Source of the DNA: Bryobacterales bacterium | GTDB taxonomy: Bacteria; Acidobacteriota; Terriglobia; Bryobacterales; UBA6623 | Direction: 5' to 3' | DNA length: 64,000 nt | Assembly: GCA_965261065.1 (NCBI GenBank) | Contig: OZ253444.1 | Span: 6,838,902-6,902,901, forward strand | In this document: positions 1 to 64,000 of the stretch, piece by piece | Position numbering within the stretch: the first letter of the stretch is position 1 | Layout of the letters: every line of letters begins with the position of its first letter | Notes under the pieces: model-generated | Seen by the model: the letters and a program-made list of their open reading frames with translations, nothing else | Told to the model about the DNA's origin: nothing | Database searches by the model: none | Program-made: the position numbers and the translations under genes

Positions 1-149
1 GAGGCGCCGGATTCCCGGATCTTCGACGGCGCTCCGTCGACAACCTCACGGTCGAATACGTCGACGAGACGAATGGCGATGGGGTCTGGCGCGGTACCTC
101 CGCACGCAGAGAGCAGCAGAAGGACGGGTATTACAGGGCGGCGCGTCAT
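1..149 (-). CDS. Lipoprotein N-terminus, running off the window edge
   Basis: ATG at 149 opens MTRRPVIPVLLLLSACGGTAPDPIAIRLVDVF with a lipobox (LSAC); the frame stays open to the window edge. Confidence 0.55.
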   Translation of the reverse strand, partial: MTRRPVIPVLLLLSACGGTAPDPIAIRLVDVFDREVVDGAPSKIRESGA

Positions 150-259
150 GTACAGCCCCCATTGTGGACTACTGTGGTGGAAAGTGGCGCGGCCGGTGTG
201 GCCACGAGAGCATCATCTGAACCACCGCGTCAAGTCTTGTGGGAGCAGGGCCGGCACAT

Positions 260-305
260 GTGGCGTAAGGCTCCAGCCTTGCCGAGTCTCGATTCTTCGG
301 GACTC
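260..305 (-). repeat. Bipartite hairpin REP-like repeat, family A
   Basis: Minus strand GAGTCCCG-AAGAAT-CGAGACTC-GGCA-AGGCTGGAGCCT-TACGCCAC; same architecture at 348-394, 12631-12676, 12717-12754 and 52153-52198. Confidence 0.75.
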
Positions 306-347
306 AGGATGGCAAACGACCGAGCAGCCCCTACGGGCCGCAGGCCT

Positions 348-394
348 GAGAACCGAGGAATCGGTTCTCGGCAAGCCTGGAGGTGTCACGCCAC
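348..394 (+). repeat. Bipartite hairpin REP-like repeat, family A (inverted partner of 260-305)
   Basis: GAGAACCG-AGGAAT-CGGTTCTC-GGCA-AGCCTGGAGGTG-TCACGCCAC; perfect 8-bp first stem. Confidence 0.75.
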
Positions 395-430
395 GTCGGG
401 CGCGGCCAGGCAGCGAAGGGTACAACCGAC

Positions 431-509
431 ACGAATCACGAATCACAGATCACGAAACACCAATCACGATCTTCTTCCGACACGAATCACCAATCACGGT
501 TCACGATCT
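431..509. repeat. Degenerate heptamer tandem repeat (ACGAATC-type), two blocks
   Basis: acgaatc acgaatc acagatc acgaaac accaatc acgatct, then acgaatc accaatc acggttc acgatct, immediately past the rnpB 3' end. Confidence 0.8.
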
Positions 510-513
510 CTTA

Positions 514-915
514 GGGCCTGCCGGACTATAAGCCGGTTTCTGTACTCCGGCCGAAGCCGGAGCGGCAGCCATTCGACTAGGACCGGCATTACTGCCGGCC
601 TCGAGCAACCTACCCGGGACTCGACCGCCCGAAGACGGCCGTGGACGCGGCGGGTCACCGCTGGTCCCCTATTTGGTCTTGCTCCGCGTGGGGTTTACCC
701 TGCCACCTCGATTGCTCGAGGCGCGGTGCGCTCTTACCGCACCATTTCACCCTTACCCCGTCGGCGAACCGGCGGGGCGGTATCTTTTCTGTGGCACTTT
801 CCGTGAACCGTCCTTTGAGAACGGCCCCCCGGCCGTTAGCCGGCACGCCACCCTGCGGAGACCGGACTTTCCTCCCCGCCCCGAAGAGCGCGGCGACTGC
901 CCGTCCGGCAAGCCC
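514..915 (-). ncRNA. rnpB: RNase P RNA (bacterial type A)
   Basis: Minus strand has GAGGAAAGUCC near the 5' end and ACAGAAACCGGCUUAU near the 3' end; terminal P1 helix GGGCUUGCCGGAC pairs with GUCCGGCAGGCCC; length about 402 nt. Confidence 0.97.
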
Positions 916-921
916 ACGATG

Positions 922-930
922 ATTCTAGCA
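922..930 (-). promoter_or_regulatory. Extended -10 promoter element of rnpB
   Basis: TGcTAGAAT ends 7 nt upstream of the P1-starting G at 915; no clear -35. Confidence 0.65.
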
Positions 931-1167
931 TCGGCGTGTGAGGGGAAGACGAGTGTGATTCCGTGCGCCTCTTCGCCACCGCCGTCATCGACCACGCGGG
1001 CGCCTGGCGGAAACACCACCAATTAGCTCCACGAGCCCCAACGAGCCTTGCGCAGTTGCATGGTCCTCGCTGGTGAGTCGTGGAGTAAGCCTGTTCGCTT
1101 TGAGCAGGTCAGGAGATGGAATGCCGCGAAAGCGTGGTTGCCGGGCGGGCAAGGGAAGCAGGTGAAG

Positions 1168-1443
1168 CTACTCTCGTGTTGAAGCCTTTCTTCCGCGGCG
1201 TTTGTGGAGGAAGCCGAGGAACTCGTCGACGCTGAGGTCAGCCTCTTTGAGTATGCCGAGGAGGGTTCCCCTCTTGAGATCTTGGGTCTTGTAGGAAACG
1301 GTGACCCGGAGGCTGGGTTTCTCAGGGTGTTTGAGAATGTAGTGGCTACCCCGGCCTCGCTTGGCGTGAATGTAGAAGCCCGCGTGTCTTGTCAAAATGC
1401 GGAGAAGGTCGCGAGGTTTGAGACTGGGGAGGCGGGTGCCCAT
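1168..1443 (-). CDS. hicA: HicA family mRNA interferase toxin
   Basis: LPSLKPRDLLRIL...RGRGSHYILKHP...VTV...DLKRGTLLGILKEA with the GSH motif; ATG overlaps the hicB stop (TGATG). Confidence 0.88.
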   Translation of the reverse strand: MGTRLPSLKPRDLLRILTRHAGFYIHAKRGRGSHYILKHPEKPSLRVTVSYKTQDLKRGTLLGILKEADLSVDEFLGFLHKRRGRKASTRE

Positions 1444-1745
1444 CAAGTGTCAAGTGACACCATTATCTCGCGACGGATCTTATTCTTGGATGCCTTTTGG
1501 CTGTTCTTTTTCTCCTCGGGAATCGGCATGTTATCGTCGCGGAGGCTTTCAAGGTAGGCGAGGACCGCGTCCTCGGACATCGCAAGGGCTTCGTCGAGCG
1601 TGTCACCTTGGGTGACTACGCCAGGTAGTGCTGGGCAAGTGACGACGTAGCCGCCTTCATCAGCCGGCTCTAGGAGGACTGTAAACTTGTAGGCAGCTCG
1701 AGTCGCCGCCGGCGCCGGGCTAAGAACCTGGGATCGTGAAGACAT
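1443..1745 (-). CDS. hicB: HicB family antitoxin
   Basis: FTVLLEPADEGGYVVTCPALPGVVTQGDTLDEALAMSEDAV; AGGAGG Shine-Dalgarno at 1752-1757. Confidence 0.9.
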   Translation of the reverse strand: MSSRSQVLSPAPAATRAAYKFTVLLEPADEGGYVVTCPALPGVVTQGDTLDEALAMSEDAVLAYLESLRDDNMPIPEEKKNSQKASKNKIRREIMVSLDT

Positions 1746-1773
1746 GGGTTACCTCCTAGTGTATACATCGCGA

Positions 1774-1863
1774 TGAGCCAGGTCCATCGGCGCGAATTTC
1801 GAGCTAGCCGATCTCGTTAAACAACTCATTCTCGGCGGCCTCGTGGTACCTAATGGGCCTCAC
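1774..1863 (-). pseudogene. ParE/RelE-type toxin N-terminal stub
   Basis: GTG overlaps the antitoxin stop (GTGA) and reads MRPIRYHEAAENELFNEIG*LEIRADGPG, with an in-frame TAG at 1804-1806; similarity ends just before the hicB SD. Confidence 0.6.
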
Positions 1864-2129
1864 TGGAAAAGTTTGGACGCCTTCTTCGCCACCTCATCCG
1901 CTGGAACCGTCTTGGCCCGACCCGCGAGGTATTCCTCCCATCGCCTCTGTGCTTCCTCGGCCCAAAGGCGTTCGGCCTCTTCCTCAGGTAGATCCTCCAG
2001 ACTCGCCAGAAGCGTCTGCGCCAGGGCCGCCCGATCCTGAACGTCCAGGCTGACGACATTCTTGACAACTTCCGCCAAGTCCGGCATCTTCCCCTCCAAG
2101 ATCATTGTATCTGTCCCTGATGACCCCAA
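1860..2129 (-). CDS. Putative addiction module antitoxin (TIGR02574-like)
   Basis: LDVQDRAALAQTLLASLE...EEAERLWAEEAQRRWEEYLAGRAKTVPADEV; start codon uncertain (2129, 2105 or 2087). Confidence 0.8.
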   Translation of the reverse strand: MGSSGTDTMILEGKMPDLAEVVKNVVSLDVQDRAALAQTLLASLEDLPEEEAERLWAEEAQRRWEEYLAGRAKTVPADEVAKKASKLFQ

Positions 2130-2245
2130 CGACTCGGCAACGATCGAGGTCGAGCACGACCTGCCGTTCGGTTTCCTCGGCAGCGGTCGTTAGTCATCCC
2201 AGCCGGCTGGCAGAGATGTGGTTCAGGGGATGATTCAGCCCACGG

Positions 2246-2316
2246 GGACTCTCCTCCCCGCCCCGAAAGGCGCGGCGACTGCCCGTCCGGCAAGCCCTTG
2301 ATGAGTTTAGCATCGG
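2246..2316 (-). repeat. Duplicate of the rnpB promoter plus its first 52 nt (direct repeat of 864-934)
   Basis: 64/71 identical to 864-934; includes TGcTAAACT and the P1/P3 5' strand; GAGGAAAGUCC is changed to GAGGAGAGUCC. Confidence 0.93.
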
Positions 2317-2644
2317 GGGACGATCTTACGGTTTGCCCATCTGCCCTAGCAGGGTAAATCCTTCGCCGCCAGAGGAGATCTAGTGGTCTGTGGGCACACG
2401 GACGCTCCACGGGTGGCCCTGGTACCGCCTGCTTACGCTAGAATGTTGGGCGAAAGCGCGTCACCGTCGGATACCTACCGAGAAACGATTTCCTGTTGAG
2501 CGACCCAGGTGTCAGAGCTTCCTCAACCGGTCGCCGAGCGGACCCAGATCGAGTCCCATCAAAGGGCTACCGAGACTCTGGGCTGAGAGCGAGTGACATC
2601 GGTTGTTCGCACCACCTACCGCCTGGCGGTCGAATCGAAGTGAC

Positions 2645-2719
2645 CTGATCGGTTCAACAATCAGCTACTACAAAGTCCTCCACAAGCTCGCAAACCGTGG
2701 AATAGGGGTGTGCAAGTAA
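2645..2719 (+). pseudogene. Decayed Ser/Thr kinase N-terminal fragment
   Basis: LIGSTISYYKVLHKLANRGIGVCK* aligns by eye with the start of this window's own kinase, MIGSVVGNYKIIEKIGEGGMGSVFK. Confidence 0.4.
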
Positions 2720-3042
2720 GACATAGCCAGCACCGCTGCAGACTCCAGCTCGAAGAACTGCTGACGCCGGTCAGGGCTGTTCCCCAAACACGGCGACAAA
2801 CTCGTGACTGTCCGCTTCTAGAGCGTCGACTCTTGACATTCTAGACTGGAGACCGGAGGGGGCCTGATGCCTCGGCGAGTTCACGCGGAACGGAACATGA
2901 TTGTCGGCACGCACCGATGCCCCGCTGGATGACGGAGTTTCCCCGGGGAGCCCCAGCGTGGCCGCGAGGAGGAAGAAGAATGCGGTGCCGGCTAGAACGA
3001 AGAGGGTCTCCCTGCAAAGCTGCTTCACCGAGATTCGTGCTA

Positions 3043-4073
3043 GCTGGGTATCCACTTGACTCAGGTGACCCCAAGATGTAGTGTAGGGCCTGGTGGAGGA
3101 TTACCCGCGCGACCAACTCGAATTCGAGTCTCACTTTGCAAGCGAGGAGGCTTGCCGCGACTATCTGTTCGCCTTGCGCTGGCCAGAGGGTTTCCGCTGT
3201 CCAAGGTGTGGGCATGAGCGCGCTTGGCCGGTGCGCAAAGTGTGGTTCGAATGCGCTCGCTGCGGGCGGCAAACCTCCGTCACCGTCGGCACGATCTTTC
3301 AAGACACACGCAAGCCGCTGCGGCTGTGGTTCCGGGCGATGTGGACCATCACCACGCAGAAGAATGGGGCCAGCGCCCTGGGTCTACAGCGCGTTCTGGG
3401 ACTGGGCAGTTACCAAACCGCCTGGCCTTGGATGCACAAGCTGAGGCGAGCGATGGTGCGCCCGGGGCGGGAGCGATTGACGGGCCTCGTCGAGGTCGAT
3501 GAGACCTACTGGGGCGCTGAAGAAGAAGGGGTAATCGGCCGGCAGACCGAGCGTAAAGCGTTGATTGCAGTCGCCGCGGAAGAGAGAGGCACCGGGCTGG
3601 GGCGCATCCGCATGCAGCGCGTTCAGAACGCCTCGGCGGCCAGTTTGATGCCCTTCGTCGAGGAGTCGGTCGAGCCGGGCAGCGTGGTTGTTACCGGCAA
3701 CTGGTCGGGCTACGATCCGCTCAAGAAGAAGGACTACCAGCGTCGTATCATCTCGATTAACAACCGCCGCGAGCAGGCCTCGTAGCTACTGCCGAGGGTG
3801 CACTTGGCGATCTCGCTACTCAAGCGCTGGATGCTGGGCACGCATCAGGGGGCGGTCAGCCACGAGCATCTGGACTACTATCTCGACGAGTTCGTGTTCC
3901 GCTTCAATCGGCGCAGATCACGCAGTCGGGGCAAGCTCTTCTACCGCCTTGTGCAGCAGGCCATGGCGGTGGAGCCGACGCCGTACCGCTCGATCGTCGC
4001 CGATTGGGACGCTAAGACGCTGTGAGCCCAACTACAAGATGTTGGGGTCACCTGAGTCAAGTGGATATCCGGC
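3043..4073 (+). mobile_element. IS1595-family insertion sequence, copy 1
   Basis: Terminal IRs GC(T/C)GG(G/A)TATCCACTTGACTCAGGTGACCCCAA; 8-bp TSD TCGTGCTA at 3035-3042 and 4074-4081. Confidence 0.93.
3093..4025 (+). pseudogene. IS1595 transposase, inactivated
   Basis: Zn-ribbon CPRCG...CARC plus DDE domain; relative to copy 2, TAG at 3783-3785 (CAG) and catalytic VTDNW changed to VTGNW. Confidence 0.92.
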
Positions 4074-5601
4074 TCGTGCTATTCCAATTGTTCTTGACAT
4101 ATTCCGTTCTCCTACTCAGCGCCTGCCAACTCGGGCAGGAAGTTCTCCATGGCCCAAAGACCAAATTCTGCTTTCTCTTGCACAGATAAAGAAATCTGCT
4201 TGCCGTCGGGGCTGACGCTGAGGGCGCTGATGCGACGAGTGTCCAGTTCCTCCTCGGAGAGTTCGCCGGACCAAACCTCACGGATCAGTCCTGTCTCGAC
4301 TGCTTCCCCATCCTCTACGGAAACCCGGATAAGTCTTCCTTTCCCACGCAGGACCATGTAGATATACCGATTGTCGGGCGACCAAGCGTATAGGCCCAAC
4401 CGATGATCCATCCATGGTCCTTTCTCAGCTCGGTAGAGTTCGCGAGTTACGCCGGAGGCGATCGATACGATGTTGAGGCTTGTGTAGTCCGCCCCCCGAC
4501 GTTTAACCGCGAGCATCGTTCCATCGGGCGAGAGTCCGCCTGAGAACATCCTTCTATCCTCTTCAGGCAGCTCGTAGATCTCTTTGTCGCTTCCTATCTT
4601 GAGGTTTCTCTTCACGAAACGAGATGGTTTGCGGAGCTGCACGATGACTTCTTCGCCATTCTTCGTCCAGTCGGTGATCGCGAAAGCCGCTTCTGCGAGT
4701 AATAAGGTCGTCTCTCCAGTCTGGGCGTCCACCCGATAGAGTCCCAACGTGGGTTCAGTACGCGGTCGTCCCATCACAAGGAGCGATCTGCCATCCACGT
4801 GCCACCTGAGGCGTGAGAACTCCGCTAACTGCGGCACTACATCCCGCTCGGCGCCGGTTTCCACAGATCGAATCGAGATTCTCATCCCGGACTGATCGGA
4901 TGGTCCTTGCCAGCTTCGGTACGCAATCTGATTCCCGTCCGGCGACCACGCAGCCCAGTCATTGGAACCGCTGAACTGGTTGGTGAGAAGCCGCGGCTGA
5001 CCATTTACCTTGCCGGTCCGCGGGTCAATAGAAGCGAGGTGGGCGTTCGTCGGTTTGCTCATCAGCGTGTAGTAGAGCGTCCCGCCGTCATCGAAGCCCG
5101 CTGACTTGATCTCGCCTACATGAGGGCGCAGTAACTCCGGCTTCCCCTGTGGCTTGCCATCTTCAACCGCGATGGACCAGATGCCAAAGCTGCCCGATCG
5201 GTTGCTCGCAAAAAGCAGCGTCTCTCCGTTGGGAGTCCAGCCGAGGGCATAGTCGTCAGCAGGATGCGGAGAAACGGGAATGGGTTCGCGACTCTTGACC
5301 GGGAGAATGAACACGTCTCCGTCGGCCACTTCTTGATTTGGCGGGAAATCGTAAGCCACGTATTGTTTGTCGTGAGACAGAAAGGTCCGGCGGCGATAAC
5401 GCCTGGTCGATTCCAGTTCTCTCAGAGTTACCAGCGAACCATCGTCCACCGCCACAAGCACGAGGGCATAATGGCCGCGGCTGGCGGGGCCGGCGGTTTC
5501 GCCGGGCAAGTGAATTCTCGCAAGGATGTGCTTGCCGTCTGACGACCACGCATCCGGGATGACCCACCCGGCGCCGTCGCGGTACGGAGACTTGCTGTAA
5601 A

Positions 5602-7266
5602 CCCGCATTTTCAATTTGATGTTTGACATCCCTACCTTCCAGCGGCCTTGAGCGTCTTTATTCATAGGGGCTAGAGCCCGATGAGGACGCCATGGAGGCC
5701 AACACCCAATGGGTGAAAAACAAACCAAGCCATTCCAGCTAAGTTTCAATGGACTTATCAAAGTCGATTTCCAGGGATCGCACGTCACTTCCGACGGTGG
5801 CCTGATTTTGGTTCGCGAACTGGACGAACGGCTCGGTCTCGGAGAACTGATTGACGAGCATCTCAGCGACTCCCGGCAAGGCACAAACAAGCAGTTCACG
5901 CTCGCTGATCTGTTGCGGCAGTCGGTTTACAGCCGACTCGCCGGCTACGAGGACCTCAACGACGCCGAGCGGGTTTCGATCGATCCGACGTTTCGGCTGA
6001 TCGGTTAGCAGAAGATCTGGGATCGCGGTGCGGCCTTGACCTCGACGCTGCACGGCTTCGAGACGGAGATGCTGGCGAGCGAAGAGAACCTGCTGGGGCT
6101 GATGGCGCTGAACCGAGAGCTGGTCGGGCAAGCGGAAGCGTTCGACGACGCCGAGCGGGTCGTTCTGGACCTGGACTCCACCGAGAGTCCGGTCCATGGC
6201 CAACAGGAAGGCAGTGCCTACAACGGACACTTCGAGTCGGTCTGCTACCACCCGTTGCTTTTGTTCAACGGTCATGGTGATTGCCTCGCTGCCAAGCTGC
6301 GTCCAGGCAACGTGCACAGCGCCGAGGACTGGGATGAGCTCTTGTTGCCGGAGATCGAGCGCCAACAGGCTGCGGGCAAGCAGGTCGCCTTCCGGGGCGA
6401 TGCGGCCTTTGCGAAGCCGGAAGTTTATGAGGCTTCGGAGGAACGCGGAGTACAGTACGCCATTCGCATTCCGGCCAACAAGAGCTTGGAGCTGGAGATC
6501 GAAGACATCCTGTTTCGCCCGCCGGGAAGGCCTTCCCGCAAGCCCTTGGTGCGCTACAAGAGTTTTCGCTATCAGGCGGAGAGTTGGTCGCAGGCGAGGC
6601 GGATCGTCGCTAAGGTCGAGCATCACCAGGGCGAGCTGTTCCCGCGCGTCGGATTCATCGTGACGAGCATGAGCTTGCCGAGCCGCTCGGTGGTGCGCTT
6701 CTACAACAAGCGCGGCACGGCGGAACAGTGGATCAAGGAAGGCAAGCAGGCGACGCACTGGACGCGATTGTCGTGCCATCGATTTCGGGCCAACGAAGTG
6801 CGGTTGCAACTGAGCGTGCTGGCCTACAACCTGGGCAATCTTTGGCGGCGGCTGGGGCTTCCGCAGCGAATCAAGAGTTGGTCGCTGACGAGCTTGCAAC
6901 ACAGGTTGATGAAGACCGGCGGTCGGCTGGTCAAGCACGCGCGGTATTACTGGCTCTTATTGGCGGAGGGACATCTGAACCGGCGGCTGTTCGGCGACAT
7001 GCTGCACAAGATCTGGGCGCTGCCGCTGCCGAGTGGGTAGCATTGCCGGAGTGAGGATCAACAGCTTTTGGCTCCAAAAGGTTTCGCAAGGAGCAGTGTC
7101 GGCCGGAGCGCCGTTCAAGCCGCTCAATCACGACTGTGAGCGGTCGAACCAGCTCTGGCGACTACCAGCAGAGGTGATGTGCAGGGTTCAGCGTGAAAGG
7201 ACGTGCTGTTCGGAGCGGAGCGGGTGTATACTGTGGCCGTGCCAGGGCCAAAATGGAAATCCTGGG
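5602..7266 (+). mobile_element. IS1380-family insertion sequence
   Basis: Imperfect IRs CCCGCATTTTCAATTTG and CCCAGGATTTCCATTTTG; 4-bp TSD TAAA at 5598-5601 and 7267-7270. Confidence 0.9.
5709..7040 (+). pseudogene. IS1380 transposase with a nonsense mutation
   Basis: VTSDGGL, AGYEDLNDA, LDLDST, FRGDAAF and YNKRGTAEQWIKEGK motifs; in-frame TAG at 6006-6008 splits the 5709 and 6036 ORFs, which share a frame. Confidence 0.9.
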
Positions 7267-7474
7267 TAAAGGGTTCGTTGACCGGTGCCGTCCGAGTTGA
7301 TAACTCGCAGCTCCACGGTAGCGTTGGGTAAGCGAGCCGCCGTGTAATAGGTAAAAGCGATGTGTTTGCCGTCGGGTGAGATAACATTCAGATCCGTGAA
7401 TCCCGACTTCGTCCAGGCATCGTCATCGTTCCAGTCGCCGTACTGCGTCAGAACCTTCTTCTCCCCCGTACTTA

Positions 7475-8568
7475 TTGAGTCCCGCATAATATCCCGTCAC
7501 TCGAAGCAAAGAGAAGACTGTTTCCAGAAGGCCGTGATCAAACGCGGTTTGCGGTGCATGCGGCGGAGTGCCTTGCGGACCCGCTCGTTCAGCTCGCCGT
7601 AGTCCTTCGGACAGACGTTCGGCAACTCGTGCTGCTTCCAGTAAGCCCAGATGTATTCCACCGGATTCAACTCCGGCGCATAGGGTGGCAAGTACTCGGT
7701 TGCGATGTGGCCTTCGGAGAGTTGGATGAACTCTTGCACCAGGCGGCTACGGTGCGCAGGCAGCCGGTCCCAGACGATCAGCAGCGGCCGATCGATATGA
7801 CGTACCAACGCCTTGAGAAAGTCGATCACTTGCTCTTTGCCGATCGCACCGGGATAGAGCCGAAAGTAGAAGTTACGCAGCGTCAGCCCCGCCGAGATGG
7901 AAAGCTTCTCCCAATTGAAGTTAAACTGCAGCACCGGTGTTTGGCCGCGTGGCGCCCAGGTGCGGCAGCGATGCGGCTTCTGACTCAATCCGCTTTCGTC
8001 GATGAAGACGAGCGTACGGCCTTCGTTGTGGGCTTTTTTTTAATGCGCGTCCAGGTCTTGCGCTTCCAGGTGCGGATCTGCTCTTCGTTGCGCTCGCGCG
8101 CCTTTCCGACCGGGCGTTGCGGGCTCCAGTCGAGCGCTCGCAGGATCTTCCAGACGTGGCCTTCGTGGTAGTCGACCCCGAACTCGTCTCCGATCAGCCG
8201 AGCCACCCGCGGACAGCTCCACAGGGGCGTGGGGAAGCCGTGGGCTTGCGGGCCTTCCAGCAACAGCGACGTCAGGCGTTCGCGTTGTGCGGCATCGAGG
8301 AGCGGCTTGCGTCCGGCGCACCCGGCCTGGCGGAGTCCGGCCGCACCCTGCTCGCGGTATTGCCGCCGCCACGCACTGACGGTTTGGCGAGCGACTTTCA
8401 GCCGTCTTGCCGTCTCGGACTGATTGTGGCCTTGGTCGAGCAGCCGCATCGCTTCGAAACGGCGCTTCTCCAGGGCCTTGAAATCCCGCTTCACACCTTT
8501 GGGGTTGCCCATACATATATAGATGCTCCAAACTATCAAAAAGTGTCATAATAATTTGCGGGATTCAA
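7475..8568 (-). mobile_element. IS630-family insertion sequence
   Basis: IRs TTGA(G/A)TCCCGCA; TA duplication at 7473-7474 and 8569-8570. Confidence 0.92.
7497..8512 (-). CDS. IS630 transposase, two ORFs joined by a -1 frameshift
   Basis: HTH ORF ends RIKKK at an A8G tract (8033-8041); the -1 frame continues KAHNEGRTLVFIDESG...VWDRLPAH...PPYAPELNPVE. Confidence 0.88.
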
Positions 8569-9176
8569 TAGGTCGCAGATACCGGCGTTGCCGGTATCCC
8601 AATCGCTACAGGAGAGGTAACGTCCATCAGCGCTGATCGTACCTAGAACATCGGCATCGTAGTCATCCATGACAAGCCGCACTGCCATGCCCGTCCTGTC
8701 AGCCGCCTCCGCAACCGGATCGGACGGGTTCAAGATCGGCCCCCGCATCACAGCGAAGGCCACCATGAGTCCGGTCGCGGCGATTGCTAATCCAGGACTG
8801 AGGCGCTTCCAGAGGGGCGCCGCCGTGTCGATATCAGTTCGGGGCTTGCGCACCGCCCGCCAGGCCTCCAGCTCGCTGGGGTAGGCGTAGACGCTAGAGT
8901 GTCCGGCTGTCCTATGCCGGCGGACCGGTAAGTCTTCCAGCCGCTCCCAGCGACGGGCCGTGCTCTCATCCCGACCGAGGTAGGCGGCGATCTCTTTCCA
9001 GGACTGCAGCGGCTTCTCGGAAGCTCGGTTGTCGTCTCGGCCGGGTTTGTTGGTGTGTTCGTTCATTTCGTGGCTCCTGGGTTGCTGGATACGCCCAGGG
9101 TACTTCTGATCCGAGCGGCACGCAATAGGCATAGCCGGTCAAGGACCGTTTGCCCGCTTATGCACGTTCTCGGGGT

Positions 9177-10207
9177 GCCTGGTATCCACTTGACTCAGGT
9201 GACCCCAACATCTTGTAGTTGGGCTCACAGCGTCTTAGCGTCCCAATCGGCGCCGATCGAGCGGTACGGCGTCGGCTCCACCGCCATGGCCTGCTGCACA
9301 AGGCGGTAGAAGAGCTTGCCCCGACTGCGTGATCTGCGCCGATTGAAGCGGAACACGAACTCGTCGAGATAGTAGTCCAGATGCTCGTGGCTGACCGCCC
9401 CCTGATGCGTGCCCAGCATCCAGCGCTTGAGTAGCGAGATCGCCAAGTGCACCCTCGGCAGTAGCTGCGAGGCCTGCTCGCGGCGGTTGTTAATCGAGAT
9501 GATACGACGCTGGTAGTCCTTCTTCTTGAGCGGATCGTAGCCCGACCAGTTGTCGGTAACAACCACGCTGCCCGGCTCGACCGACTCCTCGACGAAGGGC
9601 ATCAAACTGGCCGCCGAGGCGTTCTGAACGCGCTGCATGCGGATGCGCCCCAGCCCGGTGCCTCTCTCTTCCGCGGCGACTGCAATCAACGCTTTACGCT
9701 CGGTCTGCCGGCCGATTACCCCTTCTTCTTCAGCGCCCCAGTAGGTCTCATCGACCTCGACGAGGCCCGTCAATCGCTCCCGCCCCGGGCGCACCATCGC
9801 TCGCCTCAGCTTGTGCATCCAAGGCCAGGCGGTTTGGTAACTGCCCAGTCCCAGAACGCGCTGTAGACCCATGGCGCTGGCCCCATTCTTCTGCGTGGTG
9901 ATGGTCCACATCGCCCGGAACCACAGCCGCAGCGGCTTGCGTGTGTCTTGAAAGATCGTGCCGGCGGTGACGGAGGTTTGCCGCCCGCAGCGAGCGCATT
10001 CGAACCACACTTTGCGCACCGGCCAAGCGCGCTCATGCCCACACCTTGGACAGCGGAAACCCTCTGGCCAGCGCAAGGCGAACAGATAGTCGCGGCAAGC
10101 CTCCTCGCTCGCAAAGCGAGACTCGAATTCGAGTTGGTCGCGCGGGTAATCCTCCACCAGGCCCTACACTACATCTTGGGGTCACCTGAGTCAAGTGGAT
10201 ACCCAGC
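9177..10207 (-). mobile_element. IS1595-family insertion sequence, copy 2
   Basis: Same 1031-bp element as copy 1, inverted; 8-bp TSD CTCGGGGT at 9169-9176 and 10208-10215. Confidence 0.93.
9225..10157 (-). CDS. IS1595 transposase, apparently intact
   Basis: 310 aa; VEVDETYWG, VTDNW and YLDEFVFRFNRR motifs all intact. Confidence 0.92.
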   Translation of the reverse strand: MEDYPRDQLEFESRFASEEACRDYLFALRWPEGFRCPRCGHERAWPVRKVWFECARCGRQTSVTAGTIFQDTRKPLRLWFRAMWTITTQKNGASAMGLQRVLGLGSYQTAWPWMHKLRRAMVRPGRERLTGLVEVDETYWGAEEEGVIGRQTERKALIAVAAEERGTGLGRIRMQRVQNASAASLMPFVEESVEPGSVVVTDNWSGYDPLKKKDYQRRIISINNRREQASQLLPRVHLAISLLKRWMLGTHQGAVSHEHLDYYLDEFVFRFNRRRSRSRGKLFYRLVQQAMAVEPTPYRSIGADWDAKTL

Positions 10208-10288
10208 CTCGGGGTTTGCGCGGCGTGAGCGTCCACGCTTGCCGCCTCGCAATTCGTCGCGGGCTGAAACGCCACACGTTCAGGGTTA

Positions 10289-10380
10289 GCGGTTTCTCCC
10301 GACGGCCGCTACCTGGTCTTCAGCGACCCGCCATCCACGTCGTCCACAACTGGTACGAAGAGTTCCGCGACCGCGAGTAG
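10289..10380 (+). pseudogene. C-terminal relic of a PD40-repeat protein
   Basis: AVSPDGRYLVFSD, then in a shifted frame IHVVHNWYEEFRDRE*, resembling the usual acidobacterial kinase-PD40 C-terminus. Confidence 0.45.
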
Positions 10381-10699
10381 GACAAGTCGCTCACAGCACT
10401 TGGGTTACACCCACTTCCGCACTTAGATGTCGGGATATCTGGTTCGCATGAGAAATCCGCCACCTCTCCATCTAACTTGTTCCGACATAGGGACTTAGCT
10501 CGAATCGCTGGCGCACTTGGCTGTGTGGTCGGCAATCCGGAACAAGTCTCGCTCTCTTCCTTCAACCGCCTCGAAGACTAGGAAGTGCGGCTAGACCCGC
10601 CCTTGCCAGTGTTACCTTATGGCTTCAGCGGGAGCCCCGAATGGTGGATGGGGCACGATCCAGCTATTGCTTCCCCGCGACGAGGGCGTCATAGTGGCT

Positions 10700-12556
10700 T
10701 CAGTCACGCGTTGCTTGGCGGTAGATGATTGCGATCACCGCCGCTAGGGCTGCTAGCGAGAACAGGTTGCTGTCGATGACGGGGATGGGCAGGGCCATGC
10801 CGGCCGTGCGGGGGATGGCGATCAGGATGCCCGCGATGGCTTCGCCGGCAATGAGGCCCGAGGCAATTAGGGTGGCCTTGTGCTGGGCGGCGTCGGCGGC
10901 GCGCGGGCCTCGCTGGGCCGATTGGCGCAGCAGCACGGCACTGAGGATGCCGCCAACGAAGATCGGCGTCGAGAGCGCCAGCGGAAGATAGATGCCCACC
11001 GCCACGGGCATCACGTGCGCGCGGAAACGGCTGCCCGAGCGTTGCAGGTAGCGGTCGAGAACAATCAGCCCGATCGCGATGCACACGCCGATGCCGACCA
11101 TCGTCCACGGCAGGCCGGTGCCCTCGAACAATGCCTTAGCGATGCTGGCGAACAGGTTGGCTTGGGGGGCGCGCAGGGCTTGCTCGCCGCCGGTGCCGAT
11201 GCCGTAGCCGCGATGAAGCAGCGTCAGGATCGGCGCGATGATGAACGCCGGGAACAGCACGCCGATAAACTGCGCCACCTGCTGCCGCCAGGGTGTGGCC
11301 TTGACGAGGAAGCCGGTTTTCAAGTCCTGCGAGGTGTCGCCCGCGGTGGCGGCAGCGCAACAGACCACACCAGCCACGCCGAGCGCCCCCAGAATGCCCG
11401 CCGTGCCGCTCATGCCGAGCAACAGCAACACGATCGACGCGAAGATCAGCGCGCAGATCGTCATGCCCGAGACCGGGTTGTTCGAGCTGCCTACCAGCCC
11501 GACGATGTAGCTCGACACGGCGACGAAGAAGAACGAGGCGATCACCATCACGACGCCCGCCACGATGGCGATGGTGATTGAGTCCGTCAGCGAGACGTAC
11601 AGGATGATGGTGGTGACGCCGGCCAGCAGGAAGATCGCGAGGCTTTGCGAGGTCGGCAGGTCCTGGTCGGTACGGTCGCGCGAGGCTTGCTGCTTGGCGC
11701 GGAAGCCGCTCATCGCCTCACGAACGCCTTTCGCGATGCCCTTACGAATGCTGAACATCGACCACAGCCCGCCAACGATCATCGCGCCCACGCCCATGTA
11801 GCGGATCTGGCTGCTCCAGGCGTCCCAGGCGGCATCGAGCAGTTCGCCCTCGGGTAGCGGATGCGCCAGATAGAACAGTGGGATCGAAACGATCCAGCCG
11901 AGGGCGCCGCCGGCAAACACCAGCATCGCGATCTCAAAACCCACGATGACGCCGACGCCGAGCAACGCGACCGACATGTCGCCGCCGAAATAGACTAGCG
12001 TTCGCTCGGCGCGTGCCGCCCCTTCCACGATCGGCCGGATGACCCCAACGACGCCGACCAGCGACTTGAAGACAACGCCGCCCGCGACCGCGGCGAAGAC
12101 CTGCTTGAGCTCGCCGCCGCCCTCTTCGCCCGCTTCGAGGACTTGGGCGCAGGCGACGCCCTCGGGGTAGATCAGTTCCTCGTCCCCTTCGACGATCAAC
12201 GTGCGCCGCAGCGGGATCATGAAGAGAATGCCCAGCACGCCGCCGAGCAGGCCGATCAGGGTGACTTCCCAGTACGGGAAGTCGGTCCACACGCCTGCGA
12301 TGACGAGCGCGGGGACGGTGAAGATGATGCCCGCCGCGACCGACTCACCCGCCGAGGCCATCGTCTGCACGATGTTGTTCTCGAGGATCGTCCCGTGGCG
12401 CATCAACCCGCGCAGGATGCCCATCGAGACGATGGCGGCGGGAATGCTGGCGGACACGGTCATCCCGGCGTAGAGGCCGAGGTAAGTGTTGGCGGCGGTC
12501 ATGACGACGCCGATCGCAAGGCCGAGGATGACGGCGCGCCAAGTGAGTTCGGTCAT
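10700..12556 (-). CDS. OPT-family oligopeptide transporter
   Basis: ELTWRAVILG...AANTYLGLYAGMTVSASIPAA, ENNIVQT, YPEGVACA, DLKTGFLV; many TM helices. Confidence 0.93.
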   Translation of the reverse strand: MTELTWRAVILGLAIGVVMTAANTYLGLYAGMTVSASIPAAIVSMGILRGLMRHGTILENNIVQTMASAGESVAAGIIFTVPALVIAGVWTDFPYWEVTLIGLLGGVLGILFMIPLRRTLIVEGDEELIYPEGVACAQVLEAGEEGGGELKQVFAAVAGGVVFKSLVGVVGVIRPIVEGAARAERTLVYFGGDMSVALLGVGVIVGFEIAMLVFAGGALGWIVSIPLFYLAHPLPEGELLDAAWDAWSSQIRYMGVGAMIVGGLWSMFSIRKGIAKGVREAMSGFRAKQQASRDRTDQDLPTSQSLAIFLLAGVTTIILYVSLTDSITIAIVAGVVMVIASFFFVAVSSYIVGLVGSSNNPVSGMTICALIFASIVLLLLGMSGTAGILGALGVAGVVCCAAATAGDTSQDLKTGFLVKATPWRQQVAQFIGVLFPAFIIAPILTLLHRGYGIGTGGEQALRAPQANLFASIAKALFEGTGLPWTMVGIGVCIAIGLIVLDRYLQRSGSRFRAHVMPVAVGIYLPLALSTPIFVGGILSAVLLRQSAQRGPRAADAAQHKATLIASGLIAGEAIAGILIAIPRTAGMALPIPVIDSNLFSLAALAAVIAIIYRQATRD

Positions 12557-12630
12557 GGGGCGGGAGAAGCCTGTATTTTAGACGAGGTTCTGGGCGTTCC
12601 GGAGGACGTGTACGGACGGGGCTGCCAATA

Positions 12631-12676
12631 GTGGCGCGGACGCCTACGTCTGCCGCATCGACACTCCTGTCGATGC
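12631..12676 (-). repeat. Bipartite hairpin REP-like repeat, family A
   Basis: GCATCGAC-AGGAGT-GTCGATGC-GGCA-GACGTAGGCGTC-CGCGCCAC. Confidence 0.78.
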
Positions 12677-12716
12677 TTGGGCTGCTGGTTGGCGGGCGAG
12701 CCGCGGCGAAACCCAT

Positions 12717-12754
12717 GTGTCGGTAAGAGCACCTACACGGCAGGTCTGTGCCGG
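12717..12754 (+). repeat. Bipartite hairpin REP-like repeat, family A (degenerate)
   Basis: GTGTCGGT-AAGAGC-ACCTACAC-GGCA-GGTCTG; 12710-12748 matches 52146-52184 at 37/39. Confidence 0.75.
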
Positions 12755-12762
12755 CTGCGAAC

Positions 12763-14136
12763 TCAGGCGATGGCGGTGCCGACTTGGTCTTCGCGTTTGG
12801 GGTTGAAGCGCTCGACGAAACGGGTGTCGAAGTGGCCGGCGAGGAAATCCGGATCGGCCAGGATGCGTTGGTGCAGTGGGATCGAGGTGTGAACGCCCTC
12901 GACCACGAACATATCGAGAGCGCGCTGCATGCGGCTGATGGCTTCGGCACGGTCGCGTCCATGCGCGATCAGCTTGGCAATGAGCGAATCGTAGTGCGGC
13001 GGGACGAACCATCCCGAATAGGCCGCCGTGTCGACGCGAATGCCGATCGCGCCCGGAGGCCGCCAAGTCTCGATGCGGCCCGCCGAAGGGACGAAGCTAC
13101 TCGGGTGCTCGGCGTTGATGCGGCACTCGATGGCATGTCCGCGAACTTCGATCTTGTCGGGCACGACGGAGGAGAGCGGCTCGCCGGCAGCGAGTAAGAT
13201 CTGGCTCTTGACCAGATCCACGCCGGTGATGGCTTCGGTGACGGGATGCTCGACCTGGATGCGGGCGTTCAACTCGATAAAGTGCAACTCGCCCTGGTCG
13301 TCCATCAAGAACTCGACCGTGCCGGCGTTCGAATAGCCGATCTCGCCGAAGGCCTGGGCGATGCGGCTGCACAGGGCGTCGCGCGTCGCCGCGTCGATGA
13401 TGGGCGAAGGCGCCTCTTCCAACAGCTTCTGATGACGCCGTTGGATCGAACATTCGCGTTCGCCCAAGACGATGACGTTGCTTTGGTTGTCGGCGAGAAT
13501 TTGAAACTCGATATGGCGGGGCGCCGTGATGTACTTCTCGAGGTAGACGTCGGAGGACTGGAAGCTGACCGCCGCTTCGTGCTGCGCCTGGTGAAAGCGA
13601 TCGGTAATTTCGCTTGCGCTGGTGACAATGCGCATGCCGCGTCCGCCGCCACCGCCGGCGGCTTTGAGGATCACGGGATAGCCGATCTTGTCGGCCCATT
13701 GCCGCGCTTCGTCCGCGGACTGCAACGGCTCCTCGCTGCCGGGCAGGATCGGCAGTCCGGCTTCGCGAACGCGTTTTCGCGCGTGCGCCTTGTCGCCCAT
13801 CAAGCGGATGGTCTCCGACGACGGCCCGATGAAAGTGATGCCCGAGATCCGGCACACCTCCGCGAAGCCGGCGTTCTCGGCCAGAAAACCGTAACCCGGG
13901 TGAATGGCATCGGCATCGGTGATCTCGGCGGCACTGATGACGGCGGGGATGTTGAGATAGCTGTCGGCGGTGCGCGCCGGGCCGATGCAAAGGGATTCGT
14001 CGGCGAAGCGCACATGGAGCGACTTGCGGTCGGCTTCTGAATAGACGGCCACCGTGCGGATACCGAGGTCCTTGCAAGCGGCAATCACGCGCAGGGCGAT
14101 CTCGCCGCGGTTCGCGATGAGAAGTTTTCGAAACAT
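12763..14136 (-). CDS. accC: Acetyl-CoA carboxylase biotin carboxylase subunit
   Basis: [58 protein letters not shown]. Confidence 0.97.
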
Positions 14137-14140
14137 GTCG

Positions 14141-14650
14141 CTAGGGGGTGGGCTCGATGGCGAAGAGTGACTCGCCGTACTCGACCGGTTGCGCGTTCGT
14201 CACGAAACGCTTTACGACGACGCCTCCCGTCTCGGCCTCGATCTCGTTCATCAACTTCATGGCTTCGATGACGCAGAGCACCTGGCCCGTCTCGACGCGG
14301 TCGCCTACTTGCACGAACGGCTCGGTGTCGGGGGAGGGGGACTCATAGAAAGTTCCGACGATCGGCGCGGTGATGATCGAATGGTTCGCTTCTTCCTCGG
14401 GCGCGGCAGGCTCCGGCGCGTCGGACAAGGCGGCGGGGGCTGAGGACGGGGCCGCCGTTACCGCAGGCGGGGTGGTTCCCTCGGCCACCGGCGCTCCTGA
14501 CGCCACGACGATATAGGGCGACTGATTCGTGCCCTCCGAGGAAACGCGGCGGCGAATGCGAATCCTCTCGCCGCCGTGCTCGATTTCCAACTCTTCAATG
14601 TCACGCTCGGCGAGCGCGTCCATGAGTTCTTTGATTTCCTCGATATTCAT
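14141..14650 (-). CDS. accB: Biotin carboxyl carrier protein
   Basis: [10 protein letters not shown]...[15 protein letters not shown] biotinylation motif. Confidence 0.97.
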
Positions 14651-14704
14651 GATGGCAATGGGGTTTTACCGCAGCCGCTGCCTCGGGGGCATCTGCCGCG
14701 ACAC

Positions 14705-15823
14705 TCAGAGGCGTAGCAATCGCTTGGACGTGGGGGTGATAATCTCACAGCCGTTCGACGTCACGACGACGGTGTCTTCAATCCGGACACCGCCGAGATC
14801 GTCGAGGTAGGCCCCGGGTTCGATCGTGATCACCATGCCGGCCGCCAAACGGGCTTTCTCGCCAAGTCCAAGTCGGGGCGATTCGTGGATTTCCAAGCCC
14901 AGCCCGTGTCCCGCTGAGTGCGTGAACGCTTTCTCGAGTTTGAATTGGCGCAAGACGTGCCGGGCGCGACGGTCGACGGTCGCTGCCTGAACGCCGGCCC
15001 GCACCGCATCGAGCGCGGCGAGTTGCGCTTCGAGCACCGCCCCGTACAGCCTCCGCCGGGCTGAATCAACGCGGCCCAAGCAGACCATGCGGGTCATATC
15101 GCTCGTATAGCCATCGAGTATAGCACCCTGATCGACGACGATGAGCGTATTCGGCTCGAGCGGCACGCGGCGCGGCAGGCCGTGCGGAAGGGCCGAGTGG
15201 AGGCCGCTGGCGACGATCGTGTCAAACGCCGGTTTCTCCGCGCCGAGGGTTCGCATTTGATACTCGATCTCGGCGGCAAAACGGGCCTCGGTCCATGTGG
15301 GACGCACCGCGCGGCACGCTTGCCGGAAGGCGCTTGCGTTGAGGAGGGCCGAGCGTCGCATCTTGGCGATTTCGTCCGGGCTCTTGATGAGGCGCAGTCC
15401 CTCGACCAAGCCGTTCAAGGCGACGAGACGACGCCCCCGCAACGCTCGGCGAAGCCAGCCGTACAGGGCGAAACGAGCCCGGTTCTCCTCGAAGCCGAGC
15501 CGCCGGATACGCTTCCTCTTGATGTCTTCGGCGATCGTGGGAAGCGGATCGCGCTCGGTGATGACGACGTCGGCTGCGGTGGCCTGTTGGCGTGCTTGCG
15601 TCGTGTAGCGTCCGTCGGTGTAAAGAGTCGCGGACGAGGACCCGACGAGTAGGTATCCGGCCGAGCCGGTGAAGCCGCTGAGATAGCGGATGTTGCTGCG
15701 CCCGCTGATCAGCAGAGCGCCCGATTCGTCGACGGCGAATCCTTGCCTGGCGGCCGCCTTGCGAAGTTTGCCGAGACGGGCAAGGGAGCTTTGGCCGGGG
15801 CCGCTCTTGCGCAACCGGCTCAC
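14705..15823 (-). CDS. M24 family Xaa-Pro peptidase
   Basis: YLSGFTGSAG, TDGRY, FDTIVASG, DMTR, HSAGHGLGLEIHE, TIEPG, GVRIED. Confidence 0.93.
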   Translation of the reverse strand: MSRLRKSGPGQSSLARLGKLRKAAARQGFAVDESGALLISGRSNIRYLSGFTGSAGYLLVGSSSATLYTDGRYTTQARQQATAADVVITERDPLPTIAEDIKRKRIRRLGFEENRARFALYGWLRRALRGRRLVALNGLVEGLRLIKSPDEIAKMRRSALLNASAFRQACRAVRPTWTEARFAAEIEYQMRTLGAEKPAFDTIVASGLHSALPHGLPRRVPLEPNTLIVVDQGAILDGYTSDMTRMVCLGRVDSARRRLYGAVLEAQLAALDAVRAGVQAATVDRRARHVLRQFKLEKAFTHSAGHGLGLEIHESPRLGLGEKARLAAGMVITIEPGAYLDDLGGVRIEDTVVVTSNGCEIITPTSKRLLRL

Positions 15824-16599
15824 TGCGCTTTTCCACTGACGACCAGGTAGAGGCCGTTGAACTGAGGGAGAAACTCGATCTCGGGGTACGATTCCACCTC
15901 GAGGACGAGCCTGGCCGTGGGGGGCTGTGCCCGGAACTGTCCGGCACGGACCTTCGTGACCAGCGAGTGCGCGACCGTCTGCTGAACCTGCCCGCGCGGC
16001 AGCGAGAGTTGCACGCCTGGCAGATCAACCGCCACGCGCTTGGGGTGGTCGAGGCGGAAACTGGAATACTCGGGCTGCTTGCCGGTCAAGGCGAAGATCC
16101 GCAACGACTCGTCGCCAACCGACACGACCAGTTGCGTGAGCTTGCCGCCCTGCCCGGCTGGGGATGTGCCGGTTGGGGGTGTAGTCGTTGCCGACGACGG
16201 CGGTCGGCGGGGGACCACGGGCTCGGCTGGATTGAGGGAAGCGGCGGCGAGCTGCGGTCGGCTGGGGGCTTCGTCGCCGGATGTTTCCGCAGCAGTCTCT
16301 TGCGCGCTACGCTCTGGTTCCCGAGGTGGGTCGGGTTCCGCCGGGGAGTCAACCGCTTCCTCGTCCATGATGGCGTCGATGTACTCTTTCTCCGACGCCT
16401 GCTCGGCTACGGCCAGGACGGATTCTGACGGCTGCGGGTCCCGAAGCTGGAAGAACAGAATCAGCGCTCCCGCGAGCAAGAACAATCCACCCACAGCGAT
16501 CTCACGCCGGGCGATGAACGTACCATCACCCGGCGTCGCGAGCGACTCCAGCCGTCCGGCCGACGACAATTTCGCTTTGAGCAGGTTGACCCGGATCAT
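15820..16599 (-). CDS. Bitopic membrane protein with PilN-like N-terminal motif and C-terminal AMIN domain
   Basis: MIRVNLL start, TM helix, Pro/Glu-rich linker, then YSSFRLDHPKRVAVDL...VTKVRAGQF...ARLVLEV (AMIN-like). Confidence 0.75.
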   Translation of the reverse strand: MIRVNLLKAKLSSAGRLESLATPGDGTFIARREIAVGGLFLLAGALILFFQLRDPQPSESVLAVAEQASEKEYIDAIMDEEAVDSPAEPDPPREPERSAQETAAETSGDEAPSRPQLAAASLNPAEPVVPRRPPSSATTTPPTGTSPAGQGGKLTQLVVSVGDESLRIFALTGKQPEYSSFRLDHPKRVAVDLPGVQLSLPRGQVQQTVAHSLVTKVRAGQFRAQPPTARLVLEVESYPEIEFLPQFNGLYLVVSGKAQ

Positions 16600-17642
16600 A
16601 AGTCGTCAAAGCTCCGCAACGCCAAACCCACCGCCACGGCCAGGGCCGGACCGTGGTCGGCGACCGCCTCGCCGGCTTTGCTGGCCGGCTCATAGGAGAT
16701 TCTTCGAAACGGGTTCATCTCGACAACGCGCAGGCCGGCGCGGCTCCGCACGGTGTCTGTGAGCCCCGGGCTCCGCGCCGCTCCGCCGGAGAGGTAGAGC
16801 GTATCGAGCGCCAGCGGCTGGGCCTTGGCGGTCAGGGTTTCCCATTGGCGGTCAACGACGGCCATGACGCGCTCGGGCAACCCTCCGGCTTCGCCGGAAG
16901 GCCACTCGGTCGGCAGGTCCGCCCCGCGTGAGTAAAGCATCGTCTCGCCCCGAAGCAACGCCAGGGTCATGCGGCGGGCCCCGACGTGCAGCAGAACCGA
17001 GACGTCTTTCGGTCCCGGCTGATAGTTGTAAGCCCAAGCGTTGGCCAGCGCGCAGGGCTCGACGTCGACCACCGCCGGGACCTTGCCGGCCAGGGCGATC
17101 GTCTCGCGGATCCAGTCGACTCTCTCCATTGGCGCGCTCACCCACAGGACTGACGAGCTATTGTCTGAATCGGCTCCCAGACGCTGGCAGTCCAGGGCGG
17201 CGCGGCCGATGGAGTAGGGCACGATCCGCTCGGCCAGGGACTCGACCTGGGGACGCCAGTCCGCTTGGCCGTTCGAGAGAGAGTCGGCCTGGCAGTAGAC
17301 CTGACTGCCGCCCACCGCGGCGGCGACATGCCGAGTCTTGATGTGATGATCGCCGGCCAGCGCGCGGATTTCGTCTGAAACACGCACCCCATCGGTCAAG
17401 GCGCCATGCTTGACCGCGCCTTTGGGGATCTCGGCGAGGGCCGCCTGGTCGAGCACGATGGCACCCTGGCGGCGGCGCAGCACGACAGCCTTGAGCCTGC
17501 TGGACCCTATGTCGAGCCCGAGTAGACAGCGCTTCCGACGAGGCCACCAGCGAGACCGCTTGCGGCCCGCCACTCCGGCTTGCGCCTCGGATACTCCCCT
17601 TTCGAGTTCGACCGTCTGCTCGTCTACTTTGAGTGAGGACAT
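16596..17642 (-). CDS. pilM: PilM-like actin-fold protein
   Basis: LLGLDIGSSRLKAV, VVDVEPCALAN, LYLSGGAA, ALAVAVGLALR; start taken at ATG 17642. Confidence 0.8.
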   Translation of the reverse strand: MSSLKVDEQTVELERGVSEAQAGVAGRKRSRWWPRRKRCLLGLDIGSSRLKAVVLRRRQGAIVLDQAALAEIPKGAVKHGALTDGVRVSDEIRALAGDHHIKTRHVAAAVGGSQVYCQADSLSNGQADWRPQVESLAERIVPYSIGRAALDCQRLGADSDNSSSVLWVSAPMERVDWIRETIALAGKVPAVVDVEPCALANAWAYNYQPGPKDVSVLLHVGARRMTLALLRGETMLYSRGADLPTEWPSGEAGGLPERVMAVVDRQWETLTAKAQPLALDTLYLSGGAARSPGLTDTVRSRAGLRVVEMNPFRRISYEPASKAGEAVADHGPALAVAVGLALRSFDDL

Positions 17643-17682
17643 GGTTCGTTTAGCGCGAATTCCGACGTAATACCTGTCCCTA

Positions 17683-18330
17683 TTACTGTACACTCCTGGC
17701 CAAATCCTCGGCGAGAAGCTTGGCGCGCTCCGCCAGATTCTTAGCCAGTGGCAGGTCCTGCCTGCGTGTCGCCTCGGCCTGCCGGATGAAGGCGCGGACA
17801 CGTTTGACTTCGTCGGTCTGTTCCGGATTCGGGCTGCGCTGAAGCACGACAGCCAGGCTGCGCTGGGCGGCCGAAAGGCTCTCTTCGATCGATTCGTTAA
17901 AGGTTTCCCGCTCCTCGGGTGTAAGGATGCGTCCCAGTCGTAGGCTCGGGGTCTGGGTCGCGGCCGCGGCCGGCTCGGCCGGCTCGGCCGGTTCGTCCGG
18001 CACATCACCCGCGTTCTCCCCCGCGGCAGGGTCGGTTGCCCGCCGTGGAGGGTCAACCGCCAAGGGCCCCGGCACGTCGGGGAGAGCTTCGGGCGGGATC
18101 GGTTGCTCCGGCGGCAGCGTGGCGACGATCTGCGGCTCGGAGACGGGCTCCGACCGTACTCTGGGCAGCTCGGGAGCCGGAGCCGCGGCCGCCGGGGTGG
18201 GCGGGACCGGCGCGATATCCTTCTTGCCGCAGGCAACGGCCAAAGCGCAAGCTGCGACGGCGATCACCCGCCGAACGACGCGCGCCGCTTTCCTTTGCTC
18301 TCGCTGTGGACGTGGCATGCCCGAGTTCAT
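17683..18330 (-). CDS. Conserved hypothetical lipoprotein
   Basis: Lipobox ALAVAC, Pro-rich linker and helical C-terminus; overlaps the kinase stop. Confidence 0.7.
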   Translation of the reverse strand: MNSGMPRPQREQRKAARVVRRVIAVAACALAVACGKKDIAPVPPTPAAAAPAPELPRVRSEPVSEPQIVATLPPEQPIPPEALPDVPGPLAVDPPRRATDPAAGENAGDVPDEPAEPAEPAAAATQTPSLRLGRILTPEERETFNESIEESLSAAQRSLAVVLQRSPNPEQTDEVKRVRAFIRQAEATRRQDLPLAKNLAERAKLLAEDLARSVQ

Positions 18331-20237
18331 GAACCGCTTTCCCGGGCCACCGCCTGGCTGGCCGGCATCGAGGGATTCCGCCGCTCGTCTTTGGCGGGCG
18401 GGAATCTCAGCCGAAACACTGTGCCCTCGTTTTGTTTGCTGGTGAAGTCAATTGTACCACCGTGCAACTGCACGACCCGGAACGTCATCGCCAGCCCGAT
18501 GCCCGATCCTTTACCCTTGGTCGTGAAGTATAGGTTGTAGATTTTCTCACGTAATTCCGGGGGAATTCCGGTGCCTTCGTCCTGAATGCTCAGCGTCCAT
18601 GCGCCGGCCGCCTGCTCAACAGCCAGGTGCAGGCGGCCGCCGTCCCTCATCGCTTCGACGCCGTTGACGACGACGTTGAGGAGGGCCTGCATCAGCAGAT
18701 CACGGTCGCCTTGCATGGGCGCTTCGCCGGAAACCCCGGTGGTCAGCACCTCGACGTTTTGGCTGGCCGCGTCGGGCTGTACGAGCGAGGCGACCTCGCG
18801 CGCCAGGACCGCCAGATCGACGCGCTGCATCTCGAGGTCCACCGGTCGGGTGAAATCGAGAAAGCTCTTCACGACGCGGTCGAGACGGGTGATCTCGCGT
18901 CCGATGACCTCGATCTCGGATTCGGCTTCCGGGGCGACGCTTTCGAGCTTCGATTTGAGGATCTCGAGATGGAGAGCGATCGAGTTCAGCGGGTTCTTGA
19001 TCTCATGCGCCGCACCGCTGGTTAGCCGGCTGATGGCGGCGAGGCGGGCCGAGACGTCGAGTTGCGACTCGATCTCGCGGCGCGGGTCGGCATCGCGCAT
19101 CGTAACCAGCGTGCCGGCCCGCTCATGACCAGGGAAGTCCTCGACCACCTCGACGGTCACCAGGAGATGGACGGGGGCGGTGCCGGGCCGTTCAAACTCG
19201 ACCGGGTGATCGATGACCTCGCGGCGTACATGGACGGCGCCCTGCACGAGCGCGCCGAGATCAGTCGAGGCGGGGAAGATCTCATACAGGGTCTTGCCCA
19301 TGACCTCCCAGCGGCCCCCGCCCAGCAGCCGTTCGGCGCCGCGCCCGGCCATCATCAGCCGGTCGTCACGCCCGAAGAAGAGCACGGCCTCCTCCATGCG
19401 GTCGAGCAACTGATCGAGATTCGAGCGCATCTCGTTGACGTCGGCTTGCGCGCCGCGAAAGCGCTCGCCGAGCAAGGTGAGTTTCGACTCGACGGCGGCC
19501 TCTTCTTTCGAAGCAGGCTCGTGGCCGCCGGGTTCGACGGGCGACTCGCCGCGCGCGATGCGGTCGATGATGGCCCCGATGCGCTCCAGCGGCCGAAATG
19601 CCAGGTTCGATGCCAGGATGGCGACCAGCAGTGACACCAATAACGAGAGCGCCGATACCGCGGCCAGCTCGGTGATCCGCGGCATCACGGCGTTGCGCAG
19701 TAGGGCCGTGGAGAGAATGACGCGGATGCTCAGCACCGTTTCTCCCGACACCCCCAGTTGCCGCGAGACCTGATAATCCTGGTTGGGCGAGAGCAACGCG
19801 TTGAGCCGCGCCCAGGCGCTCTGGTCGTCGAACTCCTCGAAGTCCGGCGGCGGATCGAGCTTTTGCCCCTTGCGCGACGGTAAGGACGCGGAGAGAATTC
19901 GGTCATCCGCGCCGGTGATGACGATCTCGATGATGAGTTGTGACGTGCCCGTCATCTTCTGCAGCAGGGCCGCAAGGTCCGGGTCCTGCTCGACGATGCG
20001 GGTCCAGAGTCTCGTCACGTCATCGAAGTTCGCGGGGCGGGGCGAGCGGCGCTCGGTTTCTTCGTTCACGGTCGAGAGCAGCAGGCTCTCCACGATCTCG
20101 GCGCTGGTGCGGGCCTCTTGGAGGGCGTCCTCGAAGCGCGTGTGGAGCAGGTCGCGGACGTTGAGGGCGGAGAGGGCCAAGACCACCACCACGACGAGCG
20201 CGAGGATGAAGAATTGGAGCCGGGCTCTCAGCGACAT
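18327..20237 (-). CDS. Sensor histidine kinase (periplasmic sensor, HAMP, PAS-like)
   Basis: AAHEIKNPLNSI H-box, QALLNVVVNG N-box, DEGTGI, FTTKGKGSGIGL. Confidence 0.94.
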   Translation of the reverse strand: MSLRARLQFFILALVVVVVLALSALNVRDLLHTRFEDALQEARTSAEIVESLLLSTVNEETERRSPRPANFDDVTRLWTRIVEQDPDLAALLQKMTGTSQLIIEIVITGADDRILSASLPSRKGQKLDPPPDFEEFDDQSAWARLNALLSPNQDYQVSRQLGVSGETVLSIRVILSTALLRNAVMPRITELAAVSALSLLVSLLVAILASNLAFRPLERIGAIIDRIARGESPVEPGGHEPASKEEAAVESKLTLLGERFRGAQADVNEMRSNLDQLLDRMEEAVLFFGRDDRLMMAGRGAERLLGGGRWEVMGKTLYEIFPASTDLGALVQGAVHVRREVIDHPVEFERPGTAPVHLLVTVEVVEDFPGHERAGTLVTMRDADPRREIESQLDVSARLAAISRLTSGAAHEIKNPLNSIALHLEILKSKLESVAPEAESEIEVIGREITRLDRVVKSFLDFTRPVDLEMQRVDLAVLAREVASLVQPDAASQNVEVLTTGVSGEAPMQGDRDLLMQALLNVVVNGVEAMRDGGRLHLAVEQAAGAWTLSIQDEGTGIPPELREKIYNLYFTTKGKGSGIGLAMTFRVVQLHGGTIDFTSKQNEGTVFRLRFPPAKDERRNPSMPASQAVARESGS

Positions 20238-20289
20238 GAGGCGTGTTGGGTGCGGGCCGGAGGGGTTTCTGCAGAGAGGCCCAGCGGAC

Positions 20290-21687
20290 TCATTGTGCGT
20301 TGTAGTCTTTGAGCTTATTGTGGAGCGTCTTCAGGCTGATGTCTAGAATGCGCGCGGCCCGTGTCTTATTGTTCGACGTGTGCTCGAGCGTTTTGAAGAT
20401 CAGCGCCTTTTCGCCCTCACGCACGGTCGTGCCGACCCGCACGGAGACGACATTGGGATCGGACGGCTGTTCGGCCGCGGGGGTTTCGTTTACGCCGTCC
20501 AGACCACCCACCAGATGGCAGGGCCGGATGGCGCCTTCGCCCGCGAGGATGACCGCCCGCTCCAGCACGTTGCGCAACTCGCGAGCGTTACCGGGCCAGG
20601 AGTAGCGGCGGAAGCGGTCGGCGACTTCCCCGTCGAGATCTACCACGCGGCATTCGTGTTTCTTGTTGAGGTTGCGAATCAGGGCCTCCGCGGTCGGCAG
20701 CACGTCGTCAGGGCGCTCGCGCAACGGGGGCAACTGAATGTGGAAGACGTTAAGGCGGTAGTAGAGGTCTTCGCGCATTTGCTTCTGCTGTAAAGCCTCG
20801 TCGAGGTTTTTGTTCGTGGAGGCGATCACGCGCACGTCCACCGCCAATTCGTTGCTTCCACCCAAGCGCCGCACACGCGAATCTTCGAGCACGCGCAACA
20901 GCTTGGCCTGGGTGCCGACGGGCATGTCGCCGATCTCATCCAGCAGCAGCGTGCCCCCGTGCGCTAGCTCGAAGCACCCCAAGCGCCGTTGCAGTGCACC
21001 GGTGAAGGAGCCTTTTTCATGTCCGAACAGCTCGCTTTCCATCAGCGTTTCGGGAAGGGCGGCGCAGTTCACCGCGACGAACGGGCCCTCTTTGCGCGGG
21101 CTGAGATTGTGAACCGCGCGCGCGACGAGTTCCTTGCCGGTGCCGCTCTCGCCGGTCACCAACACGGCGGCCTTGCTGCCGGCCACTTGGCGGATTAGCG
21201 AAAAGACCTGCTGCATGGCGGCGGAGGGGCCGACCAGGTCCTCGAGCACCCCTTTGAAGCTCAGTTCGCGCTGCAGGCGGTCGGCTTCTTCGGCGAGCTT
21301 GCCCTGCGCCGCGGCTCGGGCCAGCAGTTCTTTGAGCGCGTTGGCTTGAATGGGCTTTTCGAGAAACCAAAAAGCGCCCAAATCATGGACCGTCTTGAGC
21401 GCGTTGTCGATGCTGCCGAACGCGGTGAGGACGATCGCGGTGGGTCGGGGACCGTCGGCGGCCAATTTTTCGAGCAGCTCGAACCCGTCCATGCGCGGCA
21501 TGTTCAGGTCGGTGACGAGTACGTGAGCGGGGAAGGCGGTGAGTTTTTCGAGCGCCTCCTGGCCGTCGGCGGCGGTTTGGACGGTAAAGCCCCAGGAGGA
21601 AACTAAGCTGGCCAAGCCATTGCGCTGGTCTTCTTCGTCGTCGGCGATGAGTACGCGCGTCGGGCTGGCGCTTTCGACTTCGGGCAT
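20290..21687 (-). CDS. Sigma-54-dependent response regulator (NtrC/AtoC type)
   Basis: VLIADDE receiver, GESGTGKE, ELFGHEKGSFTGA, LLDEIGD and a Fis-type HTH; start taken at ATG 21687. Confidence 0.95.
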   Translation of the reverse strand: MPEVESASPTRVLIADDEEDQRNGLASLVSSWGFTVQTAADGQEALEKLTAFPAHVLVTDLNMPRMDGFELLEKLAADGPRPTAIVLTAFGSIDNALKTVHDLGAFWFLEKPIQANALKELLARAAAQGKLAEEADRLQRELSFKGVLEDLVGPSAAMQQVFSLIRQVAGSKAAVLVTGESGTGKELVARAVHNLSPRKEGPFVAVNCAALPETLMESELFGHEKGSFTGALQRRLGCFELAHGGTLLLDEIGDMPVGTQAKLLRVLEDSRVRRLGGSNELAVDVRVIASTNKNLDEALQQKQMREDLYYRLNVFHIQLPPLRERPDDVLPTAEALIRNLNKKHECRVVDLDGEVADRFRRYSWPGNARELRNVLERAVILAGEGAIRPCHLVGGLDGVNETPAAEQPSDPNVVSVRVGTTVREGEKALIFKTLEHTSNNKTRAARILDISLKTLHNKLKDYNAQ

Positions 21688-21754
21688 TGGTTCTATTCTA
21701 GCGGTACGGAGGTCGCCGGCTGGCACGGAGGGGGGCGGATCAGCCCTGCCTGGC

Positions 21755-21778
21755 GGGCGTAGCACGCGACGCCCCTAC
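21755..21778 (-). repeat. GTAG-type REP palindrome
   Basis: Minus strand GTAG-GGGCGTCGCGTGCTACGCCC. Confidence 0.6.
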
Positions 21779-21828
21779 GTTCGGCCCACTGGTAATTCCG
21801 GCCCGCCAGCACTACAGTAAAGGTCGTT

Positions 21829-22809
21829 ATGGTGCTTACACGTAGGCAGTTTGTCACGAGCTCCGCCGGGCTGGGCGCTGCGTCGCTGCTCGGCGCTGAA
21901 CGCGCCAGAGCCGCCGGACGTGCTGGAGCTGCACGTCCTGGAACTACAGAAAACGGTTCGTCCATTCTCGAACAGGTGCGCGACGGCCGGCCGCTCACCG
22001 ACGTCGACGTGATCGATGCCCACGCGCACATCGGCGGCGTGATGGAGGGTGGCAAACTGCCTGGCGGTGTTGGAACGCTCATCGGCGCGATGGATCGTTG
22101 CGGCATCAACATGTCACTCTTTAGCAACTCGACCGGAATCAGCGCGGCGAATGCCGAGGTCTACCATGCCGCGCACACAGCGGCGGCCGCGGCCGTCAGA
22201 GCCCACCCGGACAGGCTGCGGGCCTACGTCGTCTTCCACCCCAACCTGCTCGACGCTTCGCTCAAGGAATCCGAGCATCTTGTGGAAGCGGGCTCGCCTT
22301 TCGTGGGATACAAGCTGCACGGCGTGAGCCACGACTATCCCGTCGATGGGCCGAACTACCGGCGCGCGTACGAGTTCGCCCATCGCCACAAGCTCCCCGT
22401 GTTGTTCCACGTCAAGAGCAGCCATGGAGCGGAAACCCCGACGCTCAACCGTGAGCCGTTGCCGGTCGTGCTGTCACGCGTGCTCAGCGAGTTCACCGGC
22501 ATGAAGCTGATCATTGCCCACTACGGCCGCGGTGTGACCGACTGGGCCGGCTTCACGGCCAAGCACTCCAACGCGTTCATGGAAACGGCCGCGTCGGGCG
22601 TGCCGTTTCGTGTGGTGGAGCGTACCGTGGCTGCGGCCGGTCCTGACACGATCTTGTTTGGGACCGACTCGACCTACCTCAGCCCCGGCGCTCAGTTGGC
22701 GAAGGTGGGGCTCGCCGATATCGAGGAAGAAGATAAGAAGAAGATTCTGGCGGGCAATGCGCGTCGGCTGTTTGGTACGGCATTGAATGCCGGCCGGCTG
22801 AGAGGTTGA
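21829..22809 (+). CDS. Tat-exported amidohydrolase family protein
   Basis: TRRQFV twin-arginine signal; IDAHAH, YKLHG, VLFH, IIAH and FGTD metal motifs. Confidence 0.87.
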   Translation: MVLTRRQFVTSSAGLGAASLLGAERARAAGRAGAARPGTTENGSSILEQVRDGRPLTDVDVIDAHAHIGGVMEGGKLPGGVGTLIGAMDRCGINMSLFSNSTGISAANAEVYHAAHTAAAAAVRAHPDRLRAYVVFHPNLLDASLKESEHLVEAGSPFVGYKLHGVSHDYPVDGPNYRRAYEFAHRHKLPVLFHVKSSHGAETPTLNREPLPVVLSRVLSEFTGMKLIIAHYGRGVTDWAGFTAKHSNAFMETAASGVPFRVVERTVAAAGPDTILFGTDSTYLSPGAQLAKVGLADIEEEDKKKILAGNARRLFGTALNAGRLRG

Positions 22810-22972
22810 CCGCCCAAGCTTGAAGGTGCCAGTTCCTTACCGAGCCGGTACCACCGAAGCAACCGAGCCCGAACGCGAGTGAGGGGTCAATCCGCCGCCC
22901 GATGGCTTTGAAGCTGCGGACCCGTCACTACCCTGGGCTGGCCTTAGTCTAGAGACCTTCGAGTGGCATCAA

Positions 22973-23012
22973 GGTTCGTGCCGGACCGCTCCCTTACGGT
23001 CACGGCTCGGTT
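22973..23012 (+). repeat. Dispersed REP-like repeat, family B
   Basis: GGTTCGTGCCGGACCGCTCCCTTACGGTCACGGCTCGGTT; other copies at 38233-38265 (-), 50263-50302 and 61834-61853 (partial). Confidence 0.8.
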
Positions 23013-23015
23013 TCT

Positions 23016-25781
23016 TCAGTCCAACGGAACCGACACGTGCTCGTGGATCGCTTGGCGTGCGTTATTGTCTTCCGGGCTTTGGCGGCGGGCGGATGCCGTG
23101 ATGGTCTGGGCCGACTCGTCAGCCTTGAAGCGCAAGAAACGCCGCTCGGCTTCCGCCGCGCTTTCTTCATCGCCTAGGCCGCGGTAGCACAGAATGCGCG
23201 TGTAATACATCTGCAAGTCTTCAGGGTCGATCTGCGCCACCCTGTCGAGCATGGCCAGTGCCTCCTCATACCGGCGCTGCAAGCGGTAGATCAGGGCCAT
23301 CTGGTTCAGTACGACCCGGTCGCGTGGGTAGTCAGCCGCCACCGTCTCCAGCGACGCAAGCGCTGCGTCGTAGTCCCCATCGGCCTTCTGCGCCAGCGAG
23401 CGGAAGAAGTGGATGCGTCCCAGCGAGTCGTCAATGCCGAGGGCCCGCTCTAGGTAGGGCTTCGCTGCGTCGGTTTGGCCTTCCCGGATCAGGGCGCGAG
23501 CAACGTTCAACCAGCCGTCAGCGAAATCAGGACGCGCTTCGGTCACCCGCAAGAAGGCGTATTGCGCGCCTTTCAAGTCGCCCTGTAACAGCAGCCCGAT
23601 TCCATAATCGTTCCAGCGCTCGTAGTCGTCCGAGGCGATCGCCGGACCCCACTTCGTGGGCGCCTGATCAAGTCGCAGCTTGGCCGTGTCTTCGGCAAGC
23701 GTCACAACGGGCAACGACGGAATGCGGTCGCGAATCTTGCCGGAGACATTCTTTGGGATGTCGGAGGGCGAGAAGGTGAATCGCCGATCGTCATAGTCCT
23801 TCCCGAACGGAGCGTCGTCGCCGGCTACGGGTTGGCCTGCGTACGAGAACTGCGTGTAGTAGTGCGAAAACTTGCGGTAATTGAGCTTGGCGTGCAGCCG
23901 GATCGGCCCGCGCGCGCGATCGGGGATGCGTAACCGGAAATGGGCGACGTCCGCCGCACCGGGTGGGATCTGCCGAACGTACAGCGCGCTGCGCGCCTGG
24001 AAAGCATTGCGCTTGTTGATCGGATTGCCGTGTGCGTCGAGCAGCATGGCGCGATAGAAGTGCGCGCCCTTCTCCACAGGCCCCTTGCCCTCGTCTTCGA
24101 TCTGGCCGCTCCAGAAGACGGCGCGTCCGTCGGCGTCGGTAGCCTTCAGTTCGAGCCAGACATCGAAGGAATCAACCGTACCGCCGGGGAAGAAGTGTCC
24201 GACACCGCGCGTGCGCACAACCACGTCCACCCGGACTGTATCGCCCGGCGAAAAAGCAGCCTGGGAGCGGTCGATGGGCGCGGCGATGTCGCCCACTTCG
24301 CGCAGCACGGCGGGCGCCCCGAAGGACGCACTCTCCTCGCCGACCGCAAAACCGGTAGCAAGCTGTGGCGCATCCGACGCCCGCCTTTGCATGGCCGGGG
24401 CAGAGGCGTCCTCGATCACCGGCGATATGGCGAAGATGTCCACCGAGACGATGTCGTCTTGCAGGAACTCCGTGGTGACCCGAAGTTGCTCTTCGTCCTG
24501 ATTCACGTACGGAACCGCCGTGTTCGCCGCCGGAAAACGGTGTGAATGGATGAAGCCTCCGCGGCTACCCGGGTCGTCGGAGCGCACCAGCGGCATATGG
24601 CAATCGGCACAACTCATCGGTTGCTCCGGATAGTAGAACGACCGCGCACCCTGGCCGGAGACGCCGCTCGCTTGCCAGGCATCGTACTCGTTGAAGCCGC
24701 GGAACCAGCGGTAGTTGTTGACCGGCACGTCGAGATGAACCTTGTGGCAAGTCGAGCAGAACTCGGCGCTGTCGAGGCGCATGAAGGGCTTCAAGAACGC
24801 GCGCCGGTGCGCCGCCGGAGCTGTGTTTACGACGTAATCATGCACGGCTCGGATGATGGGGTTGTCGCTCGCCATCATTTCATGCAGCGGCGGATACTCG
24901 ATCGTAAAGCCGCCGTTGCCCATCGTGTCGCCGACATTGACGATCGAGTGGCACGAGACGCAGCCGAGTCCGGCTTGGGCTTCGGGCGTATCAATCTGTT
25001 CCTTCGCGGGCTGTTCGAAACGGCCGTTGAAGAACATGGCGTGGTCGTGGCAGCCCGCGCACCACTTCGACGACTCGACGCCGGCCGTCTCCTGCATGTA
25101 TTCGATGGCCTTGCGATAGAACTGATTGTTGAACGACGAGAAGTGGTGCATCGAGCTGTTCCACTGCTCGTAGGCATCTTTGTGGCAGTCACCGCAGACC
25201 TTTGAATCGAGGAAGAAGCCCGAGGGGATCAAGCCGCCGGTGTTGGTGTTGGCGCTGGAAGGAAAGAAGGGACTTTCAGCGCCACCTCCCTCGTATTCCA
25301 TCGAGGCCGGAGCCATCGCAGGGTTGACGATGCGGTCGCCTTCGATCGGGAACCAATGCAGGCGCAGCCAACTGCTCGCCGGCAGCAACAGCCCCACCGC
25401 GATCGCCGCGCAGAGCGACCAGGCCCATCGCCGTTGCGCGTGAAACGCCCGCGGCAGAAGCAGCAGAGAACCGATCAGCCCCAACGCGCCATGCGCGACG
25501 ACCATGCCCATGTTCGGAATCGTCGCGCCGACGACGCACAGCACCAGCCCGAGGGCGCCGCAGGATGAGAGCGCCGCAAAGGCCAAGCGCGAATCCCGGC
25601 GCAACCGGTGCACACCTTCGTTCGACCCGAACCACAGCGCGGCCAAGAGAGCGACACCGAGGCCAACGTGAAGAAGGACGTTCGCGACGTAGAGGATGCT
25701 GGCAGTCGGGTAGGCCCAGATCCAGCCGGCGTTGAGGAGCAACAGCAGAAACCCGGCGGCGAGGGCTCTTGATCGATTCAT
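23016..25781 (-). CDS. Membrane-anchored pentaheme cytochrome c with C-terminal TPRs
   Basis: N-terminal TM helices; five CxxCH motifs (CGDCH, CAGCH, CVSCH, CSTCH, CADCH); TPR repeats after WNDYGIGLLLQGD. Confidence 0.85.
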   Translation of the reverse strand: MNRSRALAAGFLLLLLNAGWIWAYPTASILYVANVLLHVGLGVALLAALWFGSNEGVHRLRRDSRLAFAALSSCGALGLVLCVVGATIPNMGMVVAHGALGLIGSLLLLPRAFHAQRRWAWSLCAAIAVGLLLPASSWLRLHWFPIEGDRIVNPAMAPASMEYEGGGAESPFFPSSANTNTGGLIPSGFFLDSKVCGDCHKDAYEQWNSSMHHFSSFNNQFYRKAIEYMQETAGVESSKWCAGCHDHAMFFNGRFEQPAKEQIDTPEAQAGLGCVSCHSIVNVGDTMGNGGFTIEYPPLHEMMASDNPIIRAVHDYVVNTAPAAHRRAFLKPFMRLDSAEFCSTCHKVHLDVPVNNYRWFRGFNEYDAWQASGVSGQGARSFYYPEQPMSCADCHMPLVRSDDPGSRGGFIHSHRFPAANTAVPYVNQDEEQLRVTTEFLQDDIVSVDIFAISPVIEDASAPAMQRRASDAPQLATGFAVGEESASFGAPAVLREVGDIAAPIDRSQAAFSPGDTVRVDVVVRTRGVGHFFPGGTVDSFDVWLELKATDADGRAVFWSGQIEDEGKGPVEKGAHFYRAMLLDAHGNPINKRNAFQARSALYVRQIPPGAADVAHFRLRIPDRARGPIRLHAKLNYRKFSHYYTQFSYAGQPVAGDDAPFGKDYDDRRFTFSPSDIPKNVSGKIRDRIPSLPVVTLAEDTAKLRLDQAPTKWGPAIASDDYERWNDYGIGLLLQGDLKGAQYAFLRVTEARPDFADGWLNVARALIREGQTDAAKPYLERALGIDDSLGRIHFFRSLAQKADGDYDAALASLETVAADYPRDRVVLNQMALIYRLQRRYEEALAMLDRVAQIDPEDLQMYYTRILCYRGLGDEESAAEAERRFLRFKADESAQTITASARRQSPEDNNARQAIHEHVSVPLD

Positions 25782-25805
25782 GGCTAGCGACTCATGGCCC
25801 TCGAC

Positions 25806-28800
25806 TCAGGGCCGCCGGAGGGGACGGATCAATCGCAAGGCGGGCCGGTTAATGTAGGTCTCGAGATACTCGCGGTGCAGGGGCCCTTGGGGGTAGTGCT
25901 CGTCCGCCCCGTACGGGTAGCTCGTCATGCTGTGGAACGGCAGCGGCTCGACGCTATCGCCGAAGGCCGTGTTCGACTCGTGCTCTTTGGCCCAGCCGTC
26001 AACGAACAGCAGGAAGTCGCGCCGCCAACCCGGCAACGGCGGCTCCCCCATCGCGGCGAAGCGCAGCGTCAGCTCGTCGCCCGCACCGAGGATCACATAG
26101 CGGTCGTCAATCTGCTCGATCAACTCGTCCACGCGGCCGTAGGCGGTGTAGTTGCCCGGCGTCGGGTTCCACACCGATGTGGGGCGCACGCGGGCGTAGT
26201 CGAAGCTCTCCGGCTCGGTTCGCTGCGGGTGGGTTTGATTTTGCGAAAAGCCGCGGAAGCGCAGCTCCGATCGCGCCAGGGCGAGTTCAGGTAACGCCGC
26301 CTCGGGCTCGCCGACACCTCTCGCCGCGAAGATCTCGTCCCAGTAAAGGCACATGTTGGTCACGATGCGGATCTCGCGCGACACGGAGAGGAACTTGCCG
26401 CTGAGATCGACCACCATCGTACGAGGCCGGCCGCCAGGCAGACCCAGGTCCTCGATAACCGTTTGCCACTGGCCACGTCCGTCTTTGACCTGCACGTAGG
26501 GAGGCTCGATGGCACGGTTCTGCGAGGCTGCGACGATCGTGCTGGCGTCGGCCCAGTCGACCCAGCCCGTAAGGAACAGCATCGCGTCGTCGCTGTCACG
26601 CAGGTCGGGGAAGTCGAGCGTGAGCCAGTGCCGTTCGGCCCGGTTTCGGAAGGTACGCTCGAAGCCGTCCACATAGCGGCCATCAGGTTGGGCAAGCCGC
26701 GCGAGCACATTCCGGCCGCGATGGTCGCGCGCCGACGAAGGCGCTACTTTCTGCCCGCCGGCAACGCCGAACAAACGAAACTCGGGGAACGGCGGCGCTT
26801 TGAACTTCTCGTTCGTATAGACATCCACGTCGGACGGGTGATCGACGGCGATGAGCTTAACCTGGTCGAGGTAGGCCACCTCACGCAACTCCTCGGTGAT
26901 GCGGACCTCGTAGAATCCGTCTCGCCGGCGAAGCTGCTCGCCGCGGATCCAGACATATTCATCATGGTCGACGGGAAAGAATTTGCCGCCACCGAGACTC
27001 GCGCCGAGCGGAGCTACGCCAAGCACCTCGCTGATGTACTCGAACTCCTCGCCATTCCACGTGAAGATCATCGGACACGAGCCCGACAGCCGGGGCTTTT
27101 CGACATAGCGATGGTCCATACCGACCAACTGCTCGGACTCGTTCTGAATCAAACCGTTGGTCCACGTGATGCGAACCGTGTCGATGCTCTCGGCTTTCGC
27201 GAGGCCAAAGACAAGTGGCACGCCGCGATAGATGCGCTTGCGGTAGACCCGCCCGGCGCGCACTTCGACCCGTGAGCCCTCGGCAAGCTTGGCGCTCTTG
27301 ACGCCCTCAAGCGAGACGGTCACCTGCGCGTGGCCGGTTTTCGTGGTGTTGGCGAGGACGCGGAGGTTGCGGTCGTTGTCGACGACCAGCAGGTCCTCGA
27401 GTCCGTCGCCATTGAAGTCGGCGGCGGCGGCGGCGCGCGCGCTGTCGAGGGCAGCCAGCGATTGCTGCTCAAACCGGCCGGCGCTTTCGTTGATGAGGAC
27501 CCGGCCCGCCGCGACGGCATCCGTCCAGCCACGGTTCTGAAGGTCGGCCCATGCGAGCGCGCCGCCGTGCTCGGGTCCGGCGGTGACGGCACCCTCGTGG
27601 TTCTCGATAATCTGTGTGGTCGCTCCTGCCTTGTGGGTCCAAGTAAGGGCGAGATCGAGGAAGCCGTCGTTATCGACGTCTACGACATCGAGGGTTGCCG
27701 AGTCGCCCTTCGGGGTTGCGCCCTCTACCAGGCTGGCCTTGTAGCGGCCCAGCATGCGGTCGTGGTAGACGGTTACGCCATCGGCGTAGGCGATGACGAT
27801 GTCGTTGCCGTTGTCCTCGACCAGCTCGAGCGTGGCGGCTGCCATGCCACGGCGGGTCGTGTCGAACGGGAAGTCGGCGCTCACGTCGGCGAACGTGCCG
27901 TCGCCGTTGTTGCGGAGCAGCTTGTGGTCGGTGCCGGTGAGAAGAAGATCGAGATCGTAGTCGTGATCGTAGTCCACCCACAGAACGGCCTCGAAGCTCC
28001 CGTCGGCGAGCTTTCTGGGATGCGAGGCGAGTTGGCCTTCTTGGTTCTCGATCAGGTGTCCGCCGTTGGAAGCAGCCGCCGCGACATCGGGGAAGCCGTC
28101 GTTGTCGTAATCGCCCGCGGCGAGGCGCCTCAGTGTGGCGCCCTCGCCTGTCGACCACAAAGGTTCAGCTTCGAGCTTGCCCTCGACATTCCGCAGCAGG
28201 AGCACGTCAACATCTGACCAAGCCAGCGCGTCCGGCTTGCCGTCGGCGTCCGCGTCTAACAAGGCGACGCGGCCGCGGTCGCCCTGCAGCGACCGATCGA
28301 GCGCTATTTCTTCGAACTCCATCGCGACGGCTTCCGGCACCGCCGAGCCGGGCTCCACTTCATCGTAAAGTTCGGAATAGAAACTCCAGTTGACGTCTTC
28401 GCCGACCGCCGCTCCCTGCTGTGCAGCTTTCAGCTCCTTGAACCGCGCCAGTTCCTTCATGGCGCGTTCGCGGTCACTGCGGCGATAAATATTAAAGAGC
28501 TGGAAGTGGGGAGCGGCGAGGCTGGGCGCCAACTCCGACGCCTTTTCGAGCATCGGAATTGCGCTTTCGAGATTCTTGTTTTGGCGGTACAGCACGCCAA
28601 GCTGATAGTGGCTCTTGGCCTCGGTGGGCACGAGCTTGATCATCTGCTCGAACTCTTCGCTGGCCCGCTCGTTTTCGCCACGCTTCTTGTATTCGATGCC
28701 GAGGTTGAAATAGGTGTGGGGCAGCGCCGGGTCGATTGCGCGCGCCTTCTCGATCTCGGCCATGCCCTCGTCGTTCTCGCCGACCCGCAGCAGCGCCAAA

Positions 28801-29042
28801 CCGAGGTTCAGATGCTCACGGGCGGAATCGGGGTTGAGCGCGAGCGCTTTACGGAGCTCGTCCGGTGCGAGGTTTTGGGCCCCGGGGTTCTCGTAGAAAG
28901 CTTTGCCCAGATTGCGATGCTGCTGCAGGCGGGCACGCGCCGGGTCTTCCTCACGCGGGGGAGCGGGCGGGCCTGGCGAGCCACATCCCGCCGCCACCGC
29001 AAGCAATAGCAAGATGGCGGATCGGTTTCTCACTTGCATCAA
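25806..29042 (-). CDS. TPR + FG-GAP/VCBS + ASPIC/UnbV lipoprotein
   Basis: Lipobox AVAAGC; TPRs; repeats DYDNDGFPD, DYDHDYDLD, DVDNDGFLD and DFNGDGLED; ASPIC-like VFGL...VRITWTNG; C-terminal SCPMIFTWNG domain. Confidence 0.87.
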   Translation of the reverse strand: MMQVRNRSAILLLLAVAAGCGSPGPPAPPREEDPARARLQQHRNLGKAFYENPGAQNLAPDELRKALALNPDSAREHLNLGLALLRVGENDEGMAEIEKARAIDPALPHTYFNLGIEYKKRGENERASEEFEQMIKLVPTEAKSHYQLGVLYRQNKNLESAIPMLEKASELAPSLAAPHFQLFNIYRRSDRERAMKELARFKELKAAQQGAAVGEDVNWSFYSELYDEVEPGSAVPEAVAMEFEEIALDRSLQGDRGRVALLDADADGKPDALAWSDVDVLLLRNVEGKLEAEPLWSTGEGATLRRLAAGDYDNDGFPDVAAAASNGGHLIENQEGQLASHPRKLADGSFEAVLWVDYDHDYDLDLLLTGTDHKLLRNNGDGTFADVSADFPFDTTRRGMAAATLELVEDNGNDIVIAYADGVTVYHDRMLGRYKASLVEGATPKGDSATLDVVDVDNDGFLDLALTWTHKAGATTQIIENHEGAVTAGPEHGGALAWADLQNRGWTDAVAAGRVLINESAGRFEQQSLAALDSARAAAAADFNGDGLEDLLVVDNDRNLRVLANTTKTGHAQVTVSLEGVKSAKLAEGSRVEVRAGRVYRKRIYRGVPLVFGLAKAESIDTVRITWTNGLIQNESEQLVGMDHRYVEKPRLSGSCPMIFTWNGEEFEYISEVLGVAPLGASLGGGKFFPVDHDEYVWIRGEQLRRRDGFYEVRITEELREVAYLDQVKLIAVDHPSDVDVYTNEKFKAPPFPEFRLFGVAGGQKVAPSSARDHRGRNVLARLAQPDGRYVDGFERTFRNRAERHWLTLDFPDLRDSDDAMLFLTGWVDWADASTIVAASQNRAIEPPYVQVKDGRGQWQTVIEDLGLPGGRPRTMVVDLSGKFLSVSREIRIVTNMCLYWDEIFAARGVGEPEAALPELALARSELRFRGFSQNQTHPQRTEPESFDYARVRPTSVWNPTPGNYTAYGRVDELIEQIDDRYVILGAGDELTLRFAAMGEPPLPGWRRDFLLFVDGWAKEHESNTAFGDSVEPLPFHSMTSYPYGADEHYPQGPLHREYLETYINRPALRLIRPLRRP

Positions 29043-29088
29043 GAAGATGATCTCATCCTAACGAAGTGGCGGGCCGGGGACGGGGGTC

Positions 29089-29112
29089 GTAGGGGCACGG
29101 CATGCCGTGCCC
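29089..29112 (+). repeat. GTAG-type REP palindrome
   Basis: GTAG-GGGCACGGCATGCCGTGCCC, a perfect 20-bp palindrome; related copies at 41761-41778 and 52354-52377. Confidence 0.75.
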
Positions 29113-29162
29113 GCTGCTCGGCTTGGACGCGGCATACCTCTGTCCGCGCCTGTATCTTCCGG

Positions 29163-29636
29163 CTACGGCGCTTCCCAGAGAACTTTCTCGTTCGGACCGT
29201 TGAGGGCCGCGCGGGCCGTGCCATTGGGCGAGGCGTAAATCAGCGCGCCCGACTTTTTGCCGGCCGTCGACATCGACAAGCGCGGATTGCCATCATTCGA
29301 CAAGTAGAGGTCCACGCCCGCGTTCCCGTTCTGGTCGAAGAGCACCACGCTGCCACTGCCATCCGAGGCGACCACAATGGCCGATCGCACCTTGCCTTGA
29401 GCGTCGGTGAGGCTGACACGGGCGCCGCCCTGGTGAAGCTGTAGCCCGCCTCGCGTGCGATTGCTCCTATCGACCAGCACAAACGATTGCGCCGAGACAC
29501 TCTCGGCGACTATGCGTTGCGGCATCACCTGCGCCGAGACCGAGGCCGGCGCAGCGAGTCGGGTCGCCAATAGGCCCCCGAAGAAACCTGCGGCAGTAGC
29601 GGCCAAGACAACCAGAATCGTTTGTTTGCGGTTCAT
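29163..29636 (-). CDS. Hypothetical exported protein
   Basis: GAGGAG SD, then MNRKQTILVVLAATAAGFFGG signal/TM and a short beta-repeat body (FVLVDRSNRTRGGL, VLFDQNG). Confidence 0.7.
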   Translation of the reverse strand: MNRKQTILVVLAATAAGFFGGLLATRLAAPASVSAQVMPQRIVAESVSAQSFVLVDRSNRTRGGLQLHQGGARVSLTDAQGKVRSAIVVASDGSGSVVLFDQNGNAGVDLYLSNDGNPRLSMSTAGKKSGALIYASPNGTARAALNGPNEKVLWEAP

Positions 29637-30479
29637 TGTGATCTCCTCAAAGAAAAGGTGGTCCGTGCGCCACAAGGGAGGCCGAGACGTGACCGAACGC
29701 GCGCGTAGCGCACTACACACCCCCTACGTTACCCCATAGCGGCGACATTCTACTAATGCTTCCACGTGATCTGCAAATGATACTGCCCCTCGCCGCCCTT
29801 GAAGTCATAGATGCGGATGCGCGCGCTGTAGCCGTTCTCCTCGGTGGGCTTTGCTAGGACGACAAACTTGCCACGGCCCTTTCTCTTCTTCACCTCGAAG
29901 GATTGCAGCGGTTTTTGCGGAATCCCCTGAGTGTACTCGGTGCCTGCGTTGCGTCCCGGTTGGTTGGAGAGATGCTTGTGGACGACGGTCGCTCCCTGGA
30001 TAAACACCTCTTGGACGTGGTCCACCCACAGGCGCAGGTCGAAGCGGCCCTGGTTAGCATAAGGATCGAAGTCCAACGCCTTCCGCGCGGGCAAGGGACG
30101 GTAGCCTTGTGCCAGGAGCGACTCGGTTGTGGGCGAAGCCGACGTCGCGCCCGGCGCGAGGGGTTCCCCCGGCGCTTCCTCCGGCTTCGGCGGCAGTTTG
30201 GCTGACCCAGAAGTTCGGACCGCCTCGATTAGCACCGGACTCGCGCCGGCGGTCTGGAATTCGGGGTCGAGAGAGGGGGTCCAGCGGAAGTCCACGCCGC
30301 GCACTTCCACCATGCGCCGGACCCGCGGTGACGCAGCGGTTCCGCATCCACATTTCTTGAGGGTCGGAAACATTTGATTTAGCAAGTGTTTTCGCTCGTC
30401 CTCCAGGTCCGAGCAGATTCGCATTCCCCCGGCGGACTTGACCCATGTGTTATTCTGATATATATTAATTATACCAGTC

Positions 30480-30818
30480 ATGAAGGCGGCCCCCACTCGC
30501 TCTCATCTCTCGGATGCCGAACGTAGGCTCCGCTCCCGCATCGCGCAGCTCGTCCATGGCCGCTGGTTGCTGCACGGCACGCTGGCGCCCCGCCAACGCA
30601 CCTGCGGCAAGCCCACCTGTCGCTGTGCTCGCGGTCAGCTTCACGCCTCGTTGTATTTGGTGCGGAATCGCCAAGGGCAACTGCAGCAGCTGTTTGTGCC
30701 CCGCCACTGGGAGGCCCGCGTCCGCCAGGCCGTGGCCGACTACCAGCAACTCCAACGGCTCCTCGACGAGGTCTCCGAGCGTGAATGGAAACGGCTCCGA
30801 AGCCGCCGGGAGGAATGA
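30480..30818 (+). CDS. Small Cys/His-rich IS accessory protein (DUF6788-like)
   Basis: LLHGTL...[16 protein letters not shown]...LFVP...[12 protein letters not shown]; lies inside the IS. Confidence 0.72.
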
Positions 30819-30819
30819 C

Positions 30820-32064
30820 GTTCTTCGACGCCTGCTGCACTACGCCGAGAAGGTCTACGGTCTGCGGGACTCGCTGCTGGCCGCCGTCGGCGACACCAGG
30901 CCGCGGCCGCGCATCCCGACGCGGGTGGTGCTGCAGTCGGTGCTGGTGCTGTTCTGGACACGGCTGGGCAGCCTCAACGCGTTAGAGACGCTAGCGCCCG
31001 CACCGTTTTGGAAACAGTGGTTGGGCCGCGAGATGCCCAGCGCCGACACCCTCGGGCGCGTCTACAGCCGGCTCGATGCCGCCGCGGTGCGGGCAGCGAT
31101 TCATCACGTCTACGAACGGCTCAAGCGCAACAAGGCCCTGCCCGGGATCGGCGGGCTGGGCGTGGCCGTGCTCGACGGCCATGAGTCTCACGCCAGCTAC
31201 CGCCGTTGCTGTCGAGGATGCTTGAAGCGCACCGTGCAGCGCCGCGATGGCCAGCAGATGCAATACTACCATCGCCAAGTCACACTGCTGTTGCTCTCCG
31301 ATGCGCCCCCCGGCTCCGAACCGCTGCGACTGTTGCTCGACGCCGAGCCGCAACGGCCCGGCGAGGACGAGATGGCCGCGGCGCACCGTTTGCTGGCGCG
31401 AGTTATCGAGACCTATCCGCGAGCCTTTGACGTCGTGTTGGCCGATGCTCTCTACGCCACCGCCCCGTTTATCAACTTCTTATTGGGGCATGGCAAAGAC
31501 GCCGTGATCGTGCTCAAGGACGAGCGCCGCAACCTCTATCAAGACGTCCAAGGGCTGTGGCCGACCACGGCGCCCCAACGCGGCGACTATCAAGGTCGCG
31601 ATTGCCAGTGGTGGGATCACGAGGGCCTGGTGTCGTGGCCGCAGGTGCAGCAGCCGCTGCGGGTGGTTCGTTCCGTCGAGAGCTGGCAGCAGTATTCGCA
31701 AATCGACTCCCAACCGCATCCGCATCACAGCGAGTGGGTGTGGGTGACGACCCTTTCCTCACTGCAGGTTCGGACCGCGCGGGTGGTAAGGTTGGGCCAT
31801 CAACGCTGGGACATCGAGAATCAGGGTTTCAACGAGTTAGTCAACGGCTGGCACGCCGACCACGTATATAAGCACGACCCCGCGGCGATCGAGAACTTTC
31901 TGTTGACGGTGTTTCTGGCTTTTAATCTCTTCCACGTTTTTGTTGCGCGCAATCTCAAGGCATCGCTGCGGCGCAGCAAGCCGCGAGTCTTTTGGGCGCG
32001 CGCGATGGCGGCTGATCTGTATCAGGCGGCGGCTTGCCCGTACGGCTCGGGGCCCTCGCCATAG
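30820..32064 (+). CDS. DDE transposase (DDE_Tnp_1/IS4-like); start codon unresolved
   Basis: [27 protein letters not shown]; the SD-preceded ATG at 30815 is out of frame with this ORF. Confidence 0.8.
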
Positions 32065-32930
32065 CGAGCGGGTGGTTTTCTTTCTCCCTGCCATCCTGCG
32101 CTGCCACCACGCCGCCGAGCGGCAGCCGAGCGTAGCGGTGTCTTCCGCAGCCGACTTCGGGCCCCGCCGAGGCCCTCGTCCGGCTGCGAATCTGCTCGCC
32201 CCGCTCGCCCCGCACCTAACTCGCTCGTTCCCCAATCACTTCCCGGCTCTCGCCCGACCGCGTTGCGGAATCGCTGGCGGTGACGGCATTCCCGACTGGA
32301 GCAGGATCACGATCTGCCCTTTCGACATCGCCGGACCCGGCTGCTCCCAGGGCGGGGGCGGCGCGTCGCGAGCAGGCGGTGGCGGCGAGGACGTCGTAGC
32401 GCCCGGGAATGGCGAGTCACCCTTGGGCCCTGGCGTCGAGGGCGTGGGTTCTAGTGGGGGAGGCCCCGGTGAAACAGGCGCTACGCCGCCTGCGGGCCGG
32501 TAGCTTCGCTTCACGGCGTCGATGAACGTGTCCGAGGCACCGGTGGAACGAATCTCCTGTTCGATCTCGGGCGTGAGCCGGAATCGCACGCCTCGATCGA
32601 CAACGATGTCGGCGAGTTCCTTCTCCGTCAGCCCGCCGATTTTCAAGGCTCCGAGTAGGCCGTCGCGGCTGACCGGCTGCGGCTGCTGAGCGGCGGCGAC
32701 AACACAGAGCGCGAGGGCCACTGGGCACAGCAGATGCACTGCGCGCAGAAAGCCGCGGCTACGAAATCGGTGCGATGGGTGTTGATGGGACATTGTCCTG
32801 TTCATCGTCAGAGCCCTGACGAAGCGGCGGGCCCAGTGCCGGTGCCCCCAGTGCCAGTGCTACGTGCAGCCCACCAAGCCTCGGCGGCGCCAACGTTCGA
32901 TCTTCCGGCGGCCACCCATTTTGGGGCCCA

Positions 32931-34781
32931 TCATTTCTCAAGCGCTTTCAAAGCCTGTTCTCGCAAGCGCTGCCGGGCGCGTTCGGCGGCGGCGGCCACC
33001 TCTTCAGGCGAAAGCGCCTGCGGCGGCGGGGCCTGCTCGATCGGCGGCGCGGCAGAAGCCTTCTTGGGTGGTCCCCCCGCGACCGTAGCCGGCGGTTGCT
33101 TGCTTGGTTGCGGAGGCCGTCTCCCGACCTCGCCCCCAGGGGACTTGTCAGCTCCGATCGCTGGCGTTCCCTGAGAAATCGTTCCTGGTGTACTCGTTCC
33201 CTGCGGAATCGAGGGGCGCGCTCCTACCTGTGACGATCCCGGTCCGCCCGCAGCCTTCCTACCCACACCCGCGGCGGCAGGCTGGGGCGTATTCGGCACG
33301 GCCCCCGGCAGCTCCGGCGTGTCAGACGCGATAGGTGGAACCTCGGGTTCACTGGCTCCAGGCATCAATGCCCACGCGAGTAAGGCGACCAGGACAATCG
33401 TGGCGGCCAAGCCCGCGTAAAGCTTCCATCGTGAATCGTCTTCCCCCGTTCCAATGGATCCCAGGGTGGGAACAGCGATCACGGGTGACGCGGCTTGTTG
33501 AGGAACAGCCCGTTCTCCCGAGGCAGCAGCAGGCGGCCGTGGGGCTGCCGCTGTCGCTTCGTGCGTAGGGGCGACCGGCGGCGCAGGGGCCACCGGAGGC
33601 GCAATCAGGGTCTCGTCCACCGACGAGGGCGTCGGACGCTCCTCAGCGGAATAAGCCGCCGGCGCTGCCTTGGCGTTAGCTTGCTGTTCCACCGGCGCCG
33701 GTGGTTTCGGCGGCGGCTTGACGGCGGCAGCCGGGGCGGAGGGCTGCTCGCTTGGCGCGGGCGGACTTGGACTCGGTGCCTCCAGCGGCGCCGCCGCCTC
33801 GGCGACAAACCGTGTTCTGGGCGCGAGCGGTGGCGGCGCGGGAGGCGGCGGAGCCGGAGTGTTCACGGCGGGCTCCGGACGCTCGTACACAACCGTCTCC
33901 TTCAGCCGCGGCGTCTCACGGGGCGGAGGCACGGGGGTCAATCGGCTGCCTCTCGCCGCGACGCCCTGCGGCTCAATCGCCGCCCACAGAGCCTGTTGAA
34001 ACTCGGCGGCCGTCGGGATGCGGTACTGGGGCTTCTTGGCCAGCGACCGCATGATGACCGCTTCAACCGCCTCCGGGATGCTGGGCTCATACTCGCGCGG
34101 GGGGGCCGGCGGTTGCTCCACTTGCGCCCGCATCAGATCGTATTCGCTCGTCGCCGAGAACAGGCCGCGCCCGGTCAGCATCTCGTACAGCACGACGCCC
34201 AGAGCGTAAATATCGGAGCGCCGGTCGATCTCTTGGCCTTGAATGCGCTCGGGGGACATGTACTCGATGGTCCCCACCACGGCCCCCTGCCGCGTCATGC
34301 CGGCTTCGCCGAGCACGCGGGCGATGCCGAAATCGGTCACCTTGACCACGTCTTGCGACGAGACCATGATGTTCGCCGGCTTGATGTCGCGGTGCAGGAT
34401 GCCCATGTTGTGCGCGTGTTCGATACCCTCCAGGGCCTGGCAGAACAGCGGCACCGCCCGCGCTGTCGCCATCGCTTTCGAATCCCGAATGATGTCGTCG
34501 AGCGTGGGGCCGTCGACGAACTCCATCACCATGTAGAAGTCGTCGCCGCTGCGGAAGAACGAGAAGAGCGTGGCGGTATTGGGATGGTTCAGCTTGGCGA
34601 GGGTGACCGCCTCACTGCGGAAGCGCGCCAGCAGATCGGGCTTGCGAGCCAGCTCGGGGCGCAGGCTCTTGATCGCCACCTCGCGGTCGAGCATGACGTC
34701 GACGCCCTTGAAGACGGACCCCATGCCGCCTTCGCCGATCTTCTCGATAATCTTGTAGTTCCCTACAACGCTGCCGATCAT
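32931..34781 (-). CDS. Hanks-type Ser/Thr protein kinase with Pro-rich linker and TM helix
   Basis: IGEGGMG, VAIK, HRDIKPAN, DFG, GTIEYMSPE; TM helix LYAGLAATIVLVALLAWAL. Confidence 0.96.
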   Translation of the reverse strand: MIGSVVGNYKIIEKIGEGGMGSVFKGVDVMLDREVAIKSLRPELARKPDLLARFRSEAVTLAKLNHPNTATLFSFFRSGDDFYMVMEFVDGPTLDDIIRDSKAMATARAVPLFCQALEGIEHAHNMGILHRDIKPANIMVSSQDVVKVTDFGIARVLGEAGMTRQGAVVGTIEYMSPERIQGQEIDRRSDIYALGVVLYEMLTGRGLFSATSEYDLMRAQVEQPPAPPREYEPSIPEAVEAVIMRSLAKKPQYRIPTAAEFQQALWAAIEPQGVAARGSRLTPVPPPRETPRLKETVVYERPEPAVNTPAPPPPAPPPLAPRTRFVAEAAAPLEAPSPSPPAPSEQPSAPAAAVKPPPKPPAPVEQQANAKAAPAAYSAEERPTPSSVDETLIAPPVAPAPPVAPTHEATAAAPRPPAAASGERAVPQQAASPVIAVPTLGSIGTGEDDSRWKLYAGLAATIVLVALLAWALMPGASEPEVPPIASDTPELPGAVPNTPQPAAAGVGRKAAGGPGSSQVGARPSIPQGTSTPGTISQGTPAIGADKSPGGEVGRRPPQPSKQPPATVAGGPPKKASAAPPIEQAPPPQALSPEEVAAAAERARQRLREQALKALEK

Positions 34782-34791
34782 GGTCGAAACG

Positions 34792-35601
34792 TCACTCTTT
34801 GCTCGTCGTGGCTCGCTTGGCGCCGGACTCGCCGACTATCAAGACGCAAACGCTGATGTTGTCGGGACCGCCGCGGTCATTGGCCATCTTCACAAGCCGG
34901 TCGCAGGCGCTAGTGCTCGCAACGGATGCCACGGTCTTGGCGATCTCATCGTCCTCGACTACACCATAAAGGCCGTCGGAGCAGAGCACGAAGCGGTCAT
35001 CCGGTTTGACCGGCAGGGGCTTCTCCCAAGACGCCACCTCGACTTTGGTCTGCCGGCCCAACGCCCGAATGATGACGTTGCGGTCGGGATGCGAACGCGC
35101 CTCTTCGAGCGAGATCACTCCTTCTTTCACCATCTGCATCACAAGCGAATGGTCTTCGCTGAGCTGGTATGCGCTGCCGCCGCGGACTAAGTAGAGGCGG
35201 CTATCGCCGACCTGCGCGTGAATGGCCGACTGGTTCTGCAGAGCGAGGGCCGTGCACGTGGTACCCATGCCCTTGAGCCCGCCGTTTTGCTTGGCCGCAT
35301 CGTGGATGGCGGTGTTCGCCTCAATGACGGCATCAACCAATGCTTCCTGCGGCGCCTTGTTGCTCCGGTAGTAGGAGTACCCAACGATATCGACGGCGAT
35401 GCGGCTGGCGACCTCTCCGGCCGAGTGCCCTCCCATACCGTCGGCGATGACCGCGAGAGTGCCTTTCGAAACCAGCAGTTCCTGTTCGTCCGGATGAATG
35501 ATCGTCGCGGCGTCTTCGTTCAACTCACGGCTGCAACCGATGTCAGTGCGAAAGCTGGCATCGACGGCGTACGTGAGGGGCTTTTGCGAGGTTGGTGGCA
35601 A
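34792..35601 (-). CDS. PP2C/Stp1-family Ser/Thr phosphatase
   Basis: TDIG...NED, VIADGMGGH..GEVASR, GMGTT, VGDSRLY, LCSDGL, GGPDNISV. Confidence 0.95.
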   Translation of the reverse strand: MPPTSQKPLTYAVDASFRTDIGCSRELNEDAATIIHPDEQELLVSKGTLAVIADGMGGHSAGEVASRIAVDIVGYSYYRSNKAPQEALVDAVIEANTAIHDAAKQNGGLKGMGTTCTALALQNQSAIHAQVGDSRLYLVRGGSAYQLSEDHSLVMQMVKEGVISLEEARSHPDRNVIIRALGRQTKVEVASWEKPLPVKPDDRFVLCSDGLYGVVEDDEIAKTVASVASTSACDRLVKMANDRGGPDNISVCVLIVGESGAKRATTSKE

Positions 35602-35759
35602 AGTCTATCTTCCCTGTCGAACCAGTCGGGGACCGGCCGCATCGCGCCGCCCGTGAGCGACGAAAACAAAGAACCCGCCGCGTGCGGTGCGCGGTACACC
35701 CCCATTCTTTCAAGCCCTTTGCCGGTCCGGCGCAAGGACCGCTGTTCGGCGCCCCGACG

Positions 35760-37523
35760 CTAGCGCAGCACCCTTCTCATACCCATCAGCTCGAGCCCGA
35801 AGCGAATCGGGACGGCCAGCGACACCGTCACGTCACGGGCGACGACCGCGTTGAAAATGCCGATCACCTGGCCCTGATCGTCGAACACCGGACCGCCGCT
35901 GTTTCCGAGCCCGGCGGAATTGATCGTCAACTGGTAACAGTCGCCGCACATGTTGTATAGCGCATCGGCGGAGCCGGCGGCCGCTTGCGTGTGAAGCACG
36001 CGGCCGATGTTGCCGACGCTGACGGTCGGGTCGGGAACCTCCTGCATCTGTCCCTGACTTCTCAGACCGGTCGCGACAGTGGCCACGGAGAAGGTGCCGG
36101 GCGAGACGTTCGGGTAGCCCATCACGATGGAGGGCGCGCCCGGTTGCACTTCAGCGGCGTCAGTGGGAAAGTTCACCGTGGGCAAGGCCGAGGGGGCCGC
36201 GATGTTGATCATGGCGACATCGTGGCGCTGAGAGACGCGCGTGAGAGACGCCGGGATCCGCAGGCTGGTCTTCGCGAAGGTCACGTCGAGGTAGTCATGG
36301 CGTCCCTCGACCGAGCGGGTCGGGCCGCTGGTCTCGGGAATGCGAATCTGCGTCAGGTTGATCACCTGCGAGGCCTTGAATCTCGTCCGCGACGGCATCC
36401 AGTCGGCCGGGGCCGTTACCAACTCCTCCCAGCCCACCCATACATAGTCCGTGCCGCGGCGTCCCAGCACGGCGACCAATCCCGGGGCGGCCTGCGGGGG
36501 CCACGCCGTGAAGTTCTCCTCCCATGAAGCCGCGATGTGCCGGCTGGTGAGGATAAAGCCTTCAGGGCTCGCCACGAAGCCCGACCCCGAGCCGCGCGCT
36601 CCGACCGGGTAATTGCGTCCGGCCTGGTCGCCGGTGAACAGCGCGGGCTCGATGCGGTTATCCGGGAAACGTATGTAGAGCGGCACGATCTGCCGCGACG
36701 CTACCCCCGGGAAGCGGTTGTACTGGCGGTACACGGGGTTGTTCACGTACCAGTGATAGAGCTGGCGGCCCGTATCGATGTCGAAGAGCTTCCAGCTCAC
36801 TTCGACCAAGACGACGGCCTCACTGTTCTGCGACGCAATAGTCGTCTCGCCCGGGCCGAAACGGTCTTCGGCGATGGAGCCGCTAATCGTCTCCCATCCT
36901 CCCAGGTAGAGGTAGGCGCCGACGCCGACAACCAGCAGAGCCACGACGGCCAGGGCGATCCCGGCCGACGATTTCTTGGTCTCGGTAGTCGAATGAGCGA
37001 TCATCCGCTCGACGGTGGCCTTGCCGACGGTCTGGCGCGGCGGCCCCGAAGGCTGAGACGGCGGAGGCTGAGACGGCGGGGGCGATACGACAGGCGGTCC
37101 GCTTGAGACTGCCCGCGTGGGCGGAGGCATCGGCGGCGCGGTTCTCGGACTGCCCGCTTCGTCGGCGATACGCGTCTCCGGCGCTACCGGGGGCGGTTCC
37201 ACCTGGAACTCGAACTCCGGTCCGGCGGGCCCGAACTGCACCGTGTCGCCGTGCGAAATCCTCGACGTGCCATAGACGCGATGCTTGTTGAGAAAGGTTC
37301 CGTTGCGGCTGTCGAGGTCGGTCAGCAGGAACTGGTTGGGGTTCGATTCGTCGCGAGTGATGCGCGCGTGTTGCCGCCCCACCAAGTCGTCTTGTTCGGG
37401 ATGGTATTTGACCGTCGCCCCGGGGTCGCGCCCGATCAGCAACTCGGTGAAGTGCTTGAGGGGGAACTCCTCGACTTCGTTGGCCTTCGAGCCGGATAAG
37501 TGTTTGAGAACAATACGTTCCAT
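35760..37523 (-). CDS. FHA domain-TM-trypsin-like serine protease
   Basis: FHA motifs IGRD, GRQHARI, DLDSRNGTFLN; TM helix; protease triad motifs LTSRHI, RHDVAMI and GNSGGP. Confidence 0.88.
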   Translation of the reverse strand: MERIVLKHLSGSKANEVEEFPLKHFTELLIGRDPGATVKYHPEQDDLVGRQHARITRDESNPNQFLLTDLDSRNGTFLNKHRVYGTSRISHGDTVQFGPAGPEFEFQVEPPPVAPETRIADEAGSPRTAPPMPPPTRAVSSGPPVVSPPPSQPPPSQPSGPPRQTVGKATVERMIAHSTTETKKSSAGIALAVVALLVVGVGAYLYLGGWETISGSIAEDRFGPGETTIASQNSEAVVLVEVSWKLFDIDTGRQLYHWYVNNPVYRQYNRFPGVASRQIVPLYIRFPDNRIEPALFTGDQAGRNYPVGARGSGSGFVASPEGFILTSRHIAASWEENFTAWPPQAAPGLVAVLGRRGTDYVWVGWEELVTAPADWMPSRTRFKASQVINLTQIRIPETSGPTRSVEGRHDYLDVTFAKTSLRIPASLTRVSQRHDVAMINIAAPSALPTVNFPTDAAEVQPGAPSIVMGYPNVSPGTFSVATVATGLRSQGQMQEVPDPTVSVGNIGRVLHTQAAAGSADALYNMCGDCYQLTINSAGLGNSGGPVFDDQGQVIGIFNAVVARDVTVSLAVPIRFGLELMGMRRVLR

Positions 37524-37680
37524 GACGTCTAGCGGCCACCTTTCCGCTGCGAGCATTATATCCCGGTTTCGCCGTTGCGGCAGGGAGGCAAGACGGGACT
37601 CAGATCCGTACGTAAGGATTCTGACGATCACTCGATGCCCGGCCCGCCCCAACCGCGCCAACCACCACCTCCGAGCCGCC

Positions 37681-37848
37681 GGCAGTTCGCGGACAAAGCC
37701 CGAACACTGGTTGGCAAGGCGGCCTCGCGGCGCTGTTCGATGTGGACCAGCGTTACCCAGCGATTCCGCTGTGCAACATCCTCCATCGTCGGAACCTCAG
37801 TCACAGAATCTTCATCCCACTATAATGGCTGTCAGCGAAACGACGCAC
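37681..37848 (+). repeat. 168-bp direct repeat, copy 1
   Basis: 159/168 identical to 38852-39019; contains TATAAT at 37821-37826. Confidence 0.92.
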
Positions 37849-38232
37849 CACAACCCGGAGGGGGACAAAGCCCGCACTCCGGTGCACGACTCGCGGAGTC
37901 ACGGACTTTCTAGAACTTTATTCTCCTTCCTTTCAATAACTTGCCACTCCGAGAACCCTGGAACCCATAGATGTGAGTGCTAGCCTAATAGCGGGAACGA
38001 CCGGTGCGGACAGATCGCCGGACCAACAACGACCGTTTCCTGGCCAGGCAGTTTCGATGTTGCTCTCCGAACATATGTGAAGCGACCTTCCCCCGCGAAC
38101 GGCAGCTCCTGACGCAATCGGTCAGGTGAGGACCGTCCGTTCAAGCCCGCTCTTTCGCTCCTATCTAGAGCGGGCCGCTGAGGTCATCACAGACTGGAGC
38201 CAGAGGGCCCTCTTTTTTTTGAACCGATTTTG

Positions 38233-38265
38233 AACCGAGCCGTGACCGTGAGGGAGCGGTCCGGC
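38233..38265 (-). repeat. Dispersed REP-like repeat, family B
   Basis: AACCGAGCCGTGACCGTGAGGGAGCGGTCCGGC, the reverse complement of the family B consensus. Confidence 0.8.
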
Positions 38266-38642
38266 GTTGCACTGGAGCTTGTTGACACAGATTCTAGAGC
38301 AGAACTCCGTCCAGCCCCGAGCAGCTCATGTGAGGGCTGGCCCCTGCGACGGCACGCCGCCGCAACCCCACGGCACTCTTCTGGTGGCACTCTCTCCAAC
38401 CCCCCCCCCCCCGATCCCACCATTTCCCGCAAACGCACACTTTCATTACAGAAAACAAAAACATCTTAACCCACCCTTAATCAATCACTTGCCTCTCTGT
38501 GAGGGCCGAGATCCACCCACCGGCTTGCTACTGTGGAATTGAAGGAGGAGGAGACAAAAGCAAACCTTCGCACAGTGCCAGATCGTGCCACGAACCTTCA
38601 CGACCATGACCGATCCCACGAAAGCCGCATCCGTGGGGGACA

Positions 38643-38843
38643 CATCCGTGGGGGGACAGGCTACGACTTTTATGCTAACGCGTCGACAACACGAAGGTCC
38701 GGCTTACGCCCCCCACAGGGCCGTCAAGCAACTCAAGTTCAACAACGGCCTCTGGGGAGCACTCCAACTTCAACAACCGCCTGCGGCCGACGCAGATCGG
38801 CCTCGGCACGATCCAGGGTGGCACCAACAAGCTGAAGCTCGGC
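38643..38843 (+). pseudogene. RHS/YD-repeat protein relic
   Basis: AYAPHRAVKQLKFNNGLW, an extra G at about 38756, then EHSNFNNRLRPTQIGLGTIQGGTNKLKL; preceded by an imperfect 15/16-bp tandem duplication at 38628-38658. Confidence 0.55.
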
Positions 38844-38851
38844 GGTTTGGG

Positions 38852-39019
38852 GGCGGTTCGGGGATAAAGCCCGAACACCGGTTGGCAAGGTGACCTCGCG
38901 GCGCTGTTCGCTGTGGACCAGCGTTACCCAACGATTCCGCTGTGCAACATCCTCCATCGTCGGAAGCTCAGTCACAGAATCTTCATCCCACTATAATGGC
39001 TGTCAGCGAAACGACGCAC
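38852..39019 (+). repeat. 168-bp direct repeat, copy 2
   Basis: See copy 1; begins with hairpin GTTCGGG-GATAAAG-CCCGAAC; TATAAT at 38992-38997. Confidence 0.92.
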
Positions 39020-39109
39020 GACGAATGGAAACCTCGCCGATCACTACGATGTTCGGAGGGTTGCTATCGATAACCTCATCCTGTTAGAGCGGCGTTCCCC
39101 GGGAAACCA

Positions 39110-40054
39110 ATGAAACGTGCACTCCTTCTGCTCTTTCCCTTATTGGCTTGCCAGAGCGGTTTGGCCCAGGACCGTGTCGACGGGGCTAACATCTCGCTGA
39201 ACGCTCTCAAGGAGATCCGAACCGCCCTCGGCAACTTTTACCCCGTCGATCCCGAAAACCCGATCCGGCACTTGCCGTCCGAAAGTCGCGGCGAACTCAG
39301 CCTCTACTACAAGTTTCCCGAAAGTAAGACCGTCGTTGAGATCCCAAACTTCCGATCCAAGCATCACGAGGTCAGCCGGAGACGCGAAGGCAATGCTTCG
39401 ATCACGCGATACCGCATCGAGTGGATCCCCATGGCCAACCGCAAGAGGTCGTTGCCGACTTCGAGACTGACCGTTAAGGTCGGCGTCGGTGCTCCCAGAA
39501 ACCTGAGACCTGAAGAGTACCGCGGGGAAACACGCTCGCGGGACGACGCGGAACGAGAGTACCAGCAGGCATTCGCCGAAGGCTGCCGCTCGGGACGGGT
39601 TTCCCAATTCACCGTCAGTCCTGCCAGTTGGTTTCAGCAAGTCCGCGGAGAGCTGCCTGGATCGCGATCGACCTGCGATTCTTCCACCGGCAAGATCAAC
39701 CACCGCGATTGGGACTGGGGCCGGATGGCGAGTAAGTTGATCAGCTACACGGAGCTCAGGGAGTTCCGTGTTCATGGTCTGCCGGCCAAAGCAATCGTGA
39801 GGCGTGTCCGCGGCGTTCAGTGCGGTGACATCGAGAGCACCTACGGCTCGGCGGGTATCTGCGAGCCCTGGTCGGGAGAAGGCGTCAGTGCCATGACGGC
39901 TTGGATCGACCACGAGCATCCCGACTTCCAAGGGCCATTCGGATCGAAACTGCGCTTACAGGCCGTTGTCCGCGGAACCAACCCAAACGTAGCTCTGGGG
40001 AAGAATCGGGACAGCCTCAATTATGACGCTCGACTTCCCACCGTAGTGGCCTGA
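39110..40054 (+). CDS. Hypothetical secreted protein
   Basis: 314-aa ORF with signal peptide MKRALLLLFPLLACQSGLA; no family recognised. Confidence 0.7.
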   Translation: MKRALLLLFPLLACQSGLAQDRVDGANISLNALKEIRTALGNFYPVDPENPIRHLPSESRGELSLYYKFPESKTVVEIPNFRSKHHEVSRRREGNASITRYRIEWIPMANRKRSLPTSRLTVKVGVGAPRNLRPEEYRGETRSRDDAEREYQQAFAEGCRSGRVSQFTVSPASWFQQVRGELPGSRSTCDSSTGKINHRDWDWGRMASKLISYTELREFRVHGLPAKAIVRRVRGVQCGDIESTYGSAGICEPWSGEGVSAMTAWIDHEHPDFQGPFGSKLRLQAVVRGTNPNVALGKNRDSLNYDARLPTVVA

Positions 40055-40353
40055 GCCACCTCCTGTTTCCTCGGCCGGCCAACAGACCGTAGCTGAAGGT
40101 CGGTGCCCGCCTCGGTCGCCAGTTCCGCAATGAACTCTTAACTTCCCAACGGCTTACCGGCGCGGGTGGCGGCTCGTAACTGCTCCATCCAGCCCGCGTC
40201 GAAGGCCGACCCCTCGTGCAACACCCCGTCCCAATCACCCAGCGGACTGATCTCCCTCCACCGATCCAGGTCCAAGAGACCTGTGGCGTCACGTCCCGTG
40301 ACATGCGCCCGCGCACTCGACCATGCGAAGTCCGTCGCCATCGATTCTGCTCG
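40021..40353 (-). pseudogene. RAYT/IS200-like tyrosine transposase C-terminal relic
   Basis: DFAWSSARAHVTG...LRAATRAGKPLGS*EFIAEL...GRPRK, with an in-frame TAA at 40138-40140; N-terminal HUH region absent. Confidence 0.65.
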
Positions 40354-40395
40354 GGCCGTAGGTATGGATCTGGGATACTAAGTTACGAGTCCCAC

Positions 40396-41736
40396 ATGAG
40401 ACGAAGCTACGCAGGTTGGCTGGTGCGGATGCTGCTGCCGCTGGCGTGGGCCCTCGCCTGTAACGGGCAATCCCCGAAAGTCATTCAGGTTGACGTTGAA
40501 CACGTCATCCACCCGCTGACGGTCGAAATCGTCTCGCAGGCCACCGCCCAGGCAAAGGAAGAAGGCGCAGCCGCTGTGTTGATCCGCTTGAACACGCCCG
40601 GCGGTTTGCTCTCGGCTACGCAGGAGGTGATCCAAGCCATCGTTGCGTCCGAGGTGCCGGTGATCACCTACGTTGCGCCCAGCGGCGGCCGGGCGGCCTC
40701 GGCGGGCTTCATGATTTTGATCGCGGGCGACGTGGCCGCCATGGCCCCCGGTACCAACAGCGGGGCGGCGCATCCGGTGCTCATGGGCGGTGAGATGGAC
40801 GAGATCATGAAGCAGAAGGTCGAGAACGACGCGGCGGCTTCTGTTCGCGCGATGGCCGACAAGCGCGGGCGGAATCCGGAATTAGCCGAAAAAGCGGTGA
40901 TCGAGAGCAAGTCATTTACCGAGCAAGAAGCTCTCGAGGCGAAGCTCATCGATCTGGTCGCCGACAATCCCGCCGCTCTTCTCGCGGCGCTCGACGGCAA
41001 AGCCATCACGCGTTTTGACGGGGACGAAGTGACGCTGTCGCTTACCGGAGCCAGCATTACGACCTTCGAGTTGAGCTACCGGCAGACGATCCTGCTGTCG
41101 CTAATCAATCCCAATCTGGCCTTCATCCTGCTGATTTTGGGCCTGGTGGGAATCTACGTGGAATTTACGCACCCGGGGTTGATCGTACCCGGCGTGGCGG
41201 GCGGGATTTTGGTCATTCTCGGCGCCATGGCGTTGACACTGTTGCCGATCAACTGGGCGGGCGCGGCGCTGATTTTGCTCGGGCTGGCCTGTTTCATCCT
41301 CGAAGCTACCATACCCTCGGGCGGCATTCTCGCCGGGGGAGGGGTGATCGCCATGGTCTTGGGTACCGTCATGCTGGTCGACACTGAGGTTCCAGAACTC
41401 TCCATCAGTTGGACGACGGCCATCGGTGTGACCTTGCCGTTTGCGGCGATCACGGTGTTCCTGTTGCAGCTTGCGGTCAAGTCGTTTCGCTACAAAGTGG
41501 CCACCGGCTCGGAAGGGATGGTCGGCGAGACGGGTGTGGCCAAGAGCGACGTACACGACGCCGGGCGCGTGTTCGTCCACGGAGAATGGTGGAACGCCCG
41601 CTCCGATCAGCCGATCCCAGAGGGAGCGCCGATCGAGATTGTGAGCATGGACGGGTTGCTGCTCACGGTGCAAGCGAAAAACGGCGGCCACGCGCAGCCC
41701 CCCGCGACGGATGCAAGTTCGGCCGACGCCGCTTAG
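40396..41736 (+). CDS. nfeD: NfeD family membrane-bound ClpP-like protease
   Basis: LNTPGG, APSGGRAASAG, GTNSGAAHPV, TM block and C-terminal OB fold (GRVFVHGEWWNA). Confidence 0.93.
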   Translation: MRRSYAGWLVRMLLPLAWALACNGQSPKVIQVDVEHVIHPLTVEIVSQATAQAKEEGAAAVLIRLNTPGGLLSATQEVIQAIVASEVPVITYVAPSGGRAASAGFMILIAGDVAAMAPGTNSGAAHPVLMGGEMDEIMKQKVENDAAASVRAMADKRGRNPELAEKAVIESKSFTEQEALEAKLIDLVADNPAALLAALDGKAITRFDGDEVTLSLTGASITTFELSYRQTILLSLINPNLAFILLILGLVGIYVEFTHPGLIVPGVAGGILVILGAMALTLLPINWAGAALILLGLACFILEATIPSGGILAGGGVIAMVLGTVMLVDTEVPELSISWTTAIGVTLPFAAITVFLLQLAVKSFRYKVATGSEGMVGETGVAKSDVHDAGRVFVHGEWWNARSDQPIPEGAPIEIVSMDGLLLTVQAKNGGHAQPPATDASSADAA

Positions 41737-41760
41737 TAGCCCGTTGAGCAAGGGAACGCG

Positions 41761-41778
41761 GGCACGGCATGCCGTGCC
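41761..41778. repeat. REP-like palindrome
   Basis: GGCACGGCATGCCGTGCC, the core of the 29089 element. Confidence 0.65.
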
Positions 41779-41822
41779 GCAAGATCGCGAACTGACCGAC
41801 AGGCGAATCTAGGAGGACAACG

Positions 41823-42623
41823 ATGGGATTCAACGTGACTTGGCTGTTTCTGTTCATCATCATTCTGTATCTGATCAACTGCATCAAGATTCTGCCGGAG
41901 TACGAGCGGGGCGTGATCTTTCGTCTGGGACGCCTGCTCCCGAGCCCGAAGGGGCCCGGCCTGGTGCTGGTGTTCGCGCCGATCGACCGGATCGTGCGCA
42001 TCTCGCTGCGCGTCGAGACGATGGACGTGCCGCCGCAAGACGTCGTGACTCGCGACAACGTGACGGTCAAGGTCAGTGCGGTGGTCTTCTTCCGCGTGCT
42101 CGACCCGGCCAAGTCCGTCGTCGAGGTCAGCCATTACGTTCACGCGACATCGCAACTCGCGCAGACGCGGTTGCGGGCGATTCTTGGCGAGGCGGACCTC
42201 GACGAGCTGCTCAGTCAAAGGGAGAAGCTCAACGCGCGCGTGCAGGCCACGCTCGACGAGCAGACGGAGCCCTGGGGGATCAAGGTGCAGGCGGTCGAGG
42301 TCAAGAACGTCGACCTGCCCGACCAGATGATCCGCGCCATTGCGCGCCAAGCCGAAGCCGAGCGTGAGCGGCGCGCCAAGGTGATCCACGCCGAGGGCGA
42401 GATGCAGGCCGCCGGGAAGTTGACCGAAGCAGCGAAGTTGCTTGCCAGTCAGCCGACTTCGGTTACGCTACGCTACCTCCAAACCCTGAACGAAATCGGC
42501 ACCGAAAAGAACACGACCATTGTGTTCCCGTTGCCGATCGACCTGTTCCGCGGCCTCAGCCACTGGGCGGCCAAGCTGGACGACGAGACGGACACGGAGG
42601 GCGGGCCCGGATCCCCTGGATGA
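41823..42623 (+). CDS. SPFH/stomatin-like (slipin) protein
   Basis: EYERGVIFRLGR, PPQDVVTRDNVTV, AEAERERRAKVIHAEGE, LRYLQTL; follows nfeD. Confidence 0.95.
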   Translation: MGFNVTWLFLFIIILYLINCIKILPEYERGVIFRLGRLLPSPKGPGLVLVFAPIDRIVRISLRVETMDVPPQDVVTRDNVTVKVSAVVFFRVLDPAKSVVEVSHYVHATSQLAQTRLRAILGEADLDELLSQREKLNARVQATLDEQTEPWGIKVQAVEVKNVDLPDQMIRAIARQAEAERERRAKVIHAEGEMQAAGKLTEAAKLLASQPTSVTLRYLQTLNEIGTEKNTTIVFPLPIDLFRGLSHWAAKLDDETDTEGGPGSPG

Positions 42624-42680
42624 TCCTCGATGATTCCGCGGGTGAAACTCAAAACAAAATCAGGGTAAGATGTTAAGCAT

Positions 42681-43307
42681 ATGCCTCCCCGAGAAGAGGA
42701 AGAGTTCGAACTAGTACTCGGGAACAAGCAGCTCCTGAGTCTGTTTTTCGTTGTCGTCGTCCTGTTTGCGATCTTCTTCTCTTTCGGCTACACCGTCGGG
42801 TTTGGCCGAGGCCAGCACGACCGCGTGGCCACGATCGCAGAGGCGGACACGGTTTCCAAGGAGTCCGAGGGTGTTCGGATTCCCGACGCGTTGCTCGAAG
42901 ACGCCCCTAAGGAGCCGGTTACCGCTCCACAGGGGGCGGCGCCCGCGCCGGCCAGGGTGCGCAATGAGCCGGCACCCGCGCGCAGCGTTCGACCCGAGCC
43001 GGAGACGAGACCTAAACCACCGCCCACCGCTTCGCGGCCGAAACCGCGACCGGCGGCGGCCGGCGGTACGGGCGCGGCTGTTGCCCGGTCGATTCACATC
43101 CAGGTGGCGGCCATGCGGGTTCGCGCCGATGCCCAGATGCTGGTCAGTAAACTGCGGGCCAAGAAGTATCCCGTGGCGCTCTATGACCAGGCGGGTGACG
43201 GCTGGCATCGTGTGGTGATCGGGCCGTTTCCCAATGACGCATCGGCTAAGGCGTCACAGAAGAAACTCGCCGCCGACGGGTACAAGACGATCCTGCGGCG
43301 TCCGTAG
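42681..43307 (+). CDS. SPOR domain-containing bitopic protein
   Basis: EFELVLGNKQLLSLFFVVV TM, Pro-rich linker, IQVAAM...WHRVVIGPF SPOR domain. Confidence 0.88.
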   Translation: MPPREEEEFELVLGNKQLLSLFFVVVVLFAIFFSFGYTVGFGRGQHDRVATIAEADTVSKESEGVRIPDALLEDAPKEPVTAPQGAAPAPARVRNEPAPARSVRPEPETRPKPPPTASRPKPRPAAAGGTGAAVARSIHIQVAAMRVRADAQMLVSKLRAKKYPVALYDQAGDGWHRVVIGPFPNDASAKASQKKLAADGYKTILRRP

Positions 43308-43399
43308 CCGGAGGTGATCGCGCTGGCGGAGCCGCGCCCGGTGCGGGCGTGGGCCGCTGGGTTGACTCCCGCGGCTCTGGCCGTTTTACTGTTGCATAC

Positions 43400-44362
43400 A
43401 TGCTGTCTCCGACCGACCCGCTGGTCTGGATTCAACCCCTCGCAGAGCCATACCCGGACGCACGCCCGTACTTGCGCCTACCCCCATGGCTCCGCAAGGG
43501 CCACACCAACTTCCCCGCGCTGCACGATCTAAAGGTCGAGTTGCGGAAGCGGAACCTCCACACCGTTTGTGAGTCGGCGCGCTGCCCCAACATCCACGAG
43601 TGCTTCAGCCGCAAGGCGGCAACGTTCATGATCCTGGGCAACATCTGCACGCGCCGCTGCGGGTTTTGCGCCGTGCCGCAGGGTTTGCCCGAAGCGCTCG
43701 ATCGAGACGAGCCTCGAAATGTCGCCGAGATGGCCGCGCGGATGGATCTGCGCTACGTGGTCATCACCAGCGTCAACCGCGACGACCTGGCTGATGGAGG
43801 CTCGGCCCATTTCGCGGAGACGGTACGCCAGGTACGCCGGGCCCTGCCGGCGGCACGGGTAGAAGTGCTGACGCCTGACTTCCTGGGCGATCACCACGCC
43901 GTCGCGCGTGTGCTCGATGCGCGCCCTGACGTCTTCAACCACAACATGGAAACCGTGGCGCGGCTTTACCGGCGCGTACGGCCGCAGGCGAACTACCGGC
44001 AATCGCTTGACGTGCTGGCCTTCGCGCGGCGGCACACGCCGAGCGTTCTGAGCAAGTCGGGCCTCATGGTCGGCTTGGGCGAAACGGCCGCCGAGGTCGA
44101 GCAACTGCTGCGCGATCTGCGCGATGCCGACACCGACGTTGCGACGATCGGCCAGTACTTGCAGCCGACCCGGAGGCGCTTGCCCGTGGAGGAGTATATT
44201 CGGCCGGAGGTCTTCGACAGTTATCGTGCCTATGGCGAGTCGATCGGCTTCAAGTCGGTCTTCAGCGGCCCGTTGGTTCGCAGCTCCTACATGGCCGACG
44301 AAGTCAACGAGGACGCCGCCGGCCGCAATACTCCAGGCAGCGCCGCCGGAGCGGTCACTTGA
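43400..44362 (+). CDS. lipA: Lipoyl synthase
   Basis: CESARCPNIHEC (CX4CX5C), CTRRCGFC (radical SAM) and RSSY. Confidence 0.96.
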   Translation: MLSPTDPLVWIQPLAEPYPDARPYLRLPPWLRKGHTNFPALHDLKVELRKRNLHTVCESARCPNIHECFSRKAATFMILGNICTRRCGFCAVPQGLPEALDRDEPRNVAEMAARMDLRYVVITSVNRDDLADGGSAHFAETVRQVRRALPAARVEVLTPDFLGDHHAVARVLDARPDVFNHNMETVARLYRRVRPQANYRQSLDVLAFARRHTPSVLSKSGLMVGLGETAAEVEQLLRDLRDADTDVATIGQYLQPTRRRLPVEEYIRPEVFDSYRAYGESIGFKSVFSGPLVRSSYMADEVNEDAAGRNTPGSAAGAVT

Positions 44363-45873
44363 GATTTCGGGGGGCCCTGCCCTCCTATCTCCTCGCTGCC
44401 GCTGCCGGGATACTGCAAGTCCTGACCTTCCCCCGCTTTGGATTTTCATTTTTGGCCGCGGTCGCCGTGGCGCCGCTCCTCGTGGCGGTCGCGACCGAAC
44501 CGTGTTGGCGAAGGAGATTTCTGCTCGGCTGGCTTGCCGGCGTGATCTTTTGGGGAGGAACCTGCTACTGGATCTACGATGCGATGCACCGCTACGCCCA
44601 CTTGCCTGCCGTGGCGGCGGTGGCGATATTCGGCGGTTTTTTCATCGTCAAAGGGCTCCACCTGGGGGCGTTTTCATTGATCGCCGCTCCCCTGATGAGA
44701 CGTTGGTGGGCGGTGCCGGCGGTGGCGGCGGCGTGGGTCGCGGTGGAAGGCAGTCACCAGTACTTGGCGTTCACGTGGCTTCAGTTGGGTAACGCCGGCA
44801 TTGATTTGCCGTTGGTGACCCGAGCCGCGCCCTTCACGGGCGTGTACGGTGTTTCGTTTCTGCTTGCGATGGTGAATGTCGCGCTAGCGATGCTCGTGTT
44901 GCGGCGGCGAGCAGTCCGTGAGTTGGCCTGGCTTATTGTTCTGCCCGGCGTTCTGTTGTTGCCGCCGCTACCGGCCGAGGCTGAGGGGCAGGAAACGGCG
45001 CGGCTCGTACAGCCGAACTTCCACCCCGACGAGATCATCGAGTACGGCTGGGACCCGATTCGTCAAGCTGCGCATTGGCAAACCATGGAGGTGCTCTCGA
45101 CTACCGCCGCGGAGGCGATTGACCCCTCACCGCCGGCGCTCGTCATTTGGCCCGAGTACCCGGCGCCGAGCTTCTACTCGCGCGATGAGCGCTTCCGCAG
45201 CTACGTCGAAGGGATGGCTCGCAAGCTCGGCACGCCGCTGATTCTGAACTCGGTCGAGTACCTGCCGTCGAATGGCCGTCGGCCGCTCAACAGCGCGATC
45301 ACGCTGGACTCGCGCGGCGAGTTCGTCTCGCGTTACAGCAAGATCTTTCGGGTGCCATTTGGGGAGTTCGTGCCTTGGCCGTTTTCGCTGTTCATCGAGA
45401 AGATTACGCTCGACGTGGGCGACTTCCTGGCGGGGGAGGAAGTGGTGGTGAGCCGGCTCGACGGGCACGCCGTGGGTACGTTCATATGCTACGAGTCGGT
45501 CTTCGCGCGCGGCGTGCGGCGGTTCACAGCCGGCGGCGCGGAGGTGCTCGTCAACATCTCGAACGACAGTTGGTACGGGCGCACCGCGGCACGTCACCAG
45601 CACCTGTTGATCGCGCGGATGCGGGCGGTCGAGAACGCCCGATGGCTGTTGCGTGCAACGAACGACGGCATCACGTCGGTGATCGATCCGGCGGGACGGG
45701 TGACGGCGTCGCTGCCATCGTTCGAGCAGAGTGTGTTGGTGGCCAAGTTTGATTACGTCGAACGGGTTACCGGGTTTGTGCGGTTTGGTGAGTGGTTTTG
45801 GTGGTTGACGTTGGTCGCCACGTTGGCATTGGTTTTGGTTGTCGTTGGGCGGGGCGGTAAGGAGGCAGTGTAA
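44359..45873 (+). CDS. lnt: Apolipoprotein N-acyltransferase
   Basis: TM N-terminus; IWPE, K..VPFGE, FICYESVF, ISNDSWYG. Confidence 0.95.
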   Translation: MRFRGALPSYLLAAAAGILQVLTFPRFGFSFLAAVAVAPLLVAVATEPCWRRRFLLGWLAGVIFWGGTCYWIYDAMHRYAHLPAVAAVAIFGGFFIVKGLHLGAFSLIAAPLMRRWWAVPAVAAAWVAVEGSHQYLAFTWLQLGNAGIDLPLVTRAAPFTGVYGVSFLLAMVNVALAMLVLRRRAVRELAWLIVLPGVLLLPPLPAEAEGQETARLVQPNFHPDEIIEYGWDPIRQAAHWQTMEVLSTTAAEAIDPSPPALVIWPEYPAPSFYSRDERFRSYVEGMARKLGTPLILNSVEYLPSNGRRPLNSAITLDSRGEFVSRYSKIFRVPFGEFVPWPFSLFIEKITLDVGDFLAGEEVVVSRLDGHAVGTFICYESVFARGVRRFTAGGAEVLVNISNDSWYGRTAARHQHLLIARMRAVENARWLLRATNDGITSVIDPAGRVTASLPSFEQSVLVAKFDYVERVTGFVRFGEWFWWLTLVATLALVLVVVGRGGKEAV

Positions 45874-46071
45874 CTTCTCCTACGCCGCCACGGCGGCCAC
45901 GGGTTGCGTAACAACAACCTCTTTCGCTGTAGCATCTCAACGCGGGCTCACGCCCTCGGCTCCGAGTGGCGGGCCCAACCGAGCGGTTTTCGCGGGCCGA
46001 CGGCAAGTGGGCCGCCAGCCCCACCGGGCTCGGGTTTTCCGCGGACAGCTCGCTGCGCTAAAGTCAAGTGA

Positions 46072-48252
46072 ATGCGCCGCTTCCCGCTGTGGCTGGTCCT
46101 GTTGGGGGTTGCCCCCGGCGTAGTCCTGCCTGTGTCGGCGCAGTTCGACGCCACGAAGCCGTTTGACGTTTGGGCGTTGCAGCGCATCGCGCGGGTTTCC
46201 GACCCGCAACTCTCGCCCGACGGCTCGACACTGGCCTTCGTCGTCGAGCGCGTCCTGCTGTCGGTCAACCGCAAAGAGAAGCACATCTACACCGTGCCGC
46301 TCGAGGGGGGCGCGCCGAGCCAACTCACCTACGACGGCAAGTCGAATCATCGTCCGCGCTGGTCGCCGGATTCGACTCACATTGCGTTTGTCTCCGACCG
46401 CTCGGACTCGTCGCAGATCTGGATCATGGAGGCGGACGGCAGTCGTCCGCGGCAGGTCACCGATCTGGCGACCGAGGCCGGCGGAGTGCTGTTTGCGCCC
46501 GACGGGCAGCACTTGCTCTTCACGAGCCGCATCGTGCCGGAGTGCGGCGATGATTGGGAATGCAATGAGCGCGTACTCGAGGAGCGCGAGCAAGACCCGG
46601 TCAAGGCGCGAACGTACGACCGCCTGCTCTATCGCCGCTGGGACCACTGGGACGACGGCCGCCAGGGGCATCTGTTCCTGATTGATCTCGAAGGCGGAGC
46701 GCCGCGCGACCTTACACCCGGCACCCACGACATTCCGCCTTTCTCTTTGGGTGGCCCCGACGCGTATGACATCTCGCCCGACGGCCAGGAAGTTTGTTTC
46801 GCCATGGCGGTCGGCGAGGACTCGGCGACCAGCACCAACCTCGATCTTTTCGTTGTCTCGATCGAGGGCGGCGCCCCGGTGCCGATCGTGAGCGGTCCGG
46901 CGGCGGAGACCTCGCCGCGGTACTCGCCCGACGGCCAGTCGATCGCGTTTCGCGGGCAGCTACGTCCCGGTTACGAGTCGGACCGCTACCGCTTGATGGT
47001 CTACAGCCGGCCGGCATCGGAGATCGCGAATCTCACCGAGACCTTCGATCGCTGGGTCTCGGAAGTCGCGTGGTCGCCCGACTCGTCGCGTCTCTTCTTC
47101 ACCGCCGAAGATCGCGGCGGCGGGCCGATCTTTACCGTTCCGGCAGGCGGCGGCGGCCTGAAGTCGGTGGTGTTCGGTGACGCTCACCACGGGGATATTA
47201 AACTCACGCCCGATGGCCGCTCGATCGTATACAGCGTCCAGAGCGCCTCGCATCCGACGGAGGTTTTTCGCGGCTTCGCTTCCGGCGGGCCAGCCGTTCC
47301 TCTGACGCGCCTCAACGATGACCTGATGAGCGAGTACGCGATTGATTCACCGGAAGAGATTTCCTACGAGAGCATTGACGGCACGACGATTCACGGATTT
47401 CTCGTCAAGCCGCCTGGGTTCGACTTCGAGCGCAAGTACCCGTTGCTGCTGCTGATCCACGGCGGGCCGCAGGGGGCCTGGGGACAGAAGTGGAGCTACC
47501 GCTGGAACCCGCAGGTCTTCGCCGGGGCGGGTTACGTCGTGTTCATGCCGAACCCGCGCGGCTCGACCGGCTACGGCCAAACGTTGACCGACGCCATCAA
47601 CGGCGACTGGGGCGGGCTGGTCTACGAAGACATCATGGCGGGGATGGACTACGTGCTGCGGCGGCCGTACGTCGATTCCGGGAAGCTGACGGCGGCGGGG
47701 GCGTCGTATGGCGGGTACATGATTAACTGGATGCTCGGCCGCACCGACCGCTTCCGCGCGTTCGTCTCGCACGCGGGGGTGTACGACCTGGCGAGCATGT
47801 TCGGGTCGACGGAAGAGCTGTGGTTCCCGATCTGGGAATTCAACGGCACACCTTGGGAGAACCCGGAGATGTATCAGCGTTGGTCGCCGAGCCAGTTTGC
47901 CAATCGGTTCAAGACGCCGACGCTGGTGATTCACGGTGAGAAGGACTATCGCGTGCCAGTGACGCAGGCGATGCAGCTTTTCACGGCGCTGCAATTGCGC
48001 AAGGTGCCGTCAAAGTTTCTCCACTTCCCCGACGAGGGGCATTGGATTCTCAGGCCGCGCAACAGCGTTCATTGGTATCAGAGCGTGATCTCGTGGCTCG
48101 ACGAGTGGATCGCGCGGCCGCATCGGCCGGTGGAACCGCCCATCTACCGCCGCGATATGGAACGGGAGGAGACGCCCCCGGCAGACGGCGGTCCCACGGC
48201 CGCAACCGACCGTGGAAACGATGTGGGTGCGGCGCGCGGCGCGCGGCCGTAG
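46072..48252 (+). CDS. S9 family peptidase (prolyl oligopeptidase/DPP type)
   Basis: Signal peptide, PD40 propeller, IHGGP, GASYGG, GEKDYRVP, PDEGH. Confidence 0.95.
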   Translation: MRRFPLWLVLLGVAPGVVLPVSAQFDATKPFDVWALQRIARVSDPQLSPDGSTLAFVVERVLLSVNRKEKHIYTVPLEGGAPSQLTYDGKSNHRPRWSPDSTHIAFVSDRSDSSQIWIMEADGSRPRQVTDLATEAGGVLFAPDGQHLLFTSRIVPECGDDWECNERVLEEREQDPVKARTYDRLLYRRWDHWDDGRQGHLFLIDLEGGAPRDLTPGTHDIPPFSLGGPDAYDISPDGQEVCFAMAVGEDSATSTNLDLFVVSIEGGAPVPIVSGPAAETSPRYSPDGQSIAFRGQLRPGYESDRYRLMVYSRPASEIANLTETFDRWVSEVAWSPDSSRLFFTAEDRGGGPIFTVPAGGGGLKSVVFGDAHHGDIKLTPDGRSIVYSVQSASHPTEVFRGFASGGPAVPLTRLNDDLMSEYAIDSPEEISYESIDGTTIHGFLVKPPGFDFERKYPLLLLIHGGPQGAWGQKWSYRWNPQVFAGAGYVVFMPNPRGSTGYGQTLTDAINGDWGGLVYEDIMAGMDYVLRRPYVDSGKLTAAGASYGGYMINWMLGRTDRFRAFVSHAGVYDLASMFGSTEELWFPIWEFNGTPWENPEMYQRWSPSQFANRFKTPTLVIHGEKDYRVPVTQAMQLFTALQLRKVPSKFLHFPDEGHWILRPRNSVHWYQSVISWLDEWIARPHRPVEPPIYRRDMEREETPPADGGPTAATDRGNDVGAARGARP

Positions 48253-48404
48253 GCGCGGATCGCAAGAAGAGCTTCCGATACCGCGTCCAGCCCTTACTCC
48301 TTCGCCCGCACCGTTCCTGTCGTGGGTCTCGCTTGGCAGATCCGCGGCTTCCGGGCGGCGGCCTCCAGCCGGCTCGCAGCGGCCTGGACTACACTGTCAG
48401 GGCC

Positions 48405-50180
48405 ATGAAAGAAACCAGCTACTGGCAGCGAACCGACTCGTTCGATGAAAAGATGCGCTTGCTTACCGAGGCGTATCGCAACAAAGACTACCGCGTGGCT
48501 CGGTCGATCGGCGATTCGCTGCGGCACTCGTTGACCCTCGAGCAGCAACAGCAAGCCCCGCTTGGCGAGACGGTCCTCGGCGCAGAGTCAGACATGCCCG
48601 TCGCCGAGCTGCCGGCGCCGTGGCGGGATTGGGCGCGGGGCTGGTCGTACGTCCGAGTCTTGGCGCTTGACGAGACGGCGAACGCGACCCGCTCGTGCGA
48701 GCCGATCGAGTTGGTCGTGTCGGTTCCCGAGGATCGCGTCTCGTCGCTGCGGCGCGAAGTGCGCGTTGCCCGGATCGACGGCTCGGTGCTGCGCGAGGTT
48801 CGCAGCCAGGTCGATGAAGAAGTCCGCCGCGGCGGCGAGCGTCAATGCCGTCTGACTTTTTTTGCCAATGCTCCGGCCCACCAGCGCTCCTATTGGCTCG
48901 TCTTCTACGGCAACCCCGACGCCGAGTTGCCTCGTTATCCCACCGACCTCGAAGTCAACGGCGAGGGCTTCCAGCTCGAGTTCGAGAACGAATACTTTCG
49001 CGGCAAGCTGTCTGAGCAAATGGGCCAGCTCGAGCGCCTCACCTACAAGCGCGAACACGGTCTCGAACTCTTCGCCGGCGGCGAGGGACATGGCGAGCCG
49101 CCCGGCATCGACTGGGCGCACGATTACGTCACGTCGGGCAACTTCCAGAAACTGCGAGTGACGAATTGGCCCACCGTGCCCGACTACGAGATCCTCCGCG
49201 GCCCGCTGTCTCTCACCGTTCGGCGCTGGGGCTTCCCCTACTCGACCGTGCATCCGTTGTTCTCGCCGGCGCGCATGAACGTGTTTGTCGAGTACCGCTT
49301 CTATGCCGGGACGCCTTGGTTCGTGAAGGTCGGGTCGATGCAGGTGATCAAAGACATCGAGATCGGCTACCTGCGCGACGACGAGTGGGTGTTTTCGGGC
49401 ATGTCGTTCACCGACACGGTCTGGATGGGTCCCGACGGCAAGCTGCATCGCGGCGAGGTTGCGGACGGGCGGCAGGAAGACCTATGGTCGGTCGGCTTCA
49501 TCAATCCGCAGACCGAGGACGCGTTTATCGTGCTCTTCCTCGATCACTCGGTCGAGAACCGCAACGACCTCAAGCACGGTGGCGCTCCGCTGTTCTATTA
49601 CAAGTGGCACGGGCACGTTTGGAGCCGGGCGCTCTATCACGGCGAGACGCTGCGGGCCGGGACCGTGCTGCGCCAGCGAAACGCCTACCTGACAATGCCG
49701 TTCAGCGAGCAGGAAGGCCCCGCGATGGTGGAGGGCATGCGCCACCAGTTGCTCAACCCCCTCGCGCCATCGGTCGCGGACCTGCCCGCGGGTGTAACCG
49801 CCACGGCCCCGAACGGGAGGCTGGCGCGTCCGGGAGAGGCGGGCGACAGCCCGATCTCGAAGCGGTTGCTGTGGGATGCGCTGGCCACATGCCAGGACGA
49901 GCAGTTGTACGCGGCCCGTCCGAGCGTGGTCGATCTCGGGCTGGTGTACGACCTGCGCGTGCGTGGCGACGTTGTTCACGTGCTGATGGCGATGCCGCAT
50001 CGCGGGCGGCCGCGACTCGGCTACTTCTCGTATGGCTCGGGTGGTAACTCGACGCCGGTGCGCACGCAGTTGTTGAAGGTGCCGGGCGTGCGGAAGGTTG
50101 TTGTTGAACAGACCTGGAACCCGCCTTGGGACGCCAACCGCCTGACCGATGAGGGGCGGCGGAAGTTGGGCGTGCCGTAG
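48405..50180 (+). CDS. Hypothetical protein with a C-terminal DUF59/SufT-like domain
   Basis: C-terminus SVVDLGLVYDL...VPGVRKVVVEQTWNPPWDANRLTDEGRRKLG; start taken at ATG 48405. Confidence 0.75.
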   Translation: MKETSYWQRTDSFDEKMRLLTEAYRNKDYRVARSIGDSLRHSLTLEQQQQAPLGETVLGAESDMPVAELPAPWRDWARGWSYVRVLALDETANATRSCEPIELVVSVPEDRVSSLRREVRVARIDGSVLREVRSQVDEEVRRGGERQCRLTFFANAPAHQRSYWLVFYGNPDAELPRYPTDLEVNGEGFQLEFENEYFRGKLSEQMGQLERLTYKREHGLELFAGGEGHGEPPGIDWAHDYVTSGNFQKLRVTNWPTVPDYEILRGPLSLTVRRWGFPYSTVHPLFSPARMNVFVEYRFYAGTPWFVKVGSMQVIKDIEIGYLRDDEWVFSGMSFTDTVWMGPDGKLHRGEVADGRQEDLWSVGFINPQTEDAFIVLFLDHSVENRNDLKHGGAPLFYYKWHGHVWSRALYHGETLRAGTVLRQRNAYLTMPFSEQEGPAMVEGMRHQLLNPLAPSVADLPAGVTATAPNGRLARPGEAGDSPISKRLLWDALATCQDEQLYAARPSVVDLGLVYDLRVRGDVVHVLMAMPHRGRPRLGYFSYGSGGNSTPVRTQLLKVPGVRKVVVEQTWNPPWDANRLTDEGRRKLGVP

Positions 50181-50262
50181 GGTGGCGGTCTTATCGCGTC
50201 CGTCGACCGTCAGGTGGTGAGTGGCGAGAGGTGCAGGCTAGATGCGTTTGAGCAGCGTCCAG

Positions 50263-50302
50263 GGTTCGTGCCGGACCGCTCCCTCACGGTCACGGCTCTG
50301 TT
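50263..50302 (+). repeat. Dispersed REP-like repeat, family B
   Basis: 38/40 identical to 22973-23012. Confidence 0.8.
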
Positions 50303-50341
50303 GCTTCGCACTTCGCCTCGCCGCGTGGTGAGAGACGTAGG

Positions 50342-50731
50342 CTAGGTTTCTGAAGCCTCGCTGTCGAGGAAGCGGTTGGGGCGAAGGAAAAAGCCGATCG
50401 TCAGAGCGCCGTTGGGGCAGTGGGCGTCGTGGCGGCTGCCGGCGGGCCGCCAGACGTAATTCCCCGCGGTGACTTCGCCTTCATCGTCGACCAAACTGCC
50501 TTCCAGTACGTAGGTCTGCTCGATCTCGACGTGCTCATGGAGCGGCAGCCGCGCGCCCGGAGAGCAACGAAACAGCGCCGTGAGCAGGCCCGACTCCTTG
50601 TCCTCCATCAGGACCTTCATCTCGATCCCCTCGTACTTTGTCGGCGTCCAAGGAAGCTCGTCGACGCGAACGTAGCGCGAGGCCAGCGGCGCGAGGCCTT
50701 CGTGGTGGGCGTGGGGCGTCTCGGCAGGCAT
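50342..50731 (-). CDS. ChrR-like cupin domain protein
   Basis: PGARLPLHEHVEIEQTYVLEGSLVD...WRPAGSRH. Confidence 0.87.
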   Translation of the reverse strand: MPAETPHAHHEGLAPLASRYVRVDELPWTPTKYEGIEMKVLMEDKESGLLTALFRCSPGARLPLHEHVEIEQTYVLEGSLVDDEGEVTAGNYVWRPAGSRHDAHCPNGALTIGFFLRPNRFLDSEASET

Positions 50732-50912
50732 GATTGGCGCCAATCTTATCACAGCGCTCGGTCTCAGAACGGCCGCGTCGCCGAGCCGGATGCCCACAGT
50801 GATCAGGGTGCCGAATTGAAGTACGAACAGCGCCGCCGCGAAACTGAACCCGCCACAGAGCAACGACCGCAGTTCGGTAAAGAGGACACAGTATCATTAG
50901 TCGAGCCTCACC

Positions 50913-52109
50913 ATGCCCCGAAATCTCTCCTCTGATCTGGCCAGGAAAGTTTGCTCCGCGGTGAACCGGGACCGTCTCGTGGAGACAGCCATCGGGCTCG
51001 TGGAGGTTCCCAGCCCTACGCGGAGTGCGGGAGCGGCCGCTGACCGTCTTGCCGAGATTCTGACCGGCGACGGCTTCGCGGTCGAGCGGCCCGTGGCCGA
51101 CTGGCCCGACGCGCCCGCCGTCGTCACGCGCGTCGAGAGCGGCAGACCCGGGCCGGTGCTGCAGTTCGACGGACACCTCGATACCGTGCACCTCCCGTTC
51201 GTCCCACCGCGCCACGAGAACGGTTGCCTCTACGGCTCCGGTGCATCGGACATGAAGGGCGGGATCGCTGCGTTCGTCGAGGCCGCCCGGGCGCTGCGCG
51301 AGATCGGTGGGTTGCAGGCGGGCGGGGTGCTAGTCACGGCGCACGATATGCACGAGGGCCCGTGGGGCGACCGCCGTCAACTGCGCTCACTGATCAGCCA
51401 GGGTGTCCACGGCGACGCAGTGATGCTGCCGGAGTATTTCGCCGACAAGTTGCCACTCGCGGGCCGCGGCATGGCGATCTTCGAGATTCACATCCGGCGA
51501 GACGGCGAACCCGTTCACGAAGTGCTGCGCCCGGCCGGACTCCCCTCGGTGGTCAACGCGGGCGCGGATCTGGTGGTGAAGCTGCGCGATCTCGACGACG
51601 CGCTGGCGGGCAGCGAGGTCGCGGGCATGGGCCGTGATTCCGTGTTCGTCGGCCAGATCCAGGCGGGCGAAATCTACAACCAGGCGCCGGTCGAGTGCCT
51701 GGTCCGCGGCACCCGGCGCTGGGTAACACCCGGGACCGCGGCGGAGGTCGAGCAGGGCTTCCGCGAGCTACTCGAACAGCATGCCCAGGCCAGCGGTACG
51801 CGGATCGATCTTGACTACTCGTTGCAAGGCGATGCGTTCCGGATCGACGAGGGCGAAACGGCCGTGGCGGCGTTTCAAACAGCGCACACCGCGTTGACCG
51901 GTGCGCCGCTGCCGGCCGGGGCCAAGCCGTTTCTCGACGATGGCAACTTGTTTTGCTCGATGGCGGGCGTGCCGGCGCTGACCCACGGTCCTGCGGCGAC
52001 GGGCGCCCACACGCTGAACGAATGTGTGGCCGTCGACGAGTTGGTGCGGGTGGCGCAGGTGTATGCACTGACGGCGTTGTCGTTTTGCGCTGAGACAAGC
52101 GACGGGTAG
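50913..52109 (+). CDS. M20/M25/M40 family metallohydrolase (ArgE/DapE-like)
   Basis: FDGHLDTV, GSGASDMKGG, HEG, GAHTLNECV. Confidence 0.88.
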   Translation: MPRNLSSDLARKVCSAVNRDRLVETAIGLVEVPSPTRSAGAAADRLAEILTGDGFAVERPVADWPDAPAVVTRVESGRPGPVLQFDGHLDTVHLPFVPPRHENGCLYGSGASDMKGGIAAFVEAARALREIGGLQAGGVLVTAHDMHEGPWGDRRQLRSLISQGVHGDAVMLPEYFADKLPLAGRGMAIFEIHIRRDGEPVHEVLRPAGLPSVVNAGADLVVKLRDLDDALAGSEVAGMGRDSVFVGQIQAGEIYNQAPVECLVRGTRRWVTPGTAAEVEQGFRELLEQHAQASGTRIDLDYSLQGDAFRIDEGETAVAAFQTAHTALTGAPLPAGAKPFLDDGNLFCSMAGVPALTHGPAATGAHTLNECVAVDELVRVAQVYALTALSFCAETSDG

Positions 52110-52152
52110 CGCGGGCTACTGGGGTTGCTTGCCACGCGGCACTTGAACCCAT

Positions 52153-52198
52153 GTGTCGGTAAGAGTACCGACACGGCAGGTCTGGGGACCCGCGCCAC
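52153..52198 (+). repeat. Bipartite hairpin REP-like repeat, family A
   Basis: GTGTCGGT-AAGAGT-ACCGACAC-GGCA-GGTCTGGGGACC-CGCGCCAC. Confidence 0.78.
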
Positions 52199-52262
52199 AG
52201 CGGGCGCGTTGCCGGTTTTGCTTTGGCGCTGGCCGGCTGTTGAGGGATAATATCTACGGTAG

Positions 52263-55025
52263 GTGCCGCTGATGGGAAATAAGTCTTCCGGTGAGCGTAG
52301 AGTGGGCGGTTGGGGAAGTCTTATCCCAACGTGTTTCGGCGGGCCGGGATGGCGGGCACGGCGTGCCGTGCCCCTACATTGCCGGCTGGGGCTGATTGTC
52401 TGCTTGACTGCTTCCTGGGGCGTCGCGGCAAGTCCCGTCTTGGATGCCTCCTTGGAGACGGTGGGGCCCGTGGTTGTCGAGATCTATGAAGACCTCGCGC
52501 CTCCTCCGCCGTCGACCCCTGAGGAAGCCCAGGCGGGTTGGAAGAAGAAGTACGTCCACCACAAGGCCCGCGACATCAGTTTGACCGGGCTGACGCCCAC
52601 GTTTCGCTATACCGAGTCGGCCTTTGGCTTTCCACGGCTGCCAACCAAGTTCTCGAAGAACGCTCTGGTGTTGGATTACTCCGAGCCCTTCGCGCTGAAG
52701 GCAGGCATGAAAACCGCACTGCCGGCCGGCAGCCATCAGTTCCGGCTTCGGTCGAAGGGGTCGGCGCGGTTTGAGCTGGACGGCAAGATCCTCGCGACCA
52801 CAAAACGCCAGAAGCCGAACCGGTCGAGCAACGATGAGTTGCCGCCACCCCCGAAGTTTGTGGAGCCTCCTCTTCGCCCGGCAAGTGTTCCCCATCAAGA
52901 CGTGCTGGTGACTGTAGACCTCGACGGCGGCGAGCACCAGTTCACGCTCATCGCGCTGATCGGCGGTTATGGCTTGATTCCCGATCCGGCGGAGCTTTCG
53001 CTGAGCTACTCCAGTGACGGGGAAGTCGACCGACTGCTCGGGGGCGCTGACACGCCGTTGCTGACGAACGAGGGTTGGGAAGTCTACGAGGCCGAGGTCA
53101 TCGCGCGCCACAGCCAGGGAGATGTGGCGCGGCGGCGCGCGGCCGATGATGCGGTCGAGGCCGCTTGGGTGGAGCGGCATCGTCGCGTGCGCGAGTGGTT
53201 GGCCACCGAGGCTCCGGTGGCGGTCCCCGGGGTTGCGTCCGAGGAGTCCGTCCACAACGACATCGACCGGTTCGTTCAAGTGAGACTCGAAGAGGCAGGT
53301 GTCCGGCCCATGCCGCTGACGACGGACCTCGAGTTTCTTCGCCGGCTGTCGCTCGATGTGATTGGAGTCATCCCCACGGCGGATGAGCTTCGCGCGTATC
53401 TCGAGGACGCGCCCGAGCGGCGAAGACATCGGACCATCGAGCGGTTGCTGAGCCACCCGGGTTGGGCCGACCACTGGGTTCCCTACTGGCAGGACGTGTT
53501 GGCCGAAAACCCCAGCATCCTGAAGCCGGATCTCAACAACAGCGGTCCGTTTCGATGGTGGCTGCATCAAGCCTTCAGCGATGACCTGCCGTTCGATCGC
53601 GTCGTGACGGAGCTAATTGAAATGGAGGGGAGCTTGTACCAGGGCGCGCCGCGTGGATTCGCGATGGCGAGCCTCAACGATGCACCGATGGCGGCGAAGG
53701 CCGATATTCTTTCGCAGGCGTTTCTGGGCCAGAAGTTGTCGTGCGCCCGCTGCCATGACGCACCGTTTCATCCCTTTAAGCAGAAGGACTTATTCAGCGT
53801 CGCCGCGCTACTTGACGGCAAACCCATCGAGCTTCCCGAGGCCAGCACCGTGCCGGTCCGCGAGGGGGCGCGCAAGCCGTTCGTTCAGATCTCGCTGAAG
53901 CCGGGCGACCGGATTGATCCGCACTGGCCGTTCCAAGCTCTGAGCGGAAACGCCATCGTGGCCGAACCGCCGAGCAATACGTCGGTGGCGAGCCGCCATC
54001 AATTGGCGAGCATGGTGGTGGATCCGCAGAACGAGCGCTTCGCCCAGGTGGTGGTCAACCGGGTTTGGAAGCGCTACCTGGGGCGGGGATTGGTCGAGCC
54101 GGCGAACGATTGGTCCGAGGCGGAAGTCTCGCACCCGGAATTGCTGCGGTATCTGTCACGGCAGTTCCTCGAGAGCGGCTACGACCTCAAGCATGTCGCG
54201 CGTTTGATCTTTTCGTCGCACGTGTATCAACGAAAGCCCGATCCCGCGGCGGGCGAGTCCGGCGGCGAACGCGGCGCTCTGTTGGCCGGCCCCGTACGGA
54301 GGCGGCTGAGCGCCGAGCAGTTGGTCGATTCGCTCCACGTGGCGGCGGGCAAGAGGCTCGATTGCGAGGAGCTGAATCTCAACCCCTTGGGCGACCGTCC
54401 GCTGAGGCAGTTCGTGAATATGGGGACGCCGCGGCGTGCTTGGGAGATGACGGCGTTGTCGAACGAGCGGGACCGTCCGTCGCTGGCCTTGCCGAGGGCC
54501 CAGGCGTTGGTGGACGTTTTGACGACGTTCGGTTGGCGCCAGGCGCGGCAAGACCCAGCCACGGTGCGGGACGACGGGCCTTCGCCGATGCAGACGCTGA
54601 TGCTGGCGAACGGTCCGATGGGTACGCGGATTACGCGGCTCTCCGACGACAGCGGTTTCACGCGGTTGGCGTTGGAAGACCGGCGGCTGGATGAGCTGGT
54701 GCGTGAGACCTATCTGCGGCTGCTGTCGCGTCCGCCAAGCCAGGACGAGACGAACGTTTTCGTCGATTACCTGCAACCGACCTACGCCGACCGCCGAGTG
54801 CCCGGGAGGACGCTGTCGGACGTCGATCTGTCGAAGAAGACAGACAAGAGAGTTTCCTGGGCCAACCACATGTCGGAGGAATCGAATCTGATTCGGATGG
54901 AAGAAGAACGAACCGTGCGGATGGGCGACGAGCCGACCGCGGCTCTGCAACCGGCCTTCCGCGAACGCTACGAAGATGTGGTTTGGACCTTGGCGAACTC
55001 GCCGGAGTTCAAGATTATTCCGTAG
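52263..55025 (+). CDS. DUF1549/DUF1553 (planctomycete PSD1-type) protein
   Basis: HNDIDRFV, TDLEFLRRLSLDVIG, CARCHD, FAQVVVNRVWKRYLG, RRLSAEQLVDS; start uncertain. Confidence 0.87.
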   Translation: MPLMGNKSSGERRVGGWGSLIPTCFGGPGWRARRAVPLHCRLGLIVCLTASWGVAASPVLDASLETVGPVVVEIYEDLAPPPPSTPEEAQAGWKKKYVHHKARDISLTGLTPTFRYTESAFGFPRLPTKFSKNALVLDYSEPFALKAGMKTALPAGSHQFRLRSKGSARFELDGKILATTKRQKPNRSSNDELPPPPKFVEPPLRPASVPHQDVLVTVDLDGGEHQFTLIALIGGYGLIPDPAELSLSYSSDGEVDRLLGGADTPLLTNEGWEVYEAEVIARHSQGDVARRRAADDAVEAAWVERHRRVREWLATEAPVAVPGVASEESVHNDIDRFVQVRLEEAGVRPMPLTTDLEFLRRLSLDVIGVIPTADELRAYLEDAPERRRHRTIERLLSHPGWADHWVPYWQDVLAENPSILKPDLNNSGPFRWWLHQAFSDDLPFDRVVTELIEMEGSLYQGAPRGFAMASLNDAPMAAKADILSQAFLGQKLSCARCHDAPFHPFKQKDLFSVAALLDGKPIELPEASTVPVREGARKPFVQISLKPGDRIDPHWPFQALSGNAIVAEPPSNTSVASRHQLASMVVDPQNERFAQVVVNRVWKRYLGRGLVEPANDWSEAEVSHPELLRYLSRQFLESGYDLKHVARLIFSSHVYQRKPDPAAGESGGERGALLAGPVRRRLSAEQLVDSLHVAAGKRLDCEELNLNPLGDRPLRQFVNMGTPRRAWEMTALSNERDRPSLALPRAQALVDVLTTFGWRQARQDPATVRDDGPSPMQTLMLANGPMGTRITRLSDDSGFTRLALEDRRLDELVRETYLRLLSRPPSQDETNVFVDYLQPTYADRRVPGRTLSDVDLSKKTDKRVSWANHMSEESNLIRMEEERTVRMGDEPTAALQPAFRERYEDVVWTLANSPEFKIIP
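52354..52377 (-). repeat. GTAG-type REP palindrome inside the 5' end of the DUF1553 ORF
   Basis: GGGCACGGCGTGCCGTGCCC-CTAC on the + strand. Confidence 0.7.
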
Positions 55026-55045
55026 GCCGACAAGAGGATCATGCC

Positions 55046-56350
55046 ATGACGAGTTGGAAAGGAACGCGACGAGATCTGTTGAAGACAACGGCCGCGGCCG
55101 GTGTCGGCATGGGGCTGGGGGCCGGAGCGTTGGCGGGAGCGGGCCGCGTCGGTGAGGGTCCGCGCGGCAAGGCCGACGCCTGCATCATGATCTGGCTTGG
55201 CGGCGGGGCCGGGCACATCGACACCTTTGATCCGAAACGCCGGGGTGACGCCGAGCGGAATGTGCCGGGGTCCTACTACGATTCGATTCCGACCGCGGTG
55301 AAAGGCGTGCGTGTTGCCGAACACCTGCCGAGAACGGCGAAGCTGATGGACCGTTGCGCCATCCTGCGGACGGTCAGCCACGATCTGGTCGGCCCGCATG
55401 GCGCGGCGTCGAACTTGATGCACACCGGCCGCAAGCCGAGTGGAACGTTGCAGTATCCCTCGATCGGGTCGGTGGTTTCGCACGAACTTGGTACGAAGTC
55501 TGACGACGTGCCGGCTTACGTGGTGATGGGCTACCCGAACATCATGCGCGACCCGGGCTTTCTGGGGGCGCGGCATGGATATGTTTATCTGACGCAGACC
55601 GAGACCGGCCCGGGAGGGCTGACTCGGGCCCCGGACGTCGACCGCGCCCGGCAACAGCGGCGCGAGATGCTGCTGGGAACTCTGCGAAATCGTTTGGCGC
55701 GGAAGCATGCCGGCGACCCGGCCGTGCAATCACAAATCGACGTCAACGAGCAGGGCTTTCGCATGGCGGGACCGCGCTTCATGAAGGTCTTCGACCTTGG
55801 TGAAGAGTCGACTTCGCTGCGCGAAGCGTATGGCGGCGAGTTTGGGCAGCGATGCTTATTGGCACGGCGGCTCGTCGGGTCCGGAGTGCGTTTCGTGGAA
55901 GTGTCGTTCAACCTGAACTTCCTGAACGGGTCCGGGTGGGACGTGCACCAGCAGGGCATCTTGAAGCAGCATCTCCTGATTAGGGACCTGGACCAGGGCC
56001 TAGCGACGTTGATTGAGGACCTCGAAGAACACAAAGAGCTTGACCGTACTCTGATCGTTGTCTCAACCGAGTTCGGCCGGCCGCCGGAGTTCGACAGCCA
56101 AGGCGGGCGGGGTCACCAATCGATCGCATTCAGTTGCCTACTGGCGGGTGGCGGTCTTCGCACGGGTCAGGCTATTGGAGCGACCGACGAACTCGGTGAG
56201 GCGGCTGTCACAAAGCCGATTTCCGTGCCCGACTTTCACGCCACGATTCATGCCGCGCTGGGAATTGATCCGGCGAAGGTCCTCTATGCGGGCAAGCGGC
56301 CCATGCCCATCACCGATCACGGTGAGGCGATTCAGCAAGTGTTTAGCTGA
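55046..56350 (+). CDS. DUF1501 domain protein with Tat signal
   Basis: TRRDLLK, CIMIWLGGGAGHIDTFDPK, CLLARRLV..GVRFVEV, GWDVH, TEFGRPP. Confidence 0.92.
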   Translation: MTSWKGTRRDLLKTTAAAGVGMGLGAGALAGAGRVGEGPRGKADACIMIWLGGGAGHIDTFDPKRRGDAERNVPGSYYDSIPTAVKGVRVAEHLPRTAKLMDRCAILRTVSHDLVGPHGAASNLMHTGRKPSGTLQYPSIGSVVSHELGTKSDDVPAYVVMGYPNIMRDPGFLGARHGYVYLTQTETGPGGLTRAPDVDRARQQRREMLLGTLRNRLARKHAGDPAVQSQIDVNEQGFRMAGPRFMKVFDLGEESTSLREAYGGEFGQRCLLARRLVGSGVRFVEVSFNLNFLNGSGWDVHQQGILKQHLLIRDLDQGLATLIEDLEEHKELDRTLIVVSTEFGRPPEFDSQGGRGHQSIAFSCLLAGGGLRTGQAIGATDELGEAAVTKPISVPDFHATIHAALGIDPAKVLYAGKRPMPITDHGEAIQQVFS

Positions 56351-56438
56351 TCGTACCCACTGCGTACCTAGATCGAAGCAGCCCTCTCACGAGGCTGCCG
56401 GGCGATTGCGTTCCGGCGTTCGATATCATGAGCAAACT

Positions 56439-58325
56439 ATGAGGGCGCTGAGCCTTGTCGCGACTGCTCTTCTCACCGCGGTCAACCTGGCGGCGATCGA
56501 CATCTGTCCGCCGACAGCGGTGTACGAACCGTGCGAGATCACCATCGACCTGACCGATGCCGAGGCGGCCCAGCACCCCAACCCCTATGTGAGCGTCGAG
56601 CTGCGCGGCGAGTTTCGCTCCCCGAAGAGGGGCACGACGCACGTCATCCCGGCCTTCTGGGACGGCGGCGCGCGCTTCAAGTTCCGCATTGCGCCCACCG
56701 CCGTTGGCCGCTGGGACTTTCGGCTGCTCTCGAACATCTCAAGTCTTGACCGCAAGGTTGAAAGCTTCGAGGCGACAGAGGCACGTACGCCAGGGTTCGT
56801 GCGGGTCTTCAACCTGCGGTACTTTCGCTACGACCAGCTCAGCACGCCCCACCTATGGATGGGCGACACCTGCTACAAGTTCGCCACGATTCCGTTTGAC
56901 ACTTTCCGGCAGCTCGTCGACATCCGCGCGAAGCAGAAGTTCAATCACATGCGCGGCCTCGTGCTCGGCGACGAAGCCAACGCCGCGCGCGTGCTGGCCG
57001 ACCCCGACCACATCCAGCCCGGCCACTTTCAGGAAGTCGACCGCCGCGTCGCCTACATGAACAGCCAGGGGATCACGTACGATCTGATCCTCGCCGGGGA
57101 CCGCAATCAACTCGTCGAGCTGCTTCCGAAACGCCGCCAACGCCAGCGTTACATCCGCTACATCGTGGCGCGCTATGCAGCGATGAACATCACCTGGCAG
57201 GGCGTGCAGGAGTTCGAGGAATACAAAGACGGCGCCCGCGTGCTGCTCGAGATCAACGACTACTTGAAAAAGACGGACCCCTACCAACACCCGCGCTCGA
57301 CGCACGCTGTGACGACGTCGGGCGGGCTCTCGGACCAGGGTTGGTTGGACTACATCGTGCACCAATCTTCGAGCACCGACCTGGCGGCGGTGGAGTACGA
57401 GATGTACCCCGTTCCCTTCGTCAACGCCGAGTTCGGCTACGAAGACAGTGGGGCCGGGAAGTCGCACCAGCACCACGTCGACAGCGATGAGTTCCGCCGG
57501 CGGTTGTGGCGCGCCGCCATGCACGGCCAGTATGTCACCTACGGCAACACCGGCACCTACGGCGGACGTAAGTTCGACGTCGACCTCAAGTACGCCGACT
57601 CGCCCGGCGCTCGGCAGATGACGCACTTTTATGACTTCTTCGCGCAAACCAGATATTGGGACCTGGAGCCGTATCTGCGCGTGGCCGGCGGGCCCGCGCT
57701 GGCGTTGGAGCTTCTGCGCTACCGCAGCGACCTGATGGAGGGCGTCGAGTATATCGTCTACGTCGAGAAGCCGCGCCGCGTCGAGTTGCACGTCGCCAAG
57801 GGCAAGTACAACGTGAGTTGGTTCAATCCGATCGACGGAACCTGGATCGACCAGAAGGACGAGTTCAAGGGCGAGCGCTTCATCACGGAGGGGCCGCCCG
57901 ATCCCTCGCACGATTGGGTGCTGTATGTGCGGCGCGAGGGCAAGAAGAACGGCATGCGCAAGTCGTACAAGCTGGAGTCGCGCCGGTCGAAACCCAAGGA
58001 GATCGAGCTGTTGCCGTCAGAGGTGCCCTACACGATCCAGTTCCCCACCGAAGAGGAGTTGGTCGCCGGACAGGAGTACGAATTCAACGCCACGCTCACC
58101 AAAGACACCCGCACGGCCAAGAGGATGCGCTGGATGTGGGCCGTCGAGGTACCGGGTGCGAAGAACGGCTACCGTGTTCTGGGCGCCAAGCAGTTCGGAC
58201 GCTTCAAGGTCCCCGAAGGGCTGACCCGACGCTATCCGACGACGTTGCTCGTTCGCTTGCTCGGGGTGGACGGTGCGCGCCGCCTGTTCGAAGCTTCCAA
58301 GACCTACAGGTTCGTTGGCGAATAG
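56439..58325 (+). CDS. DUF5060/DUF4038 apiosidase-like secreted glycoside hydrolase-related protein
   Basis: Signal peptide, AFWDGG..FKFRIAPT..GRW, WMGDTCY, HPRSTH, C-terminal WFNPIDG...HDWVL. Confidence 0.78.
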   Translation: MRALSLVATALLTAVNLAAIDICPPTAVYEPCEITIDLTDAEAAQHPNPYVSVELRGEFRSPKRGTTHVIPAFWDGGARFKFRIAPTAVGRWDFRLLSNISSLDRKVESFEATEARTPGFVRVFNLRYFRYDQLSTPHLWMGDTCYKFATIPFDTFRQLVDIRAKQKFNHMRGLVLGDEANAARVLADPDHIQPGHFQEVDRRVAYMNSQGITYDLILAGDRNQLVELLPKRRQRQRYIRYIVARYAAMNITWQGVQEFEEYKDGARVLLEINDYLKKTDPYQHPRSTHAVTTSGGLSDQGWLDYIVHQSSSTDLAAVEYEMYPVPFVNAEFGYEDSGAGKSHQHHVDSDEFRRRLWRAAMHGQYVTYGNTGTYGGRKFDVDLKYADSPGARQMTHFYDFFAQTRYWDLEPYLRVAGGPALALELLRYRSDLMEGVEYIVYVEKPRRVELHVAKGKYNVSWFNPIDGTWIDQKDEFKGERFITEGPPDPSHDWVLYVRREGKKNGMRKSYKLESRRSKPKEIELLPSEVPYTIQFPTEEELVAGQEYEFNATLTKDTRTAKRMRWMWAVEVPGAKNGYRVLGAKQFGRFKVPEGLTRRYPTTLLVRLLGVDGARRLFEASKTYRFVGE

Positions 58326-58363
58326 CCGAGGCTGCCCCCGAGGCTGCCCCTCTTACCTGCCTG

Positions 58364-59053
58364 ATGATCGTTCTGGCTCTCGATACGACTAGCCGTTCGG
58401 GGAGTGTTGCCCTTGCGTCCGGCGACGAGATTCTCGAAGCGAAAGCCGTGGAAGCCCCCGATGGGTTCGGGCAGGTGGTTTATCAGGAGATCCGTGATCT
58501 GTTGCAGAGGCACGGCGTTGGGCTCGAGGAGGTTGATTGCTACGCCGGCGCGACCGGGCCTGGCTCGTTCACCGGAATACGCATTGGGTTGACGGCGGTC
58601 AAGGCGCTGGCGGAGGTGCACGGCAAGCCGGTGGTGGGCGTGTCGAACCTGCGGGCGATTGCATCGTGTGTGGCGGGTGCCTATCGGGTTCCGGTGATGG
58701 ACGCGCGGCGGGGGGAGGCGTACGCCGCTGTTTACGACGAGGGTCTGCGGGCGGCGGTGCCGGAGGTCGTGACGGGTTGGCGGGATTTTTTGGAATTGCT
58801 GGCGGGGCGCGAGGTGACGTTCGCGGCTGTGAACGCCGCGCTGTTTGGGGAGGATGGGGTTGCGCCGTTGACAGGACAGGGAAGTCGGCGGGAGGTTGTG
58901 GCGGAACCGCTCGCCGGGGCGGTGGCGCGGCTTGCGGTTGTTGAGTGCCGGGAGGGCCGGGGGATTACGCCCGAGGCGCTTGATGCGAATTATGTTCGCC
59001 GGCCTGATGCCGAGTTGAATTGGAAGGATCCGGCGGCGGGGGTGGGGCGTTGA
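58364..59053 (+). CDS. tsaB: tRNA t6A biosynthesis protein TsaB
   Basis: VLALDTT, GPGSFTGIRIG, DARRGEAY, ANYVRRPDAE. Confidence 0.95.
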   Translation: MIVLALDTTSRSGSVALASGDEILEAKAVEAPDGFGQVVYQEIRDLLQRHGVGLEEVDCYAGATGPGSFTGIRIGLTAVKALAEVHGKPVVGVSNLRAIASCVAGAYRVPVMDARRGEAYAAVYDEGLRAAVPEVVTGWRDFLELLAGREVTFAAVNAALFGEDGVAPLTGQGSRREVVAEPLAGAVARLAVVECREGRGITPEALDANYVRRPDAELNWKDPAAGVGR

Positions 59054-59305
59054 CGGGCGAACCGAGCTTGCTTCCACAACCCAAGTACGCTTCCGCAAAC
59101 CAAACTCAGAGCCGCGGGCCTCAGGGGCCGTGAAAAAATCGGGGAGTCCACGGTTGACACTGCGGGGAGCCTCGCGGCAACTCATCGTGCAAGTTGAGGC
59201 CTCCAACGACACAACCGAGCCGCGGGTGGGAACCCGCGGTTCCCTCTGGGCGCAACCCGGTGCCGCCAACCACGAAGCCAAGCCCCGGTACGGGGCGATG
59301 GAAAG

Positions 59306-61199
59306 ATCGGGTCGGGTGACGGGGATTGCGCCCCGGCACCCTCCCACACCACCGGACATACGGTTTTCCGTATCCGGCGGTTGGACCCAGCGACTTTACC
59401 CGTACGCCGCAAGATCCGATGGCACCACCAACCCGTAGCGCTTCAGAATGGCGTTCGACAGCCCCGTGTGCAACAACACATGATGCGCCATACTCCACGC
59501 TCCACGACGCGTCGCGACTACACGCAGCAGCCCTTCGCCCACCCCCAGCCGCCGTAACGCTCTCTGGCGGCCGCGCTTCTTGTGCCAACGCAGCCAAAAG
59601 CACTTCCGCATGTGTCGCCGGATCCAACCTTCCAGCCGAAAGACATTCCGACGCTGCTGGGCCAGCCGGTACTATCCCCACCAGCCCACCACGTATCGCC
59701 GCCACTCGTCGCGTAACGCCCGACTCGTGACACTGCGACCACTGCGCCAAATCTCTCGCACCTTCTGCTTGAATCGTGCAACACTCTGCGGCGCTACTTC
59801 TCGCTGCCCTTGGCGGTTGATTCGAAACCCCAGAAACTTTCGCTCCCACGGCCTCCCTGCCCCGCTCTTGGCACGGTTCACTCGCAAACGCAGATGCCTC
59901 TCGATCCAGTCCCCGATCCCCGCCAACACTCGCTTCGCCGCCGCCTCGCTGCTCACATAGACGTTGCAGTCGTCGGCATAACGGCAAAAGCGCAGCCCGC
60001 GGTTCTCCAGTTCCCGATCCAGCGCATCCAGATAGAGGTTCGCCAGCAACGGAGACAGCGGCCCGCCTTGTGGCGTGCCCTCCTCGCTTCGAACCACCAC
60101 CCCCGCCGCCATCACCCCGGCCCGCAGATACCGTCCGATCAACCGCAACACCTTCTTGTCCCGAATCACTTCCGCGATCCGTTGCATCAGAATGTCATGG
60201 TTGACGTGGTCGAAGAACTGCGCGATATCGATATCCACCACCCAGTCCTTGCCCTCGCGGACGTATCCTTGCGCCGCTCGTACGGCGTCGTGCGCGCTGC
60301 GCCTCGGACGAAAACCGTAGCTCGACTCGCTGAACCGAGGATCGAAAATCGGTTGCAACACTTGCAGCAATGCTTGCTGTACCACCCGATCCATCACCGT
60401 CGGTATGCCGAGCCGACGCGTCCCCCCGTTCGGCTTCGGGATGTCCACCCGCCTCACCGGGCTCGGCGTCCATCGCCCGGCCACGAGTTTCGCCCGCATC
60501 TTCGCGCCGTGGCGCTGCCAATGAACTTCGAGTTCGTCGACGGTCATCCGATCGATCCCAGCCGCGCCGCAATTGCGTTTGACCGCCGCCCGCGCCCGCG
60601 CCAAGTTCGGCTCGGCGACCACCTGGTCCATCAGATCTTCGTGCATCACTTTCTGTCGAGAGTCTCGCGACACTCGCCCTGGCTTCCACCGACCTCTGCC
60701 CGCAGCGGCTCCACCGCTTCTGCGTCGGCCTGCTCCCCGTTTCGTTCCCCCACCGGGGAAGGACCTTGCGGCCCGGGACTCCGGGAAACCTCTTGGGCAC
60801 TGTATCAGTCGCTCCTCTAGCTTTGCTCCTTGGTCCTTCGGCCCTTGGCTCCAGCGGCGTTACCCGCCTTCTCGGCTACTATGGCCTCTGCTGACTTCTC
60901 CTTCGCTCTCACGCAGGAGCCCTCCCCAGGTAAGGTGCTGTTTCTTTCCCTTCCTACCGTCCGGCTCTACCTCGCACGTCTGGATGGACTTTGGGCTTTA
61001 CTGTGGCTAGCCAGCTCGCCGCCCGTACGCGGCCTCTCTGCCGGTTCGTGTTCCTACGGTCGAAGGTTTGTTTCCCGCTGCCTTCAGCTTGGCTCGCGGC
61101 GTTGGCCACGAGATCCACCTTGCGGTTCCCTACGGTTACCTCCATCGGTTCCGGTGAGTACGTTGCAACTCACAAGTAAACAGCCCATGCTGGGCACAC
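59306..61199 (-). mobile_element. Group II intron, class IIC
   Basis: 5' GTGTGCCCAGCATGGG; short D5 with CGC triad (AACCGCCGGATACGGAAAACCGTATGTCCGGTGGTGTGG); D6 ending ...ACCCGAT; encodes an RT; inserted 3 nt after a hairpin. Confidence 0.95.
59396..60673 (-). pseudogene. ltrA: Group II intron RT/maturase with a premature stop
   Basis: RRLGIPTVMDR, SYGFRP, DIAQFFD, GTPQGGPLSP, RYADD; in-frame TAG at 59672-59674, after which YRLAQ...WIRRHMRKCFWLRW continues; no endonuclease domain. Confidence 0.92.
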
Positions 61200-61239
61200 T
61201 AGCCCACGACGCCAGTCGTGGGAAGAAGCCGCCAAACGG

Positions 61240-61630
61240 CGGGTCCTTCCTCCCGTACCACGGATCAAAGTCCCTCTCGCGCTTCCACAACACATGCAGC
61301 AGGACCGCCAACTTGCGCGCCACCGCCACCACCGCCTTGCGCTTGGCCGCCTTGCCGCCCCGCGCCGCCAACCGCAGTCCTCAACGCCGCAGCTGCGAGT
61401 CGTCGCCGTGGCGTCCCAACACGTATTGCGCACATTGCACCAGCAGCTTCCGCAGCATCGGATCCCCGCTCTTGGTGACGCTCAGCTGCGGGGAGATCGC
61501 CCCCGAGTCACGCTTCTTCGGACGGAGCCCCCTCCGCGGTCCCGCCCCGCGGCTGCTCTTCAACTTCGTGGCGTCGTTGTCCAGGTTCAGCACGCACGCC
61601 AACGACGTGATCGGCCCCACGCCACGGTAG
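61240..61630 (-). pseudogene. IS110-family transposase C-terminal fragment
   Basis: GVGPITS...SG..SPQLSVTKSGDPMLRKLLVQCAQYVLG...DSQLRR*GLRLAARGGKAAKRKAVVAVARKLAVLLH; TGA at 61381-61383; N-terminal DEDD domain absent. Confidence 0.88.
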
Positions 61631-61653
61631 GGGCGGGGCGAAGCCCGCTGCCC
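61627..61653 (+). repeat. GTAG-type REP palindrome at the IS110 truncation point
   Basis: GTAG-GGGCGGGGCGAAGCCCGCTGCCC. Confidence 0.55.
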
Positions 61654-61842
61654 GGGAGCGTACCGCACTCCCGAGACCGCGAGTCTCCTCATTTCATCTC
61701 GGTTTCTTGCGTTGGCACGGATTCGCGCCGAGAACTCCGGTGGTGGCGTGAAACCTGATTAGGATGCCGGCTACCGATCAGCCCAATGGTTTGATCAGGC
61801 CGCGGCTGATTGTCCCCAGCATTTTTTCACAGCCCCTCACGG

Positions 61843-63681
61843 TCACGGCTCGGGTGCTTGCGTTGCGGCGTCGATGGCGCGCTGCACGTCGGGACGGAGC
61901 TGAATACCCAGCTCGTTCAGCGAGCGGGGCGGGACCGTGGAGGGGGCTTCGCACATCAGGTCGGTGCCCTTGGCGGTTTTGGGGAAGGGGATGACATCGC
62001 GGATCGTCGACTCGCCCGCGAGGATCATAATCAAACGATCGAGCCCTAGGGCGATGCCGCCGTGGGGCGGCGTGCCGTACTCGAGCGCCTCCAGGAAGAA
62101 ACCGAAGCGGTGGTGAGCCTCTTCCTCGCTAAAGCCGAGAGCCGAAAAGACCGTGGCCTGCACGTCCCGGCGGTGAATACGAATTGAGCCCGAGCCCAGC
62201 TCGACTCCGTTCAACACCAGATCGTAGGCTTTCGAGCGGCACTGGGCCGGATCGGTGGTGAGCTTGTCGATGTCTTCGTCGTGAACGGACGTGAAGGGAT
62301 GGTGGGCCGACTCCCAGCGCTTCTCCTCCTCGTCCCACTCGAACATCGGGAAGTCGGTGACCCACAAGAATCGGAAGTCGGCCGGGTTGAACAGGTTGTG
62401 GCGGTCGCGGTATTTCTGCGCCACCTGTAGGCGCAACGACCCGGCAGCCTTCAAGGCACTCTCGGCCGGTTTCGGCGTGGTGGGGGTGTCGGCGGTGGTG
62501 CAAAGCACGAGCAGATCGCCCTCCTCTACATCGACGCGCTCCCGGACTGCGGTCATCGGCTCGGCGAAGTCGCGATCGAGCCGTTTCATGTCGTCGAAGA
62601 CACGCAGGTCTAGTTCGTTGCCGATGGGCTTCAGTTCGTCGCGCTCACGGCGGGTCAGCGTGCCGACCTTGGGGGTGCGGATGGCCACCAGCGGCATGCC
62701 GTCTTTGGTGAGCTCGCCGGCGGGGAAGAGGTCGTCGACGCGCGTCATCGGCGGCAGGCGCAGGTCGGGCTTGTCGCTGCCGTAGCGCTCCATGGCTTCG
62801 GCATAGGTGAGCCGCTCGAAGGGCGGGTCGGGAATCGCGTGGTCGGCGGCTTGGGCCGAGTTGACCATGGCCTTCTCGATCACGTCGAAAATAACGTCCT
62901 GTTGGACGAATGACATTTCGAGGTCAATCTGCGTGAACTCGGGCTGGCGGTCGGCGCGCAGGTCTTCGTCCCGGAAGCAGCGCACGATCTGAAAGTAGCG
63001 GTCGAAGCCGCTGATCATCAACAGTTGCTTGAAGAGTTGCGGCGACTGCGGAAGCGCATAAAAGTTGCCCAGTTGGATGCGGCTTGGAACCAGGAAATCA
63101 CGCGCGCCCTCGGGCGTGGACCGCGTCATGAAAGGCGTTTCGATCTCGAAGAAGTTCTGCTTGTGGAACGCCTCGCGGATCGCGAAGTTCACCTTCTCGC
63201 GCAGCAGGATGTTGCGCTGCATGTGCGGACGGCGGAGATCGATGTAGCGGTATTGCAGGCGCACGTCTTCGCTGACCGAGGCGTCGTCTTCGATCAAGAA
63301 CGGCGGCGTGCGCGACTGGTTGAGCACGTGGAGCTTCTCGACCACCACCTCGACCTCGCCGGTCGCGAGATCGGGATTGATGGTGTCGTCGGAGCGGCGG
63401 ATCACCGGGCCCTCGACGGCGATGACGTATTCGCTGCGCAGCATCTCCGCGCGCCGGTGGATCGCGGGATCGTTTTCGGTGTTGAAGACGATCTGAGCGA
63501 TGCCGCTGCGGTCGCGCAGGTGGACGAAGATCAGGCCTCCCAAGTCGCGGCGGCGATGGACCCAGCCCATCAGCACGGCGCGGTTGCCGACATCGGAGGG
63601 GCGCAGGTCGCCGCACAGGTGGGTGCGGCGCAGCTCGCCGAGAAAGTCGAGAGACAGAGAGGCTTCAGACGGAGTTTCCAT
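61843..63681 (-). CDS. aspS: Aspartate--tRNA ligase
   Basis: RTHLCGDL, WVHRRRDLGG, STPEGARDF, ALPQSPQLFKQ, FRDEDLRADRQPEFTQID, PPHGGIALGLDR. Confidence 0.98.
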   Translation of the reverse strand: METPSEASLSLDFLGELRRTHLCGDLRPSDVGNRAVLMGWVHRRRDLGGLIFVHLRDRSGIAQIVFNTENDPAIHRRAEMLRSEYVIAVEGPVIRRSDDTINPDLATGEVEVVVEKLHVLNQSRTPPFLIEDDASVSEDVRLQYRYIDLRRPHMQRNILLREKVNFAIREAFHKQNFFEIETPFMTRSTPEGARDFLVPSRIQLGNFYALPQSPQLFKQLLMISGFDRYFQIVRCFRDEDLRADRQPEFTQIDLEMSFVQQDVIFDVIEKAMVNSAQAADHAIPDPPFERLTYAEAMERYGSDKPDLRLPPMTRVDDLFPAGELTKDGMPLVAIRTPKVGTLTRRERDELKPIGNELDLRVFDDMKRLDRDFAEPMTAVRERVDVEEGDLLVLCTTADTPTTPKPAESALKAAGSLRLQVAQKYRDRHNLFNPADFRFLWVTDFPMFEWDEEEKRWESAHHPFTSVHDEDIDKLTTDPAQCRSKAYDLVLNGVELGSGSIRIHRRDVQATVFSALGFSEEEAHHRFGFFLEALEYGTPPHGGIALGLDRLIMILAGESTIRDVIPFPKTAKGTDLMCEAPSTVPPRSLNELGIQLRPDVQRAIDAATQAPEP

Positions 63682-64000
63682 TACGTTGCTTGCTGTTGTT
63701 GGGCTTGCTGTTGGTCGGCTTGCTGTTGCGCGCCGTATTCGCGGCCCAGCTCAACGTAGCCGGCGGCGTTGCGGCGCGTGCGCTCGAGTTCCTTCTGGCT
63801 CATCGCCCGACTGACCCTCGCCGGCGCTCCTGACACCCAACTGCCGGTGGGAATTTTTTCTCCTTCAAGCACCAGCGAGCCGGCGGCAATGATCGATCCG
63901 GCACCGATGGTCGCTCCGCTGAGAATCGTCGAACCCATCCCGATCAAGCACTCATCTTCGACGACGCAGGCATGCAGCGTAACGGAGTGTCCGACGACGA
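63681..64000 (-). CDS. Gamma carbonic anhydrase family protein, 3' part
   Basis: VVGHSVTLHACVVEDECLIGMGSTILSGATIGAGSIIAAGSLV hexapeptide repeats; stop overlaps the aspS start (TAATG). Confidence 0.88.
   Translation of the reverse strand, partial: VVGHSVTLHACVVEDECLIGMGSTILSGATIGAGSIIAAGSLVLEGEKIPTGSWVSGAPARVSRAMSQKELERTRRNAAGYVELGREYGAQQQADQQQAQQQQAT

What the first reader, a model, noticed from the sequence alone, without database searches (positions are those of the whole stretch)
864..2316. Toxin-antitoxin cassette bracketed by a duplication of the rnpB promoter and 5' end
Seen: 864-934 and 2246-2316 are 71-bp direct repeats (64/71) covering an extended -10 box and the first 52 nt of RNase P RNA. 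Between them lie only TA genes (addiction-module antitoxin, parE-like stub, hicB, hicA). The P3 UUCG hairpin can pair in both copies, while the universal GAGGAAAG motif is mutated in the distal copy. Established: integrative elements usually duplicate part of a tRNA/tmRNA gene as att sites, mostly the 3' end. Inference: this is a small island or relic that uses the 5' end of the essential rnpB gene as target and resupplies its promoter and 5' end, possibly stabilised by addiction modules. No integrase is in the window.
Basis: partly seen in the sequence, partly recalled or inferred. Interest (0 to 1): 0.82.

Follow-up and report, generated by a model that had tools for sequence, protein, structure and literature searches.

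The report
Toxin-antitoxin insert splitting rnpB promoter duplicate
A small toxin-antitoxin cassette sits between a leftover copy of the promoter and first ~50 bases of the essential RNase P RNA gene and the intact gene; comparison with relatives points to an old insertion made by ordinary recombination through shared rnpB sequence, then trimmed by deletions, rather than to a dedicated integrase-driven island.

Summary
A full class-A rnpB lies at 513-912 (-). A 71-bp direct repeat (864-934 / 2246-2316, 64/71) covers the extended -10 box and the first 49-52 nt of the RNA. It brackets only Unstab_antitox, a 19-codon RelE/ParE stub, hicB and hicA.

Relatives (Bryobacterales MAGs and metagenome contigs) show empty sites. 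They also show that the distal copy keeps the native upstream flank, so the insert did bring a replacement core promoter and 5' end.

The repeat does not behave as a fixed att site:
- The same cassette is joined to rnpB at +49 here, at +83 in a sister lineage that lacks the antitoxin and stub, and at +161 in other genomes, where it sits away from any full rnpB.
- The two junctions read in detail show only short microhomologies.
- No integrase appears in any of the roughly 20 loci whose gene tables or ORFs were examined.
- All contigs of this species carry the insert.
- Another relative has two full rnpB copies around unrelated cargo. Their mosaic pattern is what a single homologous (Campbell-type) crossover would give, and a matching empty allele exists.

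Best reading: an old homology-driven insertion with duplication, later eroded. An integrase relic is not excluded. Moderate interest.

The parts
513..912 (-). Intact RNase P RNA gene (rnpB, class A). The mature 5' end is probably G915.
   Evidence: Rfam RF00010, 278.6 bits, model 1-367. 96.7-98.3% identical to the rnpB of relatives.
864..934 (-). Proximal repeat copy: core extended -10 promoter (TG 929-930, TAGAAT 922-927) plus rnpB +1..+49. It drives the functional gene. Its upstream flank is not the native one.
   Evidence: The -22..+27 part is over-diverged against L010 and L016 copy 1.
935..1167 (-). 233-nt non-coding spacer between hicA and the proximal promoter. It evolves fast: 88.5% identity to L015, against 96% for hicBA and 98% for rnpB.
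   Evidence: No Pfam hit in any frame. Found only in window-type and L015-type loci.
1168..1443 (-). hicA toxin gene (91 aa). It overlaps the hicB stop (ATGA).
   Evidence: PF07927, E=7.5e-14. Synonymous:nonsynonymous changes 3:3 and 3:7 against relatives. The start codon is lost (ATT) in L015 and L017.
1443..1745 (-). hicB antitoxin gene (100 aa), under purifying selection.
   Evidence: PF15919, E=2.4e-12. Synonymous:nonsynonymous changes 8:2, 5:1 and 3:1.
1746..1790 (-). hicB 5' leader. It holds CGATGTATACACT, the only CGATG-NN-TANANT match in the window. Its left edge is the junction point in both the window-type and L015-type arrangements.
   Evidence: 1 match, 0.12 expected.
1804..1863 (-). 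Stub of a RelE/ParE-family toxin gene (19 codons plus stop). Its GTG start overlaps the antitoxin stop codon.
   Evidence: Translation. The same truncation occurs in L019-L024. N-terminal match to the toxin reading frame of L026. No Pfam hit.
1860..2087 (-). Orphan antitoxin gene (Unstab_antitox, TIGR02574-type, 75 aa).
   Evidence: PF09720, E=3e-13. 93% identical to P0241 and 84% to P0242.
2088..2245 (-). The antitoxin's own upstream region. It is joined to rnpB +49 at 2245/2246.
   Evidence: Window 1853-2244 is 85.9% identical to L025 3018-3413, an independent Nramp|antitoxin locus.
2246..2316 (-). Distal repeat copy: the native rnpB promoter (TG 2311-2312, TAAACT 2304-2309) plus a dead 49-52-nt 5' fragment (GAGGAGAG). 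It is co-oriented with the cassette and is positioned to transcribe it.
2317..2340 (-). Native upstream flank of the rnpB promoter (GGGCAAACCGTAAGATCGTCCCC). It is conserved upstream of the rnpB of relatives.
   Evidence: Alignment A1. It is the top nhmmer hit in the 64 kb for a model built from the relatives, though weak (E=0.48), and it lies exactly beside the repeat.

Best explanation
The locus is the eroded product of an old recombinational insertion with duplication. It is not an active rnpB-specific island.

Proposed history:
1. In an ancestor of several Bryobacterales species, a DNA molecule (most simply a circle) recombined with the resident rnpB. It carried a stretch of rnpB homology running from about -22/-26 to at least +161, together with a decayed RelE/ParE module and hicBA. 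The event was a single crossover downstream of +27, a Campbell-type integration through host homologous recombination.
2. This left the native upstream region and promoter with a partial rnpB copy on the upstream side, then the cargo, then a second core promoter and 5' end of foreign origin fused to the native body of rnpB.
3. The redundant upstream copy was later shortened by different microhomology-mediated deletions: to +49 in this species, and to +83 in a sister lineage that also lost the antitoxin and stub. It remains at +161 where the cassette sits at another locus.

Present function: rnpB is transcribed from the proximal extended -10 promoter. The displaced native promoter, with its dead leader, faces into the toxin-antitoxin genes. 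The hicBA pair (hicB is still under purifying selection) may penalise loss of the segment by recombination between the repeats.

Shown: the anatomy, the empty sites, the variable junctions, the mosaicism, and a Campbell-type product at the same gene in a relative. Inferred: a circular donor, RecA dependence, the order of deletions, and stabilisation by addiction.
For: - Empty sites, and native flank only at the distal copy.
- One cassette, three different rnpB junctions: +49, +83 and +161. The junctions read in detail show short microhomology: GCCG at the L015 joint, and GTC..GGTC-like at 2245/2246.
- The functional gene is a mosaic. 6-7 differences fall in -22..+49 and 7-8 in the other 351 nt against L010 and L016 copy 1 (p 0.004-0.018). 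All of these 5' differences lie between -19 and +27. No such skew is seen among single-copy relatives.
- A direct precedent at the same locus. L016, L149 and L150 carry two full rnpB copies around 2.15 kb of unrelated cargo. Copy 1 has a native upstream (40/40 identical to the empty allele L154) but a foreign downstream (88.5%, lacking the hairpin element). Copy 2 has a foreign, promoterless 5' end starting at +9 and a native downstream (96.6%).
- In L019-L024 the end of the cassette is joined head-to-tail to an internal piece of the OPT gene. OPT lies upstream of rnpB in the window-type, L015-type and L152/L153 loci. This permuted joint is the signature of circularisation or tandem duplication.
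- No recombinase appears in any of the gene tables returned or in the spacer.
- The insert is old and fixed: the spacer is 88.5% identical between species, and all species contigs carry it.
Against: - No circular or plasmid donor was found. The cassette is absent from PLSDB and INPHARED, and the rnpB 5' 20-mer and 18-mer are absent as rnpB from IMG/VR.
- The left edge of the rnpB-homologous segment falls within 4 nt (-22 and -26) in two contexts. That could point to a specific site.
- The mosaic test rests on few substitutions, and the promoter may simply have adapted.
- The origin of the 233-nt spacer is unknown.
- The order of events among the three arrangements cannot be fully resolved. For example, the -10 variant TAAACT is shared by the window's distal copy and the L019-24 fragment.
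- An ancient integrase could have been deleted without trace.
Confidence: 0.55

Rival explanations
1. Relic of a site-specific integrative element (tyrosine or serine integrase) whose attP carried the rnpB promoter and 5' end. It integrated into the 5' part of rnpB and restored the gene. The integrase and most of the cargo were later deleted, and the attL-side fragment was trimmed differently in each lineage.
For: Direct repeats bracket the insert and the gene is restored from a non-native promoter block. Empty sites exist in relatives. The promoter-side edge of the rnpB homology is nearly the same (-22 and -26) in two contexts. Elements that target the 5' end of a gene and resupply it are known, for example the dusA-specific integrases (PMC4482086, listed).
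Against: No integrase or fragment of one in about 20 loci or in the spacer. Junction positions vary (+49, +83, +161). The required identity block of at least 183 bp is unusually long. The cassette plus fragment at a non-rnpB locus is not an att x att product. The insert does not vary among strains of the species. No paper in the searched library reports rnpB as an integration target. Extra rnpB pieces are nearly absent from 5,426 E. coli genomes.
Confidence: 0.22
2. A purely local origin. A spontaneous tandem duplication spanning the rnpB promoter region was followed by insertion of toxin-antitoxin DNA and by deletions. The two promoter copies then diverged in place, and the proximal one drifted or adapted to TAGAAT.
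For: Tandem duplications are common. A full rnpB duplication exists in L016-type genomes. The permuted cassette|OPT joint fits tandem duplication as well as a circle. Neither repeat copy is clearly closer to the relatives over the 71 bp.
Against: No second copy of the cargo or of the spacer is found anywhere in the loci. In L016, the downstream of copy 1 is 88.5% identical to the empty allele while that of copy 2 is 96.6%, so one arm is foreign and not a fresh local copy. The skew of substitutions into the proximal 5' block needs special pleading.
Confidence: 0.13
3. Assembly artefact: a chimeric or collapsed repeat in a metagenome assembly.
For: The window comes from an uncultured organism that is rich in IS elements.
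Against: The same arrangement, 99.3-99.8% identical, occurs in seven independent contigs from six samples. Variant arrangements recur independently in L015/L017 and in L019-L024.
Confidence: 0.01

Closest known systems
Genomic islands in tRNA or tmRNA genes, and the dusA 5'-end islands (integrase-mediated, with target restoration)
   Same: The insert is bracketed by a displaced fragment of a stable-RNA gene and the restored gene. The insert supplies the missing gene end (here the 5' end plus a promoter, as the dusA islands do). Relatives have empty sites. Toxin-antitoxin genes are the cargo.
   Different: There is no integrase and no constant crossover position. The shared block was originally at least 183 bp. 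The insert is fixed and old rather than sporadic. The target is rnpB, for which no report was found in the searched literature.
Campbell-type integration of a circular DNA through host homologous recombination (as with suicide plasmids or integrated episomes)
   Same: The cargo is flanked by a direct duplication of a chromosomal segment of arbitrary length. The copies are mosaic (native/foreign and foreign/native). A clear example lies at the same locus in L016-type genomes, with its empty allele L154.
   Different: The donor circle was not observed. In the window the upstream copy has since been cut down to 71 bp, so the original extent is inferred from other lineages.
hicAB and RelE/ParE-type type II toxin-antitoxin modules
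   Same: HicA and HicB domains lie in the antitoxin-toxin order with a 4-nt overlap. An Unstab_antitox gene is followed by the start of a RelE/ParE toxin gene.
   Different: The RelE/ParE toxin is reduced to 19 codons, leaving an orphan antitoxin. HicA shows relaxed constraint and has lost its start codon in the sister lineage. Activity is untested.
Homology-facilitated illegitimate recombination (one homologous anchor plus one microhomology joint)
   Same: Short GC-rich microhomologies mark the rnpB|cargo joints. Foreign DNA enters next to a conserved anchor gene.
   Different: A simple anchor-plus-joint replacement does not yield the L016 duplication or the foreign 5' block of the functional gene. 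It could explain the later trimming events.

Membership tests
Integrase-mediated site-specific island in a stable-RNA gene | A tyrosine or serine recombinase gene within or at the edge of the element | tested here: not met
   Pfam on the ORFs of the insert. No integrase or resolvase family appears in the gene tables returned; only IS transposases do. All frames of the spacer are negative.
Integrase-mediated site-specific island in a stable-RNA gene | Direct repeats made of a displaced target fragment and the restored target | tested here: met
   71-bp repeat, 64/71. The distal copy carries the native flank.
Integrase-mediated site-specific island in a stable-RNA gene | The same junction or crossover position wherever the element occurs | tested here: not met
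   The rnpB|cargo joint lies at +49 (window), +83 (L015, L017) and +161 (L019-L024).
Integrase-mediated site-specific island in a stable-RNA gene | Empty target site in relatives, and sporadic presence among strains | tested here: inconclusive
   Empty sites exist in other species (L010, L011, L152, L153, L154). All seven contigs of this species carry the insert.
Campbell-type (homologous) integration product | Cargo flanked by a direct duplication of chromosomal sequence, of a length that differs between events | tested here: met
   At least 183 bp inferred for the toxin-antitoxin event. About 790 bp for the L016 event.
Campbell-type (homologous) integration product | Reciprocal mosaic: the upstream copy native at its 5' side and foreign at its 3' side, the downstream copy the reverse | tested here: met
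   Clear in L150/L016 against the empty allele L154 (100% and 88.5% against 44% and 96.6%). In the window it is supported only for the proximal 5' block.
Campbell-type (homologous) integration product | A circular donor molecule carrying the homology | not testable with these tools
   No donor was found in plasmid, phage or IMG/VR searches. A permuted cassette|OPT joint is indirect evidence.
HicAB type II toxin-antitoxin system | Adjacent HicB (PF15919) and HicA (PF07927) genes in one operon | tested here: met
   ATGA overlap at 1443.
HicAB type II toxin-antitoxin system | Toxic RNase activity neutralised by HicB | not testable with these tools
   Only selection patterns are available: hicB is constrained and hicA is relaxed.
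RelE/ParE with Unstab_antitox module | An intact toxin gene downstream of the antitoxin | tested here: not met
   A 19-codon stub ending at a TAG. The same truncation point is present in L019-L024.
Bacterial RNase P RNA class A | Full covariance-model match above the gathering score | tested here: met
   278.6 bits against a threshold of 100 for 513-912. The distal fragment gives no Rfam match of its own.

The most novel reading that the evidence does not exclude
The toxin-antitoxin cassette travels as a unit with a portable 'handle': the rnpB core promoter plus the first ~160 nt of the gene. Because rnpB is essential and nearly identical among related species, the handle lets the unit insert beside rnpB by host homologous recombination, without any integrase. 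It rebuilds the gene with its own promoter and takes over the native promoter for the toxin-antitoxin genes, and addiction penalises the reverse recombination. This would be an integrase-free, homology-guided mobile cassette that targets an essential ribozyme gene.
Probability: 0.25. Interest if true: 0.7.

Novelty: new variant of a known kind. Interest (0 to 1): 0.42.

Why it matters
Stable-RNA genes are the classic landing sites for integrase-driven islands. Here the bracketed-fragment anatomy that is normally read as an att-site signature seems instead to have arisen through homologous recombination and later deletions. This is a caution for island-mapping methods that infer integrases and att sites from split target genes.

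The locus also shows that an essential ribozyme gene can have its promoter and 5' end replaced by incoming DNA and keep working. The rnpB locus appears to be a recurrent recombination entry point in one acidobacterial genus, with empty, singly occupied and doubly duplicated alleles all available for comparison. If the 'homology handle' reading holds, it would describe a simple way for toxin-antitoxin cassettes to spread without their own recombinase.

Tried and rejected
- Metagenome scan with the rnpB 5' 20-mer: one chance hit in ilvC and one contig-end fragment, so uninformative.
- Viral scans with the 20-mer and an 18-mer: nothing, or a chance coding hit.
- HicB in IMG/VR: only a 46% relative.
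- Further rnpB or promoter pieces inside the insert. Local alignments did not exceed shuffles.
- An apparent permuted promoter motif at 2225-2240 turned out to be native antitoxin upstream sequence, also present in L025.
- A U-flank-like stretch at 2143-2192 scored 2/300 in shuffles but was not found by nhmmer. I dropped it.
- The idea that the end of the stub (CGGCTAG) derives from rnpB. It was rejected because L021 reads through it as ParE-like coding sequence.
- The idea that the spacer is homologous to the flanks of the L019-24 locus (circular permutation). There was no signal.
- The idea that the antitoxin module originally lay next to Nramp, downstream of rnpB in this genus (tandem duplication model). 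The 64-aa gene there is unrelated.
- IMG/VR scan with the universal CR-I motif. Many 'viral' contigs hold rnpB. The one examined (L040) is host flank beside a prophage whose integrase abuts coaD. No bracketed rnpB fragments were seen in the held windows. The 18-nt matches in L029 and L116 are tRNA T-arms.
- The promoter and terminator consensus scan found nothing useful.
Full report
**1. The observation**

The window holds one full-length class-A RNase P RNA gene on the minus strand at 513-912 (Rfam RF00010, 278.6 bits, whole model). The repeat finder returns a two-copy direct repeat of 71 nt, 864-934 and 2246-2316, at 64/71 identity. Its 27-nt core occurs nowhere else in the 64 kb, and none is expected by chance.

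Read in the sense of the RNA, each copy starts with CCGATGCTA-A-T, an extended -10 box: TGCTAGAAT proximal and TGCTAAACT distal. Each runs through P1, P2 and P3 to GAGGA(A/G)AGTCC. By the Rfam start the repeat holds 49 nt of the gene.

Between the copies, all on the minus strand, lie:
- an Unstab_antitox gene (1860-2087);
- a 19-codon stub (1804-1863);
- hicB (1443-1745);
- hicA (1168-1443);
- a 233-nt non-coding spacer (935-1167).

The stub has no Pfam hit. It matches the N-terminus of a frameshifted RelE/ParE-type toxin gene that follows a homologous antitoxin in L026.

**2. Which copy is the original**

A scan of one genome per species with the rnpB 5' 20-mer found single rnpB genes in two Bryobacterales MAGs (L010, L011) and one other Acidobacteriota MAG (L009). 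This places the window in Bryobacterales.

In L010 and L011 about 25 nt upstream of the repeat block (GGGCAGRCCSTGARATCGACCCC) align with the window's distal flank 2317-2340. They do not align with the proximal flank. Further relatives reached through the neighbouring sulfatase gene show the same conserved flank directly upstream of an uninterrupted rnpB (L152, L153, L154).

So the distal copy is the native promoter left in place. The relatives are empty sites. The cassette, the spacer and a second core promoter lie between the native promoter and the body of the gene.

**3. The repeat is not a constant att site**

Seven contigs from six samples represent the window's species at 99.3-99.8% identity. 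They differ by IS insertions, but all carry the insert.

A sister lineage (L015, L017; sulfatase 93% identical) has hicB, hicA, the spacer and the same proximal promoter block. Its distal rnpB fragment runs to +83. That fragment is joined, through a GCCG microhomology, directly to the hicB leader, and the antitoxin and stub are absent.

In six further contigs (L019-L024) the complete cassette (window 1160-2122, 96.8% identical) lies between unrelated genes (a 267-aa ORF and cvpA). It is again preceded by an rnpB fragment, here -26..+161.

The window's 2088-2245 is the antitoxin's own upstream region. It is 86% identical to an independent Nramp|antitoxin locus, L025. The joint at 2245/2246 is therefore rnpB +49 fused about 160 nt upstream of the antitoxin start.

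One cassette thus has three different rnpB joints. These look like independent deletions into a longer ancestral upstream copy of at least 161 nt, not one recombinase crossover.

**4. No recombinase, no sign of recent mobility**

No integrase or resolvase family appears in the insert, in the six frames of the spacer, or in any of the gene tables returned for the related loci. Only IS transposases do.

Close HicB relatives exist only in this cluster; the next are at most 67% identical. The cassette is absent from the plasmid and phage collections.

Identity between the window species and L015 is 88.5% for the spacer, 96% for hicBA and 98% for rnpB. The arrangement therefore predates that split.

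hicB is under purifying selection (synonymous:nonsynonymous 8:2, 5:1, 3:1). hicA is relaxed and has lost its start codon in L015 and L017.

**5. Evidence for homologous recombination**

The functional gene of the window and of L015 is a mosaic. Against the closest single-copy relatives, 6-7 differences fall in -22..+49 and 7-8 in the remaining 351 nt (Fisher p 0.004-0.018). All of these 5' differences lie between -19 and +27. Single-copy relatives compared with each other show no such skew. This fits a foreign promoter and 5' block joined to a native gene body by a crossover downstream of +27.

A cleaner case lies at the same gene in L016, L149 and L150, which have two full rnpB copies separated by 2.15 kb of unrelated cargo:
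- Copy 1 has the native upstream, 40/40 identical to the empty allele L154. Its downstream, to sulfatase codon 49, is only 88.5% identical to L154 and lacks a 137-nt hairpin element.
- Copy 2 starts at +9 without a promoter and carries the window-type P3 variant plus decay mutations (GAGGAAAG to GCGGAAAG). Its downstream is 96.6% identical to L154 and has the hairpin.

That is the pattern expected from a single crossover between the chromosome and a circle carrying rnpB(+9)..sulfatase codon 49 plus cargo.

Finally, in L019-L024 the end of the cassette abuts a 48-67-nt internal piece of the OPT gene in the same orientation. In the window-type, L015-type and L152/L153 loci, OPT lies upstream of rnpB. 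This head-to-tail permuted joint is the signature of circularisation or tandem duplication.

**6. Most likely history and present function**

A molecule carrying an rnpB handle (about -22/-26 to at least +161), a decayed RelE/ParE module and hicBA recombined into the resident rnpB. This duplicated the handle. The redundant upstream copy was then trimmed differently in each lineage.

Today rnpB must run from the proximal extended -10 box, which lacks the conserved upstream element. The native promoter, followed by a dead 49-nt leader, points into the toxin-antitoxin genes.

Stabilisation by addiction is plausible but untested. An integrase-mediated origin with later loss of the integrase cannot be excluded. 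The near-coincident promoter-side edges of the handle (-22 and -26) leave room for a specific site. I give it about 0.2.

**7. Comparison with what is known, and novelty**

The anatomy mimics tRNA and tmRNA islands and the dusA 5'-end islands (PMC4482086), but it fails the defining tests of recombinase and constant junction.

I found no paper in the searched library that reports rnpB as an integration target. In 5,426 complete E. coli genomes there are only 7 rnpB-like places beyond one per genome. Many IMG/VR contigs contain rnpB. The one I examined is host flank next to a prophage integrated elsewhere, and no bracketed fragments appeared in the held windows.

I class the finding as a new variant of a known kind: a homology-driven insertion with duplication at an unusual, essential target. 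It is of moderate interest, with a more novel 'homology-handle cassette' reading at about 0.25.

Noticed in passing
window 426-506 (TRF 430-471): An array of 7-nt units (CACGAAT / ATCACGA) lies immediately 3' of rnpB. It is conserved in relatives with varying copy number (for example L016 6264-6350 and L154). Its function is unknown.
   Followed up: partly
window 271-382: A long hairpin element (38-nt arms, 82% complementary) lies between rnpB and the sulfatase gene. Copies at 83-88% identity sit at other loci (L016 2538-2672 and 12426-12531, L001 14119-14206). It is missing downstream of rnpB copy 1 in L016/L150, which suggests a MITE-like mobile repeat.
   Followed up: partly
window 3042-4074 and 9177-10207: Two IS1595-family copies with 41-nt terminal inverted repeats. 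The first has a transposase split into 230-aa and 75-aa ORFs and an 8-bp target duplication. Both are absent from strain contigs L002 and L003, so they are polymorphic within the species.
   Followed up: partly
window 4112-9176: A PD40/Tricorn-like beta-propeller gene (729 aa when intact in L002) is broken here by an IS4-like element (5709-7040) and an IS630-like element (7470-8572). L004 carries only the IS630 copy.
   Followed up: partly
window 59306-61103 (-): A group II intron (Rfam D1-D4 and domain V/VI models). L019 and L021 align across both flanks (window 59124-59305 and 61200-61830) without it, which gives an empty site in a relative.
   Followed up: partly
L016 5864-6263 and 8793-9194 (also L149, L150): Two full-length rnpB genes lie in one genome, 2.5 kb apart. 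The second lacks a promoter and its first 8 nt, and it carries mutations in universal motifs.
   Followed up: yes
window 1168-1443; L015 8758-9033: HicA of the window species has Q where relatives have H in KT(H/Q)DLKRGT. L015 and L017 have ATT in place of the hicA start codon. Both may reflect attenuation of the toxin.
   Followed up: partly
L010 151-1032; L152 3787-4668; L153 2404-3285: A low-GC 293-aa ORF with no Pfam hit on record (L152, L153) sits upstream of rnpB in the empty-site genomes. Together with the different upstream neighbours in other relatives (PD40 genes, an RND pump, IS630), it marks the rnpB upstream region as a variable hotspot.
   Followed up: no
L046 (IMG/VR contig of 463 kb), L036 (372 kb), L105 (268 kb), L029/L116: Very large 'viral' contigs carry RNase P RNA-like genes. 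In L029 and L116 a short RNase P-like sequence follows a tRNA gene within a tRNA cluster. These may be phage-encoded RNase P RNAs.
   Followed up: no
L132 about 2108-2640 (minus-oriented): The last ~55 nt of rnpB are repeated twice within 130 nt downstream of the gene. From memory, this resembles the 3'-flank repeats described for E. coli rnpB.
   Followed up: no
E. coli genome collection: 7 rnpB-like places exist beyond one per genome among 5,426 complete genomes, one of them on a plasmid. I did not examine them.
   Followed up: no

Follow-up and report, generated by a model that had tools for sequence, protein, structure and literature searches.

The 64-kb window analyzed here (a stretch of 64,000 nucleotides from a member of the Bryobacterales, Acidobacteriota) carries a group II intron between aspS and tsaB. 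The intron is 1,894 nt long, runs on the minus strand from 61199 to 59306 and is flanked by two short palindromes, P1 at 61203-61222 and P2 at 59282-59296. Directly upstream of the intron, but not part of it, is an IS110-family relic on the minus strand (61244-61699). P1 is situated between aspS and the relic on one side and tsaB on the other. The 3'-exon side (59123-59305) is a BIME-like mosaic of repeated palindromic pieces, recognized from a read depth of 50-2,100 versus 8-47 for the single-copy flank, and from contigs that break within it at 59123, 59210/59215 and 59260/59261.

The boundaries of the intron were determined from Rfam matches, from a precise empty junction found in four public metagenome runs and from the alignment to the relatives L004, L087 and L088. 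Its 5' end at 61199 reads GUGUGCCC (GUGUG) and its 3' end at 59306 reads ...CCCGAU, in keeping with the GUGYG...AY boundary rule and a six-domain ribozyme. Rfam models for D1–D4 and for DV/DVI both matched within the intron at gathering level: RF02001 at 60937-61103 (83.8 bits), RF01998 at 60841-60933 and RF00029 at 59306-59382. In the RF00029 alignment, domain V (59349-59380, minus strand) has CCGCC where the consensus has GAGCC, so its triad is CGC and not AGC. Domain VI (59306-59345, minus strand) was delimited from the same alignment and a reading of the sequence, and has a bulged A located 7 nt from the 3' end.

The intron-encoded protein (IEP) is specified on the minus strand at 59396-60673. 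It comprises RVT_1 and GIIM domains only (reverse transcriptase plus X/maturase, with no D/En) in about 425 aa, and matches TIGR04416 with 387 bits. The closest relatives of known structure are the GsI-IIC RT (PDB 6ar1, 450 bits) and the E. rectale class IIC protein (7uim, 327 bits), with 5hhl/5hhj also found. Proteins of the other classes scored much lower (129 bits for the IIB protein 6me0 and 119 bits for the IIA protein LtrA), the scores of the IIC enzymes being 3-4 times higher. A CGC triad in domain V marks IIC ribozymes such as that of O. iheyensis. The assignment to class IIC, already made in the original prediction, is therefore supported by an IEP limited to RT and X, by its best solved relatives, by the CGC triad and by a target consisting of a hairpin and a short IBS1. 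The intron sits shortly past a DNA stem-loop, with an IBS1:EBS1 of 3-4 nt and a single-nucleotide IBS3, as expected for insertions of class IIC.

When 59306-61199 is deleted, the flanks join exactly as had been predicted, AGCCCCGGTACGGGGCGATGGAAAG directly followed by TAGCCCACGACGCCAGTCGTGGG, so that two hairpins are placed side by side. On the intron strand the 5' exon is CCCACGAC-TGGC-GTCGTGGG-CTA/, where the slash marks the insertion point, and the perfect 8-bp stem of P1 (CCCACGAC-N4-GTCGTGGG, 20 nt) stops 3 nt short of the intron, also as predicted. The first nucleotide of the 3' exon (59305, minus strand; IBS3) is C on the intron strand. Together G59305, the TAG at 61200-61202 and P1 form a GTAG-headed REP-like unit, whose head the intron splits as CTA/C (G/TAG on the plus strand). 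The exact insertion is hairpin, CTA, intron, C. P2, GCCCCG-GTA-CGGGGC, lies 9 nt from the insertion and is the second half of a composite unit. A strand of the empty site folds at -25.5 kcal/mol (z = -4.8), and none of 200 shuffled sequences was as stable.

The empty junction, in which 59234-59305 is followed by TAGCCCACGACGCAAGTCGTGGGAAGA, was present in Logan contigs from all four runs examined (X1, X3, X4 and X5). Its depth was 42 versus 7.8 for single-copy sequence in X1 and 125 versus about 21-26 in X4, that is, approximately 5x single-copy depth with a similar ratio in two unrelated studies, and that of the P1 hairpin was 8-16x single copy; these ratios derive from metagenome unitigs, to which related species may contribute. 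The contig with the occupied junction was at single-copy depth. The bipartite unit P1-CTA-N9-P2 was found empty six times, in both orientations, in the Logan contigs and, with two occurrences apiece, in the unrelated contigs L084 and L085, with P1 identical or nearly so throughout and the position of P2 kept in all six. In each of L084 and L085 a span of about 110-140 nt holds a pair of inverted units, a BIME-like clustering in alternating orientation, and L084 has extra P2 pairs. The heads are GTAG in both L084 units and ATAG in both L085 units, and all of these units lie past a stop codon in DNA that, read from the sequence, is apparently non-coding. In other copies, too, P1 is followed by P2 (loose ends at 61235 and 61238), and from such loose ends we infer that P2-P1-...-P2 arrays exist.

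The predicted composite REP-like element, GTAG plus a 20-nt palindrome, 9 nt and a second palindrome, is borne out by this recurrence and by the GC-rich, 20-nt, extragenic nature of P1. The term REP-like is supported here in the sense of architecture and repetition only. At approximately 5-16x depth, P1 and P2 are well below the high copy numbers (about 100 per genome or more) of a REP family; the exact P1 pattern occurred in only two contigs of the metagenome scan, no further P1 or P2 copies were found in the 64-kb window at up to 3 mismatches, and across 83 loci none was found outside the same locus.

The pairing between intron and target that the original prediction had pointed out was located as follows. 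The loop of domain Id3 is GCUAGCCA (61004-61011, minus strand), with EBS1 as UAGC (61009→61006), and in the alignment to Rfam D1D4-3 the Id3 hairpin falls on the loop hairpin of that model. IBS1 is GCUA (61200-61203, minus strand), consisting of the last G of the stem and CUA, the latter being the TAG of the plus-strand REP head. EBS1 complements IBS1 at all four positions, a base-pairing rule between the Id3 loop and the last four letters of the exon. A pairing of 4 nt is weak when taken alone, and it was accepted because covariation supports UAGC/GCUA. Among 44 related intron sites the 3-nt core was kept in 42, across nine different core triplets, and all 4 nt in 31, while shuffles gave means of 12.8 and 5.4 and maxima of 24 and 14, respectively. 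For the close relatives, the pairing was perfect in 9 of 10. The 5' exon ends in CTA at 21 of the 44 sites of this wider clade. The 3' end was mapped for 23 relatives, and in 21 of them C is the first base of the 3' exon. No column covaried with this base as cleanly as would be expected of EBS3, the variants at the base being too few.

The relatives provide a view of the sites used by this lineage. A sister copy, L088, is 96.4% identical to this intron and was recovered from the same sample as L003 at the same coverage, so it probably resides in the same genome. It is inserted in GGGCACGGCATGCCGTGCCC-CTA/C, a member of an abundant GTAG-REP family (GTAGGGGCACGGC...) that is represented by three headed copies across about 75 kb from this species and whose depth is 50-200x. 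For the copy of this family in the window itself, mapped reads gave the depth of the family and no occupied copies. The loop of L088 is UGGC and makes three of four pairs with its site, one of them a wobble; since L088 nevertheless sits in a REP, the hairpin may outweigh the head. L087 (EBS1 UAGG) is inserted in GGGCGCGA-TGAA-TCGCGCCC-CTA/C. A more distant relative, P0017 (79%), has the same UAGC loop as this intron, and its copies (L090-L097) have identical IEPs and occupy seven distinct sites. In six of the seven the target is gccGCGGACCYC...GRGGTCCKC-GCTA/CGGGT, with compensatory changes in the stem. Relatives with a UAG-type loop are thus repeatedly inserted in such palindromes, and CTA followed by C recurs in relatives from Acidobacteriota, Verrucomicrobiota, Kiritimatiellae and Gammaproteobacteria. 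The nearest relatives by sequence (L004, L086, L089 and L013) have EBS1 UGGC and the target ...GGAGNCC...GCCA/, and this use of another motif indicates that REP use is a property of sub-lineages.

The original prediction had further proposed that this lineage homes to an abundant REP family. This is supported at the level of the lineage, given L088, L087, P0017 and the 21 of 44 sites ending in CTA, but not for the flanking P1/P2 family, which is not abundant here. The other copies were not found to sit after ordinary terminators, and the flanking palindromes are not unique.

Taken together, these observations make it probable that a class IIC intron, a retroelement made up of a ribozyme and a reverse transcriptase, entered a REP-like palindrome with a GTAG head by reverse splicing, between aspS and tsaB in this Bryobacterales (Acidobacteriota) genome. 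By analogy with known introns of the class, the RNP would recognize the stem-loop of the target DNA, probably in single-stranded form; EBS1 would read 3-4 nt and EBS3 1 nt, and reverse splicing would take place after CTA. Because the IEP has no endonuclease domain, the nascent strand at the replication fork may serve as the primer. An EBS1 beginning with UAG together with an EBS3 reading C would fit all members of a REP family because the GTAG head is conserved, and the fourth letter of EBS1 follows the first base of the stem. This intron lineage appears to have REP hairpins as its dedicated landing sites.

The alternative that survives best, although we consider it unlikely, is that there is no specificity for REPs at all: any stable GC-rich hairpin would be taken, REPs would merely be the commonest of these, and the match between UAG and CUA would be due to descent. 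L088, which occupies a REP with its fourth position mismatched, fits such a lack of specificity, as do the CTC/, CCA/ and TTTG/ ends used by other sub-lineages and the known dependence of IIC introns mainly on the stem-loop (PMC1702495). It accounts poorly for the frequency with which CTA ends the 5' exon, in nearly all cases followed by C such that GTAG is rebuilt, for the recurrence of this arrangement across the four host groups named above, and for a relative (P0017) found at least six times in one palindrome family.

Less probable still is an ordinary terminator-type insertion, in which P1 would be an intrinsic terminator or attenuator of aspS or of the IS110 relic and its repetition would be incidental. 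IIC introns classically follow terminators (PMC1702495, PMC4424553), the P1 hairpin comes after convergent genes, the joined exon includes a short pyrimidine/T stretch (CTACTTTCC), and the Firmicute relatives found in our search do follow hairpins with T-runs (...TTTTTG/). A genuine U-run is absent at P1, however, and other genomes carry P1 and its partner together as one unit, which also shows several-fold depth. The junction also coincides with the conserved GTAG head, and the sister and relative copies occupy bona fide repeated palindromes. Since REPs can act as terminators, the two readings are not exclusive. Very improbable is a third alternative, in which P1 and P2 would form the right end of the neighboring IS110 element and the intron would target the IS: although the C-terminal transposase fragment reads in frame into the hairpin and the stop codons of its relatives fall at about that position, the similarity to L083 stops at 61244 with an unrelated 3' region beyond, in the runs the full-length copies of the IS part from the window sequence at 61240/61245, P1 copies run on into another P2 and not into an IS, and L084 and L085 have the unit with no IS.

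The IS110 relic, which the original prediction had not mentioned, consists of a 5'-UTR piece (61614-61699) fused to the C-terminus of a transposase (61244-61623), and is thus internally deleted as well as truncated at its 3' end, as seen in alignments with the relative L083 and with full-length relatives. The fragment matches Pfam Transposase_20 and positions 226-342 of the 343 in NCBIfam transpos_IS110. IS110 transposases have a DEDD N-terminal part and Transposase_20 in about 340-390 aa; here the N-terminal part is deleted and the native stop is missing, and by its sequence the element is a relic and not a functional member of the family. Look-ups with P0121 and P0145 for closer IS110 relatives gave nothing on record.

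The IEP gene of this copy is interrupted by an in-frame TAG at 59672-59674, which was likewise not part of the original prediction. It reads GWWG, stop, YRLAQ where the relatives have GWWGYYRLAQ. As read, this copy cannot encode a full-length IEP, and because of the TAG it is probably non-autonomous; to splice or move, it would depend on an IEP acting in trans or on the TAG being read through. The same TAG is common to L001-L003 and the sister copy L088, and L004 and P0001-P0003 have an intact IEP without it. The sharing of one nonsense codon by two copies at separate sites is a hint that introns with a defective protein may still spread with the help of intact copies. The aspS locus was occupied by the intron in all four strain-level contigs, and the insertion is fixed in at least four strains. 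None of these four contigs carried an empty allele of the aspS locus, and the empty junctions in the runs lead into other flanks. In metatranscriptome runs X25-X28, only intron-family sequence was recovered and the exon flanks were at zero depth; a joined form could equally well stem from the empty units that are present in DNA.

More tentatively, with the chances somewhat below even, these introns may belong to a widespread IIC clade, with an EBS1 that starts with UAG and with C as the almost invariable first base of the 3' exon, that is specialized for the GTAG heads of REP/BIME elements. Its hosts as proposed would be Acidobacteriota, Verrucomicrobiota, Kiritimatiellae and some Gammaproteobacteria. 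A 2015 review gives homing sites, intrinsic terminators and integron attC sites as the targets of bacterial group II introns (PMC4424553), and REPs would then be a further dedicated target beside these. The intron would compete directly for its hairpins with the RAYT and IS110 enzymes. GTAG-headed REPs can number in the tens to hundreds within one genome, as is the case for the sister family here. Their use by a IIC lineage whose exon-binding loop reads the conserved part of a REP would explain how a retroelement with no endonuclease finds many harmless intergenic sites and why such introns are common in soil Acidobacteria and Verrucomicrobia. The clustering of several kinds of mobile DNA around REPs, at this locus an IS110 relic beside a IIC intron, would also be explained. 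The targeting rule offered, a hairpin followed by NCUA/C, is simple and testable.

Several known systems share features with this locus. B.h.I1 of Bacillus halodurans is a terminator-type IIC intron (Toor 2006, PMC1702495; Robart 2007, as cited in PMC4424553), and the present intron resembles this type in its length of approximately 1.9 kb, its IEP with RT and X only, its position a few nucleotides past a stem-loop, an IBS1 of 3-4 nt, a 1-nt IBS3 and the CGC triad in domain V. The target differs, being a repeated GTAG-headed palindrome and not a hairpin with a U-run, and IBS1 and IBS3 coincide with the head. The IIC-attC introns, such as S.ma.I2 (Quiroga 2008 and Leon & Roy 2009, as cited in PMC4424553), are a comparable case of a IIC sub-lineage specialized on repeated, structured sites that fold as single strands and are used by another recombinase; here the target is a REP/BIME-type palindrome and an integron is absent. 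Among solved structures, the GsI-IIC RT (6ar1) and the E. rectale IIC/Marathon RT (7uim, 5hhl) are closest to the IEP, which unlike them is broken by the TAG after GWWG in the X domain.

The target itself has the layout of published REPs, a GTAG followed by a GC-rich palindrome (Nunvar 2010, PMC2817692 Table 1; Di Nocera 2013, PMC3733652). As in GTAG REP/BIME elements, the head directly precedes a 20-nt GC-rich palindrome, and the units are extragenic, are clustered in alternation and show compensatory stem changes. Unlike those families, P1 is low-copy here, and its 20-mer stays unchanged between contigs whose flanking sequences are quite unlike each other. REPs are known landing sites for mobile elements, namely the insertion sequences IS621, ISPpu9/10 and ISPa11 (IS110 family) and IS1397 (Tobes & Pareja 2006, PMC1525189), and an IS110 relic lies in the same cluster here. 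The same source associates a group II intron of P. putida KT2440 with REPs in 2 of 9 copies, a weak earlier hint in the form of a table entry with no mechanism or EBS/IBS rule. What would set the present intron apart from the REP-targeting insertion sequences is that it enters the GTAG head at one fixed position and does so by RNA-guided reverse splicing.

The window carries a full-length group II intron of 1,894 nt on the minus strand, running from 61199 (5' GUGUGCCCAGC...) to 59306 (...CACCCGACCCGAU 3'). Gathering scores were reached by the Rfam models group-II-D1D4-3 (60937-61103, 83.8 bits), group-II-D1D4-1 (60841-60933) and Intron_gpII, which covers domains V-VI (59306-59382). The ORF of the intron-encoded protein (IEP) lies inside domain IV on the same strand (60673 to 59396) and contains RVT_1 and GIIM domains, with TIGR04416 at 387 bits; the domain search returned no DNA-binding or endonuclease extension. 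The closest solved structures are of class IIC (the GsI-IIC RT 6ar1 at 450 bits, the E. rectale IIC RNP 7uim at 327, and 5hhl and 5hhj at approximately 277), and non-IIC proteins score lower (IIB T.el4h 129, IIA LtrA 119). Aligned to the Rfam model, domain V has CCGCC in place of the consensus GAGCC, giving the CGC triad that is a trait of class IIC. Membership in this class, as originally predicted, is well supported from sequence because the IIC-like IEP, the CGC triad, the size, the absence of an endonuclease domain and the insertion site behind a hairpin all bear it out. The intron adds a new member to the class, and its ribozyme parts align colinearly with those of intact relatives.

Excising 59306-61199 reproduced exactly the predicted junction between two palindromes, P1 (61203-61222) and P2 (59282-59296). 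On the intron strand the 5' exon ends CCCACGAC-TGGC-GTCGTGGG-CTA↓ and the 3' exon starts ↓CTTTCCATC-GCCCCG-TAC-CGGGGC (arrows mark the insertion point). Folding the joined site as single-stranded DNA gave separate hairpins with a free energy of -25.5 kcal/mol (z = -4.8), a stability equaled by none of 200 shuffles. Read on the plus strand it is G↓TAG-CCCACGACGCCAGTCGTGGG: a GTAG head immediately adjoins a GC-rich palindrome of 20 nt, and the intron cuts the head after its G. The same head-plus-palindrome layout is known from published REPs, for example GTAGCCCGGATGCAATCCGGG (PMC2817692 Table 1; PMC3733652).

The loop GCUAGCCA (61011 to 61004) aligns with the Id3-type hairpin loop of the Rfam model, and UAGC within it is complementary to the exon GCUA. 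Since a lone 4-nt match means little, the pairings of relatives were compared. In ten close introns EBS1/IBS1 were UAGC/GCUA (window), UAGG/CCUA (L087), UGGC/GCCA (L004, L013, L086 and L089), UGGG/CCCA (L005), UGGA/UCCA (L010 and L012) and GAGC/GCUC (L008). The exception was the intron at L088, where EBS1 UGGC faces CCUA with three of four pairs, one of them a wobble. Across the 44 sites of the wider clade, which use nine different core triplets, the 3-nt core pairing is kept in 42 and all four positions pair in 31; with exons dealt at random the means were 12.8 (maximum 24) and 5.4 (maximum 14), respectively. The EBS1-IBS1 match proposed for the window intron is thus confirmed by covariation, and judged by this comparison of sequences the pairing is real.

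No second copy of P1 or P2 was found inside the 64-kb window. In Logan contigs from four public metagenome runs (X1, X3, X4 and X5), 59234-59305 is present without mismatch and leads straight into TAGCCCACGACGCAAGTCGTGGGAAGA, a precise empty site differing at one loop position. This empty site reached a depth of 42 in X1, where the single-copy flank had 7.8, and of 125 in X4, where the flank had 21-26, while the contig across the occupied junction (61179-61268) was at single-copy depth. A ratio of approximately 5 in two unrelated studies favors, but does not prove, the presence of several empty copies in each genome over contamination by another species. In other copies of P1, another AGCCCCGGTACGGGGCG comes next at 61235/61238 instead of the sequence of this locus, so the units form arrays. 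A metagenome scan with the P1 pattern TAGCCCACGAC-N4-GTCGTGGGAAG matched two JGI contigs, L084 and L085, each with one empty unit, P1-CTA-(9-10 nt)-P2, and a second, diverged, inverted unit approximately 110-140 nt from the first; stem differences between units are compensatory (CCCATGAC/GTCATGGG). The 3'-exon side (59123-59305) has a mosaic structure: its pieces reach 7-40x single-copy depth, and contigs break off at 59123, 59210/15 and 59260/61. Because of the empty copies, the arrays, the L084 and L085 units and this mosaic, "composite REP-like (BIME-like) element" appears a fair description: the layout and the repeated copies agree with the original prediction, but the P1/P2 family falls short of the approximately 100 or more copies expected of a REP. 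The P1 20-mer is (near-)identical in L084 (367-498) and L085 (6557-6715), whose flanks are otherwise quite unlike those of the window. REPs are normally species-specific, and such sharing across dissimilar flanks is unusual.

The relatives repeatedly use headed palindromes. The L088 intron, a sister copy 96.4% identical to that of the window, shares sample and coverage (4.95x and 4.94x) with L003, another strain's contig of the window's locus, and the two therefore most likely belong to one genome. This sister copy is inserted at GGGCACGGCATGCCGTGCCC-CTA↓C. The corresponding palindrome family, GTAG-GGGCACGGC(A/G)(T/C)GCCGTGCCC, occurs at 29089-29112, 52354-52377 and 41758-41778 of the window; the palindrome with its GTAG head is found at 29089 and 52377 and just outside the window (L001:1593), and in four public runs the depth of its core was 50-200x that of its flanks. 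By any measure, this is an abundant REP family. The L087 intron (90% identical) lies at GGGCGCGA-TGAA-TCGCGCCC-CTA↓C. Another relative, P0017, shares the same loop and 79% protein identity with the window IEP; identical copies of its IEP occupy seven distinct sites, five within one assembly, and six of the seven follow members of a single palindrome family, gccGCGGACCYC-N6-GRGGTCCKC-GCTA↓CGGGT, in which the stem changes are compensatory. In the wider clade, a GC-rich hairpin followed by CTA was found at 21 of 44 sites. Of the 23 relatives with mapped 3' ends, 21 have C as the first 3'-exon base, and GTAG is thereby rebuilt on the opposite strand. Other sub-lineages use CTC↓ or CCA↓ sites and, in Firmicutes, classical hairpin+TTTG↓ terminators. 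Homing to an abundant REP family, the original interpretation, thus holds for the lineage, but the intron's own P1 family is low-copy and the nearest UGGC-type relatives have a different target, a YNGGAR-loop hairpin and then ...GCCA↓. The initial finding is real and its interpretation largely right.

In L004, L013, L086, L089 and L005 (EBS1 UGGC or UGGG), the YNGGAR-loop hairpin lies approximately 10 nt upstream of ...GCCA↓ or ...CCCA↓, and the 5' exons of L086 and L089 are almost alike though the samples differ; this motif is possibly a second family of repeated targets. L010 and L012 (both OZ255821) hold near-identical introns with flanks related by eye on both sides; there the intron seems to lie inside another repeated element.

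Directly upstream of the intron, on the same strand, is an internally deleted, 3'-truncated relic of an IS110-family element (61699 to 61244). A stretch of 86 nt with a 94% match to the 5' untranslated region of a relative (L083) is joined, at a 10-nt microhomology, GGCGTGGGGC, to the final ~380 nt of the transposase gene (83% identity), with approximately 760 nt deleted. The relic lacks the native C-terminus and the right end, L002 and L003 have TGG in place of its in-frame TGA (61381), and full-length copies are present in the same metagenomes. That the hairpins represent an IS110 end was ruled out by the palindrome units elsewhere (Logan contigs, arrays, L084 and L085). The relic fits a REP cluster, since IS110 is the IS family most common at REPs (PMC1525189).

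The IEP frame (...VVGWWG-stop-YRLAQ...) is broken by an in-frame TAG at 59672-59674, where L004 and 416-aa relatives read GWWGYYRLAQ. All four strain-level contigs of the locus (the window and L001-L003, 99.4-99.7% identical) contain the TAG, so it is no sequencing error; all four are occupied, and no empty allele was found among them. The identical TAG in the sister copy L088 (IEP 3001-4278), at another genomic site, suggests one of three things: a defective intron mobilized in trans, read-through, or gene conversion. Compared with the window, L002 and L003, the L001 IEP is longer by 12 in-frame nt (GGACTGGGTGGT), inserted after the equivalent of window position 60249. Metatranscriptome contigs (X25-X28) contain sequence 92-99% like the intron family (window 59000-61700) with adjoining exons at zero depth; apparently the family is either transcribed in the environment or persists there as RNA.

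The window holds other repeats. A further family, GCCGGACCGCTCCCTYACGGTCACGGCTCGGTT, occurs at 22980-23012, 38233-38265, 50270-50302 and 61834-61859, the last copy overlapping the aspS stop codon, and many run contigs diverge either side of 61821-61853. Inverted 1,031-nt copies at 3043-4073 and 9177-10207 (99% identical, each with ~41-nt terminal inverted repeats, 5.1 kb apart) look like an IS pair or composite-transposon arrangement. A class A bacterial RNase P RNA lies at 513-912 (minus strand, 278.6 bits), and a 71-nt partial duplicate of its 5' part (2246-2316, 90% identical) lies 1.4 kb away.

The intron's anatomy, its exact insertion point, the pairing rule and the relatives' repeated use of headed palindromes are direct observations, to which a mechanism may be added from established IIC biology (PMC1702495, PMC4424553). 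The RNP would bind the DNA stem-loop, EBS1 would read NCUA and EBS3 the C, and the intron RNA would reverse-splice after CUA; as the IEP has no endonuclease, a strand at the replication fork would serve as primer for cDNA synthesis. Speculatively, parting G from TAG could make that REP unusable by a RAYT. UAG-loop IIC introns may be specialists on the GTAG head of REPs. In the literature covered, which largely excluded subscription journals, no description of such specialization was found, and the only earlier intron-REP link was the Pseudomonas putida KT2440 group II intron, REP-associated in two of nine copies (PMC1525189). A 2015 review distinguishes three target classes for bacterial group II introns (PMC4424553); if true, specialization on REP heads would add one more.
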